Part shown: one piece after another, positions 1 to 53,192 of the stretch
How the letters are laid out: every line of letters begins with the position of its first letter
Position numbering within the stretch: position 1 is the first letter of the stretch
Origin: a virus
Reading direction: 5' to 3' (one strand)
IMG/VR virus record: IMGVR_UViG_3300045988_066337
DNA: 53,192 bases
Translations under genes and position numbers: made by a program
Notes under the pieces: generated by a model
Told to the model about the DNA's origin: nothing
The model's input: only the letters and a program-made list of their open reading frames with translations
The model's database searches: none

Positions 1-99
1 ATTAGTCACGTGAAACACCTCCTATCATTTTTTCTTTAACTTGTGTATATATTATAACTTATTGTAACACATAAATCAAGAGTTTTACAAAAAAAAAAG
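1..99. repeat. Terminal direct repeat: bases 1-99 are identical to 53094-53192 (circular-assembly overlap or terminal redundancy); unit genome 53,093 bp
   Basis: Both ends compared base by base, including the A10 run; identical 99-mer. Confidence 0.95.
51..79 (-). promoter_or_regulatory. SigA-type promoter, TTGATT-17 nt-TATAAT. The spacer carries the conserved TTATGTGTTACAATAAG box. It fires across the circular junction into the ArdC-like gene (same element at 53144-53172).
   Basis: Reverse complement reads TTGATT TATGTGTTACAATAAGT TATAAT; directly downstream (in minus sense) of the terminator at 89-119. Confidence 0.6.
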
Positions 100-119
100 A
101 GGTGAATTTTTATCACCTC
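89..119 (-). terminator. Rho-independent terminator ending the accessory cassette
   Basis: Minus strand: GAGGTGA-AAAAATT-TCACCTC hairpin followed by a T10 run. Confidence 0.75.
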
Positions 120-146
120 TTCACATTGTTTCTCTTTTCAGTAATT

Positions 147-290
147 TTAATACACCCCTCCTGGTTTCTTATCCTTTGTATCATAGTAAGACTGAGGCAA
201 CACATCTTTATGCCCTTTTGGGAGAGGTGCTTCTTTTGCCTTTTTCATAGTTTTTGTCACTTTAGATTTGTTTGATGTTGTTTTTCTCAT
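147..290 (-). CDS. Small Lys-rich basic protein (47 aa), hypothetical
   Basis: ATG at 290 preceded by GAAAGGAA; translates MRKTTSNKSKVTKTMKKAKEAPLPKGHKDVLPQSYYDTKDKKPGGVY; fills the gap between the stop at 312 and the terminator; below the ORF-track size cutoff. Confidence 0.4.
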   Translation of the reverse strand: MRKTTSNKSKVTKTMKKAKEAPLPKGHKDVLPQSYYDTKDKKPGGVY

Positions 291-311
291 ATTAACCATT
301 CCTTTCATCGT

Positions 312-917
312 TTATAAACTCGGTTTGACAGCATCCTTAATATAAGGATTGTTTAAATTTGAATCGTCTGTTCTAACTAACTTAGTACTCTTTAGATTAA
401 CACGTCCTAACAAACCCTCAAAGGATGATTGACGACCAGTCTGTGGATCAAATATCTTAACACCTTTTGAAGTATTTACTAAACTCACCACATGACCAAA
501 ATCTCTATCTTTCCAGGAAAAGGTCAAGACGGCTCTAGAATTTTCTCCCCACTCACCCATTTTTGATAAGATCCTACCTGTCGTACTTTTCACAGTCGGA
601 TTTCTCACGGTACGACCGTTAGGAGTTACGATATCGGTGACATTTTTACCAAAAAATTTAAGCCAATTATAGTTGCGTGGGTAGTCATCACCCCCAGAGT
701 TAGGTAACGCTTCCACATCGTAACCTTGCATTTTAGCCTCAAAAGCTACGACACATCTTTGGCAATTAGTTGTATAACCCGTCTCCCCATAATGGGGGTT
801 CGTCCAGGATACAGCATCGTCTAGGTCAGAAGGATTATTTTGATTATATTTTAACGTTTTCTTTCCTAACGCAGAAGAAACACTTTGTTTGCCACTTGCA
901 GAACCTCTACCGCCCAT
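312..917 (-). CDS. Hypothetical protein with a papain-fold toxin-like (Tox-PL1 / glutamine-deamidase-type) Cys...His signature
   Basis: 201-aa ORF overlapping the end of the upstream gene. A Gly/Ser linker MGGRGSASG is followed by TNCQRCVVAFEAKMQGYDVEA ... DFGHVVSL. From memory this resembles the toxin module usually fused to the C-terminus of MuF/SPP1-gp7 head proteins. Function unverified. Confidence 0.45.
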   Translation of the reverse strand: MGGRGSASGKQSVSSALGKKTLKYNQNNPSDLDDAVSWTNPHYGETGYTTNCQRCVVAFEAKMQGYDVEALPNSGGDDYPRNYNWLKFFGKNVTDIVTPNGRTVRNPTVKSTTGRILSKMGEWGENSRAVLTFSWKDRDFGHVVSLVNTSKGVKIFDPQTGRQSSFEGLLGRVNLKSTKLVRTDDSNLNNPYIKDAVKPSL

Positions 918-1614
918 CTTTATAATTCTCCTTTCTATAGTCTACAAATGTAATTATAGAAGAGTCGAATTGTTTTGTCAATAGTTCATATAAAGATTCT
1001 ACGGATCTTAATAAAATTTGTTTGGGTTCTAATTCTATTAGCATTCTTTCAAACCCTGTCAGGAATCTTGGCAATACTTCTTTTTGTCTACTAGAACCTA
1101 CTGCAGACACCATTAGTACAGAATCTTTGGGTAGCCCGCTAAAACAAAATTCAAAAGATTTCTCGTGACTCCAATTTACAGAAGGTATAACAGTCATACC
1201 ATTAATTTGACATAATCTAGCAAACCACAAATTTCTATAATGATTAAACCTCTGTAAAGGTTCAGGCATATCCCAGTAAAGACTGAAATCAGGCATTACC
1301 ACACCTTCGTATTCGGCTAATATGTCTATGTACTTCATTGGGTTATTCCATATACGATTAAACTGATAATCTTGAAGATAAAAGTGAATATATGCATTTT
1401 TATTTTTATTGGACATTGCATAATTAAAGGGTAAAAACGTAACACCTCTTCTGGGTAATTTAAAATCTTGGAGAGGTTCCAATATTGGGAACCCGTCTTC
1501 AGTAAACTGCATTGAATCTGGTGTTTTGTACCAATTCAATATATCCTGACCATTAAGCCATGCATTACTTTTCAAATAATCCTCCTTATACCGTGCCTGT
1601 AATAAAATATCCAA
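907..1614 (-). CDS. DUF4417-like protein
   Basis: 235-aa ORF (TTG start as in the ORF track; start uncertain). Motifs IHFYLQDYQFNRIW, MPDFSLYWDMP and NHYRNLWFARLCQ..G..VIPSVNW match what I recall as DUF4417 hallmarks. Confidence 0.45.
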   Translation of the reverse strand: MDILLQARYKEDYLKSNAWLNGQDILNWYKTPDSMQFTEDGFPILEPLQDFKLPRRGVTFLPFNYAMSNKNKNAYIHFYLQDYQFNRIWNNPMKYIDILAEYEGVVMPDFSLYWDMPEPLQRFNHYRNLWFARLCQINGMTVIPSVNWSHEKSFEFCFSGLPKDSVLMVSAVGSSRQKEVLPRFLTGFERMLIELEPKQILLRSVESLYELLTKQFDSSIITFVDYRKENYKDGR

Positions 1615-1702
1615 TACTGGACAGAACTATAATAAGTATAAAAGGTAATCCTGAAATTATGTAATCAAGTAATGACCCTTCTCTTATAGTGTACCTTTTC
1701 AT
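1586..1702 (-). CDS. Small hydrophobic peptide (38 aa), hypothetical
   Basis: AAGGAGGAATTGATTT-ATG at 1702; translates MKRYTIREGSLLDYIISGLPFILIIVLSSIGYFITGTV; first ORF after the promoter at 1747-1775; below the ORF-track cutoff. Confidence 0.35.
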   Translation of the reverse strand: MKRYTIREGSLLDYIISGLPFILIIVLSSIGYFITGTV

Positions 1703-1746
1703 AAATCAATTCCTCCTTTTTTGTGTGTTTTCTTTTGTTTTAACTT

Positions 1747-1775
1747 ATTGTAACACATAAGAATAGAGTTGTCAA
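1747..1775 (-). promoter_or_regulatory. SigA-type promoter, TTGACA-17-TACAAT with TGT extended -10 (conserved box)
   Basis: Reverse complement reads TTGACA ACTCTATTCTTATGTGT TACAAT; the -35 overlaps the recA-like stop codon. Confidence 0.6.
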
Positions 1776-2815
1776 GTGGGTATGTCACATTTCTCAATGG
1801 ATTCCAAAACATATTTATATAGATCGGGCTCTTCTTTCAATAATTTTACAAATGAACCTTTACCTTGTATTTTTATTTCGGAATTTTGCACACTCATTAT
1901 TTCGCCGGTTTCCACATCAACTAAACGAAACCAAGAACCTGATTGCTGTATAATGCCAAATTTAACAGCTACATCAAATGCATCAGACACATAATCTATA
2001 CCTGTCATATACATTAATGTATAAAATCCTGTTTTTCTGTCAGGAGGACACACTTTAGATTTATCTAAATGAACTTGTACTAATTGCCCTCTCGGGTTTT
2101 CACAAGCTCTTGATAGTACTGTGCCTTTCTCATCAATGAAATTACCATGTCTAAAAGATAATCTTGTAGTGCAAGCATGCTTCCAAGCTCTTCCCCCTGT
2201 CGTGACCGTACCCCCATACATACTATTCATATCATCTCTTATCTGATTGATACCTATAAACGTGCAATTTGTTCTTGCACAGACAGGAGTGGCTTTTTTA
2301 GAAAACAGAGTTAAAGACTGGCTAATTCCTCCATATGTCTTTTCAGTCATATCTTTTTCATTTGCGAGCCCAGAGACCATAGCCCCGATAGAATCTAAAA
2401 TTACTAAAGATATATCACCAGTGTTCATGATTTCTAACAATGTTTGAAATACATCTTCTGCTCCTTGTGAATCAGGTCGAAATAGGATAATACTGTCAAT
2501 ATCCACTCCCATTTTCTCCGCCCACCCTGAATTGAATGTACTTTCGATATCTACAAACATAACTTTTTTGTCAGGAAATTTCTTTTGACACTGCCCTGCT
2601 ACATCTAATGCTGTAGTAGTCTTCCCGGAACCTTCGGCTCCACTGAACTCCGCTATTCTACCGACAGGCAGCCCTCCGTGTGTCATGTAATTCAAACGAC
2701 AGGAAGAAAATGGTATTTTATCAACATCTTGAAAATCTACACCAAGTTGAATATTGCCTATTTTCATTTTCTTGTTCAAATCTTTTAAAATTACATCTAG
2801 ATTACTCATGTTCAT
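1772..2815 (-). CDS. RecA-family recombinase
   Basis: Walker A GAEGSGKTTTALDV; RecA-like core (VILDSIGAM, INQIRD); 347 aa. Confidence 0.75.
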   Translation of the reverse strand: MNMSNLDVILKDLNKKMKIGNIQLGVDFQDVDKIPFSSCRLNYMTHGGLPVGRIAEFSGAEGSGKTTTALDVAGQCQKKFPDKKVMFVDIESTFNSGWAEKMGVDIDSIILFRPDSQGAEDVFQTLLEIMNTGDISLVILDSIGAMVSGLANEKDMTEKTYGGISQSLTLFSKKATPVCARTNCTFIGINQIRDDMNSMYGGTVTTGGRAWKHACTTRLSFRHGNFIDEKGTVLSRACENPRGQLVQVHLDKSKVCPPDRKTGFYTLMYMTGIDYVSDAFDVAVKFGIIQQSGSWFRLVDVETGEIMSVQNSEIKIQGKGSFVKLLKEEPDLYKYVLESIEKCDIPT

Positions 2816-3095
2816 CCTCCTGTTCCCTACTCCAATCTAATTTTTGACCACAAGTATCACAATATTTGAATCTTCGCCATTCGAACACGCTATTCCCTAC
2901 AAGATTACCACAAACACTACAATAATAATCAGATGCATAAAATCTAGGCTTCTTGGCTATCTGCTTTTCAAGTGCCTTAATTGCCATATTCAACGCTTCA
3001 TTCATATATGTGTATGGTTGAAAATTTGGTGTATTTTTGCATTCTTTAATTCTTTTAATTGCTTCATTCTCTGTCATATTATCCCTCACTTTCAC
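2802..3095 (-). CDS. Zinc-ribbon protein, hypothetical
   Basis: CSVCGN...CDTCGQ pair of CxxC motifs; coupled to neighbouring genes. Confidence 0.55.
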   Translation of the reverse strand: MKVRDNMTENEAIKRIKECKNTPNFQPYTYMNEALNMAIKALEKQIAKKPRFYASDYYCSVCGNLVGNSVFEWRRFKYCDTCGQKLDWSREQEDEHE

Positions 3096-3633
3096 TATGA
3101 TTTATATACCTGCTATTAGACAGCTCCATTTCAGTAATTCTTTTATTCATTACTTTTTTTAAGCTATTAAGCATTTCATACCCTGCATCCATTCTTAATT
3201 TTACCTTTTTATAGGCTCTTGAATAGATTGCAAGTGTCATTGTTTCTGCTTGTGCTGTTAGTTCTGCTTGTGCCGTTTTATCTGCGACAGTTTTCCCTGT
3301 TGCTTGTTCTCTTGCTTTTGAATATACTTCTTGTCTTATAGCTTTGCAAGTATCTTCTTTAATACCCAAATCTTCCTGTGCCGAACCTGTGAAATATAAT
3401 ATATTTGCTAATTCTAATATATGCTTCTCTAATGTATCATCAGTTAGAGAGTTATTTTCTTTCAACTCCAATCTAATAACTGCCATTTCTACATCAAGTG
3501 ACTTACAATATTTTTCTATAAGTTTATCCGATATTTCCTGTATTGTATCGCTTATACTATCCACTTTTTGCATTATAGATTCAGCAGTTTTAGGTTGTTC
3601 GACATTTGCTTTTCCTTCTCTACGACTTCCCAT
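3079..3633 (-). CDS. Coiled-coil protein, hypothetical
   Basis: ORF 3079-3651; AGGAGG-8 nt-ATG favours a start at 3633 (MGSRREG...). Confidence 0.55.
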   Translation of the reverse strand: MGSRREGKANVEQPKTAESIMQKVDSISDTIQEISDKLIEKYCKSLDVEMAVIRLELKENNSLTDDTLEKHILELANILYFTGSAQEDLGIKEDTCKAIRQEVYSKAREQATGKTVADKTAQAELTAQAETMTLAIYSRAYKKVKLRMDAGYEMLNSLKKVMNKRITEMELSNSRYINHSESEG

Positions 3634-4084
3634 TATAATGCCTCCTTCCATATTCTGCTATCAATAATGCTTCTGCCATTCCGTCATGATCTTTCCTGCA
3701 CCTATCTGTTGCTTTTAGATTCACATTCGGAAATAATCTCTTGCATACTTCGATGGATGTATTTTTATCAGATGTGCAGGAAAATTCTTTCTTCCATTTC
3801 TGTGGTGTCACTAATTCGTAACGAATGCCGTATGCTTTTAAAACGCCTTGAATGAAACCAAAACTCATACCAAAGTTAAACGTACTTGATACTCCTTGCT
3901 TAGGCATTGCGTGAACGTGTTCAAGATAACATATTGCAGCATTCTGCCAACCTTGTACATATATTAATCTTAGATTATTTATTAAAACATCATCAGAGTA
4001 CGGATATGTTTCGCTGTTATTTTTACCATCACCCATGAAAGCTATTCCACCATTCTTACCCGGATCAATTCCTATATATATCAT
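3620..4084 (-). CDS. ruvC: RuvC-like Holliday junction resolvase
   Basis: N-terminal MIYIGIDPGKNGGIAF catalytic-Asp motif; typical phage RuvC size (154 aa). Confidence 0.7.
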   Translation of the reverse strand: MIYIGIDPGKNGGIAFMGDGKNNSETYPYSDDVLINNLRLIYVQGWQNAAICYLEHVHAMPKQGVSSTFNFGMSFGFIQGVLKAYGIRYELVTPQKWKKEFSCTSDKNTSIEVCKRLFPNVNLKATDRCRKDHDGMAEALLIAEYGRRHYNGKS

Positions 4085-4347
4085 TATTTCACCTTCACTT
4101 CCCCAAAAGGTATGCTTTTATCAATTGCGATTTGAAATTTATATGGTACCCAGCTCAAGTCCCCATAATATACCCATGAATTATCTTTATTATCATATCC
4201 GCTGGATAACATTTTAATGAGCTTAAACGTCATCTTTGACATTATTAAGTAGGGCTCATGAGAGTAGGAATTAGGTATTTCTACAAGATTATTTAATTCT
4301 GAATCTACATCCATATCTTGAACATCAAATAAAACATAATTACTCAT
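4084..4347 (-). CDS. Hypothetical protein
   Basis: ORF 4084-4365; AAAGGTAGG RBS favours the ATG at 4347 (MSNYVLF...). Confidence 0.55.
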   Translation of the reverse strand: MSNYVLFDVQDMDVDSELNNLVEIPNSYSHEPYLIMSKMTFKLIKMLSSGYDNKDNSWVYYGDLSWVPYKFQIAIDKSIPFGEVKVK

Positions 4348-4361
4348 TTTTAACCTACCTT

Positions 4362-4733
4362 TCAATAAAGCTTTAAATAACTTGTCTTTGTACCCAGCTC
4401 TCTTTTACTGCACCCTTGTCCTGCAGGACAACCTCTACGGTGACCTGTATTTAAGATATACCCACAAGCCAGCGTGCCTGATAATAAAGTGGAATATTTA
4501 CACCTTGCGCATGTTTTCTTGTCGCAAATCGACGATTTGACACCTTCTCGAGGCATGCTCGTATCTGATGTGCCTTTCAATTCCGCATACCTTTCTCGAC
4601 TGTACTCTCTTTCTCTTTTTAGTACATACTGTCTTCGACATTCCGGACACCTTATCGTTCTATGACTCTTCCTGGTAAAGATCGTCCCACAGTCCTTGCA
4701 AGCCACTTCCGGCTCTTTTAATGCATACGCCAT
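4362..4733 (-). CDS. Cys-rich zinc-ribbon protein, hypothetical
   Basis: CKDCG...CPECRR plus CARCKY...C..GC motifs; AGGTGG RBS favours the internal ATG at 4733; GC-rich island. Confidence 0.55.
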   Translation of the reverse strand: MAYALKEPEVACKDCGTIFTRKSHRTIRCPECRRQYVLKREREYSRERYAELKGTSDTSMPREGVKSSICDKKTCARCKYSTLLSGTLACGYILNTGHRRGCPAGQGCSKRELGTKTSYLKLY

Positions 4734-4746
4734 TACGACCACCTGC

Positions 4747-5364
4747 CTAGTCCTCACGGTAATTAAAGCACTCTTTGCCTGCCGTTCCATTCACTGCAAA
4801 TGTAGGCGGTGCTGTGCAGATGCAGTCGTTGTTATAATAGCAATCTGTTTCAACGCAGCGGATCGTCATATCCCGAAAAACACTGCGTTCTGGCATTTCT
4901 GGGTTCGTAGTGATATGCTCATGCGTCCAGATCAGACACATGATGTTCCACACAAATGCCCTGTCATGACGTTCGTCATCATCGCCCCGCAACCATTTGA
5001 GATAGTGTCTGACCGCACTGTCTATGTAACTTGATTCAGGGATCCCTTTCTGCCAGTTGTTTTCTCCGTACTTTTTGGCACCCTCTTCAAAGTGTTTTGA
5101 AACTTCCAGCAACGCCGTAAATAAGTCAGGGAACCCATCGCTTTTCATAAAATTTGTCACAACAGCTCGCAGATAGCCAGCATAATGTGTTGTTTGGTAT
5201 TTGTAAATCCCCTCTATAACTGTTGACGCTCCGCCACAGCCTCCTTCCAGGAGAAGCTCCGCTACTACACCCAGCGGCATCAGATCGCATCTGCCTTTGC
5301 CTTCCTGAATGTCTCTTACCGCACCCGTTTCGTATTCTCTTCTGTTTCCGCTATCTTGTATCAT
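4747..5364 (-). CDS. MazG-like all-alpha dNTP pyrophosphohydrolase of the dATP/dGTP diphosphohydrolase (MazZ / DUF5664) type, with a Cys-rich C-terminal tail
   Basis: DSGNRREYETGAVRD..GKGRCDLMP, GAKKYGENNWQKG and RHYLKWLRGDDDERHD match the motifs I recall for this family. Confidence 0.6.
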   Translation of the reverse strand: MIQDSGNRREYETGAVRDIQEGKGRCDLMPLGVVAELLLEGGCGGASTVIEGIYKYQTTHYAGYLRAVVTNFMKSDGFPDLFTALLEVSKHFEEGAKKYGENNWQKGIPESSYIDSAVRHYLKWLRGDDDERHDRAFVWNIMCLIWTHEHITTNPEMPERSVFRDMTIRCVETDCYYNNDCICTAPPTFAVNGTAGKECFNYRED

Positions 5365-5368
5365 TTTA

Positions 5369-5458
5369 TTATCTCCTCTTAATACCAGTAATTACAATTA
5401 CTGTAAAGCATATTATTGCAACACAATATAAAACACAATCTATTTCTGTAATATTCAT
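5369..5458 (-). CDS. Small hydrophobic peptide (29 aa), hypothetical
   Basis: ATGA overlap with the upstream stop; translates MNITEIDCVLYCVAIICFTVIVITGIKRR; fills the only gap here. Confidence 0.3.
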   Translation of the reverse strand: MNITEIDCVLYCVAIICFTVIVITGIKRR

Positions 5459-5631
5459 TCGATTTCCTCCCCAGCCGCCCATTCGTCGTATGCCTCATTC
5501 AGCACGTTATACGCTTCGTCAGTACATACGATGATGTGATATTCTCCACCGCTCGCACTGACCATTCCCGCATTGCACTCTTTTAGCGCCCTGAGCATTT
5601 CCGCTATTAAACCTACTGTTGCACTCATCAT
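5455..5631 (-). CDS. Hypothetical protein
   Basis: AGGAGGTGG RBS and ATGA overlap with the upstream stop favour a start at 5631 (MMSATVG...). Confidence 0.5.
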   Translation of the reverse strand: MMSATVGLIAEMLRALKECNAGMVSASGGEYHIIVCTDEAYNVLNEAYDEWAAGEEIE

Positions 5632-6107
5632 TCCACCTCCTGAGACCAGTAAGTTCTCCTGCAGTCTGAACAACATCCTACCGGATAATTTTTGCAGTCA
5701 TCAAAATCCTTATCAATATATCTAGGGCAAATATCTATAACGCCTTGATCCATCATGGCATTTGGGTTTGCCTTTAAAAATTCGCCTTGTCGTGTTTTAT
5801 TTGCAACCCTTATAAACCTATCTGGATAATTTCTACGACACCCTAAACATGTAGATGTACCGTAATCGTGTATACAATGTTCGCAACTGCCTAAACCAGT
5901 ATTTAATTCATTATCAGCACACTTCAATAGCTGCTCCACTAAATTTACAGTGCAGTCAACTCCCTTACTATTAAATTTACAATTCTTGCATGCGTTCTCT
6001 GTACTACAGCTAACAAATTTGTCATCTACCAGTGCAGGAAGTTGCCTGTCTTTTTGTATAAATTCCAAAATCTGATTTTTCCACGTCTCAAAATTCATCA
6101 ATATCAC
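5628..6107 (-). CDS. Cys-rich protein (about 18 Cys in 159 aa), hypothetical
   Basis: Several CxxC and CxxxC pairs (CKNCK, CEHC, CLGC, CCSDC). Confidence 0.6.
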   Translation of the reverse strand: MILMNFETWKNQILEFIQKDRQLPALVDDKFVSCSTENACKNCKFNSKGVDCTVNLVEQLLKCADNELNTGLGSCEHCIHDYGTSTCLGCRRNYPDRFIRVANKTRQGEFLKANPNAMMDQGVIDICPRYIDKDFDDCKNYPVGCCSDCRRTYWSQEVE

Positions 6108-6138
6108 TCCTTATATCTTAAAAAATTTATCATAAACA

Positions 6139-6345
6139 TTACCTTTTATATGTTAAACTTACACCGTCTTCCATAAGTACAGAAATATGAACAGGATATC
6201 CTTTCCTGTTATCACCTAAAGAAACGAATTTCTTTCCTACGATTTTTACAGGTTTAACATGATTTTTTTCACATTCCATGCATTTATTTTTATCTTTATA
6301 AGTTGTACCACATGCTTCACACACAAATAATTTAGTCTCTTTCAC
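6139..6345 (-). CDS. Zinc-ribbon protein, hypothetical
   Basis: CEACG...CMEC; GGAGG-7 nt-GTG favours a start at 6345 (the ORF track extends to 6381). Confidence 0.5.
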   Translation of the reverse strand: MKETKLFVCEACGTTYKDKNKCMECEKNHVKPVKIVGKKFVSLGDNRKGYPVHISVLMEDGVSLTYKR

Positions 6346-6526
6346 TTTTAAACCTCCTACTATGTTTTTTCTTGTCATCAATTAATGTTGTAATACCTAA
6401 CCTATAAACATACAATGGGCAAGACTTTATAGGACAATTAATAACTTCTTGCTTATGCCCACAAGAACAGTCCAAACACTTTGCTTTCACCGCTTTAAAT
6501 AAAGGTGTGTCATCGTATGCACTCAT
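6332..6526 (-). CDS. Small Cys-rich protein, hypothetical
   Basis: KAKCLDCSCGHKQEVINCPIKSCPLYVYRLG, a motif I recall from small prophage proteins of unknown function. Confidence 0.55.
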   Translation of the reverse strand: MSAYDDTPLFKAVKAKCLDCSCGHKQEVINCPIKSCPLYVYRLGITTLIDDKKKHSRRFKSERD

Positions 6527-7320
6527 TATGTCACCTTCTTACAAATCGTTTTATAATTACAATATCTGCAAGTCTTAGTATTTTCGGTCTTTGGGGGTGC
6601 TATAAGTCTTTCTACATATCCCTCACACTCCATTATATATGAAACTAACCACTCCTTCATATCTTCTGTAACTTCAAACAGCGTGCATTCTAATGTGCAG
6701 AAATCCCTGTTTTCATATAGAACAAACACCTTATTAAGATCCAATGCAGTACAATAACAAATAACCTGATTATGATGTTCTTCTAAAGGTTGATTTTCCA
6801 CATTAGCATATTTAAATGAGGTAACGTTTTTCATCTCAAATAGATAATACTCATTTGTTGAAATACGTCTAATAATACCGTCACACCTGAAAGATAAATT
6901 TAATGTCGTGTCTATAAGATGTGTTTCAGCTCCTGCCGTACCTTTCACTTTTAGATTTTTACATTTTCCGAATTTCTGCTTATTCTCTACATATTTAGCA
7001 ACATCTACATATTCCCAGTCTGTACCTAATTCTTTAAGCTGTAAAAGAACCTCTTGTATAGCTTCATGTCTTCTTGTACCTGTATCCGACATGCCGATCA
7101 TACTATACTGAGAATCTGCTTTATCCGTATCAGCACCAACTCTTGTAAAATACATATTTCTCATACATTTTAAAGAACTTGGTTTATAATATCGGCTTGG
7201 TTTACGTCTATTACTAGAGTCAAGTCTCTCAATGGATGTCATTACATCCACGAGAAACTTTTTATTTGGTTCTAAATCTTTAGATCTATTATTTATAAGA
7301 TTTAATAATTTTCTTGTCAC
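6526..7320 (-). CDS. PD-(D/E)XK exonuclease, Cas4/AddB-like with a Cys cluster
   Basis: D..EMK core (CDGIIRR...LFEMKNV); one N-terminal Cys plus a C-terminal CRYCNYKTIC. Confidence 0.65.
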   Translation of the reverse strand: MTRKLLNLINNRSKDLEPNKKFLVDVMTSIERLDSSNRRKPSRYYKPSSLKCMRNMYFTRVGADTDKADSQYSMIGMSDTGTRRHEAIQEVLLQLKELGTDWEYVDVAKYVENKQKFGKCKNLKVKGTAGAETHLIDTTLNLSFRCDGIIRRISTNEYYLFEMKNVTSFKYANVENQPLEEHHNQVICYCTALDLNKVFVLYENRDFCTLECTLFEVTEDMKEWLVSYIMECEGYVERLIAPPKTENTKTCRYCNYKTICKKVT

Positions 7321-7364
7321 TATCTCACCTCTTCAATTTGTGTTTTTCTTTAACTTATGTATAT

Positions 7365-7393
7365 ATTATAACTTATTGTAACACATAAGTCAA
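7365..7393 (-). promoter_or_regulatory. SigA-type promoter, TTGACT-17-TATAAT with the conserved box in the spacer
   Basis: Reverse complement reads TTGACT TATGTGTTACAATAAGT TATAAT. Confidence 0.65.
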
Positions 7394-7403
7394 TAGTTTT
7401 TAC

Positions 7404-7432
7404 AAAAAAAAGAGGTGAATTTTTATCACCTC
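7404..7432 (-). terminator. Rho-independent terminator after dnaN
   Basis: GAGGTGA...TCACCTC hairpin plus a T8 run on the minus strand; near-identical to 89-119. Confidence 0.75.
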
Positions 7433-7447
7433 CTATAATAACATATA

Positions 7448-8518
7448 TTATTCATCGTCTTCTAATAAAGCGATTACCTGAACTACATTCCCAGTCTCTA
7501 GCTTCAGAGCATTATCATTACCGTACCACATTGTGACAGTATCCTCTGGACAAGCCTGTAACTGTTCTTTCATCATCACAATATCTACAAGGCAAGTGAA
7601 TCCTTTAAAGTTCTTGCTCTCAATATAATTGATTGTTTCGGTAGACGCGTCTTTTTTAGAATGAACAGTAATACCTGTTCTACCAAATGTAAAGTAAGCT
7701 CCATTCTTGTCAAATGGCGTGATAAATAAAGATAATCTATCTAACACATCCAACATTAACTCTTTAGGAATCTTACATACAGAATCAAATGCAATATCAA
7801 GATAAGCATTTATTTGATCAATAGGGTATTCTTCAATTCCAGAAAGCTGAGGTCCTCTAATTTCTACACCGTCTCCGCAAAATACAAGATCCTGCCCGGA
7901 CTTGCCAAACTCAATTTTTTCTGAACTATTTAATGTGAGTAACTGCATCATCTGTGGGGAAATAAGCATATCTTCCTGATCTTTAAACATCACAAATCTA
8001 TTAAATGTGATAACAATAGCATCACTAGTAACCACATTATCCCCACAATAGTAGCCCGTCAATGCAGGTTGCTCATACGTTTTAGCCAATGCTGCTCTGT
8101 TAATGTTATAAGCAGACATGATAGATGTCAACTGAACTTCTCCGATACTTTCAAAAGGTGTCTCATCTACTGGAAACTCTACCACACCTTCCTCGTCCAT
8201 CATAAGCGGCAACTTATAGGTACCATTACCTTTTACAACTAAATTTTCATCTTTTACAGATAAGTCAATCTCTGTACATGTTATCTTATTTATGAGTTTA
8301 CCAAATTTATCCGCTTCTACAGTTATATTAAAATCATCTCCAGAAACCTTGTCTATTGTAATGGTCAAGTAATTTGTCATATCAGTAGTATAAAATTTAA
8401 GGCTGCCTTCTTCTAACTTTATACCAATTAACTCAGTTAAGGGTATCAATTTATTGAACCCACAACCTTTAACAGATTTAGCGACTGCATTTTTTAATCT
8501 TTCACTTCCAACCTTCAT
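7448..8518 (-). CDS. dnaN: DNA polymerase III beta sliding clamp
   Basis: 356 aa, three-domain length, beta-clamp-like N-terminus (LKNAVAKSVKG...LIGIKLE). Confidence 0.65.
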   Translation of the reverse strand: MKVGSERLKNAVAKSVKGCGFNKLIPLTELIGIKLEEGSLKFYTTDMTNYLTITIDKVSGDDFNITVEADKFGKLINKITCTEIDLSVKDENLVVKGNGTYKLPLMMDEEGVVEFPVDETPFESIGEVQLTSIMSAYNINRAALAKTYEQPALTGYYCGDNVVTSDAIVITFNRFVMFKDQEDMLISPQMMQLLTLNSSEKIEFGKSGQDLVFCGDGVEIRGPQLSGIEEYPIDQINAYLDIAFDSVCKIPKELMLDVLDRLSLFITPFDKNGAYFTFGRTGITVHSKKDASTETINYIESKNFKGFTCLVDIVMMKEQLQACPEDTVTMWYGNDNALKLETGNVVQVIALLEDDE

Positions 8519-8528
8519 ATTTTCCTCC

Positions 8529-9101
8529 TCACTTTTGACCCATTAAAGAATAAGCTTCTTTTCTCAGCTCTACATTATCCAGAAATGCACCTCTTATAGT
8601 AGCTGTCTTAGTTTTAGCCCCACGGCTCTTAATTCCTCTAGATGTCATACAACTATGCTCGCCGTCCACCACCACAAGGACATCTTCAGAACCTGTAGCT
8701 AACTGAACAATTTCTGCGATATCAGAACCTATTCTTTCCTGAAGCTGTAATCTTTTTCCAACCATATCTGCGATTCGTGCAAATTTACTTAATCCTAAAA
8801 CCTTACCATCTGGTATATATGCAATTGAAACAGACATATTGTACATAAGAGCCAAATGATGTTCACAGTAGCTAAAAATAGGTATATCTTGAACAACTAC
8901 TAAATCATCATTATCTGTATCAAAACATTTACAAAACTTATTCGCAATCTCTGCATTGCTATAGTTCATCCCCTCAAATACTTCTACATACATTCTGGCG
9001 ACTCTATCTGGCGTATCTACTAATCCCGGTCTATCGGGATCATCTCCCAAAGCTACTAAGATTTCCTTGACCGCCTTCTTTATGCGCTCTTTATCTATCA
9101 T
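8529..9101 (-). CDS. folE: GTP cyclohydrolase I
   Basis: [27 protein letters not shown] motifs. Confidence 0.85.
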
Positions 9102-9102
9102 G

Positions 9103-9747
9103 TCATACTCCTCTCTTATTTGGATCCCATATAATTTTATGTAATTGCAGCTGAACTTTGCAATTATTTAATCCCTTAGAAATTATAAAATCCACAATTT
9201 TTTCTGGATTCATTTTTCCAAATACAGGGCTAAAATAAATTTGAGCCTTTGGGTTAAATTTCTTTATAATGTCATAAGCTCTATCAAGATCTTCCTGTGT
9301 GCCCACAACAAATTTCAAAACATCCCCAGAATCTAAAAAGAGAAAGTTATTTATGTTCATTGAGGATTCCATCCCGCTGGAGGGGCATTTATAATCCATT
9401 GTGAGGAAGCATCCCGCATTACAAGATAAATCATTAATTTCAAGAGAACCATTTGTCTCGATGTTTATCCGATAATTTCTTTTTAAAAGTTCAGAAATCA
9501 GACCTTTAAGATCCCCCTGTAATAAAGGCTCCCCTCCTGTGATAGTCACATTTTTACAATTCAAATCTTCTACACAATCAAGTATCTCCGGAATCGTTAA
9601 AAGTTCATAATCTCCCCCCTCACATCCGTATCTAGTATCACAATATGTGCAATTTAGATTACAACCGTATAAACGAATAAATACAGCGGGGAGTCCGGCA
9701 CGTCTACCTTCACCCTCAATACTTTTAAATATCTCTACAACTTTCAT
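9103..9747 (-). CDS. queE: 7-carboxy-7-deazaguanine synthase (radical SAM)
   Basis: [10 protein letters not shown]...[18 protein letters not shown] (CxxxCxxC). Confidence 0.85.
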
Positions 9748-9749
9748 AT

Positions 9750-10103
9750 CTAATCCTCCACATAGGTAGCAGTATTTCCTTCGCTTTCTTGTACTTCTAC
9801 TTTATAACACTTTCCAACTTCACAAATATCTGAAACTCTTTTACATATCCATCTTGCCATGTTCTCAGCAGTTGGGTTAAGAGGATACACAACATCATTT
9901 ATACAAGAATGATCTAGCTTGTCGTGTATTTCTTTCTTGATCTTTGTGAAATCCACAATCATTCCATATTTTGTAAGTTTAACAGATTTACAATGAACGG
10001 TAACTATCCAATTATGCCCATGTAGTTTCTCACATTCGCTGTCATAAGGGAGCTCTAAATGATGAGCCCCCGCAATTTCCATTCTTTTTGATACATAATA
10101 CAT
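9750..10103 (-). CDS. queD: 6-carboxy-5,6,7,8-tetrahydropterin synthase
   Basis: 117 aa; AHHL...HGHNW motifs; sits between queE and queC. Confidence 0.8.
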   Translation of the reverse strand: MYYVSKRMEIAGAHHLELPYDSECEKLHGHNWIVTVHCKSVKLTKYGMIVDFTKIKKEIHDKLDHSCINDVVYPLNPTAENMARWICKRVSDICEVGKCYKVEVQESEGNTATYVED

Positions 10104-10213
10104 TATACAAACCTCCTATAAATCAATAAAGCTAATAAACATGCAAATATTTTTGCACTAATCATAATCCAGTATAGAATTTTGTCGTTTCGACTTAAAA
10201 AATTATAATTCAT
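10103..10213 (-). CDS. Small hydrophobic peptide (36 aa), hypothetical
   Basis: GAGGA RBS; TAATG overlap with the queD start; translates MNYNFLSRNDKILYWIMISAKIFACLLALLIYRRFV. Confidence 0.3.
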   Translation of the reverse strand: MNYNFLSRNDKILYWIMISAKIFACLLALLIYRRFV

Positions 10214-10215
10214 GT

Positions 10216-10908
10216 CTATTCCTCATAAGAGATGGGATCCACACTTCCAGCTAATTCAAAAGCTTTTTTCCTATCTAAACAAGTGGCGCATTTACCACAA
10301 GCATATTCCCCACCTTCATAACAACTCCAAGTAAAGTCATAAGGGACCTTTAATTGTAAACCTATTTTTACAATATCAGATTTATGTAAATGTACAAAAG
10401 GACTCAATACAGTAATTCTACCATAAGTTCCAATATTTATAGCATTATTCATAGCATTCACAAACTCTGGAGAACAATCTGCATAGGCTTCACCCGCAGC
10501 ATCATCCGCATGAGCCCCATAATAAATGAGTACGTCCTCATCTGGAAATAAACTGTCTGCATAAGATGCCGCAATAGAAAGAAGCAGGCCGTTCCTAAAT
10601 GGTACATAAGTGGATACCCTTCCATTCTTTTCAATCTGTTTTGCATAAGACTCATGGGAGATTTCACCACCCCCCTTCACTAATGTACACACTGAACCTG
10701 CATATTTCATTATGTTGGAGATATCTTCTTCAATGTGTCGTACTCCGTAATACTCCGCAATCCTCCTAGCACATTCCAACTCTTTATCATGTTTCTGACC
10801 ATAATACAAAGAGGCGGTGATAACATTTTCTTCCCCATGTCGGTCAACAGCTAAAGCTACACACGTCGTAGAATCCACTCCACCAGAACTTAATACTAAC
10901 GCTTTCAT
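10216..10908 (-). CDS. queC: 7-cyano-7-deazaguanine (preQ0) synthase
   Basis: LSSGGVDSTT PP-loop; C-terminal CGKCATCLDRKKAF zinc motif. Confidence 0.85.
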   Translation of the reverse strand: MKALVLSSGGVDSTTCVALAVDRHGEENVITASLYYGQKHDKELECARRIAEYYGVRHIEEDISNIMKYAGSVCTLVKGGGEISHESYAKQIEKNGRVSTYVPFRNGLLLSIAASYADSLFPDEDVLIYYGAHADDAAGEAYADCSPEFVNAMNNAINIGTYGRITVLSPFVHLHKSDIVKIGLQLKVPYDFTWSCYEGGEYACGKCATCLDRKKAFELAGSVDPISYEE

Positions 10909-10916
10909 ATACCCTC

Positions 10917-11381
10917 CTAATAAATTACATTGTAAAATTTAACATAGCGATCATATAATTGTTTAGATCCGTTGATTGGAAGATGCTCCAATTCTAACGC
11001 CTCTGAATTAGGATTTTCAATCCAATCATAAATAAACTGATCTATAAAACCTATATTAGCCGCAGCGTATATATCTTCCGCAAAGTATACTTTCTTGATT
11101 CCAGCCCACATAATTGCGGATAAACACATCGGGCATGGATACCCTGTTGCGTATAACTCGCAACCGGATAAATCATACGTCCCTAAGAGTTTACAGGCTT
11201 TTCTGATCGCATTTATCTCCGCGTGCGCTGTAGGATCGTTATCCCTTAAGACGGTATTACTCTCAACTGATAAAACCTCTCCATCCCTGACAACTACAGC
11301 CCCGAAAGGACCTCCAAACCCCTGTTCCATTGTTACTTCCGCACGGGTCAGTGCAAGCTCCATATAATTCTCTTTGTTCAT
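10917..11381 (-). CDS. CDA-fold zinc deaminase of the guanine-deaminase (Bacillus GuaD) type
   Basis: GGPFGAVVVRDG, NDPTAHAEINAIRKACK, PCPMCLSAIMWAG and GFIDQFIY closely track my recollection of B. subtilis GuaD. Confidence 0.65.
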   Translation of the reverse strand: MNKENYMELALTRAEVTMEQGFGGPFGAVVVRDGEVLSVESNTVLRDNDPTAHAEINAIRKACKLLGTYDLSGCELYATGYPCPMCLSAIMWAGIKKVYFAEDIYAAANIGFIDQFIYDWIENPNSEALELEHLPINGSKQLYDRYVKFYNVIY

Positions 11382-11412
11382 AATTTTCCTCCTAACTTAT
11401 TTACTTTATTTT

Positions 11413-11441
11413 ATTGTAACACATAAAAAACAAATTGTCAA
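11413..11441 (-). promoter_or_regulatory. SigA-type promoter, TTGACA-17-TACAAT with TGT extended -10
   Basis: Reverse complement reads TTGACA ATTTGTTTTTTATGTGT TACAAT; abuts the dpdA stop codon. Confidence 0.6.
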
Positions 11442-12515
11442 CTAAAATAAACCTTTTCGCGTAACTGTTTTTGATGTGTTCTGAATAGATTTCGCCTTAT
11501 CCAACATATATTTAGCATTGTACAAGATGCGACAATCTCTATCTGAAGCCAGCTCCTCTAAAGTAAACCCGAAATTAGATACTGAATCTTGGATAGTCTT
11601 CTGTGCCTCTTCGGGCAATCTACTATAATGATCTTTGTTATTACGCTGTTGAGTACTTATCGAAATTGTACCATAATCAGACATAATATTACCCATAGCG
11701 CCGATCATTATCCAGCTAGTGCTGTCAGCCGAATAAATAGGATATTTCCGAAGTAACTCAAAATCTGTCATTCCAAAAGCGTGAACCTTGACATCGGGGT
11801 TGTTAGATCTGGAGATCAACCGAAAACACTTTTCTAAAAATTGATCTCTCATCCACTTAGGTTTTCCCACCATTCCTCCGAGTGCAATATATGGAATAGG
11901 TTTCCCATCAGAACTCACCCACTCTAAAGCATTTATTAGATATTCAAATGGTTCCCCGACATGAAAAGTATATAACAAACTATCCGGATTCTTTAATCTC
12001 TTTCTCATAAATAGATAATTTTCCCACGTTTTTTTAGCCGCAAATTTTACCTCTTCCATAGTAGCGCCATGAACCCTATCTCCTGGAATGAAGTCGACTT
12101 GACCACATAAATAAATATCATCTGAATGCAAATTAAGCCAATTAATATATTCTTTTACATCAATTTTAACTCCCTTTGTCCAAGCACTAAAAGCTCCAGA
12201 ATCAATAAATAACTTAGAAGGTTTTATGTAGTCTTTTAATTTTTCGACATAAGTCTTATCCAAATAAGAGAAGAGAGAATCAGCTTTCAAGTCATGTAAA
12301 ACAAATTCCTCCATACCGGCTAAGAATAAATCCAAATTAGAACCCCCCAATCTTTGCAAAGCTTGCATATATATGTGCTTATCTTTTTTCCAATAAGAAA
12401 GTGTATCTACAAATTTTCTCTGATAATCATAAGAAAGAAGACGATTAGACAAGATACCAATATCCAACTTCACAGGTTTTGCAAAAACATACTCTCCAGC
12501 TAAGTATAAATCCAT
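11442..12515 (-). CDS. dpdA: DpdA-like DNA guanine transglycosylase (TGT superfamily)
   Basis: LFIDSGAFSAW, ALGGMVG and SADSTSW motifs as I recall for phage DpdA; adjacent to the preQ0 pathway genes. Confidence 0.6.
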   Translation of the reverse strand: MDLYLAGEYVFAKPVKLDIGILSNRLLSYDYQRKFVDTLSYWKKDKHIYMQALQRLGGSNLDLFLAGMEEFVLHDLKADSLFSYLDKTYVEKLKDYIKPSKLFIDSGAFSAWTKGVKIDVKEYINWLNLHSDDIYLCGQVDFIPGDRVHGATMEEVKFAAKKTWENYLFMRKRLKNPDSLLYTFHVGEPFEYLINALEWVSSDGKPIPYIALGGMVGKPKWMRDQFLEKCFRLISRSNNPDVKVHAFGMTDFELLRKYPIYSADSTSWIMIGAMGNIMSDYGTISISTQQRNNKDHYSRLPEEAQKTIQDSVSNFGFTLEELASDRDCRILYNAKYMLDKAKSIQNTSKTVTRKGLF

Positions 12516-12575
12516 TTCAATCCTCTCTCTCTGTTAATTTGTATCCATTACAGGAACCAGCTAAGTATAAATCCA

Positions 12576-14819
12576 TTAAAAATCCAACGCCTCTCCATAC
12601 CAATTTCGGGTAACTTCACAGTCACATCTAAAAGGTAATTTAATCAATTTAGATGGGGCTTGTTTCATAAGCTCTGCTAATCGCTCTTTAGCTTCTACAA
12701 CATTTTCCTCAGGACACTCCCCAATTACTTCATCATGCACCTGTAATAACAAATGAAAATGCAAATCTTTTAACATCTCATCATTATTTATATGTATCAT
12801 GGCTAATTTAACCATGTCAGCAGCACTGCCTTGTACTCGAGCATTAACGCACTGTCTTTCTGCTTGTGCAATAAATCCTGTATTGTCTTTAATTTTAATG
12901 CCAGAATTGTAAGCTTGCTGTATTATATCATTCTTACGTTTCCACCCAAATGCCTTGTCAAGCTTCTGGGTATACTGCTTTTTCACAGACTCAGGCACAC
13001 TAGTATCTTGTTCAGTGCCAAATGCCAATGGATCAAAATTCAAATTCGTAAATTCATATCTATCTAATTGCATATCTACAAGATGTCTTCGTCTTCCCCA
13101 AGCTGTTGTAACATATCCTTTTTCTTTTGCCATAGTTTGAGACTCATCAATAAATTTAGCCAGCTGCGGAAATGCTTTCAGAACTGAATCATAAATCTTC
13201 TGAGCTTCCTTAGTGGACACACCTAGTTGCTCACCAATAGATGGAATTTGTCTACCATAAAGAATCCCTAATACAATGCTTTTAGCTTGACTTCGTCTTT
13301 CTTTGCCTGCAGGATTTACAGTGCCATCTGGTCTAAACTCTTTGCATTCATCATAGGGCTTATGAAACGCTAAAGAAGCAATTGTGGCATAAATATCTTT
13401 ACCATGTATAAATGCGTCCTGCATCTTCTTATCATTTGACAAGTGGGCAGTAACCATTGGTTCCTGTTGACTATAGTCGGCTCCTACAAGCACATATCCA
13501 TCTTGAGCTTTAAACATTTGTCTAATCTCTTTATTGTGAGACGGTATATTTTGTAAATTAGGGTCACTACTAGAAAATCTGCCTGTCTTCGCACCATATT
13601 GATTATAATTAGCGTGAACACGACCATCCTCTAGTACCACCTTAGGCATCTTGTCCACATATGTGCTTAGTAATTTATCTACATTTCTTATGTCAAGAAT
13701 AGCATTGCACAGATCTTTATGTTTACCCTCTGCAAAATGCTTTAAAATATTCTCCCCTGTTCCTCTAGGGGACTTCTTATCAGGACTTTCCAATTTCAAA
13801 ATATCATAAAACAATATGGCAAGCTGTATCGGGCTAGTTAAAGAAACAGGTGTAGATAATTTACAATTAGGATGTGACAACTTATAATTTTCTATCTGAT
13901 CGTCATACATTGAAATTACCTTTTGAGCAGTCTGTTCTCGTTCCTCTTTTATACTATGATATTTTTCGTGTAAATTTTTACATACCTCGAAGTCTAAACA
14001 AACGCCTCTGTCTTCCATATCCGCTACAACCGTGATCAATGGCATTTCTATAGTGTTGAACACTTCAAAAGTGCCACCATTTCGTCTGTTTAAAATAGAC
14101 TTTTGATATTCGTACAATTCAAATGTTTTTAGAGCATCCCCCGCAGCGTATAAATAAGCTACAGAAATTGGAACCTGATCAAATGTAAAACCTCTAAACA
14201 GTGTGTCAAATTTTAATGATTCTGTGTCTGTTGAATCACAATATTTTAGATGTAAATCTTTCAACGCGTGTGATTCATTTTCATCTATACAATATGCCGC
14301 TAACATTGTGTCCCAATAAGGTTTGAAATCAATTCCAAGTGTTTTCCGGCATACTCTTATATCATACTTAGCATTATGAAAAATCCATCTAATATCATTA
14401 TGAAATTCTTTCATAATCTTTGATACTGTCTGTTCATCCAACTGGTCTTTAGTTCTTGTACCGGTTATATATGATTTATGATTAATTGGAATATATGCCG
14501 CTTTCTGTCCTGGTGTGTAAATACATCCGCCTACTATATCAACTAATAATGGATTTAATCCTGTTGTCTCTGTGTCTAATGCCCCCTCTCCAACTTGCTT
14601 CATTTCCTTCATGTACTCATATAATTGATCGGGTTCTCTAATAAGAATATAATCATCTTTATGATGTGCTAATTTCTGACTAGCAATAGCAACTATAGAT
14701 TGTATTTGAGCGGCCAGATTATTTCCGCCGCCCCTAATACTTGTCCTTGTTGTTACTGTTTTAGATTTTTTGATTATATTCTTATCATCGCTTTTTGGTC
14801 TCGCAAATGATAAAGCCAT
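12576..14819 (-). CDS. polA: Family A DNA polymerase with a 3'-5' exonuclease domain
   Basis: Exo motif ALDTETTGL; motif A GADYSQQE; motif B RRSQAKSIVLGILYG; motif C QVHDE. Confidence 0.9.
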   Translation of the reverse strand: MALSFARPKSDDKNIIKKSKTVTTRTSIRGGGNNLAAQIQSIVAIASQKLAHHKDDYILIREPDQLYEYMKEMKQVGEGALDTETTGLNPLLVDIVGGCIYTPGQKAAYIPINHKSYITGTRTKDQLDEQTVSKIMKEFHNDIRWIFHNAKYDIRVCRKTLGIDFKPYWDTMLAAYCIDENESHALKDLHLKYCDSTDTESLKFDTLFRGFTFDQVPISVAYLYAAGDALKTFELYEYQKSILNRRNGGTFEVFNTIEMPLITVVADMEDRGVCLDFEVCKNLHEKYHSIKEEREQTAQKVISMYDDQIENYKLSHPNCKLSTPVSLTSPIQLAILFYDILKLESPDKKSPRGTGENILKHFAEGKHKDLCNAILDIRNVDKLLSTYVDKMPKVVLEDGRVHANYNQYGAKTGRFSSSDPNLQNIPSHNKEIRQMFKAQDGYVLVGADYSQQEPMVTAHLSNDKKMQDAFIHGKDIYATIASLAFHKPYDECKEFRPDGTVNPAGKERRSQAKSIVLGILYGRQIPSIGEQLGVSTKEAQKIYDSVLKAFPQLAKFIDESQTMAKEKGYVTTAWGRRRHLVDMQLDRYEFTNLNFDPLAFGTEQDTSVPESVKKQYTQKLDKAFGWKRKNDIIQQAYNSGIKIKDNTGFIAQAERQCVNARVQGSAADMVKLAMIHINNDEMLKDLHFHLLLQVHDEVIGECPEENVVEAKERLAELMKQAPSKLIKLPFRCDCEVTRNWYGEALDF

Positions 14820-14830
14820 ATAATCCTCCT

Positions 14831-15025
14831 TTATTTTTTAATCATTTCTCCGGTGCCATGTCCTAACTTATTAAGATGCATTGGAGTAATGCTTAATCTA
14901 TGACATAAAAGATTTAAAACACTACAACATTCACTGTCAAAAATATCACTACCTTTTATGTTGTAAATTTTTGCAATTTCAGTAGCAACTTTCTTTTTAG
15001 ATATAAAGCCTATATTCTTTCTCAT
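14831..15025 (-). CDS. Hypothetical protein
   Basis: 64-aa ORF in the operon, tight spacing. Confidence 0.5.
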   Translation of the reverse strand: MRKNIGFISKKKVATEIAKIYNIKGSDIFDSECCSVLNLLCHRLSITPMHLNKLGHGTGEMIKK

Positions 15026-15026
15026 A

Positions 15027-15671
15027 TTACATACCTGCCCTTCTACTACCTCTTCTGTGAGAAACGGATTCTGCAGAACGTCTTCTTACAGGCTCTTCTT
15101 CAGTTTTAGATCCTGTTTCTGGAAATTCCCCATTATCCAAATAGTACTGCATTTCATCTGGAGATTTATCTAAGATAAAAGATCCTATAAATTCTGGTCT
15201 TTCAATCTCTGACACATCCACAGGATCCACATCAGGCATAGGGAAAATCTCATACTGCGTCTTCTTATCTCCTTTTGCACCTCGTCTCTCAATTTCAAAA
15301 ACCATTTCAGACAAATTTGGATACCTATTAAACAGTGCTTCAATCTTCTTTCTAAATGTTTTGCCTCTTTCCCAAATTTTAACCTTGCCATCTGCATGAT
15401 CATACATAGAAAGAATCATGACTGGTTTAACCTGTAAACCTGCGGCACAAAATGGACAATCATCAATTGGACTATCATAATCTCTTTTGCAGTCCACATA
15501 TCTTTCATTATCACCTACTTCTACACGGTGACATGCGTATGTATCGAGCTCATTATAATTATTATACAAAAACTGAACTCTTGCTACATCTCCATCGTTC
15601 TGTAGCTTCAACCATTCCGAGCTATTCTCATTACCATATCTGTCCATGTCATTTGGATTTATTCTTCCCAT
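15027..15671 (-). CDS. Putative ssDNA-binding protein (gp32-like, Zn-containing)
   Basis: WLKLQNDGDVARVQFL...H..CPFC pattern and position in the replication module; weak call. Confidence 0.4.
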   Translation of the reverse strand: MGRINPNDMDRYGNENSSEWLKLQNDGDVARVQFLYNNYNELDTYACHRVEVGDNERYVDCKRDYDSPIDDCPFCAAGLQVKPVMILSMYDHADGKVKIWERGKTFRKKIEALFNRYPNLSEMVFEIERRGAKGDKKTQYEIFPMPDVDPVDVSEIERPEFIGSFILDKSPDEMQYYLDNGEFPETGSKTEEEPVRRRSAESVSHRRGSRRAGM

Positions 15672-16064
15672 TTATTTTTCCTCCTTAATTAAATCATTTT
15701 TAGTAATAACATACCAACCATTATGTATATCCCAATATACATAATTATAACCTCCTATAAACTTTTTCAATTCTTTATGAGTGCTTCTTATACGCCTTAG
15801 ATGAGGGGAACTTTCAGGCACCGTAAGTTTATATCCTTGAGCCTGAGTGTCTGACTTTATGATTAACATATCATCTTCGATCCCCAAAATGACATACTCA
15901 GTATCCAATTTTGTGAACCAGGACGACTGGATCATAATATTAATCTGATACTCATCATACATTTTTATGATTACAGGAATACTTGAAGAACTTCCTTCAC
16001 AAGGTACAATGTTTTTTTTTGAATCCCTGTGATAATTGAACTTATTTTTAGTGAGCCATATCAT
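15672..16064 (-). CDS. Hypothetical protein
   Basis: 130-aa ORF; TAAGGAGG RBS; first gene after the promoter at 16103-16131. Confidence 0.6.
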   Translation of the reverse strand: MIWLTKNKFNYHRDSKKNIVPCEGSSSSIPVIIKMYDEYQINIMIQSSWFTKLDTEYVILGIEDDMLIIKSDTQAQGYKLTVPESSPHLRRIRSTHKELKKFIGGYNYVYWDIHNGWYVITKNDLIKEEK

Positions 16065-16102
16065 TTTTGTTACCTCCTTAATTTTGTTTTACTTACAATG
16101 TA

Positions 16103-16131
16103 ATTATAATTTATTGTAACACATAAGTCAA
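16103..16131 (-). promoter_or_regulatory. SigA-type promoter, TTGACT-17-TATAAT with the conserved box in the spacer
   Basis: Reverse complement reads TTGACT TATGTGTTACAATAAAT TATAAT. Confidence 0.6.
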
Positions 16132-16139
16132 CCCTTTTA

Positions 16140-17144
16140 TTAAAAAATAATAGGTAATTTAAAAAAATCTTCTTGCAAATCGTTGATATCCTTATCAGGT
16201 TCTTGATACTGCACTTCTCTAATTATTTTCCCGTGTACATTCTTTCTAAATCTTTCAGCAGCCTTGCGACCCGCTTCATCTGGGTCAAAAGCCAAAATGT
16301 ACTCTCTTACAGTTAAATTATTAAGTATGTCATACTGCCTTCGATTTCCGGTGCCTATCATAGCCATAGCGGGTTGATCATATTTCCAGCAAGTTAGACA
16401 ATTTAAGAATGATTCTGTGATATAAGCGACTTTATACCTTCCAGATACAAATTCATATCCAAGATAAACTGGTTTATCAAATCTTTTCGGCAATCTGAAA
16501 AATTTGCTTTTAACACTTCTTCCTGCAATAAATCTAACTGTTCCCGACAAGTCTGCAACTGGGAATGTAATTTCTTTTCGCTCTCTATCATATCCTATAT
16601 CAAACCTTTCTATAATTTCATCTGTTAATCCTCTTTTGTACATGTATGGATGAGTATATCTGTACCTGTCTAATTCTTCCTCTGTAATTCTTCTATACTG
16701 TTTTTCACTTTCATCAAAGCTTTGTATAGGTTGCTTAGATCCCAAGATATTATGAATATTCCTATTGTTAAAATTATCTCTACCATAAAAACCCTCCAAT
16801 ACATTAGGTCTTGTTTCCACTTCTACAGAATTGTATCTTTTTAATAACCAGTTTCTTCCAAATGTGCCTCCATCCATTTTACCAAACAATTCAGATATCA
16901 ATGTTGTCAAATCACCTGACCACCCACAAGTAAAACAATGTGCAGATCCTGTACTCTTATTTATACCGAAAGATGGTTTTCTTTCTTGCCCATTCTTATG
17001 GAAAGGACAATTTGTCTGTATGTTCTCTACACCATCACGAAATACTTGAAATCTATTTAAACCTCTTAAAGATAACTCAGATTTAAGAGTATTCAAAATA
17101 TCTTGCAAATCTCCATAGATAATAGCATTTTCTAATTTAATCAT
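16140..17144 (-). CDS. dnaG: DNA primase (CHC2 zinc finger plus Toprim)
   Basis: CPFHKNGQERKPSFGINKSTGSAHCFTCG; Toprim-like ITESFLNC...AFDPDEAG. Confidence 0.8.
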   Translation of the reverse strand: MIKLENAIIYGDLQDILNTLKSELSLRGLNRFQVFRDGVENIQTNCPFHKNGQERKPSFGINKSTGSAHCFTCGWSGDLTTLISELFGKMDGGTFGRNWLLKRYNSVEVETRPNVLEGFYGRDNFNNRNIHNILGSKQPIQSFDESEKQYRRITEEELDRYRYTHPYMYKRGLTDEIIERFDIGYDRERKEITFPVADLSGTVRFIAGRSVKSKFFRLPKRFDKPVYLGYEFVSGRYKVAYITESFLNCLTCWKYDQPAMAMIGTGNRRQYDILNNLTVREYILAFDPDEAGRKAAERFRKNVHGKIIREVQYQEPDKDINDLQEDFFKLPIIF

Positions 17145-18412
17145 CAGTACTCCTCTTCCTCAGTCATTTCATAACGACGTCTTAATTCTTCTGAGCGTTC
17201 AGTATCGTCCAAATTACTGTCTTCACTAGGTACATATTCAAATCTACCTGTATCAATATCCCAGAAATAAGATAGTTTTATATTTGTGGCACTATTTCTA
17301 GATTTCTTTATTGCGAGTTGTAGCATATTGTCTTTCTGCTGCACAGAAAACACCAAGGAAGCATTAAATGCTATACCGTCGGAATCCCGTATATTTTCTA
17401 ATTCTAAATCTTCATTCCTCGCACCCTCTCTATTTGACTGAACAACTACAATAACAGGTATACCACAATCAATGGATAAATCCATTAAATCTTCGCTTAT
17501 ATTTGTCAACGAAATTGTTTTACTGTCCCCTCTTTGAGCTCGCTGATCTCTCATATAACTTATACCGTCAATAGCTAGTATATCTAACTCGTTAGCTTCC
17601 ACCCATGATTTTAATTTCTCTACTGTTACCTTTTTATTGAAATCTTTAGGGTGCGCAACATAAAATGGAGTATCAGATTTTTCTAGTTTCTGAATATAAC
17701 GACTATATCCACTTACATCCCCACCTTTTGTCAATTCTTTGTTTGAAATATTTTTATGCAGTGTATCAAATCTATAACCTGTTTTCACAGCAGACATTTC
17801 CGGCTCTAACAATCCTACACGCTTATTCATTTTCCATGCGTGCTCTAGCATCTTAATTGTTACCCAAGATTTACCCTGCCCCGTTCTCGCGAAAATAACA
17901 GCTAATTCTTCTCCACAATGTAATCCTTCAATAACTTCATCTAATTCTTGAAAACCTGTGGGTAAGTAGTACTTTTTTGGATTCTCACGTGTCTCTTCCC
18001 ATACCTTTAAACGATCGTTTGCATTATGTATGATATCTACACCTTTTTTAACACCTGTTATCTTTAAATTAGGTATCTGAGATTTTAAATAATCCACAGC
18101 CTCATACGAATCCGTTTGTAACAATTCTGCAAGCTTTGTTATTACAGGAACGGACATTCTATAAAGATATTCTTCTCTGAAAGTGGACACTAGATAATCA
18201 TCTTGCTCATCTACTTGTATTATGTCAAAATCCGGAAATTCTGACAGAAACGTTTCAATGTCTGGTATATTACCATATTGTCTTTTATGGCTTTCAATAA
18301 ACTCATATTCTTCTTTGTACTCGTTAAAGAATTCTTCTGTAATATCATTTGTCAGTAGTATTGAATCCGTTTTTTCTTTCAAGATACGATTTAATATCTG
18401 TAATTCGACCAT
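17144..18412 (-). CDS. dnaB: DnaB-like replicative helicase
   Basis: Walker A ARTGQGKSW; DnaB-like N-terminus; RecA-like C-terminal core (ILAIDGISYM, VVQSNREG). Confidence 0.8.
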   Translation of the reverse strand: MVELQILNRILKEKTDSILLTNDITEEFFNEYKEEYEFIESHKRQYGNIPDIETFLSEFPDFDIIQVDEQDDYLVSTFREEYLYRMSVPVITKLAELLQTDSYEAVDYLKSQIPNLKITGVKKGVDIIHNANDRLKVWEETRENPKKYYLPTGFQELDEVIEGLHCGEELAVIFARTGQGKSWVTIKMLEHAWKMNKRVGLLEPEMSAVKTGYRFDTLHKNISNKELTKGGDVSGYSRYIQKLEKSDTPFYVAHPKDFNKKVTVEKLKSWVEANELDILAIDGISYMRDQRAQRGDSKTISLTNISEDLMDLSIDCGIPVIVVVQSNREGARNEDLELENIRDSDGIAFNASLVFSVQQKDNMLQLAIKKSRNSATNIKLSYFWDIDTGRFEYVPSEDSNLDDTERSEELRRRYEMTEEEEY

Positions 18413-19079
18413 TTTTTAACCCTCGTTTATCCTCGTCTTTAAATTCAACTGTGTAACTACATCCCCACACCCTACTAGCTAACCTTTCTCCTAATTCTTT
18501 TTTAACATTTTGAACAGATGTATTAGCTGTAAATATATTGGATAATCCAGAGTTCATTCGAGTATCAATACTTTGCATCAATATTTGATGTTCATAACCT
18601 GTGAGATTCCCTGCACATATATCATCCCACACAACTAGATCAACAGTGTTTAAATCGTCACATAGTTGCTGAAATCCATCTAATGGGTGCGAGATATTTC
18701 TTTTACAATCATACAAAAATGTTGGCACACTGACAAACAATGCTTTTCTATTAAATCCTGATATATGCCAAATTGAATCAAGATAAGCTAACAACAATCT
18801 TACTGCCCAGCTAGTTTTTCCGTTACCACAATGATCGGAATAAATAAATATGTTTTTGCCATTTTTAACAAAATCGTATACATTATCTTCAATGTATTGT
18901 AATCTCATATATTCGTCTTTGTCAGAACCGCAGACTAACGGCTTGTCTTCCCATAAATGCTTTGGGAGATTGGAGAGAGTTAAAAGATTTGTTAAAATAC
19001 CTCTTTTAACACAACCTGTGTTGCAATTTAATTTACTTTTACCCTTGCATTTAGTTTCATAGAAGCAGCTAGTTAACAT
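18345..19079 (-). CDS. DnaC/IstB-like AAA+ helicase loader
   Basis: Walker A HCGNGKTSWAVRLL; Walker B DLVVWDD. The 3' end overlaps the dnaB start by 68 nt. Confidence 0.6.
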   Translation of the reverse strand: MLTSCFYETKCKGKSKLNCNTGCVKRGILTNLLTLSNLPKHLWEDKPLVCGSDKDEYMRLQYIEDNVYDFVKNGKNIFIYSDHCGNGKTSWAVRLLLAYLDSIWHISGFNRKALFVSVPTFLYDCKRNISHPLDGFQQLCDDLNTVDLVVWDDICAGNLTGYEHQILMQSIDTRMNSGLSNIFTANTSVQNVKKELGERLASRVWGCSYTVEFKDEDKRGLKNGRITDIKSYLERKNGFNTTDK

Positions 19080-19404
19080 CTTTCATCACCGCCTTTATAG
19101 AGTCATATTTATTATAAGACTCCGTAAGTCTATCAATAGTTTCTTGGTGAGATATTAAATAAGCTTCTAACACACCCAGTAACTCTCTAAACTCATCCAT
19201 TGTTTCTGGTATCCAGTATCCACAATATGGTGAGCTACATACTGGAATACCAGCGAGTCTCAAACTATGAATAACTTCTCTAAAATCTCTTGTTCTTATT
19301 CCTAGATTTGTAGATATCTCTTTCTGATACATAGCATTCTCTTTGCCTTTTGGAATTGCCTGTAATACTAATTTCTCAAATTCACTGATCTTCTTCATAT
19401 TCAT
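19069..19404 (-). CDS. Winged-helix DNA-binding protein, hypothetical
   Basis: MYQKEISTNLGIRTRDFREVIHSLRLAGIPV HTH-like segment. Confidence 0.5.
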   Translation of the reverse strand: MNMKKISEFEKLVLQAIPKGKENAMYQKEISTNLGIRTRDFREVIHSLRLAGIPVCSSPYCGYWIPETMDEFRELLGVLEAYLISHQETIDRLTESYNKYDSIKAVMKDVN

Positions 19405-19409
19405 ACCTC

Positions 19410-20306
19410 CTAAAATACGGTGGTGTTCGGGTCATTTAATAATTTTTCTAAATAAGCTTTTCTATCTTCTTCTGTTTTATGTGTTCCACCTTCCCAATAA
19501 ATACTTGGGTCTTTTTTACAATTACCATTATCCTTGCGCAACCAATCTGGATTTACATTCGTGTATCCCATATCTAAAGATAGCTGTACAGCATTTAATT
19601 GAGTCTTTTTATCTACCTTTGCTAATTTAGCTAAAATAGCCTTTACTTTGTCATCTGTAACTAGTCTATTATCTTCTAAAAGATTCCTGAAGAATCTACT
19701 TAAAAGTTCTATAACTTCATCTTCTAAATCATATTCTAAACATTTCTTTTCTATAGATTCAATTTTAGTATCTATTTTAGACTTCTTCTTAGAATTTTTC
19801 TTTATATTATCTTTAGTATTTTGTTTTAAGTTATTATTTATATTATTATTAGTGTAAGGATTCCTTAGATCTTGTTGTAAGGATTCCTTAGATCTTGTTG
19901 TAGGGTTTTCTAATGTCTTGTTGTAAGGATTCCTTAGATCTTGTTGTAAGGATTCCTTAGATCTTGTTGTAAGGATTTTTTCACTACTTAGGACTGAAAA
20001 TATATTATTTTCATTTATCTTATAATATGTTTTTGACGGCATTCCTTTTAATTCAGTTTCAATTATGCCTAATTCTTTTAATTTTTTTATGGCCGTTCTT
20101 TGCTCTGTTTCTGTTAGCCCTGTATTATATTTTATTTTTTCACGGGTGCAAAAAAACATTTCATTATCAAGTTGACCCTTAGTTAAATAAAAATTATATT
20201 CTGAACATAAATACCCAAGTAATATAGCTGGATTTGTTCCGATTGTTCGGGCTAATTTTTTGTTATAAATTATAAAACCATCTGTACTCAATAAATCTGT
20301 TATCAT
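19410..20306 (-). CDS. Replication initiator / replisome organiser (N-terminal wHTH) containing the iteron array
   Basis: wHTH N-terminus; internal protein repeat TTRSKESLQQDLRNPY x2 encoded by the 23-bp tandem repeats; sits upstream of the loader and helicase. Confidence 0.55.
   Translation of the reverse strand: MITDLLSTDGFIIYNKKLARTIGTNPAILLGYLCSEYNFYLTKGQLDNEMFFCTREKIKYNTGLTETEQRTAIKKLKELGIIETELKGMPSKTYYKINENNIFSVLSSEKILTTRSKESLQQDLRNPYNKTLENPTTRSKESLQQDLRNPYTNNNINNNLKQNTKDNIKKNSKKKSKIDTKIESIEKKCLEYDLEDEVIELLSRFFRNLLEDNRLVTDDKVKAILAKLAKVDKKTQLNAVQLSLDMGYTNVNPDWLRKDNGNCKKDPSIYWEGGTHKTEEDRKAYLEKLLNDPNTTVF
19855..19977. repeat. Iteron array: five 23-bp tandem repeats plus a partial sixth (TAAGGATTCCTTAGATCTTGTTG; third copy degenerate); putative phage origin
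   Basis: Copies at 19855, 19878, 19901 (degenerate), 19924 and 19947, partial copy at 19970. Each holds the palindromes AAGGATTCCTT and AGATCT. Confidence 0.8.
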
Positions 20307-20307
20307 A

Positions 20308-20625
20308 TTATTCTCCTTTCTGAATAACTGCTTTATAAGCGCATCCAGTTAAATAACCATTTTCGTCATAGTCTTTTCTTTTTGTTATCAATTCTTTATT
20401 AACTAAATTATTTATTGTAGATATAACGCTCTGTCGGGAACACCCGCACCACTCAGAAAAATACTTATGTTGTGTGGTAAACCAACATTTTCCAGCGTTC
20501 GACCTATCAAATATCAAAGCATATATTAAAAGTTCATTCCCCTTTAAATCTAGTTCTTCACGCATCCACTTAGATATTATTATGAATGTCTCTTCTTTTT
20601 TAATATTAACATTTTCCATTTTCAT
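20308..20625 (-). CDS. Winged-helix protein of the replication module, hypothetical
   Basis: LLIYALIFDRS...CSRQSVISTINNLVNKELI HTH; GAAAGGAGAATGAAAATG start. Confidence 0.55.
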   Translation of the reverse strand: MKMENVNIKKEETFIIISKWMREELDLKGNELLIYALIFDRSNAGKCWFTTQHKYFSEWCGCSRQSVISTINNLVNKELITKRKDYDENGYLTGCAYKAVIQKGE

Positions 20626-20643
20626 TCTCCTTTCAATTAAAAA

Positions 20644-20789
20644 ATCCTTGTCATAAATAGATGTACCTTTCTTTTTTAATCAGTTGCGAGTTGAATAAAA
20701 AAGTTGGTTGTGTACAAAAAGGTACACCTATTTATAACAAGGATAATTGTTATACATTATTAAATTATACTATTATTCAACTCGCAACT
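20644..20789 (-). ncRNA. Structured 5' leader with two interleaved long stems (candidate attenuator or riboregulator)
   Basis: Perfect 17-bp pairing of 20682-20698 with 20773-20789. A 27-bp pairing of 20644-20670 with 20718-20744 has two mismatches, both G-U on the minus-strand RNA, and is followed by U5. Local hairpins at 20710-20727 and 20734-20753. Confidence 0.5.
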
Positions 20790-20791
20790 AT

Positions 20792-20820
20792 ATTGTAACA
20801 CATCAATTACTGAAAATCAA
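20792..20820 (-). promoter_or_regulatory. SigA-type promoter, TTGATT-17-TACAAT with TGT extended -10
   Basis: Reverse complement reads TTGATT TTCAGTAATTGATGTGT TACAAT. Confidence 0.55.
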
Positions 20821-20823
20821 TAC

Positions 20824-21375
20824 CTAATACTGTAAATCTTCAACCTGTTTATCAATTTCGGCGTTGAGTTCTGCCCACAGCTGTTCCTGAATGTCAGAAA
20901 CATTTCCTTCATAGCTAGAAACATCTAATTCCTTCTCTGCTACAAATTTGAAATAGTTATCTCCTTTCTTAACAGTAGCTCCAGAAGTGAATCTAATAGA
21001 GGTTACTTTCACACCATCAGTCTTTTCTTCTTTCTTTGAAATAGACTGTACTTTTTCAGGTTTTTCCGAATCTTTACCGCCTGTCTCTTTTTTAGCCTTT
21101 GGCTTTGTCTTGGTTGTTTCTTTTTTCTTTGTTTTCTTCTCGGGTTTAGGTTCTGGCTCAGCAGTAGGATTTTCATCTGGTTCAAAAGGTGGTTCTTCTT
21201 CAGCTTCCGTATCTGTACAATTTTCAGATTCATTTACAGGTACATCTTCAGTTCCTTCTTCATAACCTGCACACTGATCACACGGTATCATATTACCATC
21301 CACTTCCATTTCAATACCATCACAGCTCTTGCAATACTCATCTTCTTTATCAAACGCATACTTACAAATTTTCAT
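20824..21375 (-). CDS. Hypothetical protein: N-terminal Cys cluster, Glu/Lys/Pro low-complexity centre
   Basis: CKYAFDKEDEYCKSCDG...CDQCAG followed by PEPKPEKKTKKKETTKTKPKAKKE. Confidence 0.6.
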   Translation of the reverse strand: MKICKYAFDKEDEYCKSCDGIEMEVDGNMIPCDQCAGYEEGTEDVPVNESENCTDTEAEEEPPFEPDENPTAEPEPKPEKKTKKKETTKTKPKAKKETGGKDSEKPEKVQSISKKEEKTDGVKVTSIRFTSGATVKKGDNYFKFVAEKELDVSSYEGNVSDIQEQLWAELNAEIDKQVEDLQY

Positions 21376-21451
21376 GTTTTTTCCTCCTTTAATATAAAAC
21401 TACCATAATATGATTAAACTCCGTTAGAAGTTAATCTCGTGCGTTACAACA

Positions 21452-21859
21452 CTATTTAATTTTAGATACTCTAAGTGTTGTCACTTCTTTACCAACAACT
21501 TTACAGCTTTCTAATTTAGTTATATCGAAGTCACCATTGTATACAAGAGTTTCTAAAGCATCGTCATCAATATACTCTCGAGTCTTAACAACGGACTTGA
21601 AATCTGTTTCTGATAGATTTTCTTTTAGTATTCCAATTGCTTTAGCTTCATTTAAAATTTCCTTTTGAGTTGTCGAAATAATAGCTGTCCACTTATCAGA
21701 TGAAAACTTACGAATACCCATAGTATTCATGAGATATTTTATGTGCTTGTTAAGATCTTCACTTACTTTGTGAAGTTTACTCTCGCTATCTTTATACTCT
21801 TTGTACTGATCTAATTTAAACGCTAACTCCTGTTCTTTTGTTTTTCCTCCCCTACTCAT
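21452..21859 (-). CDS. Hypothetical protein
   Basis: ORF 21452-21874; the ATG at 21859 (MSRGGK...) follows GAGAGGGA and overlaps the upstream stop. Confidence 0.55.
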   Translation of the reverse strand: MSRGGKTKEQELAFKLDQYKEYKDSESKLHKVSEDLNKHIKYLMNTMGIRKFSSDKWTAIISTTQKEILNEAKAIGILKENLSETDFKSVVKTREYIDDDALETLVYNGDFDITKLESCKVVGKEVTTLRVSKIK

Positions 21860-22169
21860 CACTATCCCTCTCATTCTTTTTAGCTTCTAGCCGCTTCGTA
21901 CCATAAGCCCCCCACTGCCAGTAAGCATTGAACTCCGCCATGCAGCCTTTATACTTGCCTTGCAAGTCTTCATGAAACTGCTGTAGTTTGGCAATGTCTT
22001 TTTGTTCAAATAACATCGTCTTTCTATTATCCGTGGTATATTCAGGCAATTTCAATTCTGGGGGTTTTTCGTAATCTGGATTCTCATACCATTTATACCA
22101 TCGTTTAATAGTTGTTGTTGATAAATCTAATATCTGTGCAACTTTGGACACACTGAATTTCTCCATCAA
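21852..22169 (-). CDS. HTH DNA-binding protein (MerR/excisionase-like)
   Basis: FSVSKVAQILDLSTTTIKRWYKWY; AAAGGAGGAATTTG-ATG; first gene after the promoter at 22200-22228. Confidence 0.6.
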   Translation of the reverse strand: MMEKFSVSKVAQILDLSTTTIKRWYKWYENPDYEKPPELKLPEYTTDNRKTMLFEQKDIAKLQQFHEDLQGKYKGCMAEFNAYWQWGAYGTKRLEAKKNERDSDE

Positions 22170-22199
22170 ATTCCTCCTTTACTTATTTTTTATACTTTT

Positions 22200-22228
22200 A
22201 TTGTAATACATAAGAACCCAGATGTCAA
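22200..22228 (-). promoter_or_regulatory. SigA-type promoter, TTGACA-17-TACAAT (box variant TTATGTATTACAAT)
   Basis: Reverse complement reads TTGACA TCTGGGTTCTTATGTAT TACAAT; abuts the SNF2 stop codon. Confidence 0.55.
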
Positions 22229-23944
22229 TTACGAAATTAAATAATTTATATCCTGAATACTTATTTTACCGTCAACTAATGCATCTGACATTGCACCCTT
22301 TTTATATACAATATCCTCAATACGTTCATCTATTGTATCTCTACAGCATAATGTAATTATATTTACTGTACCCTTTGTACCTATACGATGAGCTCTGTCT
22401 TCTGCTTGATCTTTTAAAGCTCTGTTCCAAGGGCTGTCTAAGAATATAACAGTTTGTGCCGCAGTTAGAGTTAACCCAGTACCCATAGCACCAATAGTCC
22501 CTATAATCACTTTACAGTTATCATCATTTTGAAATCTGTATATTTCTTGCATACGCTCTTCAGATTTTGTCTCACCTGTGATGTATGCAGGATTATATTT
22601 TTTAAGCAACTGTTTAGCAACTTGTGTGATTTCTGACCAGTTACTAAATATGATACATTTCTGATTTGACTGCACTAAATCTTCAACTAATTCCAGCATT
22701 CTCTCCATTTTAGCCGACTCCGCTACGTTGTCGCTTAGAATACCTGTCCAACCTGTAGCTTGTCTTAGTCTAATTAGCATTGAAAGTGGGTTATTTGACA
22801 TTTTGATCTTATTTATATTGTTCTTAACACCCATAACAGCTTCATCGTAAATTTTCTTTTGTTTAGGTGTCATATCTACAAATTCAGTTTGACGTATCTT
22901 TTCTGGTAGGTCTAACACTTCTGTCTTTAGTCGTCTCAGCATTAGTTCATCCATCATAGATCGTATTTCATTAAGATTCTTATAACCTACGACTTCAGAT
23001 CCGCCCCATCCGCCTAATCTACAGAAATGCTGCTTGAATTGGTAAAAGCTATGCTGCTCGTAACCTAACCAATGAAGTGGGAAGTATAAGTCAAGTGGGT
23101 TATTCATCAAAGGTGTACCACTCATTGCTACCATATAATCTGCCCTCAACAATGCCATAGCTCGACTCTGTAACGCTGTAGGATTTTTAGATTTATGGCA
23201 CTCATCAAAAGCTATTACACTAATCACACCACGGTTACATAAGTCTCTTATCTTCTCTGCTACAGGAAAAGTATATTTTGTCTTAGATATTTTTTTAGAA
23301 CCAGCTCTTAATGTTTCAATATTTGTTATGATATAACGACAATCAGGAAGATTATTCAAATCTTCTAATTTATCGGCAGCATTACCTTCATATTGTTTAC
23401 CCGTAGTTTTTCTAAATCTTGTTCCGAGTACCCAACCTTTTTCATCTGAATGTTTTTCAATTTCTTCTTCCCAGTTATATTTCAAAGAGTTAACACCACA
23501 AACAATGAGCACCTTATTTATTTTTTCCGTCTGCTCTAAAGCTCGGCACCAGTTAATTATCTGAAAAGTTTTTCCAAGACCTTGATCATCACACAATAAG
23601 AATTTTTTCTTTTTCAGTGCAAATCTAACACCGTCAATTTGATGTGGAAATGGTTTTGTTTTAAATGTAAATCCTGGAGGAAGTTCAGCATTAAATCTCT
23701 CAGAATCTAAATCTTCGTATACTCCAGAAATTGTAATATTTTCATCTTCAAATTTATTGCAAAAACCTATAATAGAATTTATGGGCACTTCCCATACATG
23801 AGTATCCGGATCGTATTTTCTAATGCTCATGTTTTTGATGTAATTTATAATTTCAGCTTTGTATGGAAAAGAAATGAAAGCTGATTTTTTAACAACAATA
23901 TTGTCGGAGAGCTTTTTCGGCTCTCCTATGTGTATTCTAATCAT
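22229..23944 (-). CDS. SNF2-family helicase/translocase
   Basis: DDQGLGKT (motif I), DECH (motif II), C-terminal helicase motifs (GTGLTLTAAQTVIFLD, QAEDRAHRIG). Confidence 0.85.
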   Translation of the reverse strand: MIRIHIGEPKKLSDNIVVKKSAFISFPYKAEIINYIKNMSIRKYDPDTHVWEVPINSIIGFCNKFEDENITISGVYEDLDSERFNAELPPGFTFKTKPFPHQIDGVRFALKKKKFLLCDDQGLGKTFQIINWCRALEQTEKINKVLIVCGVNSLKYNWEEEIEKHSDEKGWVLGTRFRKTTGKQYEGNAADKLEDLNNLPDCRYIITNIETLRAGSKKISKTKYTFPVAEKIRDLCNRGVISVIAFDECHKSKNPTALQSRAMALLRADYMVAMSGTPLMNNPLDLYFPLHWLGYEQHSFYQFKQHFCRLGGWGGSEVVGYKNLNEIRSMMDELMLRRLKTEVLDLPEKIRQTEFVDMTPKQKKIYDEAVMGVKNNINKIKMSNNPLSMLIRLRQATGWTGILSDNVAESAKMERMLELVEDLVQSNQKCIIFSNWSEITQVAKQLLKKYNPAYITGETKSEERMQEIYRFQNDDNCKVIIGTIGAMGTGLTLTAAQTVIFLDSPWNRALKDQAEDRAHRIGTKGTVNIITLCCRDTIDERIEDIVYKKGAMSDALVDGKISIQDINYLIS

Positions 23945-23960
23945 TTACTATTTCCTCCTT

Positions 23961-24272
23961 TTAGCAAGAACAATGACATCTAACTTTTTTATAAGATGTA
24001 TATTTTCTTCCTTTACAGATATCAATATATACATCTAATATTGGGTATACGATTTCTCCGTTTGTGTTTTCAACTGGTTCGGTACTTTGAAAAGTTCTCA
24101 AATAAGTTGATGTACATTTAGTTTTCATATTGTAATGATGTTTATCCCCCCAAGGTCTAAATGTACAATCGCCTATTTTTATGTCATCCAAACTTTCTGC
24201 AACTGTCATGACTTTATCTAAATGTTTCCACCATTTTTCGAGTTCCTTCTGTAATGTGAATGACTGTATCAT
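23961..24272 (-). CDS. Hypothetical protein
   Basis: The ORF-track start at 24332 lies upstream of the predicted TSS; AGAAAGGAAAT RBS favours the ATG at 24272 (MIQSFTLQ...). Confidence 0.55.
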   Translation of the reverse strand: MIQSFTLQKELEKWWKHLDKVMTVAESLDDIKIGDCTFRPWGDKHHYNMKTKCTSTYLRTFQSTEPVENTNGEIVYPILDVYIDICKGRKYTSYKKVRCHCSC

Positions 24273-24320
24273 TTTATTTATTTCCTTTCTATGTGTATAT
24301 GTTATCTTTACTTCTCTTTT

Positions 24321-24349
24321 ATTGTAACACATAAGAATATAAAAGTCAA
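24321..24349 (-). promoter_or_regulatory. SigA-type promoter, TTGACT-17-TACAAT with TGT extended -10
   Basis: Reverse complement reads TTGACT TTTATATTCTTATGTGT TACAAT. Confidence 0.6.
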
Positions 24350-24379
24350 CAAAAAAAAGAGGATATTATATACCCTCTT
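24350..24379 (-). terminator. Rho-independent terminator closing the 24.4-26.9 kb unit
   Basis: AAGAGG...CCTCTT hairpin plus a T8-9 run on the minus strand, immediately after the stop at 24380. Confidence 0.65.
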
Positions 24380-24721
24380 TTAAATAATAGTAGGACTAAA
24401 TGCTTGATTTAATTTATCTGGTAAACTATTAAATAATTCTTTTTCTTGCGGAGATGTACAGCTGTAATACAATTCTCCTAACATTCTAATAACGGAGTTC
24501 AACATAATGTTCAGATTTGATGGATTTTTATTTTGTGCATAGGTAATAAACAATCTACCAATATCTGTTATCATCTCATCCACATTGCTGTCGGGTACTA
24601 AATCGAAGTTGTCCATCTTATTAATTTCCGCGAGAATCAGAAATGCTTCAACATCAAAACCTTTCGTAAGCTGACGTTCCGCTAGTTGTTTAGCTACAGG
24701 TATGGACTCTTCAAAAGTCAT
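24380..24721 (-). CDS. Hypothetical protein
   Basis: AGGTGGTGA RBS favours the ATG at 24721 (MTFEESIP...). Confidence 0.55.
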   Translation of the reverse strand: MTFEESIPVAKQLAERQLTKGFDVEAFLILAEINKMDNFDLVPDSNVDEMITDIGRLFITYAQNKNPSNLNIMLNSVIRMLGELYYSCTSPQEKELFNSLPDKLNQAFSPTII

Positions 24722-24732
24722 GTAATCACCAC

Positions 24733-25032
24733 CTACATTGCTAACATAGTTTTTATCCAAGCAGATTTTTCAACATATTTTTCATGAGACTTGTCCCATG
24801 TTTCCTGCATTTTAGTTGTGGGTTTGAACACTTCGTTTAATTTTTCAATTTCCTGAATGGCACGTTCATGTAAATACATAGCATGCTTTAATTCATCATT
24901 AGCCATTTCTTTATATCGGTTTGCCCAAGGCATATCTCCAGCAGCTTTGCATTCTACATATTTTTCCGCATATTCTTTTGCACCACACAACTCTTCATCT
25001 ATATGTTCCACATATTTTTTAATTTTAGTCAT
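24733..25032 (-). CDS. Hypothetical helical protein
   Basis: AGAGGTGATACAA-ATG at 25032 (MTKIKKYVEHIDEE...). Confidence 0.55.
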   Translation of the reverse strand: MTKIKKYVEHIDEELCGAKEYAEKYVECKAAGDMPWANRYKEMANDELKHAMYLHERAIQEIEKLNEVFKPTTKMQETWDKSHEKYVEKSAWIKTMLAM

Positions 25033-25043
25033 TTGTATCACCT

Positions 25044-25454
25044 CTAGCAAATTTTAGTGATGACAACATTAGAATCACCTACAACTTCAACGCCTGTATT
25101 CACAAACTGAATAGTCGTTGGGGCATCACAGCATTTGCAGGAATTGTTATCTTTAACCTGAACTAGTGTGGAGATGCTAACAGATTTAGATTCTGTAGTA
25201 GCTGCGCCGACAACCGTTCTAACAGCCTGAGGCTGTGCCACACCATTTTTCAGCATCTGTGTTACTATATTTCCAGCAGTTGAAGCTAAATATTCTCCTT
25301 CAAAGATGATCTCATACACGCCACATTTATTAAGCTGTATAGTATTAGTACCTGTCAATTCTGCAGTGCAACCTTTTCTCAGTGCTTGTGAAGTAAACGG
25401 CACAAGACCACTTGTAGCAGGTATTGTCTGATTTTTTGAATAAACTTCTAACAT
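25044..25454 (-). CDS. BclA C-terminal-domain-like (C1q/TNF-like jelly-roll) protein
   Basis: Pattern VPF..(n)..G.YEI.F.......I...L.NG......S.S.L.V....I.F.N.G....N..ITKI resembles the BclA-CTD fold family from memory. Confidence 0.4.
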   Translation of the reverse strand: MLEVYSKNQTIPATSGLVPFTSQALRKGCTAELTGTNTIQLNKCGVYEIIFEGEYLASTAGNIVTQMLKNGVAQPQAVRTVVGAATTESKSVSISTLVQVKDNNSCKCCDAPTTIQFVNTGVEVVGDSNVVITKIC

Positions 25455-25470
25455 TTTTACTCTCCTTTCA

Positions 25471-25497
25471 ATTTAAAAGGGATGCATTAAGCACCCC
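25471..25497 (-). terminator. Internal rho-independent terminator/attenuator
   Basis: Minus strand GGGGUGC-UUAAU-GCAUCCC followed by UUUUAAAUU. Confidence 0.55.
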
Positions 25498-25544
25498 TTT
25501 TATCAGGCGTACTAAATACGCTCAGTTATTTTTTTTTGAAACTC

Positions 25545-26144
25545 TTAAACGTTTCCACATCCGCACCCACAGCCATTAAAATAAGGGTTCATTCCTGCAC
25601 TAAATGTGGTAGCATTAGGGTATCTAACTACACCACACATTGCAGACTGAAGCTGTAACTGGTTAACCTGTGCCTGGAGATTTTCGATTTTATTCTGTGC
25701 CATAGCATCCAGAATCTTCTGAGTCTGTTCCGTGGTATTAGCATTAATTGCCGCTGTGTTGATAGCGTTATTATAGTTAACACCATCAATAGCTCTTTGA
25801 GTTGTGCAACAACAATCAGCAAGCTGAGACTGCAGTCCATTGAAATTTCTGAGGGATTCATACCCCATATTGCAAATACCATTCTGTAATCCCTGATAGT
25901 CATGCTGGAGATTGTCGTTTAATCTACCTACAGCATTTTCCAGGTTGTTAAAATTCATTGCATTACAGAGTCCAGCTTCGGTAACTGGTTCACCATTTGT
26001 TCTGTTGTTACCGAAGAATCCACCGCCTCCGATCAGCAACAGAATCAGCAGTGCGAAAATCCACATTCCACCACCATTTCCGTCAAACATACCGTCTTTG
26101 CCTGTCACAGCAGCGATATCACTTAAAGAAACACCAGTATCCAT
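25545..26144 (-). CDS. Membrane-anchored Cys/Asn/Gln-rich protein, hypothetical
   Basis: TM segment MWIFALLILLLIGGGGFFG; coiled-coil-like Q/N-rich region; CCC triplet; C-terminal GCGCGCGNV. Confidence 0.6.
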   Translation of the reverse strand: MDTGVSLSDIAAVTGKDGMFDGNGGGMWIFALLILLLIGGGGFFGNNRTNGEPVTEAGLCNAMNFNNLENAVGRLNDNLQHDYQGLQNGICNMGYESLRNFNGLQSQLADCCCTTQRAIDGVNYNNAINTAAINANTTEQTQKILDAMAQNKIENLQAQVNQLQLQSAMCGVVRYPNATTFSAGMNPYFNGCGCGCGNV

Positions 26145-26191
26145 GATAACTTCTCCTTTCTAAAAATTTGATTTATTTAATAATTTGCAAA

Positions 26192-26413
26192 TTATTTTCC
26201 CTTTAAAGAATTCATAAACTCATCCACATCTATCCCACGCTCTTTACAAATAGATCTAACTGCCTGCTCTGGATTCATACCTTTTCCGGATAGCATAGAC
26301 ATTATACCGTTCATCTGACCTAAATTATTCATCATACTTTTAGCTTGAGCTATAACATTTTGATTTATGTTATTTTGTAGATTTTTCTGTCCTTTGAATA
26401 AACTGCTTGCCAT
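26192..26413 (-). CDS. Hypothetical protein
   Basis: AGGAGG-9 nt-ATG at 26413 (MASSLFKG...); the ORF-track TTG at 26422 is less likely. Confidence 0.5.
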   Translation of the reverse strand: MASSLFKGQKNLQNNINQNVIAQAKSMMNNLGQMNGIMSMLSGKGMNPEQAVRSICKERGIDVDEFMNSLKGK

Positions 26414-26750
26414 AGTTTTCAACCTCCTGTTTCAACTCGTTGAATTCTTCACGAGTTATATAAGATTCCTGAATATTAGACGCATTTTCTATAGCTTCAA
26501 ATTTGAATGTTCTTATTGTAGGAAATCCAGCGCCATCCGTTGTTTTCACATACATGATATCACTATCACTGTCAAATAATGCTACAGAGCTGTTGGGAGA
26601 CATCTGGTAAGCTTTTGCTCCGTCAATCCCGGTTACTCTTATTAGATTATTCTGTGGTTGCTGCTGAATGAAATTATTAGTGTTTGGGGAAATAGGGTTT
26701 TGATACGGATTAAAATTATTTACTCCGTATAATTGTGACATTGGGTACAT
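26370..26750 (-). CDS. Hypothetical protein (Q/N-rich N-terminus, beta-rich core)
   Basis: 126-aa ORF; LIRVTGIDGAKAYQMSPNSSVALFDSDSDIMYVKTTDG. Confidence 0.6.
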   Translation of the reverse strand: MYPMSQLYGVNNFNPYQNPISPNTNNFIQQQPQNNLIRVTGIDGAKAYQMSPNSSVALFDSDSDIMYVKTTDGAGFPTIRTFKFEAIENASNIQESYITREEFNELKQEVENYGKQFIQRTEKSTK

Positions 26751-26887
26751 TTTTCACACTCCTTTTCAGATTCATCTAACTTTATTACAATTTCTTGAAG
26801 TGCTGTCATTACACGAATAAGTGTCATTACAGGAATATCAGCCAATTCTTCATTTTCTAATAACCTTTTTATTATTTCATCCCTCAT
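26720..26887 (-). CDS. Small hypothetical protein (55 aa)
   Basis: AAAGGAGAAAGGCC-ATG at 26887 (MRDEIIKRLL...); the ORF-track start at 26932 lies inside the terminator/promoter. Confidence 0.5.
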   Translation of the reverse strand: MRDEIIKRLLENEELADIPVMTLIRVMTALQEIVIKLDESEKECEKCTQCHNYTE

Positions 26888-26911
26888 GGCCTTTCTCCTT
26901 TCTTTGAGTTT

Positions 26912-26940
26912 ATTGTAATAAAAAAGAACCACATTTTAAA
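26912..26940 (-). promoter_or_regulatory. Weak promoter-like element, TTTAAA-17-TACAAT (degenerate box, poor -35)
   Basis: Reverse complement reads TTTAAA ATGTGGTTCTTTTTTAT TACAAT; the -35 is embedded in the terminator stem. Confidence 0.35.
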
Positions 26941-26970
26941 TGTACAAAAAATGTACTAAAAATGTGGTTC
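26919..26970 (-). terminator. Rho-independent terminator ending the late (structural) operon
   Basis: 12-bp stem GAACCACATTTT / AAAATGTGGTTC (26926-26937 with 26959-26970), an inner GTAC stem, then a T6 run on the minus strand. Confidence 0.7.
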
Positions 26971-26979
26971 CTATTATTT

Positions 26980-27180
26980 TTATAATACTTTAATGATCTT
27001 TTTATTAACTTTCTGACTCAATTTACGTGTGTAATCAATTGATATGTTGAAAGTATCTGCAATTTCTTGTAAAGTGTGCCCACGTGCTCTATGTTCAAAC
27101 ACAATAGACTCCAACTCACTGAAATTACACTTTTCACGGAATGTGTCTAACTCAGGTTCCGTGAAATCTTGTATAATCAT
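26980..27180 (-). CDS. Sigma-70 region-4 / LuxR-type HTH-only protein (candidate late transcription regulator)
   Basis: LESIVFEHRARGHTLQEIADTFNISIDYTRKLSQKVNKKI. Confidence 0.55.
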   Translation of the reverse strand: MIIQDFTEPELDTFREKCNFSELESIVFEHRARGHTLQEIADTFNISIDYTRKLSQKVNKKIIKVL

Positions 27181-27219
27181 CTTCTACGCCTTCTTCCAGG
27201 TTTCGATCTCTTAGTAGTT

Positions 27220-27492
27220 TTAGTTGTCCTCGTTCTTGTCACTCGCTGTCGTGCCATTATATACGTCACCCTCCTCTCCAATATAATTATTAGTACCATC
27301 ACCGCCTGTATCTTGGTCCACAGTCGTTGTAGTTGTTGATGTAGTTTCTTCCACAGGTAAACACCATGCGTATAACCAAATTGCATTCGTCGCAAATAAC
27401 AAGACTAGTGTTATAATAAACAGAACAAAGTTCCTTTTGCAATTTATTTTTAATTCTTTTAAAATTTCCGACGCTAATTTAGTCTCTTCCAT
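27220..27492 (-). CDS. Membrane protein, hypothetical
   Basis: TM segment FVLFIITLVLLFATNAIWLYAW; Thr-rich then acidic tail. Confidence 0.55.
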   Translation of the reverse strand: MEETKLASEILKELKINCKRNFVLFIITLVLLFATNAIWLYAWCLPVEETTSTTTTTVDQDTGGDGTNNYIGEEGDVYNGTTASDKNEDN

Positions 27493-27817
27493 TATCCATT
27501 CCTCTTTCTAAATCTTTTATTCTATGATTAGCTACTTTTAACCTGTCATCTAATAACTCAACTCCTTTCTCCACTTCATATAAACGAACAACTAGATTAT
27601 TATGCTCTTTTACGTGTTTATCAAGGCTCGTCAAATCATCTCGCAAAGTAGTAACGTCTTTATTGACTAATTTAATAGTACCTTTTGTCTCTGTTCTGGC
27701 TAGATCCAATTCACTTTTGATTTCAGTTAGTGTGATTTGATGTGTTTTGCGGGTTGTATAAATAACCCCTGCAAGAGCAAGAACTCCTGTGATAACACTG
27801 CCGATGATTGTTTCCAT
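27479..27817 (-). CDS. Membrane-anchored coiled-coil protein (XhlA-like context), hypothetical
   Basis: N-terminal TM IIGSVITGVLALAGVIY followed by a heptad-like region. Confidence 0.5.
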   Translation of the reverse strand: METIIGSVITGVLALAGVIYTTRKTHQITLTEIKSELDLARTETKGTIKLVNKDVTTLRDDLTSLDKHVKEHNNLVVRLYEVEKGVELLDDRLKVANHRIKDLERGMDNGRD

Positions 27818-29007
27818 TACCTACTCCTCTTCTGTTTTTTAGGTGTTCCCAATATGACTTTTAGCGTTACCTGATTTCTTTTATGAGTTTCTTGAACCTC
27901 CCTTATGATAGCGTGATAAGATAAGTCTAAATCATCTATATATACCACACATTTATCCCCAAGATCATAATTTTTCATGTATTCATATTTTTCTTGAAGA
28001 ACTGTGCAGGATATAGTCTCAATCCTGTAATTATTAAGCATATCTAACTTCGCCTGTGTCTCTAATAACCGTCTTATTTTTTGCTGATTAGCTGTAGATG
28101 TATCTTCTAAATCTACATCGTCTGAAGATAGTGACACTGTAAGAACTGCTTTAGGATTGCTGTTACCTAGTTTTTCAGGTTTATTGGAGTTCCAAACAAA
28201 ATAACAACCAATCATATAATGAATTTGACCATCTTTTGTTTCTGTATATTTTATCGGAAAATAGTTTGTAGAGAACGCATTATAATGCTCTTCACTAACC
28301 TCTTGCAACACTTCGTAAAAGCATTGATTTGCGGATTCATCCAATGTGTATGAAATATCTGATACATTATTGAAAGCTCTTCCAAAATATACAGCGTTAT
28401 CTCCAGAAGTTAAATCACTTCCTTTAAATACTTTGACGGATACACTTAATGTATCTGTATCGGATTGCGGATATTTAGAAATTTTCGTCAAATATCCATA
28501 TTCGCTGTCTGATAAAATATCATATAAAGCTTCACCTGCTTTTATGCCTCCAGCTATAGATATATCAACATTACTAGGGAACGACGAATCATTAGAAAAC
28601 CCTATGCTACCTATAGGTTTTACGCCACCAACAACGGCATTAGCATTATTAACATAGTTGGTTATAGCTGTTTTAGTAGCAGCGGCAGTATTAGTATTTA
28701 TGGCTACATTTTTTCTATATGTGGCAAAATCTAAAAATTTGTCTACGAAAAATCCTTTTAATGTAACAAAAGCACCCTTAATTTTTTTCTCGTACTCTAT
28801 CTTTTGGATCAAACCTAATTCAGGTCTGCCTACATTTTCCACATACTTAAACCCCATTTCTGCTAATCTGTTATATTCGGCTAAAGGTAGATACAGAATG
28901 AAATCTCCGCACTGTTTAAATTTACGATCCCACGCACATTCAATGAAATCAATATTACCACCCTTATCACCTATTATAGAGCCTTTCCAATCTCTGGCTT
29001 TTAGCAT
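27817..29007 (-). CDS. Tail protein (Siphovirus Gp37-like)
   Basis: 396 aa directly after Dit; N-terminal pattern GDFILYLPL...RPELGLIQKIE as recalled for the Gp37 family. Confidence 0.5.
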   Translation of the reverse strand: MLKARDWKGSIIGDKGGNIDFIECAWDRKFKQCGDFILYLPLAEYNRLAEMGFKYVENVGRPELGLIQKIEYEKKIKGAFVTLKGFFVDKFLDFATYRKNVAINTNTAAATKTAITNYVNNANAVVGGVKPIGSIGFSNDSSFPSNVDISIAGGIKAGEALYDILSDSEYGYLTKISKYPQSDTDTLSVSVKVFKGSDLTSGDNAVYFGRAFNNVSDISYTLDESANQCFYEVLQEVSEEHYNAFSTNYFPIKYTETKDGQIHYMIGCYFVWNSNKPEKLGNSNPKAVLTVSLSSDDVDLEDTSTANQQKIRRLLETQAKLDMLNNYRIETISCTVLQEKYEYMKNYDLGDKCVVYIDDLDLSYHAIIREVQETHKRNQVTLKVILGTPKKQKRSR

Positions 29008-29873
29008 TATAAGCCTCCATATCTTCCGGTATAGCTTAAGTCTGTACTAAATCCACTATTATCCCCGGCATCATCTAAAAATGAAATATTATTATCTCCA
29101 AATGTCAATATAAGTTCTGGTAACACCTCACCGTTATAATCGTTCGGCGACATTTCTACACCATTCAATTCTACCTGTTTCCACTCTGAATCTACTACTA
29201 AAATATCTCCGACAGAGAAAGAATGATTTATTTTTAGCGTTTTATCATTCACTGTGATATTCATTCCCACTACGGATTCATTCATTTCAAGTTTGGCTGT
29301 GATATATGTGTTTTCCGAACCTGTGTAGTCAATATATTTATTTAACGTCTGTGAAATTACACCAAATACTAAAGATCCTCCATTAGGAGTGTAAGCTCTT
29401 GTAACGTGCCACATAGGATCCACGTTGTAAAAACCAACATTCGTTGATTCGTTAGAAATGAGGTCGGATTCTGGATGTATGTATCCAACGGTCAGATTAA
29501 GAGGAGCATATATATTATCTGTAGGGCATTTAGAACTCTTTAATTCACAACCTTTAGCAATTCTTAAAATACCCATATAATTTATGTATAGGTCAAAAGA
29601 ATAGTTATTGTTATGAAAGCCTATAACACGTTCTCTTTCTGATTTTGAAGTAAAGGAGCATCTAGACTTTAAATCTATGTCTCGGGCTTCTTTTCTTTTA
29701 CCTGTAATTATAGACCCATTTCCGAAACCTCTATCCTCTGTGAATATTTCTAAGTTTGGAAAATCCAAACCCTCAATCTTCGTCAAGTGCCATCCTTTTT
29801 GTGTGTCTGACTCATAGTCAAATATTTCACCATCACTTCTAACAGCTCTTATTGATAATTTGTTGTTAGCCAT
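29007..29873 (-). CDS. Distal tail protein (Dit)
   Basis: 288 aa immediately downstream of the TMP; ATGA-coupled. Confidence 0.6.
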   Translation of the reverse strand: MANNKLSIRAVRSDGEIFDYESDTQKGWHLTKIEGLDFPNLEIFTEDRGFGNGSIITGKRKEARDIDLKSRCSFTSKSERERVIGFHNNNYSFDLYINYMGILRIAKGCELKSSKCPTDNIYAPLNLTVGYIHPESDLISNESTNVGFYNVDPMWHVTRAYTPNGGSLVFGVISQTLNKYIDYTGSENTYITAKLEMNESVVGMNITVNDKTLKINHSFSVGDILVVDSEWKQVELNGVEMSPNDYNGEVLPELILTFGDNNISFLDDAGDNSGFSTDLSYTGRYGGL

Positions 29874-31957
29874 TATGCACCTGCCAATCCATACAATGCC
29901 TGATCCTTCAACATACGTGCTGTCTGTACAGGCGAAGTATTTTCTACATTAAAATTGATTTCCTGATTTACAATAGTTTGATTACCTGTCTGGCTAAGAA
30001 GTTTTCCACCTATCATTGAATCATTAGTTAATAATCTGTTGGTTATACCTGCAGATGCTATAGATTCTGTGTTAATTGCTCCGACTTCGTAAGCTCCAAG
30101 TAACTTTGACATTTGGTTTCTAGCTGTTTGTATGAGATTTTTAGTTTCTAGTATGATACCTTCACCAATACCCAAAGTTATAAATTTACCAACCTCATCA
30201 CGCATAACTCGAGATGGGGATTTGATTCCGAAGAAGTCTTTGATAGCGTTCTTTGCACTTGCTGCTAAACTTCTAATCTTATTACATAACCAATCTTTTT
30301 TATTTTTTATACCATTCCAAAGACCTTCGATCCAATCACTACCGATAGATACCAATGATCCTATGCCTGCCTTTATTTTTCCGGGCAAGGACTGAGCTAA
30401 ACTTACTATATTAGATTTTAAGGATCCTGCCCATGATTTTATACCAGCCCAAAGTTTCTTTAAAAGTTCAACTCCGGTATCAAATATCAGTTTAGCACCA
30501 GATATCAAACCGTTTACTATAGCTAATAGTATCTGTGGCAATGCTTTAATTAACGCAATTATTATCTCGGGTATTGCCTCTATAATACCAAAAAGTAATT
30601 GTATCGCACCTGACACAATCTGAGGAGTGGAGCTCACTAAAAATGTCACAATGCTCTCAATTATTGCAGGTAAATTTTCAATTATTGTAGGTATCGAATC
30701 CAATAAAGCTTGGCCTATAGCTACTAATAATTGTAATACAGCGTCTAAAATTGTAGGAGCATTTTCCATTAAAGTGTTGGCCATTTGCATTATAGTGTCC
30801 ACAATAATTGGTATAAATTCAGGCATCATATCTGTTAATGCGGCTAACAAATTTTGCACAGCGTCTAAAGCAGCTTGTAACACAGCCGGAGCGGCATCGA
30901 CAAGTGCTTGTGCCAAAGCTATGAGAGCTGTACTAGCAGCGTTTAGTAATCCTGGTAATACACTAGTTATCATCTTAGGAAGTTCGGAAGCTAGTGTTGG
31001 AGCCAACCCTTCTACCAATTTTCCTAATCCGTTAAAAGCTATTTCAATTCTGGGTAGTATATTTTCTGCTAAATGACCCGCAGACTCAATAAAGTTTTGC
31101 ATAAGCTGATCAAAATCTGCTTCGTCATCAGCAATACCCACAACTAAATTTTCCCACGCTGCCTTCGTCATGTTTAGGGAACCTTCAATAGTGTGCTGGG
31201 CTTCTTCTGCGGTTGTTCCTGTGATACCCATTTCTGTCTGAATAACATGTATTGCGTCCACAACATCTGCATAGCTGCTAATATCGTAATGAATACCTGA
31301 TATTTTTTCTGCATCTTCCAGCAAACGCTGCATTTCTTCTTTAGTACCACCATACCCCAGTTTGAGGTTGTCTAGCATAGTATAATTCTGCTTAGCAAAT
31401 CCTTGATATGCATTCTGGATCATCTCCATAGATGTACCCATCTTATTAGCATTGTCTGCCATGTCATTGATAGCCATATCAGCTTTTTCTGCAGCAGCTT
31501 GAGTATCCCCACTCAAAGAGGATGTCAATGAAGCTGCAAAGCTAGTAACTGTGTCCATATATTCATTAGCGGACATACCTGCATTTTTGTACGCATTAGC
31601 AGCATTATTAAGAACGGTTGTTTGTGCAGACATTAATTTATTATATTCATCCTGAACAGCATCTACAGATTTACCAACACTTGCTGCATATTCATCTAAT
31701 GTTTTACCTCCCGCTCCATAGAGGGTTTCAATACCTCCTACTAACTGTTCATATCTAGCATAAGCTTCTACTGATTTGTAGATCAATGCTGTAACAGCTG
31801 CTCCTGCTGCAGCTGCTCCTGTTGCCACTACTTTAGCAGCAGAACCAAATTTACCCAGTTTACCACTGAGCCCATTCATACCTTGTGATAGACCTTTATC
31901 GTCTAATTCAGTATCAATAGTAACACGACCATCACTGTTCATTGACATATCTATCAC
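29873..31957 (-). CDS. Tape measure protein
   Basis: 694 aa, Ala/Leu/Ile-rich helical repeats; sits after the chaperone genes. Confidence 0.85.
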   Translation of the reverse strand: MIDMSMNSDGRVTIDTELDDKGLSQGMNGLSGKLGKFGSAAKVVATGAAAAGAAVTALIYKSVEAYARYEQLVGGIETLYGAGGKTLDEYAASVGKSVDAVQDEYNKLMSAQTTVLNNAANAYKNAGMSANEYMDTVTSFAASLTSSLSGDTQAAAEKADMAINDMADNANKMGTSMEMIQNAYQGFAKQNYTMLDNLKLGYGGTKEEMQRLLEDAEKISGIHYDISSYADVVDAIHVIQTEMGITGTTAEEAQHTIEGSLNMTKAAWENLVVGIADDEADFDQLMQNFIESAGHLAENILPRIEIAFNGLGKLVEGLAPTLASELPKMITSVLPGLLNAASTALIALAQALVDAAPAVLQAALDAVQNLLAALTDMMPEFIPIIVDTIMQMANTLMENAPTILDAVLQLLVAIGQALLDSIPTIIENLPAIIESIVTFLVSSTPQIVSGAIQLLFGIIEAIPEIIIALIKALPQILLAIVNGLISGAKLIFDTGVELLKKLWAGIKSWAGSLKSNIVSLAQSLPGKIKAGIGSLVSIGSDWIEGLWNGIKNKKDWLCNKIRSLAASAKNAIKDFFGIKSPSRVMRDEVGKFITLGIGEGIILETKNLIQTARNQMSKLLGAYEVGAINTESIASAGITNRLLTNDSMIGGKLLSQTGNQTIVNQEINFNVENTSPVQTARMLKDQALYGLAGA

Positions 31958-31968
31958 CTACCTTTCAT

Positions 31969-32529
31969 TTATATGCATGCGTAAAATTCGTCATTAATTT
32001 CTTGAAGTATTGCAAGTTCATCAGGGTCTGTCTTTTTAGGCAATGACCATATTCTTTTTAATCGTTGCCGTTGTTTATCTTCATCCATTTTAATCTTACT
32101 GTAAGATCGTATTGCTACAATTTCCATTAATTTTGTATTAGCAGGAAGACCTATAGTTAATGCCTTAAATAAATGCCAATGCATATAGTTTATTGATGTT
32201 AAATCAATATTGTATGCTTGCATAAAAGAAGACACTATATACTCTCCATCTAATACATAATCCATATAATTGTCTGTATTTTTATCGGATTCTATGTGTT
32301 GTGGAGTAACATTAGGATTGGAATAAAATCTAATTAAACTATTTAGATTATCTTCGAGTATCGGCACATCTGGGTCTATAAACATGTCATGTATTTCCCC
32401 CAAAGTTGTATGCGGATCTCTTATACGTGTGCCAAAATTTATCCAATCTCTAAAATCTGTTTTTATTAAAAAAGGTTTACCGCCAACCTCTACGGCATTG
32501 GGTAAACCTTTATTGCGTAAATCTATCAC
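31969..32529 (-). CDS. Phage Gp15-family tail assembly protein
   Basis: MIDLRNKGLPNAVEVGGKPFLIKTDFRDWINF N-terminus as recalled for Phage_Gp15. Confidence 0.55.
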   Translation of the reverse strand: MIDLRNKGLPNAVEVGGKPFLIKTDFRDWINFGTRIRDPHTTLGEIHDMFIDPDVPILEDNLNSLIRFYSNPNVTPQHIESDKNTDNYMDYVLDGEYIVSSFMQAYNIDLTSINYMHWHLFKALTIGLPANTKLMEIVAIRSYSKIKMDEDKQRQRLKRIWSLPKKTDPDELAILQEINDEFYACI

Positions 32530-32894
32530 TTTAATAACTTCGCCTTTTCTGCCAGCTTCCCAAGTTCTAATAATTTTGTGAACTGTGGGTTATTCATGAG
32601 ATCCTGTAAACCGTCTGTGTTGTATGTTTCTAAGGGTTCATTATATGCCTGACATATTTTCAGATACAGTATATTAAGTGAATTTGGATCACATTCTTTA
32701 AGTGACCCTATGATATCATTCAGTGTTCCAGGGTCAAGTAAGTCCATACATATATTATACATGTTTTTGCATTTTGTCTTAAAATCGACATTGCTTCTAT
32801 TACCCTGATCTACCTTTTCCAGTTTATCTGCAATATCTAATGAATATTTCGGGAGATTATATACGTTTCCCATAAATTCGACTTTATATTCCAT
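32526..32894 (-). CDS. Tail assembly chaperone
   Basis: 122 aa, acidic; sits between the major tail gene and Gp15/TMP. Confidence 0.5.
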   Translation of the reverse strand: MEYKVEFMGNVYNLPKYSLDIADKLEKVDQGNRSNVDFKTKCKNMYNICMDLLDPGTLNDIIGSLKECDPNSLNILYLKICQAYNEPLETYNTDGLQDLMNNPQFTKLLELGKLAEKAKLLK

Positions 32895-32917
32895 AATTAG
32901 TTCCTCCTATTAAACTA

Positions 32918-33403
32918 TTAAGCTGATGCTGCTGTAAATGTTGGAGCACCACTTTCAATGGTATACGTGCCTTTTTCAATTTCCCCACCAAGTTTAATTG
33001 TGAAAGAAATTTTACCCTCTACGGTATCAAGAGTGTCTAAAAGCAATGTGCAAATTCCTCTCCAAGCCTTCTTACCTGTGCCTCCAAAACACATCAAGAA
33101 CGGTACTTTAACATCGTCTCCAGTCGGCATGTCGTAGAATTTTTTAAAAATGAAATCGTACATTTCATTGCCCTCATAAAGAGCAATCTCCTCAGGCAAT
33201 TCCGGCTGATTACTAGATACCTCTTCCACAGCGTTCGGGTAGCAAATATATTCCATAGACTCAGACTGAGGATTCATGGCAAAAGCAAAGATTGTGGATA
33301 AATCAATTCGCTTCCAAGTATTAGCAGCAAATGTATTATCTTCAGCAGTATCTAAAAATGGAATAAATTTATCTCTGGTTAATTTAGTTAATGCAGACAT
33401 CAT
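32918..33403 (-). CDS. Major tail protein
   Basis: 161 aa; strong RBS; canonical position upstream of the chaperones and TMP. Confidence 0.6.
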   Translation of the reverse strand: MMSALTKLTRDKFIPFLDTAEDNTFAANTWKRIDLSTIFAFAMNPQSESMEYICYPNAVEEVSSNQPELPEEIALYEGNEMYDFIFKKFYDMPTGDDVKVPFLMCFGGTGKKAWRGICTLLLDTLDTVEGKISFTIKLGGEIEKGTYTIESGAPTFTAASA

Positions 33404-33837
33404 ATTCTCCTTTCCAAATAATTTATTTCATATCTACCTTCATATCGTACATTTCCTGTATCTTCATTAAGGTAGATATCAGGAACCGTATATGACGGCT
33501 GAATGGAATTAATAGTAATTCCGATTACATTAGGCAATTCTCCTTTATTGCTTTTTTCTTCTATCCATGTTGTAATATTTTCAAACGCTTGCAATGCTAA
33601 AAGATTTATGTCCGACGTCCCTGCAGGATCATATTCTTTTACAAGGTTTATATTAAATAGTTCTGTTACTTCCACAGAACCATCCATAAATTCTTGTGTG
33701 GATCTTAAATTAGGAACTGTGGTAACCGCAGTGGCATCTACCTCCACAGGTATAACATTAAAAAATATGTAAGAATCTGATTCTGGGCAATCTGTCAACC
33801 AAGTTGTTAATTGTGTGTATATGTTCAATTCTCTCAC
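33400..33837 (-). CDS. Tail completion / tail terminator protein
   Basis: Synteny only. Confidence 0.45.
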   Translation of the reverse strand: MRELNIYTQLTTWLTDCPESDSYIFFNVIPVEVDATAVTTVPNLRSTQEFMDGSVEVTELFNINLVKEYDPAGTSDINLLALQAFENITTWIEEKSNKGELPNVIGITINSIQPSYTVPDIYLNEDTGNVRYEGRYEINYLERRI

Positions 33838-34190
33838 ATCCTTTTAATATACTCTGTTACCGCTTTAGCCACCTCTTTACTCTTATCCTTACTTGCAGAT
33901 TCTTCCCAATGGTCTGTTGCCAGTATATGTTTTTCGTGGCTATAATTTAGTGGGTTGCCCAGCATGCTGATGCCTCGCCATTGATAATGCGAATAAGGCT
34001 GATAATATGTCACTCTAAATGGTTCTGTTCTATAAGAAGATGCAAGAATAATTTTATCTGCAGGAACATATTTATTAAACATCGTTCCCCATGTTTCTGC
34101 TAAAAACATCCCCACTTTATCATTGCCTACCAACCTTTTTATAGTGGCTTGCTTATGGTTCCACCTGAATCTTAGCCCCATATTAAACAC
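33834..34190 (-). CDS. Head-tail joining protein (HK97 gp10-like position)
   Basis: Synteny only. Confidence 0.45.
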   Translation of the reverse strand: MFNMGLRFRWNHKQATIKRLVGNDKVGMFLAETWGTMFNKYVPADKIILASSYRTEPFRVTYYQPYSHYQWRGISMLGNPLNYSHEKHILATDHWEESASKDKSKEVAKAVTEYIKRM

Positions 34191-34593
34191 CTTCTACTCT
34201 AAATTGAAATCGTGTGTCCCCAAATTTTTCTACTTCTGTGATAGTCTTTATTTCGCATACATTGGGCTCATATAAATTTCTAACAGTCTGTATTGTGTTT
34301 GGAGTAACGTCTTCAGATACACTACTCACTAAAAATATATAATCTCCAGGGTTTAATGTGAATCTGCTGGCAATTAGAGGAGAATCTTTCCAATCCTTAT
34401 AAGGCAGATATAATTCGGAAAATGGTATCAGTATTGTAAACGTTTGACCCACACTCACAACATTACCACTGACATTTTCAACTTTGTTAGTACTGTATAC
34501 GCAATTTTGTATGGTGGTTTTATACCACACATCCAATTTTGTTGTAGAATCTTTCCTATTCAGTTTATTTAGAATAGTTACAGCACCGTTCAT
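34183..34593 (-). CDS. Head closure / head-tail adaptor protein
   Basis: ORF 34183-34656; GAAAGG-9 nt-ATG favours a start at 34593 (MNGAVTIL...); synteny. Confidence 0.45.
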   Translation of the reverse strand: MNGAVTILNKLNRKDSTTKLDVWYKTTIQNCVYSTNKVENVSGNVVSVGQTFTILIPFSELYLPYKDWKDSPLIASRFTLNPGDYIFLVSSVSEDVTPNTIQTVRNLYEPNVCEIKTITEVEKFGDTRFQFRVEGV

Positions 34594-34966
34594 TACATCT
34601 AACCTTTCTGCAAAGTAAACATGGATAACTGGACAACAATATTTTTGCCCAATCATTAAATTTTATTTTTAAAGATTCCTCTGTAAACTGTGAATTATCA
34701 TAGCTAAATGACTCTATTCCATTTGAATAGGAGCTTATTACTCCATGTCCTGTACCCACAGACACTGACGTATCTGATAAGTATATCATGTTTATTATCT
34801 TAGTTTCTAAGACTTTAACAGCCTCGGGTATTTCTGTCAATTTGGACAATTTACCATTGGTTAGGTAGTCTATATAGCTATCTCCTTGTATTATATAAGC
34901 AGGGAATACAGATTCTTCAACTGTACCACCATACTTTCTGTATTCAGAATATGAAATGTAAGCCAT
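34565..34966 (-). CDS. Head-tail connector (gp6-like)
   Basis: MAYISYSEYRKYGG N-terminus typical of head-tail connector proteins; synteny. Confidence 0.5.
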   Translation of the reverse strand: MAYISYSEYRKYGGTVEESVFPAYIIQGDSYIDYLTNGKLSKLTEIPEAVKVLETKIINMIYLSDTSVSVGTGHGVISSYSNGIESFSYDNSQFTEESLKIKFNDWAKILLSSYPCLLCRKVRCNERCCNYSK

Positions 34967-34986
34967 CTGTATCCCCTTCTCACAAG

Positions 34987-35172
34987 TTACTCAGTTTCTT
35001 CGGAGGAACTAGAAACTGGCTGTTTCTGTGGTCTTCCTCGTCTACCTTTGGGGGGAGTGATGGAAGAATTTTCCTTGATTTCTTCACCCCCACCATAATC
35101 TATATAACCTCTAGCGACCGATTTATTTGCGGTCGCTAGAATTGTTCCATTAGGCATTTTAATTGTATACAT
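34987..35172 (-). CDS. Small protein with an AT-hook-like PKGRRGRPQK motif
   Basis: 61-aa ORF directly after the capsid gene; GRP core flanked by basic residues. Confidence 0.45.
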   Translation of the reverse strand: MYTIKMPNGTILATANKSVARGYIDYGGGEEIKENSSITPPKGRRGRPQKQPVSSSSEETE

Positions 35173-35187
35173 TAAATCACCTATTCC

Positions 35188-36312
35188 TTATTCCTTTGAT
35201 GTTACTGTAGCTTTACCAACTTTCAGAACTTCTTTCTTAGCATTGATTTCTACAATGATAATAGGCTGACCTGTGGTAGCTGTAATTTCTGCACTGCCAT
35301 CCCAGTCCTTAAATACTTCTGCATCTACCACTTCACCAAGTGCCGGCGCTTCTACGTCTGCACCTGTTGCATATTTATAGCTATTTCCAGATCCTTTTGG
35401 CTCTGTCACTGTGATCTTAGTCTTTCCAGAAGTAGTTGCGCTTGCGGCGGATGTTACAGTCAGTGTAGCATTTGGTGCATAGTACAGGATAGTCTCTGGT
35501 GTAACTGCTTTAGTACCATAATAGAAAAACAGCTCCATAGCATATGCTTCTGAGAGAGGTACTTTTTCTGCACTGTATGGTTTACTCATAATAGGCTGTG
35601 CAATGGATCCTTTCATCATTACAATGAAATCTACACCCTTTGGCAATCTAGTGCAGGATTCTGTCTGTACACCGTGAAATGCGAGGAAAGATTCTGCGTT
35701 AGTTTCAACATTAGCATTATTCACGCCTGTATCAAGATATTTTCTGATTTCTGAGTAAGCTTCCGCACTAAATATACCCACCATCATGCTTCTGTCAATA
35801 CCATCAATGTACTCATTTTCCAGAGTTTCCAGTGTTACAATGGCAGCTTCATACTTATCTGCCATAGTTGTAATACCTGAAGCTGGAGTAAATGCGGTAC
35901 CGGCTGCAACTGCTTCCTTAAAGAAAGCTCTATCGAGATGAGCCTGCATTCTTATTGTATGGTTAGCAGCTCTTTTTGCTATAAGACCATCCACTCCTAA
36001 AAGAGATGCATCTTTCTGTTCCAGCTCTTCGACAAATTCCTTGTCCTTGTTTATAGCAATAGTAACGGGCTTACCTGTTACAGAAGCACCCTTTCCAGCA
36101 GTTCTAGCTGAACCGTAATCCTTAGGTTCTGCGTTCTGGAATCTTTTAGCTTCTACTGTACCCGATGTAGGATCTCCTGAAAGATCGGTATTTTTAAGTG
36201 TGCTGGAAAGTGTTCCTTTCTGCACGTTTTCGATAACTCCATCATATGTTTCTGACAGGAGCATTTTACCTTCATTCTCTAAAAGAACGGATAAAGATTC
36301 AATTCTAGGCAT
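35188..36312 (-). CDS. Major capsid protein with a C-terminal Ig-like extension
   Basis: 374 aa after the scaffold gene; beta-rich C-terminal ~90 aa (LTVTSAASATTSGKTKITVTEPKG...). Confidence 0.75.
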   Translation of the reverse strand: MPRIESLSVLLENEGKMLLSETYDGVIENVQKGTLSSTLKNTDLSGDPTSGTVEAKRFQNAEPKDYGSARTAGKGASVTGKPVTIAINKDKEFVEELEQKDASLLGVDGLIAKRAANHTIRMQAHLDRAFFKEAVAAGTAFTPASGITTMADKYEAAIVTLETLENEYIDGIDRSMMVGIFSAEAYSEIRKYLDTGVNNANVETNAESFLAFHGVQTESCTRLPKGVDFIVMMKGSIAQPIMSKPYSAEKVPLSEAYAMELFFYYGTKAVTPETILYYAPNATLTVTSAASATTSGKTKITVTEPKGSGNSYKYATGADVEAPALGEVVDAEVFKDWDGSAEITATTGQPIIIVEINAKKEVLKVGKATVTSKE

Positions 36313-36325
36313 TTTCTAATCCTTT

Positions 36326-36952
36326 CTACCAGATAAGAGGCCGTTCTTTGGGCTCTTTTTTAACATCTGGATCATCAATTTTCTTATTCTTGTCAACAAA
36401 TTTAGGTTTTGGCTTATTAGGTTCAGGATCGTCTGGTTCCTCTTTTATAAAAGCACCTGCATCCTGTTCCTTGTACTTGTCCACGAAATCTTTAAATCCA
36501 AGTATCTCATTATCTTTCATGGACAATCTATTGTCCATAAGATCATTTATAAATGCTTTCTTAGCACTATTGGAGCTAAATTTAAGATCACTTGACAGTT
36601 CCTTGATAGCAAATTCATAACGCTGATCAGCTAATTGTTTGCTGTATTTTTTCTGCTGTTCATCATAGTCTGACTGAAGATTCTGTAACTTTGTAGTAAC
36701 TTCATCAATTTTAGCTTTATCATTCCCAACATCCTCTAGCTGTTTGTTTAAATCTGCTAAATCTTTGTCTCTCTGTTGTAAATCAGCTTCTAATTTCTTA
36801 TTGCCCGCCTCAGCATTTGTAACTTTGACCTGAATATTTTCGACTTCTTTGATAGTCTTATAGTTGGCGACCATTTCTTTTTCAAAAGATTCCTTTTTAT
36901 CTTCTGGAATCTCCAACCCAATAGATTTTAAAATTTCGTAGATATTTTTCAT
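36326..36952 (-). CDS. Scaffolding protein (Phage GP20-like)
   Basis: MKNIYEILKSIGLEIPEDKKESFEKE N-terminus; coiled coil; charged C-terminus. Confidence 0.7.
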   Translation of the reverse strand: MKNIYEILKSIGLEIPEDKKESFEKEMVANYKTIKEVENIQVKVTNAEAGNKKLEADLQQRDKDLADLNKQLEDVGNDKAKIDEVTTKLQNLQSDYDEQQKKYSKQLADQRYEFAIKELSSDLKFSSNSAKKAFINDLMDNRLSMKDNEILGFKDFVDKYKEQDAGAFIKEEPDDPEPNKPKPKFVDKNKKIDDPDVKKEPKERPLIW

Positions 36953-37025
36953 TAAAACCTCCTAAAATATCTTATATACCGTATTTTCTACGGTCTGGAA
37001 ATCTTCTTATATATTTATTATATAT

Positions 37026-37139
37026 AAGTTATCCACAGATTACAAGTATTTTTTTGTGGATAAGTCTGTGGATAACTTCGTAAAAATTTGTAAATATAAA
37101 AAGTTATCCACAACCTGTGGATAAGTCTGTGGATAACTT
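37026..37139. promoter_or_regulatory. Cluster of six perfect DnaA boxes (TTATCCACA) in two repeat units, flanked by pure-AT tracts
   Basis: TTATCCACA at 37029-37037 and 37104-37112. TGTGGATAA at 37055-37063, 37067-37075, 37116-37124 and 37128-37136. A 24-bp perfect direct repeat at 37055-37078 recurs at 37116-37139. Confidence 0.85.
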
Positions 37140-38274
37140 ATATTTTTACTTGTTTTGGTTTGATTTGTCGACCCTTATAATTAGGGACATATGCATTATC
37201 AAATCTAGGCTTAACCCCGGACTTATTTGCAATACGCCGGTAGGATGATTCTAAAATGTTCAATCGTTCTTTTTCCTTACCTATATCTTGATTTGCGGAT
37301 TTTAACCCAATTATTTTTTCTTTTTCATACCTCATTCGAGTTTCTAGTCTTCTCATTACTTGGGTGCATTCGTATCTTGTATATTTTTTACCATTCACCT
37401 CAATCATTTCCCGAGAATAATCTTTCATTTCCTGTAATTCTTGTGCAGAATATGGATTAGGAGATACGCCTAGAACAATGTATGAAATATTATGTTGGCA
37501 ATTCATTGTACCTATCGGTCTTTTTAATTCGGATTGGATTTTGTTGAATTTTTTCAATGAATATTGTCTGCCTTGATAAGGTAGATGATCTTCTGCACAT
37601 AATCCATGTGCATCAATTTGTACACCGTCTGCTCCGAATTGTTTACCTGCTTCTTCTCTAATACCGGAATTCAGTCTTCTAATCCCTTCTATTAAATTTA
37701 ATTTCAAAGCACTGTCTAATCTTCTGGTTAATCCGCTGGCATACACAACACGCAAACCGTTTGAAACCGTTTTATTTATTATACGACGTGTGGCAGATTC
37801 ATAATCGGTCATCCCCATTGTAACCTCTTGAATCATACTGTCAACTGCATTTCTATAATCTTGGGAAATAGCTGTTGTGTGAGAAATATTTCTAAATGTG
37901 TTACCTGTAGCTATAGCCATTGATTTCATATAGTTGTTTATAATGGTATTTTCAACAAAAGTGGGTTGAATTATATTTTTAGCTAAATAGTATTTAGCCA
38001 TGTCTGAATACTCCATCATACCACTTTTTTTAAATATCATTTGAATTTCTAACACAGATTTATCTGTGGCTCGTGCAAGCATACTGTTTATCTCATCAAT
38101 GTTAGCCTGCATCTTAGCCATCTCGTCTAATCTATGTAGATCTGTAGAAGTCAATGCCCCTATATCTGAAATATGTTTCGCCATCAATTCAATATAACGA
38201 ACATTGACCTCTTCAAATCTATTAGCAACTATAGTAGAAATCTGTTCTATCTGCTTAGCAACTGTATTAGACAT
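37138..38274 (-). CDS. Minor head protein (MuF / SPP1 gp7 family), no C-terminal toxin domain
   Basis: 378 aa directly after the portal gene (ATGA coupling); gp7-like core. Confidence 0.7.
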   Translation of the reverse strand: MSNTVAKQIEQISTIVANRFEEVNVRYIELMAKHISDIGALTSTDLHRLDEMAKMQANIDEINSMLARATDKSVLEIQMIFKKSGMMEYSDMAKYYLAKNIIQPTFVENTIINNYMKSMAIATGNTFRNISHTTAISQDYRNAVDSMIQEVTMGMTDYESATRRIINKTVSNGLRVVYASGLTRRLDSALKLNLIEGIRRLNSGIREEAGKQFGADGVQIDAHGLCAEDHLPYQGRQYSLKKFNKIQSELKRPIGTMNCQHNISYIVLGVSPNPYSAQELQEMKDYSREMIEVNGKKYTRYECTQVMRRLETRMRYEKEKIIGLKSANQDIGKEKERLNILESSYRRIANKSGVKPRFDNAYVPNYKGRQIKPKQVKI

Positions 38275-39803
38275 TATTCTTCACCGCCATTACCACCCTC
38301 TGAGGCTGTATTAAACATTAGTTCCTGACTTAACCGTATGGACTCTTCCTGCATTTGTTCAATGGTTTGTTTAGCGGTATCAATGTCCTCACCTGTGTAC
38401 CACGCACGAAGTTCCGCTTTAGACAGTATACCGTCCTGGACTAATAGACGCTTCTGAGCTAATTCAGTGTCGACATCGGTAAGAATTGAATCACTCCAGT
38501 TTATTGCTACATCAAAATCTTCTATATTATGCAGCTCATACAATTCAATAAATACTTTTGCGCCATCGATAGCATCTCTAAACGCACGTTCCAGAGATTC
38601 TTGATTTTTAGTGATGGTTGTGTAGGTATTTTGGCGAAGAATTTTAATTTCTGTAGCAGTACGAGCGTCACTCTGTACATCACCCAAAGTACCTCTAGCT
38701 AAACCGCAAGCATCTTCAATCTTATGTAAATAAGTATTTAAACCCTGAATATAAGATGTGTCTCGTAATGATGGAGTAAAGGCATGATAAGTATCTTCGT
38801 TTCCAAGATCTAACTTCCTATAAATTCTATCTTTGCCACTGTCCAATCGTTGTTTAAAATATGTGTCCTGTGTACAAAGAGCGGTAGAATCTACATCAAT
38901 AGCAATCTGCCCAGCTTCATACTCCCAATCCAGTCTAGAGAATTGTATATCGGCTAATTTAATAAGATCTGCAGCAGCACTGAAAACAGAAACACCTAGA
39001 GGAGATTCCATGTCCACATTATTAGCCACAGGTACTTTGTAATATCCGTACATTGGTTTCTCAACGTCCTGTATCGTAACCTCCGGCTCAATATCTGACC
39101 ATCTTGAAACAGCAGTGAGTGGTATTTCGTTTCCTAATTCTTGTTCATCCATATCATCATTATCGACTAATTTAGCCTTAAAAGCTCTGTTCTGGACAAC
39201 AACGGTATTATCAGAAAAGGTGTGGCGCTCAACTTTTGTATATAGATCAGATCCAGAAATAAACTGATCTAAAAAGGCTACATCTGTTATTCTACCATCG
39301 TCATCAAAAGAAATAGGATAGAAATCACCTTGTATTACGAAATCAAAATAAATTGATTCATTTACAATATATGGTTTTATGATCATGCCACCTAAAGCCA
39401 TAGCCTTTTCTAAATTTGTATCTAACTTAGATAAAAGCTGGACTTCAAATAGATTTTTAATATATTCAGCTAAAGAATCTTCCGTAGTTTCTACTGGTAC
39501 TTCTTCAATTTCCCCTGTTTCTGTATTGATTTGTGTAATAGACGGTGGAGTGATATCCACCGTCAATTCACACATAACCATCATTTGAAGCATTTGACAT
39601 ATAGATTTGGGTAATCCCATTGAACTTACTTCTGAATCAACCCAAGGAGCTTCATTCTTATACATAAGTTTCCATTTTTGCATAGCAGTAGACATTTCAT
39701 CAGATATTAAAACTTCATCTATATTGGAAAGATCTGTAATGTTTGAATATCTAGTCATCTTTCTAATTGCTTCACGTATAAGTTCAATTAATTTTCGTAA
39801 CAT
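38274..39803 (-). CDS. Portal protein (SPP1 gp6-like)
   Basis: 509 aa; precedes the MuF-like gene; acidic C-terminus. Confidence 0.8.
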   Translation of the reverse strand: MLRKLIELIREAIRKMTRYSNITDLSNIDEVLISDEMSTAMQKWKLMYKNEAPWVDSEVSSMGLPKSICQMLQMMVMCELTVDITPPSITQINTETGEIEEVPVETTEDSLAEYIKNLFEVQLLSKLDTNLEKAMALGGMIIKPYIVNESIYFDFVIQGDFYPISFDDDGRITDVAFLDQFISGSDLYTKVERHTFSDNTVVVQNRAFKAKLVDNDDMDEQELGNEIPLTAVSRWSDIEPEVTIQDVEKPMYGYYKVPVANNVDMESPLGVSVFSAAADLIKLADIQFSRLDWEYEAGQIAIDVDSTALCTQDTYFKQRLDSGKDRIYRKLDLGNEDTYHAFTPSLRDTSYIQGLNTYLHKIEDACGLARGTLGDVQSDARTATEIKILRQNTYTTITKNQESLERAFRDAIDGAKVFIELYELHNIEDFDVAINWSDSILTDVDTELAQKRLLVQDGILSKAELRAWYTGEDIDTAKQTIEQMQEESIRLSQELMFNTASEGGNGGEE

Positions 39804-39815
39804 ATATCAATACCT

Positions 39816-40586
39816 CTAAATTCTTTTAGTATAAGGAAGATATATCCACCCAGCACCACTTTTTAATTTACCCCACTTGCCTATTGTTTCCACTATAGTG
39901 TACACTCCGGGCTTGATGAAGCCTTTTTTTCCGTATCCTGTACCAGGACCTTTTCTAATATACAAGTCTTCTATAGATACTTTTACTTTGAATCCTCCTG
40001 TAGTTGCTGCAGATCCAGACGCACCTGTTTCATAGCCTTTATCTGCAATTCCAAGCGTTTTCAAAATACCTTTGGCATATGCGTATCCGAACGCTCGTTG
40101 CTCACTGGTAGTATCTGCGATCTGAACGTCTGTTGCATTATCAACGAAGACACCTTCGCAGATAACCGCTGGCGCATTTGTTAATCTAATCATACCATAA
40201 TAGTCTGTGCCATCTGTATCTCTGCGCGTTTTCAGCCCACGTGAGTTCTGACCTATTTTCTTAACTTCTGCTTCGATATTCTGTGCCAGAGTTTTTCCTC
40301 TGCCCCCACCGACGGTGTGATAGACTTCAAATCCATCGCCGCCTCCGGCATTGTTGTGTATCGAAATAACCAGATCGGCACCCCAGCTATTCGCTTCGCG
40401 CGCCATGCTGTTGATACCTGTGTCTGTACTGTTTGATGTTCGTGACATCTTTGTGATTACACCATTTGCATTCAGATAGTCCCTGCAGGCTAATGCCATG
40501 ACCAGATTCACGTCACGCTCAACGATGTATTTGACTGCGCCCGGATCGCTTCCGCCGTGACCAGGGTCTATATATACTTTTGCCAT
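39816..40586 (-). CDS. Endolysin: N-acetylmuramoyl-L-alanine amidase (Amidase_3) plus a C-terminal SH3-like domain
   Basis: MAKVYIDPGHGGSDPGAV; ISIHNNAGGG; C-terminal GYGKKGFIKPGVYTIVE...WGKLKSGAGWI. Confidence 0.85.
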   Translation of the reverse strand: MAKVYIDPGHGGSDPGAVKYIVERDVNLVMALACRDYLNANGVITKMSRTSNSTDTGINSMAREANSWGADLVISIHNNAGGGDGFEVYHTVGGGRGKTLAQNIEAEVKKIGQNSRGLKTRRDTDGTDYYGMIRLTNAPAVICEGVFVDNATDVQIADTTSEQRAFGYAYAKGILKTLGIADKGYETGASGSAATTGGFKVKVSIEDLYIRKGPGTGYGKKGFIKPGVYTIVETIGKWGKLKSGAGWIYLPYTKRI

Positions 40587-40587
40587 G

Positions 40588-40896
40588 TTACGCCTCCTCT
40601 ACGCAGATCGCCGTAATGCCATATGCCTTTGCTGCATCGTGTTCAAGCTTACATCCTCTTGCATCACGCCAACCTTTAGCAAAGTATGCGATGTCAGCAT
40701 CCGAAAGCAGCTCAAGTGACTTCCCTAAAAACCACAGAGGTTTTGCGTCCGCCGGTGCACCTTGAAAAAATGAATCAATTACCTCCACAGGCTCCCCAAG
40801 ACACCTTTGCGCACTATCAATCGCCTGTTCTCTTTCACGAAGTATTTCCTCATCGCTTTTGCCCTTCATGGGCTGTGATATAAAAAGTTTCTTCAT
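40588..40896 (-). CDS. Nucleoside 2-deoxyribosyltransferase-fold (DUF4406-like) protein
   Basis: Real start is the internal ATG at 40896 (GGAGGAAAAATAATG, TAATG overlap with the holin stop). MKKLFISQPMKGKSDEEI...AKGWRDARGCKLEHDAAKAYG fits the pattern I recall for DUF4406. Confidence 0.45.
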   Translation of the reverse strand: MKKLFISQPMKGKSDEEILREREQAIDSAQRCLGEPVEVIDSFFQGAPADAKPLWFLGKSLELLSDADIAYFAKGWRDARGCKLEHDAAKAYGITAICVEEA

Positions 40897-41102
40897 TATT
40901 TTTCCTCCACTTCCGGCAGCCCTGCCACCGATGTTAAAATAGACAGCAACCCTGCCATCACCGTCGCGGATCCCACCATAACCCAATTTGTTTCTGTAAT
41001 CATTGTGGATGCTCCAATCGTAGCGATGGCTGCCTGCGCCATTGTCTTTACAGCTCTTATACCTGCTGCTTTCCACCATTCTTTACTCTTAAGTGTTTTC
41101 AT
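40896..41102 (-). CDS. Holin (phiLC3 / LL-H-like)
   Basis: 68 aa; WWKAAGIRAVKTMAQAAIATIG and a second TM SATVMAGLLSILTSVAGLPE; charged C-terminus. Confidence 0.7.
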   Translation of the reverse strand: MKTLKSKEWWKAAGIRAVKTMAQAAIATIGASTMITETNWVMVGSATVMAGLLSILTSVAGLPEVEEK

Positions 41103-41395
41103 TTAATCACCGTATCCTTTCGTGTATACTCATAATAAATCTCGTCACCATTTCCTGGTAATATTACCGTCCCGGCTTTGAATATCTTTCCTGCGACTTC
41201 GACATCTTTGTGCAGCTGTACTACATTATTTATACTGTTAATGCTGATAGTCGCGCTGCCATCGTCATTTACGTATATCGTATACCCTACAGCAACGGCA
41301 GGTTTCGGCGTAGTCATAAACAGAAACGCCGCTGCAGCTATGACTAGCATTGCAACAACACATATCGCAATCACTAGCCTTTTATGCTTTGACAT
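41099..41395 (-). CDS. Membrane-anchored protein, hypothetical
   Basis: N-terminal TM LVIAICVVAMLVIAAAAFLF. Confidence 0.55.
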   Translation of the reverse strand: MSKHKRLVIAICVVAMLVIAAAAFLFMTTPKPAVAVGYTIYVNDDGSATISINSINNVVQLHKDVEVAGKIFKAGTVILPGNGDEIYYEYTRKDTVIK

Positions 41396-41446
41396 GATAA
41401 CCCTCCTTTTTTAAATAAAAAGTCAGCCTGTAATGGATGCCTAAAA

Positions 41447-41875
41447 TTATTCAGTGTATAATTCCCAGCCGGCAGGATATTCTTCAGGTGACCATGTGTT
41501 GCCATCAATCAGCGATTTATACAGCTTTTCATTGTAGCTGACAATATCACCTTTGCTGTAGGCATCATGTGCTCCTGTCGGCTTGCTCCATATCGGATAC
41601 CCCGCAGGATTCAATCCAATGGCAGTATACAATGCTGGTGTGGCATCTGGCTTCCAGTCTTCCTGTGAAGTGTGTGCCTGCACCACCTTATACAACTGTG
41701 GATCGCCTGTGCTGTTTTCGCCATATGAAAACATGTCCCCCACGGCATATGCCCTGCCGACTGCGTATGCTGGAAATACTGTTGCAACTTCCAGTGCTGC
41801 ATCATCATCCAACGTCTGAACAAACAATTGCAATGCCCTTCGCAGCTGCTCTGCTGCCAATGCTTTATTGCTCAT
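41447..41875 (-). CDS. Carbohydrate-binding (CBM5/12-like repeats) protein
   Basis: Two repeats: AYAVGDMFSY...YKVVQAHTSQEDWKPDATPALYTAI and AYSKGDIVSYNEKLYKSLIDGNTWSPEEYPAGWELY. GGGGGTGA RBS favours the ATG at 41875. Confidence 0.55.
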   Translation of the reverse strand: MSNKALAAEQLRRALQLFVQTLDDDAALEVATVFPAYAVGRAYAVGDMFSYGENSTGDPQLYKVVQAHTSQEDWKPDATPALYTAIGLNPAGYPIWSKPTGAHDAYSKGDIVSYNEKLYKSLIDGNTWSPEEYPAGWELYTE

Positions 41876-42107
41876 TGGTTTCACCCCCTGTACCAAGTAT
41901 GATATTTAACAATTCTTCCGCCGTTGGTTCTGTCGGCTGCGGATCGGGCTTTGGCAGCGGATCGTGGATATATTCACCATCTACATATCGGTATTCTGTT
42001 ACATCCCCGTCTGGGAATGAATCGACTACATTTTCATATGTTTGCCCTTCAAGGCAGTTACAAACTGACAATATTCGTCCGTTTTCTTCTAAATTTAAAG
42101 CGTACAT
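41865..42107 (-). CDS. Small tail-fibre-associated protein (XkdW-like position)
   Basis: 80 aa directly after the tail fibre gene. Confidence 0.45.
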   Translation of the reverse strand: MYALNLEENGRILSVCNCLEGQTYENVVDSFPDGDVTEYRYVDGEYIHDPLPKPDPQPTEPTAEELLNIILGTGGETNEQ

Positions 42108-43220
42108 TTATAACACCCCCTTTAACCCATAAATAAACAACGGTATACAAGCGGTCTTAATATTTGTTGGATATGTAGTATCAAAATTTATAAATGTAGC
42201 AGTGTTTGTAAAGTATCTTCTGTTGCCTTCGGCATTATCTATTATACCTCCACCGTTATTAACAGGTGAAATAATTGGTGGTATCATTCGTGTGTTCGAT
42301 GATGTATTGTAATTAAATATAATCATGATATAATCGTACTCACTTAAATCCAATGTTATTTTCTGGTCAGAAAATGCGCTTGTCGAGCTTGCATTTTCCC
42401 AGAGTTTCGTCAACGATACGCCACCCAATGCTTTCAATGCTTCCACCGCTGTCGTTTTACCTGTGCCGCCTTTCGCTATAGGTAAGATATCATACGTGCC
42501 GCATGCTTTTACACCTAAATTTGTTCTTGCCTCAGCCGCTGTAGTTGCGCCTGTACCACCTTTGTTGACTGGCTGTATTTTCTCTTCTTCTGCAGCTATT
42601 CTAGCTTCTAACTGTCCAGCTACAGTACCACTCAACGCCGAATCAACTAAGTCTTGATACTGCTGATATAGTGCTCCTAACTGCGTTACATATGGAATAG
42701 CTGGTAATACCCTGCCACACAAGCTATCATCCATTCTTGTATCCAATATATTAGAAGCACTAATAGATGTTGCTCCTGCGGGTATTGTAATATCCGCTAA
42801 ACCCAATTCCCAAAAGTTAGATTCACGCTGTAATGCTGGAGCTACAGGATTAGTGGCATTTGTACCTGTCTTTACATACACCATGATAGATCTGACATTT
42901 GTTGAGGTATTAAACCTAGCTACTATTCTGTCTATTCTTCTTAGTGTTGAGTTGGCCGCTTCTAATGACAATGTGATAGCGTTGTCATTATACGCCAAAG
43001 CTCCTTCAATGTGACAACCACCTTTAGATACTTTCACAGCCATCCCATTACCCGGAATTACTTGTAAATCATCATCTAATGATGATTCTATGAATACACC
43101 ATTTGTATATCTCAATTTATTGAACTGACGTTCATTCTCAGCTGTTATCGCCCTATCATATACAGGCTGCTCAGCTGTGCCAGTATTTTGAGACTCAAAT
43201 GGGTACGAATAAAAAGCCAT
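42108..43220 (-). CDS. Tail fibre protein
   Basis: Two copies of the fibre motif KGGTGATTAAEARTNLG / KGGTGKTTAVEALKALG; N-terminus MAFYSYPFESQNTGT...YDRAITAE. Confidence 0.65.
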   Translation of the reverse strand: MAFYSYPFESQNTGTAEQPVYDRAITAENERQFNKLRYTNGVFIESSLDDDLQVIPGNGMAVKVSKGGCHIEGALAYNDNAITLSLEAANSTLRRIDRIVARFNTSTNVRSIMVYVKTGTNATNPVAPALQRESNFWELGLADITIPAGATSISASNILDTRMDDSLCGRVLPAIPYVTQLGALYQQYQDLVDSALSGTVAGQLEARIAAEEEKIQPVNKGGTGATTAAEARTNLGVKACGTYDILPIAKGGTGKTTAVEALKALGGVSLTKLWENASSTSAFSDQKITLDLSEYDYIMIIFNYNTSSNTRMIPPIISPVNNGGGIIDNAEGNRRYFTNTATFINFDTTYPTNIKTACIPLFIYGLKGVL

Positions 43221-43303
43221 ATACTCTCCTTTCTATAAATTAAATAATTTTTAGTCCCCCTTCATATTTTATTATAATATACAATAACAAAAAAATATAC
43301 AAT

Positions 43304-44575
43304 TTATTGTCCTTTTCTTTTCCACACAGGCTCCATTGCATATCTAACCATGTCTATACTGTGATTATCTTTATCCGGCACATTAGAAGTTGCTTGCCCG
43401 TCTGGTGTGAGTTCATATTCATATTCATTGAATTCTTTTGCTGTTTCTGGACACCTTGTGGGATCTATAACTATAGCTACTAAAGATTGTAACCACTTTA
43501 TTCCATACCGTACAGAATCCGGGCCTTTTTGAGCATCCCTTGCATCTGCACCATAACTTCTATAGTCAGCAACGGATTTATGTTCTGCAGAATCACATAT
43601 AATCCTATCGTGTAATCCTACACCTTTTTCATCCCTTAAATATTTCCAGGTATCTCTGTTACTTGTTTTCCATGTTCTGTATTCATCAAATATATACAAT
43701 ATTTGTCTATTAGAATCAAAATGCATTTTACCCCAGTGAAATGGATCCGGATACCAACCCCAGTCAATTCCCATATGAATATGATCAAACCACTTAATTT
43801 CCTGATCTGTAATTGTTTCCAATCTTATATTATCAAATACATTAGTACCATTACCAATAACTTCTCCAAGATACTCATGTTTATAACCATCTGGATTTAT
43901 TTGCTTCATCCAGTTAGCATCATCTATAAACTGTCTTCCTAACCACCTTCTTGGAGCTTGTAAATAAGTAGTATGTGATGTATATGTATCAGGTTTATTC
44001 TTCTCAACTTCCATATAAGAATTAGCCCAGTTAGTTCTGGACTTAGGTGGGTTCATTGATTTAAATACGAAAAACTTATTTCCACCTCTTACGACAGACT
44101 GTTGAGTTTTTCTTATTTCTTCTTCTCCTAAATATTCATCCAATTCTTCGAACCACAGGTATTTTATATATCCGAATGGAACTTTTATGGATTTTGATTT
44201 AGCAGCTTTATCCAAACCTTTAAAAAGAATAACCTGTCCTGTAGGTAAATATGTGATTTTCTTAGGACTAGTTGTAAATTTCCATTGATCTACCACATTG
44301 AGCTTCTCAATGCACCATTGAATTTGTGCATACACAGAAGTATCTAAAGTATCTCCGACTTTTCTATAACAAACGGCATTAGCATCAGGATCACTCATTA
44401 TACCCAGAACAATTTCAAATCCTATAACGGAAGATTTTAAAGAACCTCTTCCACCCATAAGATTATAATATGTGTGCTTTTCATTTATAATATCCCAGTG
44501 CATATCATAAAATGCGGAACCTATACAATCTGTTAATTTGACTTCTATATCATCTGTACGTTTACTACCAAACAT
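43304..44575 (-). CDS. terL: Terminase large subunit (PBSX/XtmB-like, headful type)
   Basis: Walker A LMGGRGSLKSS; nuclease-domain Asp residues (GIDWGWYPD, ICDSAE). Confidence 0.85.
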   Translation of the reverse strand: MFGSKRTDDIEVKLTDCIGSAFYDMHWDIINEKHTYYNLMGGRGSLKSSVIGFEIVLGIMSDPDANAVCYRKVGDTLDTSVYAQIQWCIEKLNVVDQWKFTTSPKKITYLPTGQVILFKGLDKAAKSKSIKVPFGYIKYLWFEELDEYLGEEEIRKTQQSVVRGGNKFFVFKSMNPPKSRTNWANSYMEVEKNKPDTYTSHTTYLQAPRRWLGRQFIDDANWMKQINPDGYKHEYLGEVIGNGTNVFDNIRLETITDQEIKWFDHIHMGIDWGWYPDPFHWGKMHFDSNRQILYIFDEYRTWKTSNRDTWKYLRDEKGVGLHDRIICDSAEHKSVADYRSYGADARDAQKGPDSVRYGIKWLQSLVAIVIDPTRCPETAKEFNEYEYELTPDGQATSNVPDKDNHSIDMVRYAMEPVWKRKGQ

Positions 44576-44611
44576 TATATTCCTCTCTAAAAATCTTAGC
44601 TAGCCCACACT

Positions 44612-44923
44612 TTAATCGATAATAAAATAGAGATAGCGCCCACTATTAAAATCCCTTTTAAACTGTGTTAAGAATAAAGGGTTAAGATCATATTTGTCAA
44701 TGAGTTCCTGCACCTCACTATATTTGATTGTGTAGGGTTCTTCTTCTGTTTTGTAAATATCATCATAGTCTTGAATTTGTAAATAATGATTTAAGGATAA
44801 AAGCTGTTTACCGTGTAGTGGTCTGGTTCTATTTGTAAATAGGTCAAACATATATACAGTACCTTTATTTTGTAATGTATTTAATATAGTATATATATTA
44901 TTTAATTGTGTAATATTTTTCAT
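44612..44923 (-). CDS. Hypothetical protein inserted between terS and terL
   Basis: 103-aa ORF, ATGA-coupled to terS. Confidence 0.5.
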   Translation of the reverse strand: MKNITQLNNIYTILNTLQNKGTVYMFDLFTNRTRPLHGKQLLSLNHYLQIQDYDDIYKTEEEPYTIKYSEVQELIDKYDLNPLFLTQFKRDFNSGRYLYFIID

Positions 44924-45321
44924 TTTCCCGCCTCCGGTTTTGGTATATCATTTACTATTGTTACTTTAGCTTCTACTGATGTATTAGTGAATACTCTTTT
45001 AGCTAATTCCGCCGCTGCTTTTGTTCTTTCTTGTAATGATGGATCTAAATCAAATTGATCTCTTTCTTCCCCCCTCATTACCCTTGTATAGTACTCTAAA
45101 ATTTCATCAGTATCCGCAATTTTTTTACGATTTCTTGCATCCATTCTTTCCTGTATATACTTGCGAATCTTTGGAGATTTCAACATTTGACAACCCTGTA
45201 CCCCTGCATTTTTTGCTTTATATCCTGCGTCTAATGCGGCTTGTGTTGCATTCTGGTGTTGCAAATAATTTTCGGCAAAATCGAATTGACGCTGAGTTAA
45301 ATAATCCGGCTTAACTGGCAC
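44920..45321 (-). CDS. terS: Terminase small subunit
   Basis: LTQRQFDFAENYLQHQNATQAALDAGYKAKNAGVQGCQMLKSPKIRKYI (Terminase_2 HTH). Confidence 0.8.
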   Translation of the reverse strand: MPVKPDYLTQRQFDFAENYLQHQNATQAALDAGYKAKNAGVQGCQMLKSPKIRKYIQERMDARNRKKIADTDEILEYYTRVMRGEERDQFDLDPSLQERTKAAAELAKRVFTNTSVEAKVTIVNDIPKPEAGK

Positions 45322-45325
45322 AATT

Positions 45326-45637
45326 TTATACCTCTCTTTCTTTCTTAAATTTAGTCTCGGCTATTGTTTTCTCTATCTGATCTATAAGTGTATGATCTAC
45401 ATCATTCAGCTGTTTATTTATGTGCTTTATAATATTCAAAATTTGTGCAAGATTTTTTATCACAACAATTTTATTACCAGCTCTGAATAATACCTTATTT
45501 TTATGTCTTACAGATGTCATTGTTACAAAGCAATCTTTGTCTTGATTATAAAATTGTGAATAAGAAATAGAAACAATAAATCCTTGTTGCTTTAAAGCTA
45601 ATTGTAATTTTCTAATGGTTGAATTATAATTCGGCAT
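45326..45637 (-). CDS. Hypothetical protein
   Basis: 103-aa ORF with GGAAGGA RBS. Confidence 0.55.
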   Translation of the reverse strand: MPNYNSTIRKLQLALKQQGFIVSISYSQFYNQDKDCFVTMTSVRHKNKVLFRAGNKIVVIKNLAQILNIIKHINKQLNDVDHTLIDQIEKTIAETKFKKEREV

Positions 45638-45710
45638 AATTAAAAATCCTTCCTATATCATAATAAAAGTATAATATAAAAAGGACTTTTTGTAAATTAT
45701 TTCTTAATTA

Positions 45711-45887
45711 CTAGTTAATAGGTTCTACGTAGGGTGTATCGTTATTTACAAAGTAGATTAGTTTTTTATGTCTGTTTTCTTGTTGCCATTTCTTAAGACA
45801 AGTTTTACCCATACCCAATTTTATTGAGGCTTCTGTCTTTAATTTACGCCCACATCTTTTACATGTGGTCTGTTCCAGCTCATTCAT
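45711..45887 (-). CDS. DUF6011-type zinc-ribbon protein
   Basis: CKRCGRKLKTEASIKLGMGKTCLKK; AGGAGGG RBS favours the ATG at 45887. Confidence 0.5.
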   Translation of the reverse strand: MNELEQTTCKRCGRKLKTEASIKLGMGKTCLKKWQQENRHKKLIYFVNNDTPYVEPIN

Positions 45888-45934
45888 TTTTAGTACCCTC
45901 CTGTGCATTTTCAGTTTTCTGCAATACTTGAGTT

Positions 45935-46732
45935 TTAGAACAAACTCCTTTCTATTATATCCTCGCCTCTAAGATCTTCCATCCAATTTTGTGGGATACT
46001 GTCAATTCCATATATTAATGCTGCACAAGCTCCAGTTAATGCTGCTATTGTATCCGTGTCCCCTCCTAGTTTAACTGCCTGCATTACAGCTAATTTATAA
46101 GAGTTGGTATGATATAAACACCACAACACACTATTCAACGTATCTACTACATAACCAGTAGATTTAATATTATCTACATGTTGATTCACTATATGTGAAC
46201 CATAATCATAAATTATGTTTTTTGCGTTATCAGGCCTTGCGCATAAGTCACGAACCATGCGTAAATATCGTTTACAAGCATAAATACATAATGGATGTGC
46301 ATGAGTTATACTAGAAATTGTTCCTGTATGGAACAAGCCATTTCGTATAAACGCTAATGGCAGTATTCTCATTAAGGACCCATTACCACAGCTATGCTCT
46401 GAACGTAGTCCGGCTCCTTTTTTTAGTGCTTGTAATGTTGTTGTACCAACATCAAACACTCTATTATTAATATAATATTTACCTTCTATGCAGTCTTTCA
46501 AATTGTTTAACACAGACTTGCGTCTGATTTTTCCGCCATCCTTTCTAATAGCATCACATGTGGCTAGCAATAAGGCAGTGTCATCCGACCATGTTCCTTT
46601 TGGTTGTGCCCATATGCCACCATCCGTCATATCCTCCTCTACATACACGCCTCTGTGGCAAAATTCATAAGGAACACCAAATGCGTCCCCCACTGCAAAA
46701 CCATAAACAGCTGTTTTTAATTTATCATTCAT
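45935..46732 (-). CDS. ADP-ribosylglycohydrolase (ARH/DraG family)
   Basis: VYGFAVGDAFGVPYEF, GTWSDDTALLLAT, GNGSLMRILP, LGGDTDTIAALTGA; AAAGAGG RBS favours the ATG at 46732. Confidence 0.8.
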   Translation of the reverse strand: MNDKLKTAVYGFAVGDAFGVPYEFCHRGVYVEEDMTDGGIWAQPKGTWSDDTALLLATCDAIRKDGGKIRRKSVLNNLKDCIEGKYYINNRVFDVGTTTLQALKKGAGLRSEHSCGNGSLMRILPLAFIRNGLFHTGTISSITHAHPLCIYACKRYLRMVRDLCARPDNAKNIIYDYGSHIVNQHVDNIKSTGYVVDTLNSVLWCLYHTNSYKLAVMQAVKLGGDTDTIAALTGACAALIYGIDSIPQNWMEDLRGEDIIERSLF

Positions 46733-46952
46733 ATAAGTACCTCTTTCCAACAGCACATTCCTCTTCAAACTCTGCGATCCTTTTCTCTTCCATCGCTGCG
46801 CGTCCAATCTCCACGATCATCTTCTTAGCACCAGCTTCTCCCAGCTTGTCTTTTGATATCACATAAATGTTCATCAGGATCAATGCGGTATCCGATAGGA
46901 TCTCAGCCAGATCGCCGGCTATTTTTGTGTCCCCGTTTTCTGTTTTAATCAT
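46725..46952 (-). CDS. Hypothetical protein
   Basis: GGAGGAG RBS before the ATG at 46952 (MIKTENGD...); GC-richer island. Confidence 0.5.
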   Translation of the reverse strand: MIKTENGDTKIAGDLAEILSDTALILMNIYVISKDKLGEAGAKKMIVEIGRAAMEEKRIAEFEEECAVGKRYLYE

Positions 46953-46975
46953 AGTTTTATTCTCCTCCTCCTTCC

Positions 46976-47236
46976 TTACCAAATTCGCTCCAAAGCTCTA
47001 ACAGGCTTCTTTGCCAGTTCGTCATATGTAAAATCATTTCGATCTTTCAGGATATCTTTGATCAGATCATCCTTATACGCTTTTAGCCTTACCTTTTCAG
47101 CATCCAATTTCTCAGCTTCTTCCTGATGTCTTTTTTCCTGATGTTTGAAATAGGTTTCTTTTTCCTGTGGGGTCAGCCCCAGTGTCATAGCATTGATATT
47201 CATCTTTCCTTCTCCCTTCATGAGCGGTTTTGCCAC
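46976..47236 (-). CDS. Hypothetical protein
   Basis: AGGAGG-7 nt-GTG start at 47236. Confidence 0.5.
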   Translation of the reverse strand: MAKPLMKGEGKMNINAMTLGLTPQEKETYFKHQEKRHQEEAEKLDAEKVRLKAYKDDLIKDILKDRNDFTYDELAKKPVRALERIW

Positions 47237-47238
47237 CC

Positions 47239-47430
47239 TTAAACCTCCTCTACGATCCCTTTGTATCCGTATGACGTCTCAAATTCCGCCCAGGATTTTT
47301 TATTGTTTCTAGTATACCAATGATTTCTATATACAAAATCACCGTCGGGATCAACCAATTTACGCAGTGCTTTTTTCATGCAACTAGCAGTAATGATTTC
47401 TGTGTTGCCTTTTATCCTGAATTTCCTCAT
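47239..47430 (-). CDS. Hypothetical protein
   Basis: AAAGGAGGAAATAAG-ATG at 47430 (MRKFRIKG...); the ORF-track start at 47487 lies upstream of the predicted TSS. Confidence 0.55.
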   Translation of the reverse strand: MRKFRIKGNTEIITASCMKKALRKLVDPDGDFVYRNHWYTRNNKKSWAEFETSYGYKGIVEEV

Positions 47431-47477
47431 CTTATTTCCTCCTTTATGTGTTTTGTTTTTCCTTAACTTATGTATAT

Positions 47478-47506
47478 ATTGTAACACATAAAGAATGAAA
47501 TGTCAA
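47478..47506 (-). promoter_or_regulatory. SigA-type promoter, TTGACA-17-TACAAT with TGT extended -10; heads the packaging/structural transcription unit
   Basis: Reverse complement reads TTGACA TTTCATTCTTTATGTGT TACAAT. Confidence 0.6.
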
Positions 47507-47518
47507 GAGCTTTGCAAT

Positions 47519-47551
47519 AAAAAAAAGACAGCCGCGAATCAAAGCTGTCTT
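47519..47551 (-). terminator. Rho-independent terminator after the clamp-loader operon (bidirectional shape)
   Basis: AAGACAGC...GCTGTCTT hairpin with a T8 run on the minus strand and a T5 run on the plus strand. Confidence 0.7.
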
Positions 47552-47622
47552 TTTCAAAGGAGCAAACAAAACAAAATATAGAGGTAATTGAACTTTGCAA
47601 AATTTAACGATTCGCTACTATA

Positions 47623-48570
47623 TTAAACCAAGCATCCTTGAATTAAATAGTCTAATGCTATAGTGTCACTTATTTTTCCAGTTTTGACACCGGTTTCAAC
47701 TTTTTGACACAATTTTATATTTCTTTCTAATGTTTTTACGCTGTACGCACCCATATTTTTAATGGCGTTATGAACTTCCCATCCTTGTAATCCAGTCCTT
47801 TTAGAAGCATCTTTTTTATTCTTACCTAATGATTGAACTGCAAGCATATTCCGAAACCCATTATACAGTACGGAGGCGATAAGCATAGGAGACTCACCTT
47901 TCCTTTTGGCTTCATCTAATTTTCTAAATGATTTATCAATGTCTCCATATAACACTGCGTCAGTTAATTCAAATGTTATATCTCCAATTTCTTTATAAAA
48001 GGCATTTTGTGCATCCATAATATCAAAGGCTTTATCAGGATCTTGTTCCTTGGAACTTATCATATAGCGATTAAGTTTATCCAATTCCAGCAACAACCGG
48101 CCATAATCGTTGTTACAATAATGTATAAGTTTATACCCGTTGTTGCTATTTATCGGCACAACTTTAAAAATATGCTGGTACAATATCTCATCAGTCAAGG
48201 GCTTAAACTCCACACAATATTTTTTATTGCGTGTATAAAATTTCTCATTCTTTTTAAGTTTGTCATACTTAAGTATGACAATATCCTTAGATTTAGAAAA
48301 ATAGTTAGACACATCCTCCCACTTTGATTCCATCTGCTTATAGGAATCGTCCCTATTTATGACGTATAACTTAGAAGAGGAATCGAGTGATTTTATTCCT
48401 CTTCTGCCATATACGTCCATCACAGATTGAAAAGAAGTACTAATATGCTGAGCAAAGCCTTTCAGCTTATCAAGATACACATTCAGGATACCTTGTTCTT
48501 CTCCGAATAAAATTAAAAAATGTGGTATATCATTTTTTGATATTCTTTCCATCAATTCTTTCAATTCCAT
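47623..48570 (-). CDS. holA: DNA polymerase III delta subunit-like (clamp loader)
   Basis: 315 aa; N-terminal FLILFGEEQGILNVYLDKL pattern; operon with the dnaX-like and holB-like genes. Confidence 0.55.
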   Translation of the reverse strand: MELKELMERISKNDIPHFLILFGEEQGILNVYLDKLKGFAQHISTSFQSVMDVYGRRGIKSLDSSSKLYVINRDDSYKQMESKWEDVSNYFSKSKDIVILKYDKLKKNEKFYTRNKKYCVEFKPLTDEILYQHIFKVVPINSNNGYKLIHYCNNDYGRLLLELDKLNRYMISSKEQDPDKAFDIMDAQNAFYKEIGDITFELTDAVLYGDIDKSFRKLDEAKRKGESPMLIASVLYNGFRNMLAVQSLGKNKKDASKRTGLQGWEVHNAIKNMGAYSVKTLERNIKLCQKVETGVKTGKISDTIALDYLIQGCLV

Positions 48571-48923
48571 TAGAACAATTTACCCCCTTTGTGTATTTTT
48601 ATTTTAACAGATTTTTTATCCGCTGTCAATATATGTGTTACAATATTATCCAAATATTTTTGATCATGTTCTGTGAGCCTGTAATACAAATCAAATCCGG
48701 TGTTACCCACAAAATCATAAAACACATATCCATACATAGTATCTTTAACATCTACGTGTTTCTGCAATTCCACCAGCTGTTTACACAATTCATCAAATTT
48801 AAGGTCTGACATTAAATTAGTATCACGATTATAATAAATAATACTATTTATTAAAACTTTACGCTGTAAGAACTCGACCTTGTCTATAATTGTCCACTTT
48901 CTAGGAAATGTCTGCATTTTCAA
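48570..48923 (-). CDS. Hypothetical protein between the delta-prime-like and delta-like genes
   Basis: 117 aa; INSIIYYNRDTNLMSDLKFDELCKQLVELQK resembles the YY..D.P.ISD.EYD.L motif of the LigA N-terminus (weak). Confidence 0.5.
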   Translation of the reverse strand: MKMQTFPRKWTIIDKVEFLQRKVLINSIIYYNRDTNLMSDLKFDELCKQLVELQKHVDVKDTMYGYVFYDFVGNTGFDLYYRLTEHDQKYLDNIVTHILTADKKSVKIKIHKGGKLF

Positions 48924-49701
48924 GCGCCTCCATTATGTTCATCAACATAACCTCAATACTGTATTTTTTATTAATTGAAGGAACTTTAAACTCTTTTTTA
49001 CATTTTTCGACTATGTCCAAAATATCCATATTACAATTACTCAAAAAATCCATTTCTATAAGCTTTCTAACAAATACTTGCATGAACAAGGTACAATCCA
49101 ATCTAGTGTTGTCTGCCGTCTTAGATCTTAAATTTGTGGTTGCTTTTAATAGCTTAGACCTCTTACAGTCCGTTAATGCTTCATAACAATCATTTACGAC
49201 GTTTTCAGCACTCTTAACATCCTCAAGTTTCCAAGTAATTATTTCACCGATATTTGTTGCGTATTTGAGAATTTTGTCATCATTACAAAATTGAGATAAT
49301 TCATTTAAAGAATAAGGTTCCATTTTAATATGTACTGCCCTACTCTCTAATGTTCCCAGCAAGTTAGAAATATCCTGAACTGTCATTATAAAATAAGCCT
49401 TATTAGGAGGTTCCTCAACCACTTTCAATAACGCGTTCTTAGCGGAGACATGCATATCATCCACATCTCTAAAAATGTAGACTGTTGGGTCTGTTATACT
49501 ATTAGCCATACTAATAATTTTATTCACACTCTCTTTTGAGTTATTTTCAGATATAACACCAGTACCTATTAACTTCACAATAATTTTAGACAATGTTAAC
49601 CTGCCAGACCCCACGGAACCCTCAATTATTATGAACCTAGGAATGGATCTGTTTATACGCCATTGCATAATAGTGCGTATATTATTGTGTTGCCCCACCA
49701 T
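48901..49701 (-). CDS. holB: DNA polymerase III delta-prime-like AAA+ clamp-loader subunit
   Basis: RFIIIEGSVGSGRLTLSK degenerate P-loop; LLKVVEEPP; SRAVHIKM (SRC-like). Confidence 0.6.
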   Translation of the reverse strand: MVGQHNNIRTIMQWRINRSIPRFIIIEGSVGSGRLTLSKIIVKLIGTGVISENNSKESVNKIISMANSITDPTVYIFRDVDDMHVSAKNALLKVVEEPPNKAYFIMTVQDISNLLGTLESRAVHIKMEPYSLNELSQFCNDDKILKYATNIGEIITWKLEDVKSAENVVNDCYEALTDCKRSKLLKATTNLRSKTADNTRLDCTLFMQVFVRKLIEMDFLSNCNMDILDIVEKCKKEFKVPSINKKYSIEVMLMNIMEALENADIS

Positions 49702-49704
49702 TTA

Positions 49705-50742
49705 CTACGCCTCCTCCTTATGTGCACAAAAGATTAATAAGGATGACTGAATAATCGTCTTAGGATCAGGATCCCACTTGATTCTGTAATCTAGTTCCAT
49801 TAAAAACTCTAACAGCTTGGGAATATTTTCACAATACGTGTTTCTTATATAATCCAAATGTTCGACATTTTTGTCTGTTTTAGGAATATTGATATAATCG
49901 AAATTTACAAGTAACATGTATGCCTGCACATCAAGAATAAATTTATAATAATCTCGTATAAATTGTTTAAGATCCTTACCTGAATTATAGACATTATTTA
50001 CAAATGTAAACACTCCAGAACTGTTCTTTTCCATTATAAAATACGTCAATTCAAACATAGATGCATAATCTTCCGCACCAATTATCTCAAGAACATTTTC
50101 CATGGTTATATCAGAGGTAATAGACATACACTTGTCAAGCAATGTGATAGCATCCCTCATACCTCCAGAACATACTTTTGCAATATACACAATAGCATCC
50201 GCTTCCACGTGAGCATCGGGCATCTCATGTGCTATAATAGTATTTAATCTATGTAGAATACCATTTGTACTTATCTTAGTAAACGTGTATCTCTGAACAC
50301 GAGACAAGATTGTAGCAGGTATCTTTTGTGGGTCTGTTGTACATAAAATAAAAATAGCAGTTTTAGGAGGTTCTTCTAACAATTTTAATAATGCCTGCCA
50401 CGCCCCAGAACTTAATGAATGACACTCATCAATTATAAATATTTTATAATCTCCGTCAATAGGCTTTCGTTTAGCATCTTCAATTATGGTACGAATATTA
50501 TCCACACCACTATTAGATGCTGCATCTATTTCAATGGGATTTCCTACGCCTTTATTTATCATTCCTGCAAAGATTCGAGCAGACGTTGTCTTACCTGTTC
50601 CTGCCGGGCCTGTGAATAAATATCCATGTTGAAATTCTCCAGTTTTAACCTGATTTTCTAAAATTTGTTTGATTATTTTTTGTTCCGTTAGATCGTCAAA
50701 TGTTTTGGGTCTATATTTGACTGCTAAAGATTGTTTTGCCAT
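49705..50742 (-). CDS. dnaX: DNA polymerase III gamma/tau-like clamp-loader ATPase
   Basis: KYRPKTFDDL, FTGPAGTGKTT, IFIIDECH, LLKLLEEPP, SRVQRYTF; start at the ATG at 50742 (MAKQSLAV...). Confidence 0.85.
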   Translation of the reverse strand: MAKQSLAVKYRPKTFDDLTEQKIIKQILENQVKTGEFQHGYLFTGPAGTGKTTSARIFAGMINKGVGNPIEIDAASNSGVDNIRTIIEDAKRKPIDGDYKIFIIDECHSLSSGAWQALLKLLEEPPKTAIFILCTTDPQKIPATILSRVQRYTFTKISTNGILHRLNTIIAHEMPDAHVEADAIVYIAKVCSGGMRDAITLLDKCMSITSDITMENVLEIIGAEDYASMFELTYFIMEKNSSGVFTFVNNVYNSGKDLKQFIRDYYKFILDVQAYMLLVNFDYINIPKTDKNVEHLDYIRNTYCENIPKLLEFLMELDYRIKWDPDPKTIIQSSLLIFCAHKEEA

Positions 50743-50743
50743 A

Positions 50744-51286
50744 TTACACTCCTTCCACATGTGTTGCTAACATGTCTGCATGATGTGTCCATAATACTGT
50801 AGTGTATTGTTTAACAGCTCCTGTATACGAAGACCATTGTTCGGAATCTGTAAAAGCACCCATGTGGTACACTATGCAAGCTAATTCTTCTTCTGTTAAT
50901 TTCAAAAACTGCGCCGCAATTATAGCGGATTTACTCCCATGTCCTTTAAATAGCGTATCCGTATTATACTCAAATTCATTTGCTACAGGATTAATTTTAA
51001 TGTAATTATCCATTTTACATAAATCATGAAATAGTCCTACAATCACAGGCGACTCTTGTCTTTGCCAAGCAATATTATTGTCCTCAGTTAGTTTAACTAA
51101 AAGGTCACAAACACATAAACTATGCTCAGCAAGTCCACCTTCATATGATCCGTGGTGTGTAGTAGACGCAGGGGCGTTAAAATACCCGTACAATGTTAAT
51201 TCCTGCACAATATGAGAAACATCAGAAATACCCACACGTTCTAACCTAGTTGTAACTTGCTCCTGTAACATTGACACGTTGTTCAT
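50744..51286 (-). CDS. HD-domain phosphohydrolase
   Basis: GLAEHS...GLFHDLCK...KGHG; AATAGGAGGATTAAT-ATG at 51286. Confidence 0.65.
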   Translation of the reverse strand: MNNVSMLQEQVTTRLERVGISDVSHIVQELTLYGYFNAPASTTHHGSYEGGLAEHSLCVCDLLVKLTEDNNIAWQRQESPVIVGLFHDLCKMDNYIKINPVANEFEYNTDTLFKGHGSKSAIIAAQFLKLTEEELACIVYHMGAFTDSEQWSSYTGAVKQYTTVLWTHHADMLATHVEGV

Positions 51287-51296
51287 ATTAATCCTC

Positions 51297-51968
51297 CTAT
51301 TTATTAATACATCCGCAACTATTACTCTCAGGGCACCTTCCCAAATACTCACATTTAGGCACCAAATAGCCTTCAACTATTGTTACCCACTCCTCAGAGT
51401 AATCACACAATTTTCTCCTTATAACATCAAATAATTCTCGGTACTCCCAGTAAGCTCTTCTGCACATCCTCTGATGCGACATTTCAATTAAGTTGCGCAA
51501 ATTTCTATGATCAACAATTTTTGTTTCCGTTCCCAATGGGTAAAACATCGCTATATCCTCTAATGGAATATTTTTAGTCTTTAAAAAACTTATAAATTTT
51601 GCATATTGCTTACCGAATTGCATCGTATATTCAAACGCATCTGGGTCGGATGTTATAGACTCAGGCAAAACAAAAGGTATATTACAGCCATAATTAACAT
51701 ATCTAGTACTTTCCTGGAGTCTTGTTGGGAGCCCTCCAATATGTGTATACCACTCTCTAATAACACGACTACTAACACCACTTATTTCCATATCCACTTG
51801 TACAAATTCAAAGGCTCTACCGTGATTAGATTTCAAACAATCCATACCCCTACGGAAATTTTTATCTGGGTCATCAACACAAGCATGCGTGCAGCATCCT
51901 GCTCGCCTGCCTATTAATGATATAGGATCTTTTGTTGTTTCTGGTAAAATTTTAACTTTAATCGTCAT
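51297..51968 (-). CDS. thyX: ThyX-like (Thy1 fold) protein with a divergent nucleotide-binding motif
   Basis: HGRAFEFV...REWYTHIGGLPTRLQESTRY aligns by eye to ThyX HE.PFEH...RQWFRHR......S.RY, with RHR replaced by THI. Confidence 0.55.
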   Translation of the reverse strand: MTIKVKILPETTKDPISLIGRRAGCCTHACVDDPDKNFRRGMDCLKSNHGRAFEFVQVDMEISGVSSRVIREWYTHIGGLPTRLQESTRYVNYGCNIPFVLPESITSDPDAFEYTMQFGKQYAKFISFLKTKNIPLEDIAMFYPLGTETKIVDHRNLRNLIEMSHQRMCRRAYWEYRELFDVIRRKLCDYSEEWVTIVEGYLVPKCEYLGRCPESNSCGCINK

Positions 51969-52296
51969 ATCTTCCTTCCTTCCAATTAACATAATCTATA
52001 AAATCATTTTCATTTAAAATATAATAATTATTACCATAAGGTTGAAATTGAAATGCTAGCACAGCATGGATTCTCCCTTGCTCATATGCCTGCTCCTGAG
52101 CCTTCATAAGCCATTCGTGGCGTATAGAAAAAGACAACTTTGGAGTGACAGGCGTTTTGGCTTCTATTAAAAAATTATCTGTTAAAATATCCCCCCCTCC
52201 AAACTTTGTACCACCACTATTAGGCTGCACTTCACCCCCTATCTTATAAGCTATGTGTAGCTCCTGATTACTAGAAATTATCTGTTTATTATTCAT
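51958..52296 (-). CDS. PD-(D/E)XK-type endonuclease (resolvase-like)
   Basis: GGDILTDNFLIEAKT (D...EAK core), 112 aa. Confidence 0.5.
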   Translation of the reverse strand: MNNKQIISSNQELHIAYKIGGEVQPNSGGTKFGGGDILTDNFLIEAKTPVTPKLSFSIRHEWLMKAQEQAYEQGRIHAVLAFQFQPYGNNYYILNENDFIDYVNWKEGRYDD

Positions 52297-52828
52297 CTGT
52301 TATATCCTCACAATCTTTTATTGCAGATTTTATTATCCAACCTGTCCATTTTATATTCTGTATTTTAGTTTTAACCTCTTCTAAATGTTCTCGGAGTTCA
52401 TCTTCTGTATCAAAAGGATTTATATAAGCGTGTTGTCCACATTCTGGGCCTAACCCATATAATCTAGATACAGGATTAGTAAGAGGTTTACCACATTTCA
52501 TGCAGATATCTGTTTTTTCTATATCCCCAAAACATTCCGCATATATCATACCTCGTGTCTGTTTAATAACTTTAGCTGTCATTCGGACAAATGGCATCGG
52601 TATATCATTATTCCATTTGTACATGAAATCAAAATCTCTATTGGACTTTTGTGTCATGTATTTTTTAACTGTTATCCTATACAATTTATTATTTTCAAAC
52701 TTGCTGGATACAGATTCTTGTTTAACCGAATTGTCCGATTTATTTGAATTGAGGGTGAACGTGAATTGTTCACCCTGTATGAACTCCATGTCTTCAAATC
52801 TGTGTATTTTACTGAATATGCTTTTCAT
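52289..52828 (-). CDS. Protein with a C-terminal DUF6011-type zinc ribbon
   Basis: CMKCGKPLTNPVSRLYGLGPECGQH. Confidence 0.5.
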   Translation of the reverse strand: MKSIFSKIHRFEDMEFIQGEQFTFTLNSNKSDNSVKQESVSSKFENNKLYRITVKKYMTQKSNRDFDFMYKWNNDIPMPFVRMTAKVIKQTRGMIYAECFGDIEKTDICMKCGKPLTNPVSRLYGLGPECGQHAYINPFDTEDELREHLEEVKTKIQNIKWTGWIIKSAIKDCEDITDE

Positions 52829-53102
52829 TTTCAGTTATCCTTTCGACTTGATTTTGTGTAAAAAATGCAGAATCCTTTAAAAAATATCTGCCATTATCTA
52901 TAATTTCTGTGGTCCCGTCTTCCTTTTCCACCTCAACCTTTTTACTGGATTTTTTCCATATAGATATCTTATGTTGGGATTTTTCTCCATGTTTAACCTT
53001 GAATCCTAAATTTTTCCACTGACTATAAGTATGTAACACTACTAAATCGGGATCTAAACCATGTAGATTCATATATGTAAGTATAATTTCATTATTAGTC
53101 AC
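52809..53102 (-). CDS. ArdC-N-like ssDNA-binding domain protein
   Basis: HTYSQWKNLGFKVKHGEKSQHKISIW resembles the ArdC N-terminal motif. AGGAGG-8 nt-GTG favours a start at 53102 (ORF track gives 53111); the start lies inside the terminal repeat. Confidence 0.4.
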   Translation of the reverse strand: MTNNEIILTYMNLHGLDPDLVVLHTYSQWKNLGFKVKHGEKSQHKISIWKKSSKKVEVEKEDGTTEIIDNGRYFLKDSAFFTQNQVERITENEKHIQ

Positions 53103-53192
53103 GTGAAACACCTCCTATCATTTTTTCTTTAACTTGTGTATATATTATAACTTATTGTAACACATAAATCAAGAGTTTTACAAAAAAAAAAG
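53094..53192. repeat. Second copy of the 99-bp terminal repeat (contains the promoter copy at 53144-53172)
   Basis: Identical to 1-99. Confidence 0.95.

Follow-up and report, generated by a model that had tools for sequence, protein, structure and literature searches.

Why would a phage keep a gene for a guanine deaminase inside a cluster for the modification of its DNA by 7-deazaguanines? The question is raised by IMG/VR record IMGVR_UViG_3300045988_066337, the 53,192-nucleotide stretch of DNA analysed here as a whole and called the window below. It represents a complete, circularly assembled genome of ~53.1 kb from a Dp-1-like siphophage. The phage carrying this cluster is of gut type. We propose, with a probability of roughly 0.55, that the deaminase converts the guanine released by the DpdA transglycosylase into xanthine, thereby removing a competing substrate of DpdA while sparing preQ0. 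A GuaD-type deaminase paired with a phage 7-deazaguanine cluster, and recurrent in many uncultured phages, appears to be new. As the earlier note on this DNA had supposed, the literature searched, including the supplements of a 2019 paper, contained no report of a guanine deaminase in phage Dpd or Que clusters.

Predicted preQ0 pathway and DpdA1-type transglycosylase

All the open reading frames located by the earlier note are present on the minus strand, in the order dpdA, deaminase, queC, queD, queE, folE and sliding clamp. The catalytic motifs of the dpdA, deaminase, que and folE genes all read as intact. The folE gene (8529-9101) encodes a GTP cyclohydrolase I of 190 aa (PF01227, 1e-61; NF006826, 2.3e-70, 236 bits for a cutoff of 162). 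It is preceded by queE (9103-9747, 214 aa), coding for a radical-SAM 7-carboxy-7-deazaguanine synthase of the Clostridial type with a CxxxCxxC motif (TIGR03963, 2.5e-83, 279 bits for a cutoff of 260). The 117-aa product of queD (9750-10103), a 6-carboxytetrahydropterin synthase, matches PF01242 (5e-29, 101 bits) and reaches 85.7 bits with TIGR03367, slightly below the cutoff of 89.25. An identity as DpdL was rejected for this protein, its CEKLHGH segment carrying the CxxxHGH signature of QueD and not the LxxxHRH signature of DpdL (PMC10516641). Finally, queC (10216-10908, 230 aa) encodes a 7-cyano-7-deazaguanine (preQ0) synthase (PF06508, 4.5e-56; TIGR00364, 165 bits for a cutoff of 150). It is not fused to a Gat domain, and the Gat-QueC protein of a related locus (L009) matches the window by its QueC half only. 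These family matches support the view that the predicted pathway from GTP to preQ0 is complete.

No homologue of QueF, ArcS2, Gat, DUF6884 or YhhQ was detected in the whole window by six-frame tblastn, and Pfam did not find the same tailoring and transport families in 40 further non-structural ORFs. Because a tailoring enzyme is absent, dPreQ0 is kept as the default predicted DNA base.

The product of dpdA (11442-12515, 357 aa; phrog_887, 5e-48) can be placed among DpdA1-type DNA guanine transglycosylases. It is 33% identical to DpdA of phage 9g (E = 3e-33), with H245 aligned to His196 of 9g, and 37-41% identical to the DpdAs of Dp-1, MS1 and Flasso. The NCBIfam DpdA model gave a partial match (1e-4, residues 209-274). 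An AlphaFold model (pLDDT 77) adopts the TGT fold with a probability of 1.0, an N-terminal extension of ~60 aa being poorly modelled. A set of 65 relatives conserves the motifs DSGAF (D105, F109), D141, H185 and SADS (D264).

A family A DNA polymerase (12576-14819; PF00476, 2.8e-92; PF01612) lies directly upstream of dpdA, an order kept in most of 80 related loci. On the other side, the cluster is followed by a DnaN-like phage sliding clamp (7448-8518; phrog_947, 9e-30; PF00712 N-terminal domain). The clamp also adjoins dpdA or que genes in Dp-1/MS1, Flasso and 9g and in almost every related locus. Downstream of it, a Cas4/RecB-like exonuclease (6526-7320; phrog_1706, 3.6e-37) forms the conserved end of the module and is kept in related loci as well.

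The earlier note had described a transcription unit opening with the deaminase and ending with the clamp. The 60 bp separating dpdA from the deaminase contain a promoter-like site (11413-11441, minus strand; TTGACA-17 nt-TG-n-TACAAT) matching the consensus at 11 of 12 positions, with an AGGAGG ribosome-binding site downstream. This score is the joint highest on the minus strand between 6000 and 15500, though the total of such sites in the scan does not exceed that of a shuffled control. A terminator-like hairpin (7410-7434, minus strand), with a 9-bp stem followed by TTTTTT, lies downstream of the clamp, the final gene before it. Site and hairpin are consensus matches only. They fit the proposed first and last genes; co-transcription from the site at 11441-11413 would be an inference from them.

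A GuaD-type deaminase within the cluster

The deaminase gene (10917-11381) encodes a 154-aa protein of the cytidine-deaminase fold (PF00383, 8e-26), whose translation contains the four motifs first quoted for it, including GFIDQFIY. In a sequence search of the PDB, B. subtilis GuaD/YknA (1TIY, 1WKQ) came first (7.6e-38, 133 bits), whereas TadA was found at 1.6e-22 (at most 83 bits for TadA structures) and T4 dCMP deaminase at 1.8e-5. A profile of the family aligned end to end with GuaD, over residues 1-154 of 156 (2e-55, 190 bits). The HAE and PCPMC zinc motifs, N42, F26, D114 and the C-terminal Tyr stand at equal residue numbers in the two proteins. Moreover, phage and chromosomal homologues share without exception F26, N42, H53, E55, C83, C86, F112, D114 and the terminal Y154. 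Chromosomal GuaD orthologues, on Firmicutes-type contigs, have 58-60% identity to the phage protein. In B. subtilis GuaD, Tyr156 and Asp114 have roles that were reportedly described by Liaw et al. in 2004.

A model of the monomer (pLDDT 88) had Arabidopsis GSDA (TM 0.86) and GuaD as top structural matches. The TM score to GuaD is lowered by the domain swap of GuaD (rmsd ~17 Å), and the domain-swapped pocket lies outside what a monomer model shows. From sequence and model, the protein is best described as a true GuaD-type guanine deaminase and not a dCMP deaminase or TadA, in line with the first assignment, and guanine would be its substrate.

Proposed removal of released guanine

The preferred reading builds on what is observed here: the genes present, the families to which they belong, their conserved catalytic residues and a genomic linkage that recurs. 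FolE, QueD, QueE and QueC would produce preQ0 from GTP. The transglycosylase would then exchange guanines of the phage DNA for preQ0, free guanine leaving the complex. Since a bacterial DpdA catalyses the exchange of [14C]guanine into DNA, free guanine is a competing substrate. It would react with the covalent DpdA-DNA intermediate in place of preQ0, resulting in futile exchange of G for G. The deaminase would convert this released guanine, together with other free guanine of the infected cell, to xanthine. Xanthine lacks the 2-amino group, which in the DpdA pocket is read by a conserved Asp/His pair, and so should not re-enter DNA.

How preQ0 would escape the enzyme is suggested by its pocket. 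In the homologous AtGSDA, the terminal Tyr forms a hydrogen bond with N7 and closes the active site as a cap (PMC9739398), and guanine deaminases of the CDA fold scarcely tolerate changes to the guanine scaffold (PMC9081823). A C-terminal Tyr that reads the purine N7 and caps a tight pocket should therefore allow guanine to be destroyed and 7-substituted 7-deazaguanines to be spared. The benefit to the phage would be a more complete modification. Being absent from over half of the related DpdA clusters, the deaminase is dispensable; its role could be taken over by HGPRT or GuaD of the host.

Recurrence of the deaminase beside DpdA and que genes

We surveyed related DpdA loci having at least 6 kb of downstream sequence, and found the deaminase in 29 of 64, or in 15 of 41 clusters after dereplication of DpdA at 95% identity. 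The pairing also occurs on contigs from GTDB genomes. The gene can follow dpdA or folE, stand between queC and queD, or lie ~4 kb downstream. Its companions vary too. The window has no tailoring gene, while other loci carry ArcS2 (L028), Gat-QueC (L009, L017) or QueF with an amidase (L004). One locus combines deaminase, DpdA and a YhhQ-type importer without que genes (L043) and two have QueC and an importer (L053, L054). Wherever DpdA is in view, which excludes L004, the element common to these varied tailoring and supply sets is base exchange; no single step of biosynthesis is shared by all of them. At five viral loci (L004-L007, L010) the deaminase adjoins a YhhQ-type transporter with no DpdA within 6 kb; a link to DpdA is assumed there.

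This distribution bears on the possibility that the deaminase is a general purine-pool gene, mechanistically unrelated to DpdA and held in a replication and nucleotide module by synteny. It could then steer purine salvage by feeding guanine from the breakdown of host nucleic acids through xanthine and XMP to GMP, or damp host regulation dependent on guanine or GTP. Such a role would suit an ordinary GuaD orthologue, absent from most related DpdA phages and lying, in one group (L074-L091), ~4 kb from dpdA beyond clamp and exonuclease, among other replication genes. However, the 11 closest viral homologues (at least 52% identity) all adjoin DpdA, que or YhhQ-type transporter genes, and no close homologue was found among the cultured phages of INPHARED (best identity 42%). 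Several rearrangements of the que/dpdA block have also left the deaminase within it. The gene is enriched among clusters encoding the que pathway (14 of 29, versus 1 of 12 of the others; Fisher p = 0.03, uncorrected for phylogeny), consistent with a higher flux of exchange in the phages concerned. Overall, we consider a general purine-pool function unlikely.

Substrate of the deaminase

A second possibility, distinctly unlikely in our view, is that the enzyme resembles plant GSDA and acts on (deoxy)guanosine or guanine nucleotides, reshaping the nucleoside and nucleotide pool, for instance by lowering dG. AtGSDA (PDB 7DBF and others) gives the best monomer superposition and the second-best sequence match, and shares the C-terminal Tyr with GuaD. 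Scores nevertheless favour GuaD over GSDA, with profile matches of 190 versus 160 bits and structural-alignment identities of 43% versus 36%. In length, the GF(x)D(x)FIY segment agrees with that of GuaD, whereas the GFDD segment of GSDA is one residue shorter, and the nearest homologues are bacterial chromosomal genes. Besides, reports of GSDA, a nucleoside enzyme, come almost exclusively from plants, and GuaD and GSDA are inactive on each other's substrates (PMC9739398).

The earlier note had also considered deamination of a 7-deazaguanine. The target might be preQ0, CDG, preQ1 or the pterin CPH4, giving a 7-deazaxanthine-type compound for regulation, detoxification or use as a new DNA base. 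All these intermediates carry the 2-amino-4-oxo ring edge of guanine. The tight linkage to que genes and YhhQ-type importers of preQ0/preQ1, also where DpdA is out of view, is equally compatible with an intermediate, 7-deazaguanine or pterin, as the substrate. Against this, the N7-reading Tyr and the whole pocket are invariant in phage and chromosomal GuaDs, and ArcS2, Gat-QueC and QueF, with which the deaminase coexists, each need intact preQ0. Deaminating the precursors would also waste a costly pathway.

DpdA itself does not co-vary with the deaminase. Fifty conserved columns, with unchanged Asp/His base-reading motifs, are common to loci with (n = 30) and without (n = 35) the deaminase, no alignment column was found to separate the two sets, and near-identical DpdAs occur in both. 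This suggests that the deaminase does not alter what DpdA inserts, and the DpdA pocket should reject a 2-oxo base, as can be deduced from PMC10164549. Action on a 7-deazaguanine thus appears very unlikely, its use to make a new deaminated base slightly more so, and the comparative evidence favours the other proposal of that note, removal of released guanine.

A TadA-like tRNA A34 or dCMP deaminase, the label that automatic annotation would assign from matches to Pfam dCMP_cyt_deam_1, MafB19, NCBIfam TadA and PHROG dCMP deaminase families, is extremely improbable, given the higher score of GuaD, only 69 bits with the NCBIfam TadA model (cutoff 150), and the presence of the GuaD-specific D114, extended C-terminal tail and terminal Tyr.

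Comparison with known systems

Unlike B. subtilis GuaD, which belongs to nitrogen-regulated purine catabolism, the predicted deaminase is phage-encoded in a DNA-modification cluster. Among the closest clusters are those of two Streptococcus phages, Dp-1 and MS1, and of Flasso, a Bacillus phage, where QueC, QueD, QueE, FolE, DpdA, DnaN and a Cas4/RecB-like exonuclease are also found in a replication block. In these phages the module is accompanied by QueF or QueF-L, or by a YhhQ-type transporter, and lacks the deaminase; the window, in turn, has no tailoring gene. Dp-1 carries dPreQ1. The window also differs in its gene order, PolA-DpdA-deaminase-QueC. Enterobacteria phage 9g, the founder of DpdA1, and CAjan-type dPreQ0 phages are likewise among the closest known systems. 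In 9g the clamp adjoins dpdA, with folE, queD and Gat-queC alongside. In contrast to the window, 9g makes dG+ through Gat-QueC, and no annotated deaminase was found in the first 50 kb of its 56.7-kb record, cluster included.

Other hypermodified phages clear nucleotide pools, by the dCTPase gp56 in T4 and by DatZ and MazZ in Z-genome phages. The logic proposed here would be the same, a canonical competitor being destroyed so that the non-canonical base wins. The deaminase belongs to an unrelated family and, whereas gp56, DatZ and MazZ act on dNTPs before replication, it would act on the free base arising from post-replicative exchange.

A GuaD-type guanine deaminase within a preQ0 gene cluster

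The gene located between queC and dpdA (10917-11381, minus strand; PF00383, 8e-26) encodes a CDA-fold deaminase of 154 amino acids. Judged from its sequence, this protein is a guanine deaminase of the B. subtilis GuaD type, with guanine to xanthine as the predicted reaction. In a search against PDB sequences, B. subtilis guanine deaminase came first (7.6e-38, 133 bits), followed by the plant guanosine deaminase GSDA (99 bits), TadA (at most 83 bits), cytosine deaminase (30 bits) and T4 dCMP deaminase (28 bits); on these scores, an identity as TadA or as dCMP deaminase was excluded. A profile of 20 members of the family aligned to residues 1-154 of the 156 residues of GuaD (2e-55). The AlphaFold model of the monomer (pLDDT 88) superposed best on AtGSDA (TM 0.86) and GuaD; domain swapping in GuaD accounts for the large rmsd obtained with that enzyme.

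The zinc and catalytic motifs, H53-A-E55 and P82-C83-P-M-C86, were invariant in two alignments of homologues (A2 and A4). Residues F26, N42, H53, E55, C83, C86, F112, D114 and Y154 carry the same numbers as in GuaD and were invariant in A4, in phage and chromosomal sequences alike; in A2, N42 was invariant and D114 at least 90% conserved. The protein ends with ...NVIY (Y154), and this terminal Tyr was found in 20/20 viral homologues and in all chromosomal homologues examined. Chromosomal GuaD orthologues from Firmicutes-type contigs are 58-60% identical to the phage protein. The GuaD structure of Liaw et al. 2004 is said to have assigned specific roles to Tyr156 and Asp114. In CDA-fold guanine deaminases, a second acidic residue acts as proton shuttle (D114 in GuaD, E143 in NE0047), an Asn (N42 or N66) reads O6, and changes of the guanine scaffold are very poorly tolerated (PMC9081823). 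In AtGSDA, the terminal Tyr185 hydrogen-bonds the purine N7 and caps the active site (PMC9739398). The earlier note had called the protein GuaD-type; the best PDB scores, the full-length profile and the nine conserved residues listed above all agree with this, and comparison with GuaD showed unchanged catalytic and pocket residues in a fold matching AtGSDA and GuaD.

The other genes of the cluster, also on the minus strand, were recovered at exactly the coordinates first proposed, with family models in agreement: FolE (8529-9101; NF006826, 2.3e-70), QueE (9103-9747; TIGR03963, 2.5e-83, above cutoff), QueD (9750-10103; PF01242, 5e-29), QueC (10216-10908; TIGR00364, above cutoff) and a sliding clamp (7448-8518; phrog_947, 9e-30). 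The preQ0 pathway is complete, with family-specific matches and catalytic motifs in all four enzymes. Three of the four exceeded the curated NCBIfam cutoffs, QueD being 3.5 bits below its own. The signature by which QueD is told apart from the decarboxylase DpdL, CxxxHGH, is present as CEKLHGH (PMC10516641). The only sizeable gap within the que block is the AT-rich, 112-bp queC-queD interval (10104-10215), in which only weak promoter-like sites were seen; no Rfam riboswitch matched at gathering thresholds in the whole window, this gap included.

A near-consensus promoter-like site with an extended -10 was found at 11441-11413 (minus strand), within the 60 bp that separate dpdA from the deaminase gene, and a hairpin followed by a T run at 7434-7410 (minus strand), downstream of the clamp gene. 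Both predictions fit the transcription unit proposed earlier, from the deaminase to the clamp, though as consensus matches they do not prove it.

Tailored 7-deazaguanine end products comprise dPreQ1, dG+, dADG, dDG, mdPreQ1 and fdPreQ1, and the corresponding marker genes are QueF/QueF-L, ArcS2 (DUF5591), Gat-QueC, DpdL, DpdM (DUF3109) and DpdN. With QueF, ArcS2, Gat-QueC, DUF6884 and YhhQ-type queries, six-frame tblastn of the window matched only the QueC domain. No Pfam match to QueF, DUF5591, GATase or DUF3109 was obtained in the 49 window ORFs scanned, and the 40 ORFs of this set that lie outside the cluster region gave no DUF6884 or YhhQ match either. Within this scope, both approaches agree with the lack of a tailoring gene reported in the earlier note, and dPreQ0 stands as the default predicted modification of the phage DNA.

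The window transglycosylase is of the DpdA1 type

The DpdA-like protein (11442-12515, minus strand; phrog_887, 5e-48) shows 33% identity over 257 amino acids with phage 9g DpdA (BLASTP, 3e-33), and its H245 (VKVHAFG) aligned with H196 of the 9g enzyme (IKVHGFG). DpdA2 proteins do not have the conserved His corresponding to 9g His196 (PMC6884629). The homology to 9g DpdA and the presence of H245 therefore place the protein in the DpdA1 type, refining its initial description as DpdA-like. Its nearest cultured relatives, at 37-41% identity, are found in Bacillus phage Flasso and in Streptococcus phages MS1 and Dp-1.

No Pfam family matched this protein. In its structural model (pLDDT 77, low across the N-terminal 60 residues), tRNA-guanine transglycosylases were the top Foldseek matches (probability 1.0, TM about 0.5), corresponding to a TGT-type TIM barrel. 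The active site of bacterial DpdA contains three invariant Asp, one His and one Phe (D95, F99, D130, H181, D256). Residues D105, F109, D141, H185 and D264 of the window protein are kept in 65 relatives, with a spacing matching that of the bacterial motifs. A search of PDB sequences with the DpdA family profile returned chance matches only and gave no residue alignment with Salmonella DpdA or TGT, so that residue equivalence with the Salmonella enzyme is based on motif spacing and on a partial match of the NCBIfam DpdA model (residues 209-274, including D264). By default, the enzyme is predicted to put preQ0 into DNA.

An N-terminal extension of about 60 residues (residues 1-60; window 12336-12515, minus strand) is absent from the Dp-1, MS1 and Flasso proteins. 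The first-strand motif recurs in it (DLYLAGE ... LDLFLAGME), and the model of this part has low confidence. Extensions of variable length occur in relatives, giving proteins of up to about 490 amino acids.

The deaminase recurs in viral 7-deazaguanine loci

All eleven closest viral homologues of the deaminase (at least 52% identity) have 7-deazaguanine genes within 6 kb. DpdA is present in six of them. In four of these six, most or all que genes accompany it; the fifth is truncated by the end of its contig, and the sixth has a YhhQ-type importer in place of any que genes. Another homologue is accompanied by QueF, an amidase and a YhhQ-type transporter in addition to que genes, and four lie with a YhhQ-type (Vut_1) transporter. 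Searches with a DpdA HMM and PHROGs found no DpdA within 6 kb of the deaminase in five deaminase loci (L004-L007 and L010). In cultured phages (INPHARED), no close GuaD homologue was found, the best reaching 42% identity. The view that the deaminase serves the purine pool in a generic manner is weakened on two counts, the linkage of 11/11 closest viral homologues to 7-deazaguanine genes and the fact that other phages have no close homologue.

The association was also examined from the transglycosylase side. A set of 80 viral loci was obtained by DpdA alignment, and those with 6 kb or more of downstream sequence, 64 in all, were counted. The deaminase was present in 29 of these 64 loci, and in 15 of 41 clusters after dereplication of DpdA at 95% identity. 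Thus, the survey of DpdA phages for co-occurrence, as suggested in the earlier note, showed a recurrent partner. Its position varies: directly after dpdA, in the queC-queD interval, after folE, or about 4 kb downstream, in the last case past a clamp and an exonuclease. The same pairing was seen in phage-like contigs binned into MAGs of Clostridia, Bacilli and Tissierellaceae (GTDB). In a rough NJ tree, the phage deaminases formed several well-separated groups intermixed with chromosomal GuaDs, the deep branches being star-like so that single and multiple acquisition are indistinguishable.

Reference surveys of phage 7-deazaguanine systems and the 2019 supplements mention neither xanthine nor a deaminase of any kind, and a full-text literature search returned no paper tying guanine deaminase to these systems. 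This agrees with the earlier note, which knew of no guanine deaminase assigned to Dpd or Que phage clusters. Overall, the cluster belongs to the known DpdA1/preQ0 phage systems, and its recurrent GuaD was previously unremarked in the literature searched.

Neighbours of the deaminase in related loci

The genes accompanying the deaminase differ between loci, and so do the end products and supply routes predicted from them. No tailoring gene is seen in the window, ArcS2/DUF5591 occurs in L028, Gat-QueC in the jumbo-phage contigs L009 and L017 (about 200 kb), and QueF with an amidase in L004. DpdA and a YhhQ-type importer without que genes are found in L043 (same contig as L008), and QueC with an importer in L053 and L054. 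Base exchange is the constant element of deaminase loci where DpdA is in view, which is not the case of L004. Mutual exclusion of deaminase and QueF was considered and dropped, as L004 carries both, although the four QueF loci among the 80 are all without deaminase.

A DUF6884 protein (PF21818, 4e-35) occupies the slot directly upstream of queC in two sibling phages without deaminase (L031:9732-10148 and L034:9642-10058). The idea that it replaces the deaminase was abandoned, because L121 and L122 carry DUF6884 alongside the deaminase and a YhhQ-type transporter. The DUF6884 protein is a recurrent member of 7-deazaguanine clusters.

A short-chain dehydrogenase adjoins the YhhQ-type transporter at L005:5345-5992 and in L007, L010, L060, L062, L077, L101, L105 and L124. 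Some of these settings are DpdA loci that lack que genes, and others (L005, L007 and L010) carry the deaminase; the protein may have an unrecognised function in tailoring or salvage. An amidase-signature enzyme (L006:4385-5890; PF01425, 2.5e-84), with a homologue in L004, adjoins the transporter and the deaminase, and the side chain of a 7-deazaguanine, as amide or nitrile, might be its substrate. The QueE ORF of L004 (7639-8874, 411 amino acids) matches a homing endonuclease (phrog_314) in its N-terminal half and QueE in its C-terminal half, which suggests an endonuclease insertion or fusion.

A proposed role in guanine removal

Comparison of 30 DpdAs with deaminase and 35 without showed 50 conserved columns common to both groups, including the DSGAF, D141, H185, HAFGMT and SADS motifs, and no column separating them. 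Among DpdAs sharing at least 80% identity, some are accompanied by the deaminase and others are not. Thus, no co-variation of DpdA with the deaminase is seen. The deaminase was enriched where the que pathway is encoded (14/29 versus 1/12 clusters; Fisher p = 0.03, uncorrected for phylogeny).

Bacterial DpdA catalyses the exchange of [14C]guanine into DNA, and free guanine therefore competes for the covalent DpdA-DNA intermediate. From the sequence comparisons, we infer that phage GuaD would remove the guanine released in the exchange, together with other free guanine. Xanthine should be rejected by DpdA, so that guanine clearance would reduce futile G-for-G exchange, while the N7-reading Tyr cap would spare preQ0 from the deaminase. 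Destruction of released guanine was the first hypothesis of the earlier note; it fits the varied tailoring sets, the constant DpdA and the que enrichment, and it stands as an inferred role. Replacement of G ranges from 0.1 to 30% with DpdA1 and reaches 100% with DpdA3 (PMC10516641). The genome has about 18,800 G:C pairs, so that by our own arithmetic each genome copy would set free thousands of guanines if up to 30% were replaced, a possibly large guanine load.

If true, a guanine scavenger of this kind would be the first proposed accessory factor that acts on the by-product of post-replicative base exchange, and a concrete, easily tested handle on the extent of post-replicative guanine replacement. 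GuaD would become an added search component when hypermodified phage genomes are predicted from viromes of gut, rumen and digesters, and such a scavenger could help to engineer DNA with a high level of dPreQ0.

The second hypothesis of the earlier note was that the enzyme deaminates a 7-deazaguanine base, preQ0 or CDG, to give a 7-deazaxanthine-type derivative; the target would be either the free base or, in a variant of this reading, the base already in DNA. The repeated proximity of the deaminase to a YhhQ-type importer speaks for such a substrate, but the pocket and terminal Tyr are unchanged, DpdA does not vary with the deaminase, and the deaminase coexists with enzymes needing intact preQ0. 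We consider this recruitment very improbable, though it stays alive at a low level. An action on 7-deazapurines would point to a new DNA base of the 7-cyano- or 7-carboxy-7-deazaxanthine type, a class of DNA modification so far undescribed. A GSDA-like nucleoside deaminase, compatible with the structure, is disfavoured by the sequence scores, by the GF(x)D(x)FIY segment, which is as long as in GuaD, and by the affinity of the family to bacterial proteins. Removal of guanine is the reading that we retain as the most probable.

Genome setting

The two ends of the window (1-99 and 53094-53192) form an exact 99-bp terminal overlap, indicating that the genome is complete and was assembled as a circle, with 53,093 unique bp. 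Its G+C content is 35.5%, and all substantial ORFs lie on the minus strand. In its gene content, the genome corresponds to a Dp-1-like siphophage, with a large terminase, a siphovirus tail protein, RecA, primase, a DnaB-type helicase, an SNF2 helicase, clamp-loader subunits, ThyX and a family A DNA polymerase; no tRNA genes were found in the window. At least six further metagenome contigs in the 50-200 kb class, including one of 53,121 bp, encode an identical DpdA.

A 205-residue protein (4747-5364, minus strand) contains the N-terminal domain of dATP/dGTP diphosphohydrolases (PF18909, 5e-18). Z-genome phages are known to have such MazZ-type enzymes; the window showed no PurZ-like gene. A dGTP-hydrolysing MazZ-type enzyme in a G-replacing phage may be relevant to the handling of guanine nucleotides. 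In related loci, the diphosphohydrolase gene lay mostly beyond the flanks examined. An ADP-ribosylglycohydrolase (45935-46807, minus strand; PF03747, 5e-50) may act in counter-defence by reversing ADP-ribosylation. Finally, at 312-917 and 907-1614 (minus strand), a papain-fold glutamine deamidase toxin-like domain (PF15644, 2e-14) adjoins a DUF4417 protein (2e-46).

Follow-up and report, generated by a model that had tools for sequence, protein, structure and literature searches.

The replication genes of the virus genome IMGVR_UViG_3300045988_066337 are preceded by an untranslated leader that we read, with a probability of roughly 55%, as a bistable terminator/antiterminator transcription attenuator placed before the replication module (initiator, loader, DnaB helicase and DnaG primase). 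The leader lies in the 53,192-nucleotide stretch of DNA analysed here (the window) and can be folded into two long interleaved helices, stem B near the RNA 5′ end and stem A directly before a run of U residues. Both stems have been kept through many compensatory changes in approximately 30 distinct homologous leaders of uncultivated Clostridia-type siphoviruses.

Genome context and organization of the leader

Every gene in the window lies on the minus strand, so that all are co-oriented and the minus strand is the sense strand of the leader, on which all features are given below unless stated otherwise. The window has a GC content of about 33% and belongs to a siphovirus-like genome that encodes a portal, a terminase, a tape-measure protein, a PolA-type polymerase and a clamp loader. 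Near and distant nucleotide searches gave zero DNA-level matches among GenBank phages; the closest isolates, Clostridium phage phiCTP1 and Streptococcus phage Dp-1, are approximately 37% identical in DnaB, and one relative was found within a Clostridia MAG. On the 5′ side of the leader are genes for an SNF2 helicase, a small HTH protein and two function-unknown proteins of 140 and 183 aa, and on its 3′ side a 105-aa HTH_36/DnaD_N-like protein and then a 298-aa O-like initiator, followed by a small protein of unknown function, a DnaC-like loader, DnaB helicase and DnaG primase. The close relatives L001 and L002 are without the 105-aa gene, and their leader adjoins the 298-aa gene. Searches with the neighbouring 183-, 140- and 111-aa proteins gave no informative Pfam or PHROG match; with these uninformative results, and with leader type varying independently of the neighbouring small proteins, their candidacy as RNA binders was rejected.

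Along the sense strand the order is promoter, arm 1, arm 2, arm 3, arm 4, UUUUU, GAAAGGAG and start codon, where arms 1 and 3 form stem B and arms 2 and 4 form stem A. The first-pass annotation of this DNA had given the order of the pairing segments along the DNA, in rising coordinates, as A, B, A′, B′, and the coordinates of the inverted repeats bear this out. A consensus scan places a sigma-A-type promoter, TTGATT-17-TACAAT, at 20792-20820 (-35 box TTGATT, 20820-20815; TG of the extended -10, 20800-20799; -10 box TACAAT, 20797-20792), approximately 165 nt 5′ of the RBS of the first replication gene. In leaders homologous to that of the window, hereafter type 1, the positions of the -35 and extended -10 elements are kept and the 17-nt spacer is free to vary. 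The exception is the L003 lineage, in which a 15-bp deletion, present in two independent assemblies (L003 and L006), has cost the promoter its -10 box, so that upstream read-through transcripts may carry the leader or matter for it. A second promoter candidate within the leader, TTGCGA-N17-TTTAAT, was discarded on the grounds that its spacing changes from 15 to 18 between subtypes. Arm 1 begins 2 nt past the -10 box, that is, at or just 5′ of the RNA 5′ end. A transcription start predicted near 20785 would remove the first 4 bp of stem B and leave 13 of its 17 bp; one of the four pairs that lie 5′ of this predicted +1 has a compensatory change.

Conservation of stems A and B

Homologues were gathered in three ways, by the initiator protein, by a DNA pattern in arm 2 and by the upstream 183-aa protein, the last of these chosen to counter ascertainment bias on the leader itself. 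By nhmmer, each genome holds one copy of the leader, and the leader motif is absent from loci L010-L038.

Stem B had been described from the window as a perfect 17-bp pairing of 20682-20698 with 20773-20789, and as an inverted repeat it is indeed complementary at 17 of 17 positions, with 74 nt between the 5′ arm (arm 1, 20773-20789, AGUUGCGAGUUGAAUAA) and the 3′ arm (arm 3, 20682-20698, UUAUUCAACUCGCAACU). Both arms are further marked by covariation. Per-sequence duplex folding finds 13-19 bp between arm 1 and arm 3 in every homologue, and such folds were used in preference to column counts for the distal part of the stem, where MAFFT misaligns the indel-rich sequence. Of the 17 stem B pairs, 13 covary among the 21 distinct leaders of the protein-anchored set. 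The sequence of the stem is wholly replaced in L121 and L125 with complementarity kept, the arms reading GUGGUAUAGACAGGUAA and UUACCUGUCUAUACUAC in L121. Linker L1, the 28 nt at 20745-20772, contains the conserved motif AAUUUAAUA (20766-20758) together with the 5′ strand of hairpin Pa described below; the motif is invariant in our 19-leader alignment, A4, and reads AAUUAAAUA in L121 and L125.

Stem A, previously given as a 27-bp pairing of 20644-20670 with 20718-20744, was recovered as an inverted repeat of 27 nt that is 93% complementary, with 47 nt between its 5′ arm (arm 2, 20718-20744) and its 3′ arm (arm 4, 20644-20670, AAAGGUACAUCUAUUUAUGACAAGGAU), both again covarying. Its two non-Watson-Crick positions are U-G and G-U on the minus (sense) strand, as had been noted. 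By per-sequence duplex folding the helix measures 24-27 bp in every homologue, and in the same 21 leaders it covaries at 10 of 27 pairs. The base of the stem, AUCCUUG/CAAGGAU, and the U-run that follows are invariant in type 1.

Across alignment A4, 96.4% of stem cells are standard pairs, compared with 39-48% when the partners are slid by 1-3 columns, and 13 pairs change on both sides. On the sense strand stem A has 28 G-U cells and zero A-C cells; with stem B included, at least 11 pair positions show G-U and there is a single A-C mismatch. Since wobble pairs are strand-specific, this argues for selection on the folded sense strand, and the proposal of RNA-level selection that was first made from two wobble positions in the window now extends to the whole alignment. 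With a conserved promoter upstream and a U-run and RBS downstream, the parsimonious reading is that the folded sense strand acts as RNA. The sense RNA of the window folds at -47.2 kcal/mol, compared with -27.2 ± 3.7 kcal/mol for 200 shuffles (z = -5.4; 0 of 200 as stable), and such shuffle statistics overstate independence among leader sequences, which are related by descent. In our assessment of these alignments, what counts most is how many distinct compensatory events there are and that the same architecture is present in unrelated families.

Two alternative folds

Local hairpins occupying arm A′ had been predicted in the earlier reading, and both were found. Hairpin Pa (20754-20733) joins UAUAACAA within L1 (20754-20747) to a 3′ strand that is part of arm 2 (20740-20733); it spans 5-8 bp in every sequence, and pairs have changed to G-U on one side only. 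Hairpin Pb, GUGUAC-CUUUUU-GUACAC at 20710-20727, sits on distal arm 2, of which its 5′ strand (20727-20722) is a part; it has 6 bp in all sequences, and two of its pairs are changed on both sides in the L008 type. Arm 3 also has a second partner, in an apical helix at 20671-20703 where an inverted repeat pairs CUUUUUUAUUC (20703-20693) with linker L3, GAUUAAAAAAG (20681-20671), around an 11-nt loop. The apical helix is present in all homologues with differing sequence, for example AUUUCA/UGAAAU in L009-type and UUAUUUUAAUUU/AAAUUAAAAUAA in L041-type leaders. We refer to stem B with Pa and Pb as state I, and to stem A with the apical helix, followed by the U-run and RBS, as state II. In state II, the 5′ half of arm 3 joins the apical helix and the arm 3 core, CUCGCAACU, becomes the apical loop.

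Arm 2 covaries with both the 3′ strand of Pb and arm 4, and arm 3 with both arm 1 and L3. The L008 type has GUGUGU in place of GUGUAC in arm 2 and, correspondingly, ACACAC for GUACAC in the Pb 3′ strand and GCAC for GUAC in arm 4. Distal arm 1, the 5′ half of arm 3 and L3 change together, reading GAAUAA, UUAUUC and GAUUAA in one subtype, UGAAAUA, UAUUUCA and UGAAAU in another, and AGAAUAAAA, UUUUAAUUUCU and AAAUUAAAA in a third. Dual-partner covariation was also seen independently in leaders of an unrelated type (type 3, below). Because arms 2 and 3 each covary with two partners, the comparison indicates that the leader has two alternative folds rather than one static structure.

The first-pass annotation had regarded the two stems as either alternatives or an implausibly long pseudoknot. 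The dual-partner covariation in types 1 and 3 favours alternatives; "implausibly long" was too strong, since arm 1 lies at or next to the free 5′ end, which would in principle let it pair with arm 3 in the 47-nt loop of stem A and so give stem B. That the stems exclude each other rests on the covariation and not on geometry. If both stems did form together, the leader would be a large 5′-tail/loop pseudoknot with a constitutive role, such as an exonuclease block or protein scaffold, and no switching. The free 5′ end, the 47-nt loop and the 28-nt L1 can accommodate a 17-bp helix, and the counterpart contact in type 2 leaders is a 6-bp loop-loop kiss that is compatible with its hairpin. We consider this static fold very unlikely, however, as Pa, Pb and the apical helix share the nucleotides of stems A and B and are yet conserved with compensatory changes in two unrelated families, which would be unexpected for a pseudoknot alone.

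Fold energies, terminator-like features and start codon

When the leader is folded at full length, 18 of 19 sequences favour state II over state I, and the median difference is approximately 7.6 kcal/mol. Minimum free energy folding of the growing chain, which serves as a thermodynamic proxy rather than a kinetic simulation, favours stem B from the exposure of arm 3 until approximately 22 nt of arm 4 have emerged; the flip to stem A comes with the exposed 3′ end near 20648, when the polymerase would be approximately on the U-run. This modelling suggests that read-through is the default, with state I presumably forming first, and that termination requires stem B to be prevented.

That stem A is followed by UUUUU (20639-20643) and then by the RBS GAAAGGAG (20634-20627) is read directly from the sequence, as in the first-pass annotation. 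The U-run, lying directly 3′ of the stem, makes with it a putative intrinsic terminator, and it consists of 5-7 U in all type-1 leaders, with the bases just beyond it varying. On the side of caution, the 47-nt interior of stem A is atypically long for an intrinsic terminator, the stem was not called by a simple terminator scan of the leader, and U-rich sequence is frequent at approximately 33% GC. Two roles had been proposed for stem A, as a terminator or in sequestering the RBS. Its terminator-like character is upheld by the invariant base and U-run and by the recurrence of a long hairpin with a U-run in all four leader types of the locus, and we infer that it does terminate transcription; sequestration was rejected, the Shine-Dalgarno (SD) sequence being unpaired in both constrained folds.

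The first replication gene has its RBS and start codon within approximately 10-20 nt downstream of the U-run in every case, and no promoter was found between the U-run and that start codon in the leaders compared. Within the RBS and start region of the window (20617-20634), translation probably begins at the ATG at 20619-20617 and not at ATG 20625, because the SD motif GGAG (20630-20627) is only 1 nt from the latter and 7 nt from the former; in the relative L008, the sole ATG is the one at 7-nt spacing from the SD.

Unrelated leader types and their exchange

Sampling of the locus through the upstream protein yielded 51 loci, among which type 1 leaders are found in 22, type 2 in 20, type 3 in 6 and type 4 in 2, with the contig ending inside the leader in 1. 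Types 3 and 4 have zero shared sequence with type 1 and the same interleaved topology of arms 2, 3 and 4. Their promoter has an extended -10, and arm 1 begins 2-7 nt beyond the -10 box. Stem B measures 12-16 bp in these types; stem A measures 21-27 bp, is GC-rich at its base and leads into a U-run and an RBS. In type 3 the two states are practically equal in energy (-59.9 versus -59.5 kcal/mol), and in type 4 state II is the lower (-71.7 versus -56.3 kcal/mol). Type 2 is a three-hairpin variant with a long last hairpin followed by a U-run; the apical loop of this hairpin, CCGCCA, is complementary to UGGCGG in the preceding hairpin and could form a 6-bp kiss, which by itself would not prevent termination and so counts against an attenuator. 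Upstream of distant initiator homologues, the interleaved architecture did not rise above the shuffle background.

The boundaries of these leaders are sharp. A type 1 locus, L115, and a type 2 locus, L113, share 99.4% identity across 1803 nt that end 1-2 nt beyond the -10 box; from there on their leaders are unrelated, and at the 3′ end the boundary is the RBS. One leader type precedes different first genes, and one initiator follows different leader types. The sequence of the type-1 leader is also far better conserved than the flanking proteins: between L003 and the window, the leader has 92% nucleotide identity and the upstream protein 37% amino acid identity. On these comparisons, the leader is a self-contained cassette whose exchange runs exactly from the -10 box to the RBS, whatever the flanking proteins and the type of initiator. 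Any regulator must therefore owe its specificity to the cassette or act without regard to sequence, which argues against control by an adjacent protein, autoregulation by the initiator, an initiator-specific origin and a metabolite aptamer.

The same exchange bears on whether the element might act as DNA, for instance as a replication origin, a single-strand initiation or primosome site, or a pair of operators overlapping the promoter. Its position directly upstream of the initiator genes, its AT-rich composition and its long inverted repeats would suit such a role; single-stranded DNA hairpins also tolerate G-T pairs, arm 1 overlaps the promoter start region, and one compensatory change lies upstream of the predicted +1. 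A leader that serves non-orthologous initiators, and an initiator that follows unrelated leaders, are nevertheless not what an initiator-specific binding site would show, and a stem B whose sequence is replaceable as long as pairing is kept speaks against protein operators. No direct repeats or iterons were found in the leader, the wobble strand asymmetry, conserved promoter, U-run and RBS fit RNA, and six perfect DnaA boxes clustered at 37029-37136 form a separate candidate origin-like site. We rejected a replication origin specifically on the zero direct repeats and the independence of leader type from initiator type, and a DNA-level function of any kind seems highly improbable.

The high conservation of the leader relative to its flanks (again, L003 at 92% nucleotide against 37% amino acid identity) would also be expected of a phage small-RNA gene, in which the promoter-to-U-run unit of approximately 145-150 nt yields the functional product, a regulatory, decoy or priming RNA, and read-through is incidental or secondary. 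All four types amount to a full transcription unit, with a conserved promoter, 145-190 nt of structured RNA and a terminator-like end, and trans-acting terminated leader RNAs have precedents in Gifsy-1 IsrK and the P4 CI RNA (PMC4825925). There is, however, zero Rfam family match and no known sRNA target, and with no intervening promoter the expression of the replication genes needs read-through unless upstream transcripts supply it. We judge this reading unlikely.

A model for transcription attenuation

Three sequence-level features expected of an attenuator are present in the leader: it is promoter-proximal, untranslated and directly upstream of ORFs; it has a stable hairpin with a U-run at once after it and before the ORF; and it has a conserved alternative (stem B, Pa and Pb) that competes with stem A and the apical helix. 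The logic of an attenuator or riboswitch proposed in the first-pass annotation is accordingly retained in its attenuator half, with the promoter-proximal leader, hairpin plus U-run and incompatible alternative fold in its favour, and not as a ligand-binding riboswitch. Types 1, 3 and 4 are alike in topology without a shared sequence or unpaired motif, and within type 1 itself neither stem B nor the L1 motif is constant. An Rfam scan of the leader returned only sub-threshold generic miRNA-hairpin matches (24-31 bits against gathering scores of 54-150), and scanning five related loci gave zero matches to families that include phage C4, IsrK, known ribozymes and riboswitches, in keeping with the initial statement that it is not a recognised riboswitch class. 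A leader peptide was rejected as well; the sole leader ATG (20756) has no SD and is missing in L001, L003 and further relatives.

Under the attenuator model, transcription would begin at the conserved promoter, and arm 1 at the 5′ end of the RNA would pair with arm 3 once the latter emerges, giving stem B. Arm 2 would meanwhile be held in Pa and Pb, completing state I, and with stem A not zipped when RNA polymerase is at the U-run, transcription would read through into the replication genes. Were stem B absent or blocked, arm 3 would fold locally with L3 into the apical helix, arm 4 would displace Pa and Pb, and the 27-bp stem A would form before the U-run, giving state II and termination.

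Since leaders of unrelated sequence can replace one another and their type is independent of the neighbouring proteins, whatever throws the switch is most likely sequence-independent or carried by the RNA itself. One candidate is the speed of transcription or NTP supply, which would set the long-range stem B racing against the local apical helix. A second is the action of host RNases or a helicase at the 5′ end, and a third is the condition of that end. The leader RNA might also act in trans on nascent copies of itself, a candidate that can be extended to an RNA-only dosage sensor. In state II the arm 3 core would be displayed in the apical loop, and arm 1 would hang free at the 5′ end; terminated or refolded leaders in this state might then bind in trans to the complementary arm of nascent ones, block intramolecular stem B and trigger termination, so that transcription of the replication genes would limit itself as genome copies and leader RNA accumulate. 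Diverging complementary stem B sequences would in this scheme mark specificity (cross-talk or incompatibility) groups among co-infecting relatives, and the leader types would be alternative "alleles". We offer this as a speculative and unlikely extension.

Regulation by a countertranscript was rejected, there being no positionally conserved antisense promoter across the type-1 subtypes. A plus-strand promoter-like sequence, TTGTTA-18-TATTAT at 20747-20776, is confined to window-type sequences, and the plus strand of the leader has no hairpin plus U-run beyond one weak 6-bp candidate.

The length of stem A raises the question of RNA processing or stability, in which stem A, and possibly stem B, would be RNase III substrates that sever the replication mRNA from upstream RNA, a 5′ stem B would shield against RNase J1 or RppH, and the folds would set half-life. 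A near-perfect duplex of 24-27 bp in all homologues exceeds what termination needs, matches the RNase III requirement for a helix of about 20 bp or more, and falls within the known size range of RNase III substrates. Stem B, beginning 2-7 nt from the -10 box in types 1, 3 and 4, is at the RNA 5′ end, and the co-oriented genes lead one to expect polycistronic read-through RNA. Processing leaves unexplained, however, the U-run right 3′ of stem A, the U-runs in types 2-4 and the second partners of arms 2 and 3, whereas under attenuation the length of stem A follows from the need to displace both Pa and Pb. We hold processing to be rather unlikely as the primary function; it could coexist with the attenuator as a further layer of control and need not compete with it.

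If the switch works in this way, the replication module in a whole clade of uncultivated siphoviruses from gut or digester is gated by a compact RNA device whose logic, two interleaved long helices with one anchored at the RNA 5′ end, survives complete sequence turnover and needs neither a dedicated protein nor an antisense gene. It would then be a new architecture among bacterial and phage attenuators, a tractable experimental example of co-transcriptional kinetic control, and a portable regulatory part bounded by promoter and RBS. The comparative data can serve directly as the seed alignment of a new RNA family.

Comparison with known systems

By analogy of mechanism, the closest counterparts are the rep-leader attenuators of pT181 and pIP501, for which an I:III versus III:IV pairing scheme was reportedly set out by Novick et al. 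in 1989. The Gram-positive plasmids pT181, pIP501 and pAMbeta1 have countertranscript-driven attenuators in their rep leaders (PMC5703833). Like these, the phage leader is a long untranslated region before a replication-initiator gene, in which a 5′-proximal segment can pair downstream and would pre-empt a terminator immediately 5′ of the rep start codon, with the terminator forming if the 5′ segment is blocked. It differs in belonging to a phage and not a plasmid, in being without a conserved antisense promoter or antisense terminator, and in its topology: arm 3 lies inside the terminator hairpin instead of being one of its arms, and the helices are interleaved and not overlapping.

Among phages, the same-strand RNA immunity system of P4 (CI RNA with seqA/seqC) uses RNA-RNA pairing to bring about premature termination before replication genes, and in Gifsy-1 the short, terminated form of IsrK works in trans on the long form made by read-through (PMC4825925). 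These leaders also lie upstream of replication or regulatory genes, and they too have one segment complementary to two others in the same transcript, as arm 3 is to arm 1 and L3 here. The present leader has zero sequence or Rfam relationship to either, and both the host group (Clostridia-type) and the topology differ.

Transcriptional riboswitches and the infC and pyrG leaders resemble the leader described here in their mutually exclusive antiterminator and terminator folds, in a length of approximately 150-200 nt and in a decision made co-transcriptionally. In pyrG, the 5′ end of the transcript pairs with the terminator region, acting as a 5′-end antiterminator. The B. subtilis infC leader, which responds to L20, is a protein-dependent attenuator (PMC1865079). 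Unlike all of these, the present leader is without a conserved aptamer or protein-binding domain, and leaders of unrelated sequence are interchangeable at its locus; its antiterminator helix of 13-19 bp is also far longer than the P1 helix of a riboswitch. With two competing folds preserved among relatives, one of them closing with a terminator-like hairpin, the leader most likely serves as an on/off switch for transcription of the replication genes, in an as yet uncatalogued form.

Leader families upstream of the replication genes

The stretch separating the 183-aa gene from the replication genes holds, among homologous loci of related uncultivated phages, three further leader families that are unrelated in sequence: type 2 (loci L004/L007 and L111-L146), type 3 (L151-L157, L165 and L168) and type 4 (L148/L149). 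The interleaved two-helix design recurs in types 3 and 4. The type 2 leader was found to carry three hairpins together with a 6-bp GC loop-loop complementarity (UGGCGG/CCGCCA), and its 3′ arm is duplicated (CUUAAUAUCUG / CUUAAUAUCAG). Within type 1, the window's own family, one lineage represented by L003:2803-2850 (L047 and L145 are the same contig) and by the independently assembled L006 has lost the -10 box of its leader promoter to a deletion of 15 bp, with both stems left intact; its leader would be transcribed solely by read-through from upstream.

The first gene after the leader

Relative to the closest relatives L001 and L002, where the gene for the 298-aa O-like initiator directly follows the leader, the 105-aa HTH_36/DnaD_N-like gene of the window (20308-20625) is an insertion. 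A second copy of the RBS context (GAAAGGAGAAUAAUAUG) is present at 20320-20304. The annotated start of the 105-aa gene, ATG 20625, is probably wrong; ATG 20619 lies at a spacing that suits the SD.

Composition, repeats and DnaA boxes in the window

Across the whole window no tRNA genes were found. G+C is approximately 0.32-0.38 in most of the window and clearly raised in two 2-kb bins, 4001-6000 (0.41) and 40001-42000 (0.46). Overlapping imperfect inverted repeats, one of 25 nt with 76% complementarity and one of 19 nt with 89%, occupy an intergenic region at 47434-47588; on the minus strand they contain an RBS-like AGGAGGAAAU.

Perfect DnaA boxes (TTATCCACA) number eight in the window, against 0.9 expected, and six of them are packed into 108 bp at 37029-37136, in another intergenic region that separates a minor head protein gene (37138-38274) from the scaffold gene (36326-36952). 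Four of these six lie in sense orientation, arranged as two copies of AAGUUAUCCACAGACUUAUCCACA, and the other two are inverted; an inverted repeat with 18 of 18 positions paired (37022-37039 / 37126-37143) is also located at the cluster. This cluster within the head-gene module could be a DnaA-dependent origin, or else a DnaA-titrating or regulatory site.

Follow-up and report, generated by a model that had tools for sequence, protein, structure and literature searches.

Six exact copies of the DnaA-box sequence TTATCCACA lie within 108 bp between two head genes, in the middle of a gut phage genome that was analysed as one stretch of 53 kb (the window), and each was found at the position given in a preliminary description of this DNA. 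They form a candidate DnaA-box cluster, clustered beyond chance and beyond local composition. By sequence and comparison the cluster forms a predicted terminator-promoter junction, built from candidate DnaA sites, with the terminase/portal/MuF transcription unit on one side and the scaffold-capsid unit on the other. The reading that we rate best, with as much doubt as confidence, is that host DnaA gates transcription of the capsid operon at this junction. Since the boxes are built into the terminator and promoter that precede the capsid genes, the phage probably uses the host replication protein to time capsid production, not to start replication.

In this region every gene lies on the minus strand. 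The gene for the MuF-like minor head protein (37138..38274, minus strand, from the ORF list) matches PHROG 581, minor head protein (E 1.7e-37), and its homologues carry Pfam PF06152. Its TAA stop codon, confirmed at 37138-37140 where the preliminary description had placed the end of the gene, overlaps the flank of the first DnaA box (A). The head scaffolding protein gene (36326..36952, minus strand; PHROG 194, E 1e-20; PF06810 in relatives) follows, and the major capsid gene (35188-36312, minus strand) comes next. Between the MuF-like gene and the scaffold gene, a gap of 185 bp holds an ordered module which, read on the minus strand, consists of a hairpin made of boxes with a U-tract, two tandem boxes, a promoter with a box in its spacer, a hairpin in the 5' UTR, a ribosome-binding site and the ATG. 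A near-identity search of GenBank phages with the 2.3-kb region returned no match, tblastn with the portal found relatives at ≤34% identity only, mostly Clostridia phages, and an Rfam search gave sub-threshold hairpin-like matches only. Genes of a 7-deazaguanine pathway are located at 8529-12515, and with its DpdA system the phage probably swaps some guanines for a 7-deazaguanine.

The boxes are designated A to F in the direction of the sense (minus) strand. Box A (37128..37136, minus strand) is an exact match to TTATCCACA on that strand, and box B (37116..37124, minus strand) lies in tandem to it with a 3-bp spacer and a 12-bp period. Box C (37104..37112, plus strand) is inverted with respect to A and B and separated from B by a 3-nt gap. 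Boxes D (37067..37075, minus strand) and E (37055..37063, minus strand) form a second tandem pair, centred at about -61 and -49 from the inferred transcription start, and E ends 9 nt upstream of the -35 hexamer. Box F (37029..37037, plus strand) lies in the promoter spacer, 2 nt after the -35 and 6 nt before the -10 hexamer, with its centre at -23. Boxes B to F are likewise exact matches; all six also fit the consensus TTWTNCACA by 9-mer matching and carry an AAG flank. The 24-mer TGTGGATAAGTCTGTGGATAACTT is present exactly twice, at 37055-37078 and 37116-37139, as had been claimed.

The preliminary description expected less than one chance copy of the 9-mer in the window, which agrees with the computed value of 0.88, and it proposed an enrichment count; this gave 8 exact copies in the window versus 0.88 expected, and none of 100 shuffles reached 8. 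It had listed only one other copy outside the cluster, which was wrong, as there are two, at 33293-33301 (minus strand) and 50498-50506 (plus strand). Both are single and lie within a gene, and every consensus-like site elsewhere in the 53 kb is also single and intragenic. An independent matrix of B. subtilis DnaA, built from 150 bound boxes (position 5 free; position 6 C in 100 and A in 45), detected six sites in the 185-bp gap, where shuffles of the gap averaged 0.08 and never exceeded 2, and two sites in the remaining 4.56 kb of intergenic DNA. The tracts beside the boxes that had been described as pure A/T are nearly but not wholly so: position 37090 is a G, and 37006-37028 has C/G at its ends.

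One box pair doubles, in our best reading of the sequence, as the stem of an intrinsic (Rho-independent) terminator. The predicted terminator (37092..37139, minus strand) has the stem AAGUUAUCCACA/UGUGGAUAACUU, or an inner stem of 9 bp that closes on a GGU loop, and then UUUAUAUUU. Box A forms the outer 5' arm in the fold and box C the 3' arm in the terminator scan, the match of which covers 37124-37104 plus CTTTTTATAT, downstream of the MuF stop codon. The fold energy is -17 kcal/mol and the region has a z-score of -7 (sense-strand RNA). A hairpin of terminator shape had been described for an inverted box pair and was indeed found, but not in the promoter-proximal place assigned to it; with every gene on the minus strand, it is the MuF stop codon, not the promoter, that the 3-nt-loop hairpin adjoins. 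Across nine lineages the stems measure 12-13 bp with -12 to -18 kcal/mol, and the hairpin and U-tract are kept in all box-bearing lineages. The stem arms vary compensatorily among lineages (CC/GG, CA/UG and UC/GA), and L136 and L137 differ in both arms. The terminator role suggested earlier gains from this comparison, as a U-tract always follows the first inverted pair and both arms change together.

The predicted promoter TTGTAA-N17-TATAAT is near-consensus for the housekeeping-sigma (sigma-70/A) type. The promoter scan placed it at 37045-37017 (10/12 matches, 17-nt spacer), with the -35 hexamer TTGTAA at 37040..37045 and the -10 hexamer TATAAT at 37017..37022, both on the minus strand, and with a start inferred near 37010. 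The -35 hexamer is invariant in close relatives, and TTGTAA, TTGTAT or TTTACA stands at the same place in 30 distinct sequences; TATAAT and the 17-nt spacer are invariant family-wide (30 distinct sequences), lineages without boxes included. A box is centred at -23 (-23/-24) in 24 of 26 lineages, always in the same orientation, and another at -12 in 20 of the 26, while upstream boxes occur at -43 to -70 across lineages. Between neighbouring boxes of the same orientation the distance is 11 bp in 42 cases and 12 bp in 27, roughly one helical turn. Boxes that overlap or adjoin the core promoter in a conserved register are what is expected of a DnaA-regulated promoter, and among the roles proposed earlier this comparison favours the gating of transcription, the box register to the conserved -35/N17/-10 being fixed in 26 lineages.

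Downstream of the promoter, the scaffold mRNA carries the 5'-UTR hairpin ACCGUA-GAAAA-UACGGU (36978..36994, minus strand), identified by covariation in alignment A3, where 99% of cells are paired and five of the six pairs change on both sides; the covariation score is 0.99 versus 0.27 in shuffles, and was reached by 0 of 500. The scaffold ribosome-binding site AGGAGG (36958-36963) and the ATG (36950-36952) were assigned from sequence and from the conserved ATTTTAGGAGG block (36950..36963, minus strand).

Conservation in related phages, which the preliminary description had named as a check, was observed: about 26 distinct gut-metagenome lineages, with MuF proteins 42-98% identical, keep the order of hairpin with U-tract, further boxes, -35/N17/-10 and UTR hairpin. 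The box variants among these relatives (TTATCAACA, TTATACACA, TTATTCACA and TTATTAACA) change at positions 5 and 6 only, which read CA 82, CC 55, AC 47, TC 10, TA 8 and GC 2 times, with the other positions held; the family boxes for these counts were picked with the same B. subtilis matrix, and an unbiased 9-mer count gave the same top variants. In the sequences compared, drift of the candidate family box is confined to variants tolerated by this independent matrix. Of the 29 junctions scored with the matrix, 24 have 5-13 sites each, where 0-0.5 would be expected (p 1e-7 to 1e-21), and two more have 3-4; arrays reach 12-13 sites in some relatives. In L138 and L170, where MuF is followed by an inserted extra gene or ordinary terminator, the array remains beside the promoter. 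Some lineages (L139-L143 and L183) keep the promoter and UTR hairpin with zero boxes, so the boxes are dispensable. L165 carries another repeat, TGTATATACA, in their place, which indicates that the specificity of the upstream region is exchangeable, a behaviour that phage-encoded regulators would be expected to show. Among close relatives the number of boxes shifts in 12-bp steps, and the loop is ACC in some and GGT in others. At least 119 IMG/VR contigs with a GC content of 30-66%, unrelated phages included, contain the identical 24-mer, a spread that points to a binder common to all hosts; in the unrelated phages the same box pair usually adjoins iterons, i.e. lies at origins.

If host DnaA gates the capsid operon, it would occupy the six boxes, and the capsid promoter would most likely be held off as long as the cell has ample free DnaA and only a few phage copies. 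A block of the promoter is the most likely effect because the sites flank and fill the RNA polymerase contact region; repression and activation could both be the sign of control. The promoter would be released when replicating genomes multiply the sites, or when the DnaA status of the host shifts, and capsid synthesis would thereby be coupled to replication. Bound at the terminator boxes, DnaA may also harden the stop against read-through. A more specific version, which we consider possible but rather doubtful, makes DnaA a replication-coupled timer that represses a strong constitutive capsid promoter on the newly entered genome and is then titrated off as the phage replisome multiplies the cluster, so that capsids would appear only once genome copies are plentiful. 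A DnaA DNA-binding domain (Bac_DnaA_C-type) was sought in all phage ORFs and not found. Against a role of DnaA count three small helix-turn-helix ORFs with no function assigned (26980-27180, 21852-22169 and 20308-20625), the lineages without boxes, the repeat swap in L165 and the box pair beside iterons in unrelated phages. Replacement of guanines by a 7-deazaguanine could weaken DnaA contacts, which also counts against it.

Promoters under DnaA control include E. coli dnaA, rpoH and nrdAB, and B. subtilis dnaA, sda, ywlC and the DnaA-box clusters. In bacterial promoters of this type, high-affinity boxes lie beside or inside the housekeeping-sigma core promoter, and their close spacing allows cooperative binding (PMC4447404, PMC2533591). 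The phage junction resembles them in its several closely spaced candidate boxes at the core promoter; it differs in that the target would be the capsid operon of a lytic-type phage and in that the boxes also form the preceding terminator. In DnaA-dependent termination, as at E. coli guaB and in the asnC/mioC region, DnaA on boxes in the transcribed path can block RNA polymerase. Candidate boxes lie in the transcribed path here too; unlike at guaB and asnC/mioC, an intrinsic hairpin with U-tract is already present at the cluster, so DnaA would at most reinforce termination. Literature searches turned up no precedent for DnaA boxes at the late promoters of phages, and a search for TTATCAACA returned nothing informative. 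In phage T5, the 'injection stop' boxes occupy the non-coding terminal repeat, where their spacer is a constant 52 bp, and were proposed to arrest DNA injection at the membrane (bioRxiv 10.1101/866236). Both phages have box pairs 3 bp apart within inverted repeats, the variants TTATCAACA and TTATTAACA recur, and a replication role is judged unlikely in both; unlike that of T5, the present cluster is mid-genome between head genes, has spacers of 3 and 17 bp, and keeps a fixed register to a promoter and a terminator.

The boxes might instead be operators of a phage-encoded or other host regulator of the capsid promoter, with the DnaA consensus coincidental in this lineage, which we regard as unlikely. 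Late promoters of Firmicute phages often rely on phage activators that bind upstream repeats, such as Alt of TP901-1, and the drift of the family motif, its full replacement by TGTATATACA in L165, the box-less relatives and the uncharacterised small helix-turn-helix ORFs would all suit such a regulator. However, the drift affects only the two positions at which DnaA tolerates it, positions 1-4 and 7-9 being held, six sites of the window match the consensus perfectly and have the AAG flank, and unrelated phages with a GC content of 30-66% contain the identical 24-mer. The motif is moreover found at one promoter only and is absent from the other late gene blocks, and the good -35 and -10 hexamers imply that the promoter should need no activator. 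The Spo0A, Fur and LexA boxes, other known operator types of Firmicutes, do not fit the repeat. Less probable again is a DnaA sink, a role also suggested earlier, or a DnaA modulator, on the lines of datA, the DnaA-box clusters of B. subtilis or DARS, which would titrate or recharge host DnaA to disturb host initiation, the position at the promoter being secondary. It would be served by six sites of predicted top affinity per genome, multiplied by phage copy number, and by the arrays of 12-13 sites in some relatives, and it is compatible with promoter control and could coexist with it. Like the E. coli DARS core and datA, the cluster groups strong boxes outside an origin, and each unit (A-B-C and D-E-F) has the DARS-core topology of two boxes in the same direction (II-III) and one opposed (I-II). 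The opposed boxes are, however, 3 bp (B-C) and 17 bp (E-F) apart, unlike the 5-bp I-II gap of DARS1, so the units depart from the DARS arrangement. A sink has no need of a fixed -35/-10 register, yet this register is the most conserved feature, and the box-less relatives are evidently viable. To our knowledge, DARS and datA systems occur only in Gammaproteobacteria, and we know of no equivalent described for Clostridia.

A DnaA-dependent second origin or priming site, either as an oriC-like unwinding module or as a hairpin whose duplex box would serve for primosome assembly on displaced single strands, is in our view highly improbable. As in the basal unwinding system of oriC, P1 oriR and lambda-type origins, tandem pairs lie beside AT-rich DNA: the 3-bp spacers of A-B and D-E agree with the rule of boxes ≤3 bp apart for the box element of the basal unwinding system in bacteria, and beside the units there are AT-rich spacers of 25-28 bp. 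The same pair sits, in unrelated phages, in O-like or DnaD-like initiator genes beside iterons, the identical 24-mer being so placed in L019, L034, L035, L047 and L122. The inverted boxes would also give a stem containing a DnaA box, like the R6K 'A site', reportedly described by Masai and Arai in 1995 as a stem of this kind. The phage, however, has a lambda-type origin of its own. The iteron origin noted in the preliminary description was confirmed at 19.8-20.0 kb inside the O-like gene, with five to six copies of a 23-bp iteron and an AT tract; no DnaA boxes were found in it, iterons and initiator (19.4-20.3 kb) are 17 kb from the cluster, and the phage encodes its own helicase, primase, clamp and clamp loader. 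The cluster, unlike an origin, has head genes as neighbours, with no iterons or replication genes nearby. No convincing DnaA-trios were seen: with the orientation inferred from E. coli oriC, a consensus run (at least three of 3'-GAT-5', within about 10-13 bp of the box) was not recognised after the pair, and a relaxed middle-A run overlapping the -35 region is at chance level in AT-rich DNA. GC skew is flat, with no switch and no origin signal in skew or composition over the window, and the boxes are in register with the promoter hexamers and missing from some relatives that keep the promoter. A second-origin role, one of those suggested earlier, is thus not supported. Least probable of all is that no protein reads the boxes, the junction being a plain terminator and promoter whose repeats spread via local duplication of a palindromic unit. 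This would accommodate the exact 24-mer duplicate shared by the two units, the 12-bp steps in box number, the ACC/GGT loop flips among close relatives, and hairpin arms that covary as RNA structure alone would demand. Boxes outside any stem, including the spacer box at -23, are nevertheless also conserved, and a stem constraint does not explain TTAT..ACA kept in 200 sites, nor matrix matches down to p 1e-21.

How lytic phages without an RNA polymerase of their own delay their structural genes is often obscure, especially for uncultured phages of gut Clostridia. In terms of gating by host DnaA, a capsid promoter buried in DnaA sites of predicted top affinity suggests a simple switch without a phage-encoded regulator, which would couple late transcription with replication or with the DnaA status of the host. 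If DnaA does act as a timer, the double box of hundreds of unrelated phages would point to a widespread use of DnaA by phages as a read-out of cell and replication state beyond origins, and the idea of DnaA gating may help to account for the DnaA-box pairs, so far unexplained, of T5-like and many other phages.

Six exact copies of TTATCCACA are located in the 185-bp gap between the MuF-like gene and the scaffold gene, at 37029 and 37104 (plus strand) and at 37055, 37067, 37116 and 37128 (minus strand), as the preliminary description had placed them. In the whole window eight exact copies were observed versus 0.88 expected from shuffles. That description had counted only one copy outside the gap, at 50498, but there are two (33293 and 50498), each single and intragenic, as are all other TTWTNCACA sites in the window. 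With a matrix derived from 150 boxes to which B. subtilis DnaA binds in vitro (PMC4447404 Table S3), six sites in the gap scored 9.5 bits or more, versus a mean of 0.08 in gap shuffles and two sites in the rest of the intergenic DNA (4.56 kb). The cluster is therefore real and no by-product of AT-rich spacer DNA.

On the minus strand, which is the sense strand here, the TAA stop of the MuF-like gene overlaps a first unit, AAGTTATCCACA-GAC-TTATCCACA-GGT-TGTGGATAACTT, followed by TTTATATTT. This unit comprises a 12-bp stem (or a 9-bp inner stem) and a U-tract, and its hairpin was matched by a terminator scan, with a fold energy of -17 kcal/mol. The first inverted box pair clearly doubles as an RNA terminator, in keeping with the shape proposed for it earlier; the arms change together (CC/GG, CA/UG, UC/GA) and the U-tract always follows. 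A second tandem pair, AAGTTATCCACA-GAC-TTATCCACA, lies 25 AT-rich bases past the first unit, and 9 bases past it the promoter scan placed TTGTAA, a 17-nt spacer with TGTGGATAA, and TATAAT. About 16 nt past the inferred transcription start (near 37010), the scaffold mRNA 5' UTR contains a 6-bp hairpin with a GAAAR pentaloop, ACCGUA-GAAAA-UACGGU (36978-36994, minus strand), 3' of which come AGGAGG and the scaffold ATG at 36952. In an alignment of junctions covering this UTR (A3, columns 24-40), the hairpin is flanked by conserved AATCC and ATTTTAG blocks and has two-sided changes in 5 of 6 pairs, with 99% of cells paired and a covariation score equalled by none of 500 shuffles. No Rfam match was found for this hairpin, which could stabilise the mRNA, direct its processing or be bound by a protein.

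Homologous junctions were gathered by looking up MuF homologues and by scanning viral contigs with a profile. These relatives lie on contigs of 50-57 kb; wherever the sample could be traced, it was a human gut metagenome. Relatives at 93-98% identity keep all elements, but the number of boxes differs in a 12-bp step and the loop of the terminator is ACC in some and GGT in others; the element order is unchanged in lineages down to 42% MuF identity. The most constant part is the promoter (TTGTAA, TTGTAT or TTTACA, exactly 17 nt, then TATAAT; 30 distinct sequences). A box centre falls at -23 or -24 from the inferred start in 24 of 26 lineages and at -12 in 20 of 26, always in the same orientation, with additional boxes at -43 to -70 and beyond. 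Between like-oriented neighbouring boxes the spacing is 11 bp in 42 cases and 12 bp in 27, close to one helix turn. The array remains beside the promoter where a gene or an ordinary terminator has been inserted after MuF (L170, L138), and homologues at 41% identity or less have ordinary terminators without boxes. The preliminary description had proposed looking for conservation in related phages, and this layout bears it out; the feature is conserved and probably functional.

The box reads TTATCCACA in the window, TTATCAACA and TTATACACA in most lineages and TTATTAACA in two, the drift being confined to positions 5 and 6. In the B. subtilis matrix position 5 is free, position 6 is A in 30% of bound sites, and positions 4 and 7-9 are nearly fixed. 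Matrix sites number 5-13 per junction versus 0-0.5 expected from the flanking 4 kb (p 1e-7 to 1e-21) in 24 of 29 scored junctions, and two further junctions hold 3-4. An unbiased 9-mer count returned TGTTGATAA, TGTGTATAA and TGTGGATAA as top words, and the favoured 5' flank is AAG (100 of 204 sites). At least 119 IMG/VR viral contigs from many environments carry the double box as the exact 24-mer TGTGGATAAGTCTGTGGATAACTT; the listed matches (L005-L123) represent about 75 distinct loci of 30-66% GC, which a crude ORF call places for the most part between genes and which in many cases lie inside larger box arrays. Matches also occur in T5-like, Lactococcus 949-group, Streptomyces and Microbacterium phages. 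In the cultured Lactococcus phage 949 (NC_015263, 12957-14016; L261), a single pair, TGTGGATAActcTGTGGATAA, sits in the middle of an unannotated non-coding gap of ~1 kb that separates convergent gene blocks.

Since the same double box is found across phages of many hosts, the simplest explanation would be binding by DnaA, which is common to all these hosts; a DnaA-type DNA-binding domain was sought in all phage ORFs and found in none. A phage-encoded binder is a less simple candidate, to which the variation among relatives lends some weight: L139-L143 and L183 lack boxes but retain promoter and UTR hairpin, and L165, which also retains both, has TGTATATACA repeats instead. The array is thus an exchangeable accessory. 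The L165 repeats (IMG/VR 3300014039_000007, ~2620-2990, in the MuF-scaffold gap) consist of a different palindromic motif (TTGTATATACAA). For the earlier proposal of a DnaA-dependent second origin there are parallels: in five unrelated contigs (L019, L034, L035, L047, L122) the same pair is embedded in an O-like or DnaD-like initiator gene and adjoins iterons, with iteron-like repeats directly after the 24-mer in L019; on this evidence DnaA boxes at phage origins are common. The tandem pair also fits the tandem DnaA-box element of the bacterial basal unwinding system (PMC8287927). Against this reading, which the analysis does not support, the cluster's neighbours are head genes, and the phage's own origin lies elsewhere, without DnaA boxes. 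That origin, which the preliminary description had put at 19.4-20.3 kb with the initiator, is within the O-like initiator gene (19410-20306), where five to six 23-bp iterons (TGTAAGGATTCCTTAGATCTTGT; 19853-19990), preceded by an AT tract, occupy 19830-20001. GC skew is uniformly negative over the window, with no switch, and no consensus DnaA-trios are apparent after the tandem pair in the orientation of E. coli oriC. Among other box systems, the DARS core shares the two-plus-one topology of the window's units but has opposed boxes 5 bp apart (PMC6868365), and the T5 'injection stop' repeats share 3-bp pairs and variant boxes but are placed in the terminal repeat (bioRxiv 10.1101/866236).

The window is a tailed-phage genome of 35% GC in which almost every gene is on the minus strand. 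It encodes terminase, portal, MuF-like protein, scaffold, capsid and tail, and a complete replication set of O-like initiator, DnaB-type helicase, primase, family-A polymerase, sliding clamp and clamp loader; no close relatives were found among GenBank phages. The host is probably a gut member of the Clostridia, since the endolysin is 88% identical to a Brotomerdimonas butyrica sequence and 77% to a Lentihominibacter hominis sequence; we take its family to be Anaerovoracaceae. The endolysin (amidase) and nucleoside 2-deoxyribosyltransferase-like genes (39816-41395) separate terminase from portal, a position where lysis genes are not usually found, and GC rises to 0.46 at 40-42 kb versus 0.35 overall, which suggests an acquired segment. 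Candidate host-interaction genes at 312-917, 45935-46807 and 52809-53111 have papain-fold glutamine deamidase toxin-like, ADP-ribosylglycohydrolase and ArdC N-terminal-like anti-restriction domains.

Overall, the feature is best regarded as a terminator-promoter module, rich in putative DnaA boxes, that would control the capsid operon. A near-consensus main-sigma promoter would fire from injection onward unless blocked. In our preferred model the scaffold-capsid promoter would be repressed early by host DnaA. The boxes occupy the spacer, flank the -35 on one face of the helix and, in most relatives, overlap the -10, an arrangement best suited to occlusion by a cooperative DnaA oligomer; relief would follow once replication of the phage raises the number of sites or the state of host DnaA changes. 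All DnaA steps here are ones we infer. Activation instead of repression is possible, because -49 and -61, the approximate centres of the upstream boxes, are classical activator positions. The searchable literature yielded no description of a phage structural-gene promoter with DnaA boxes; the module would be a new form of things already known, DnaA-regulated promoters and phage DnaA-box clusters. The phage also carries a 7-deazaguanine DNA-modification cluster (8529-12515; GTP cyclohydrolase I, radical-SAM QueE-like, QueD-like PTPS, QueC, cytidine/dCMP-type deaminase and DpdA-like transglycosylase genes), and modification of guanines within TGTGGATAA, if it occurs, could change how DnaA binds.
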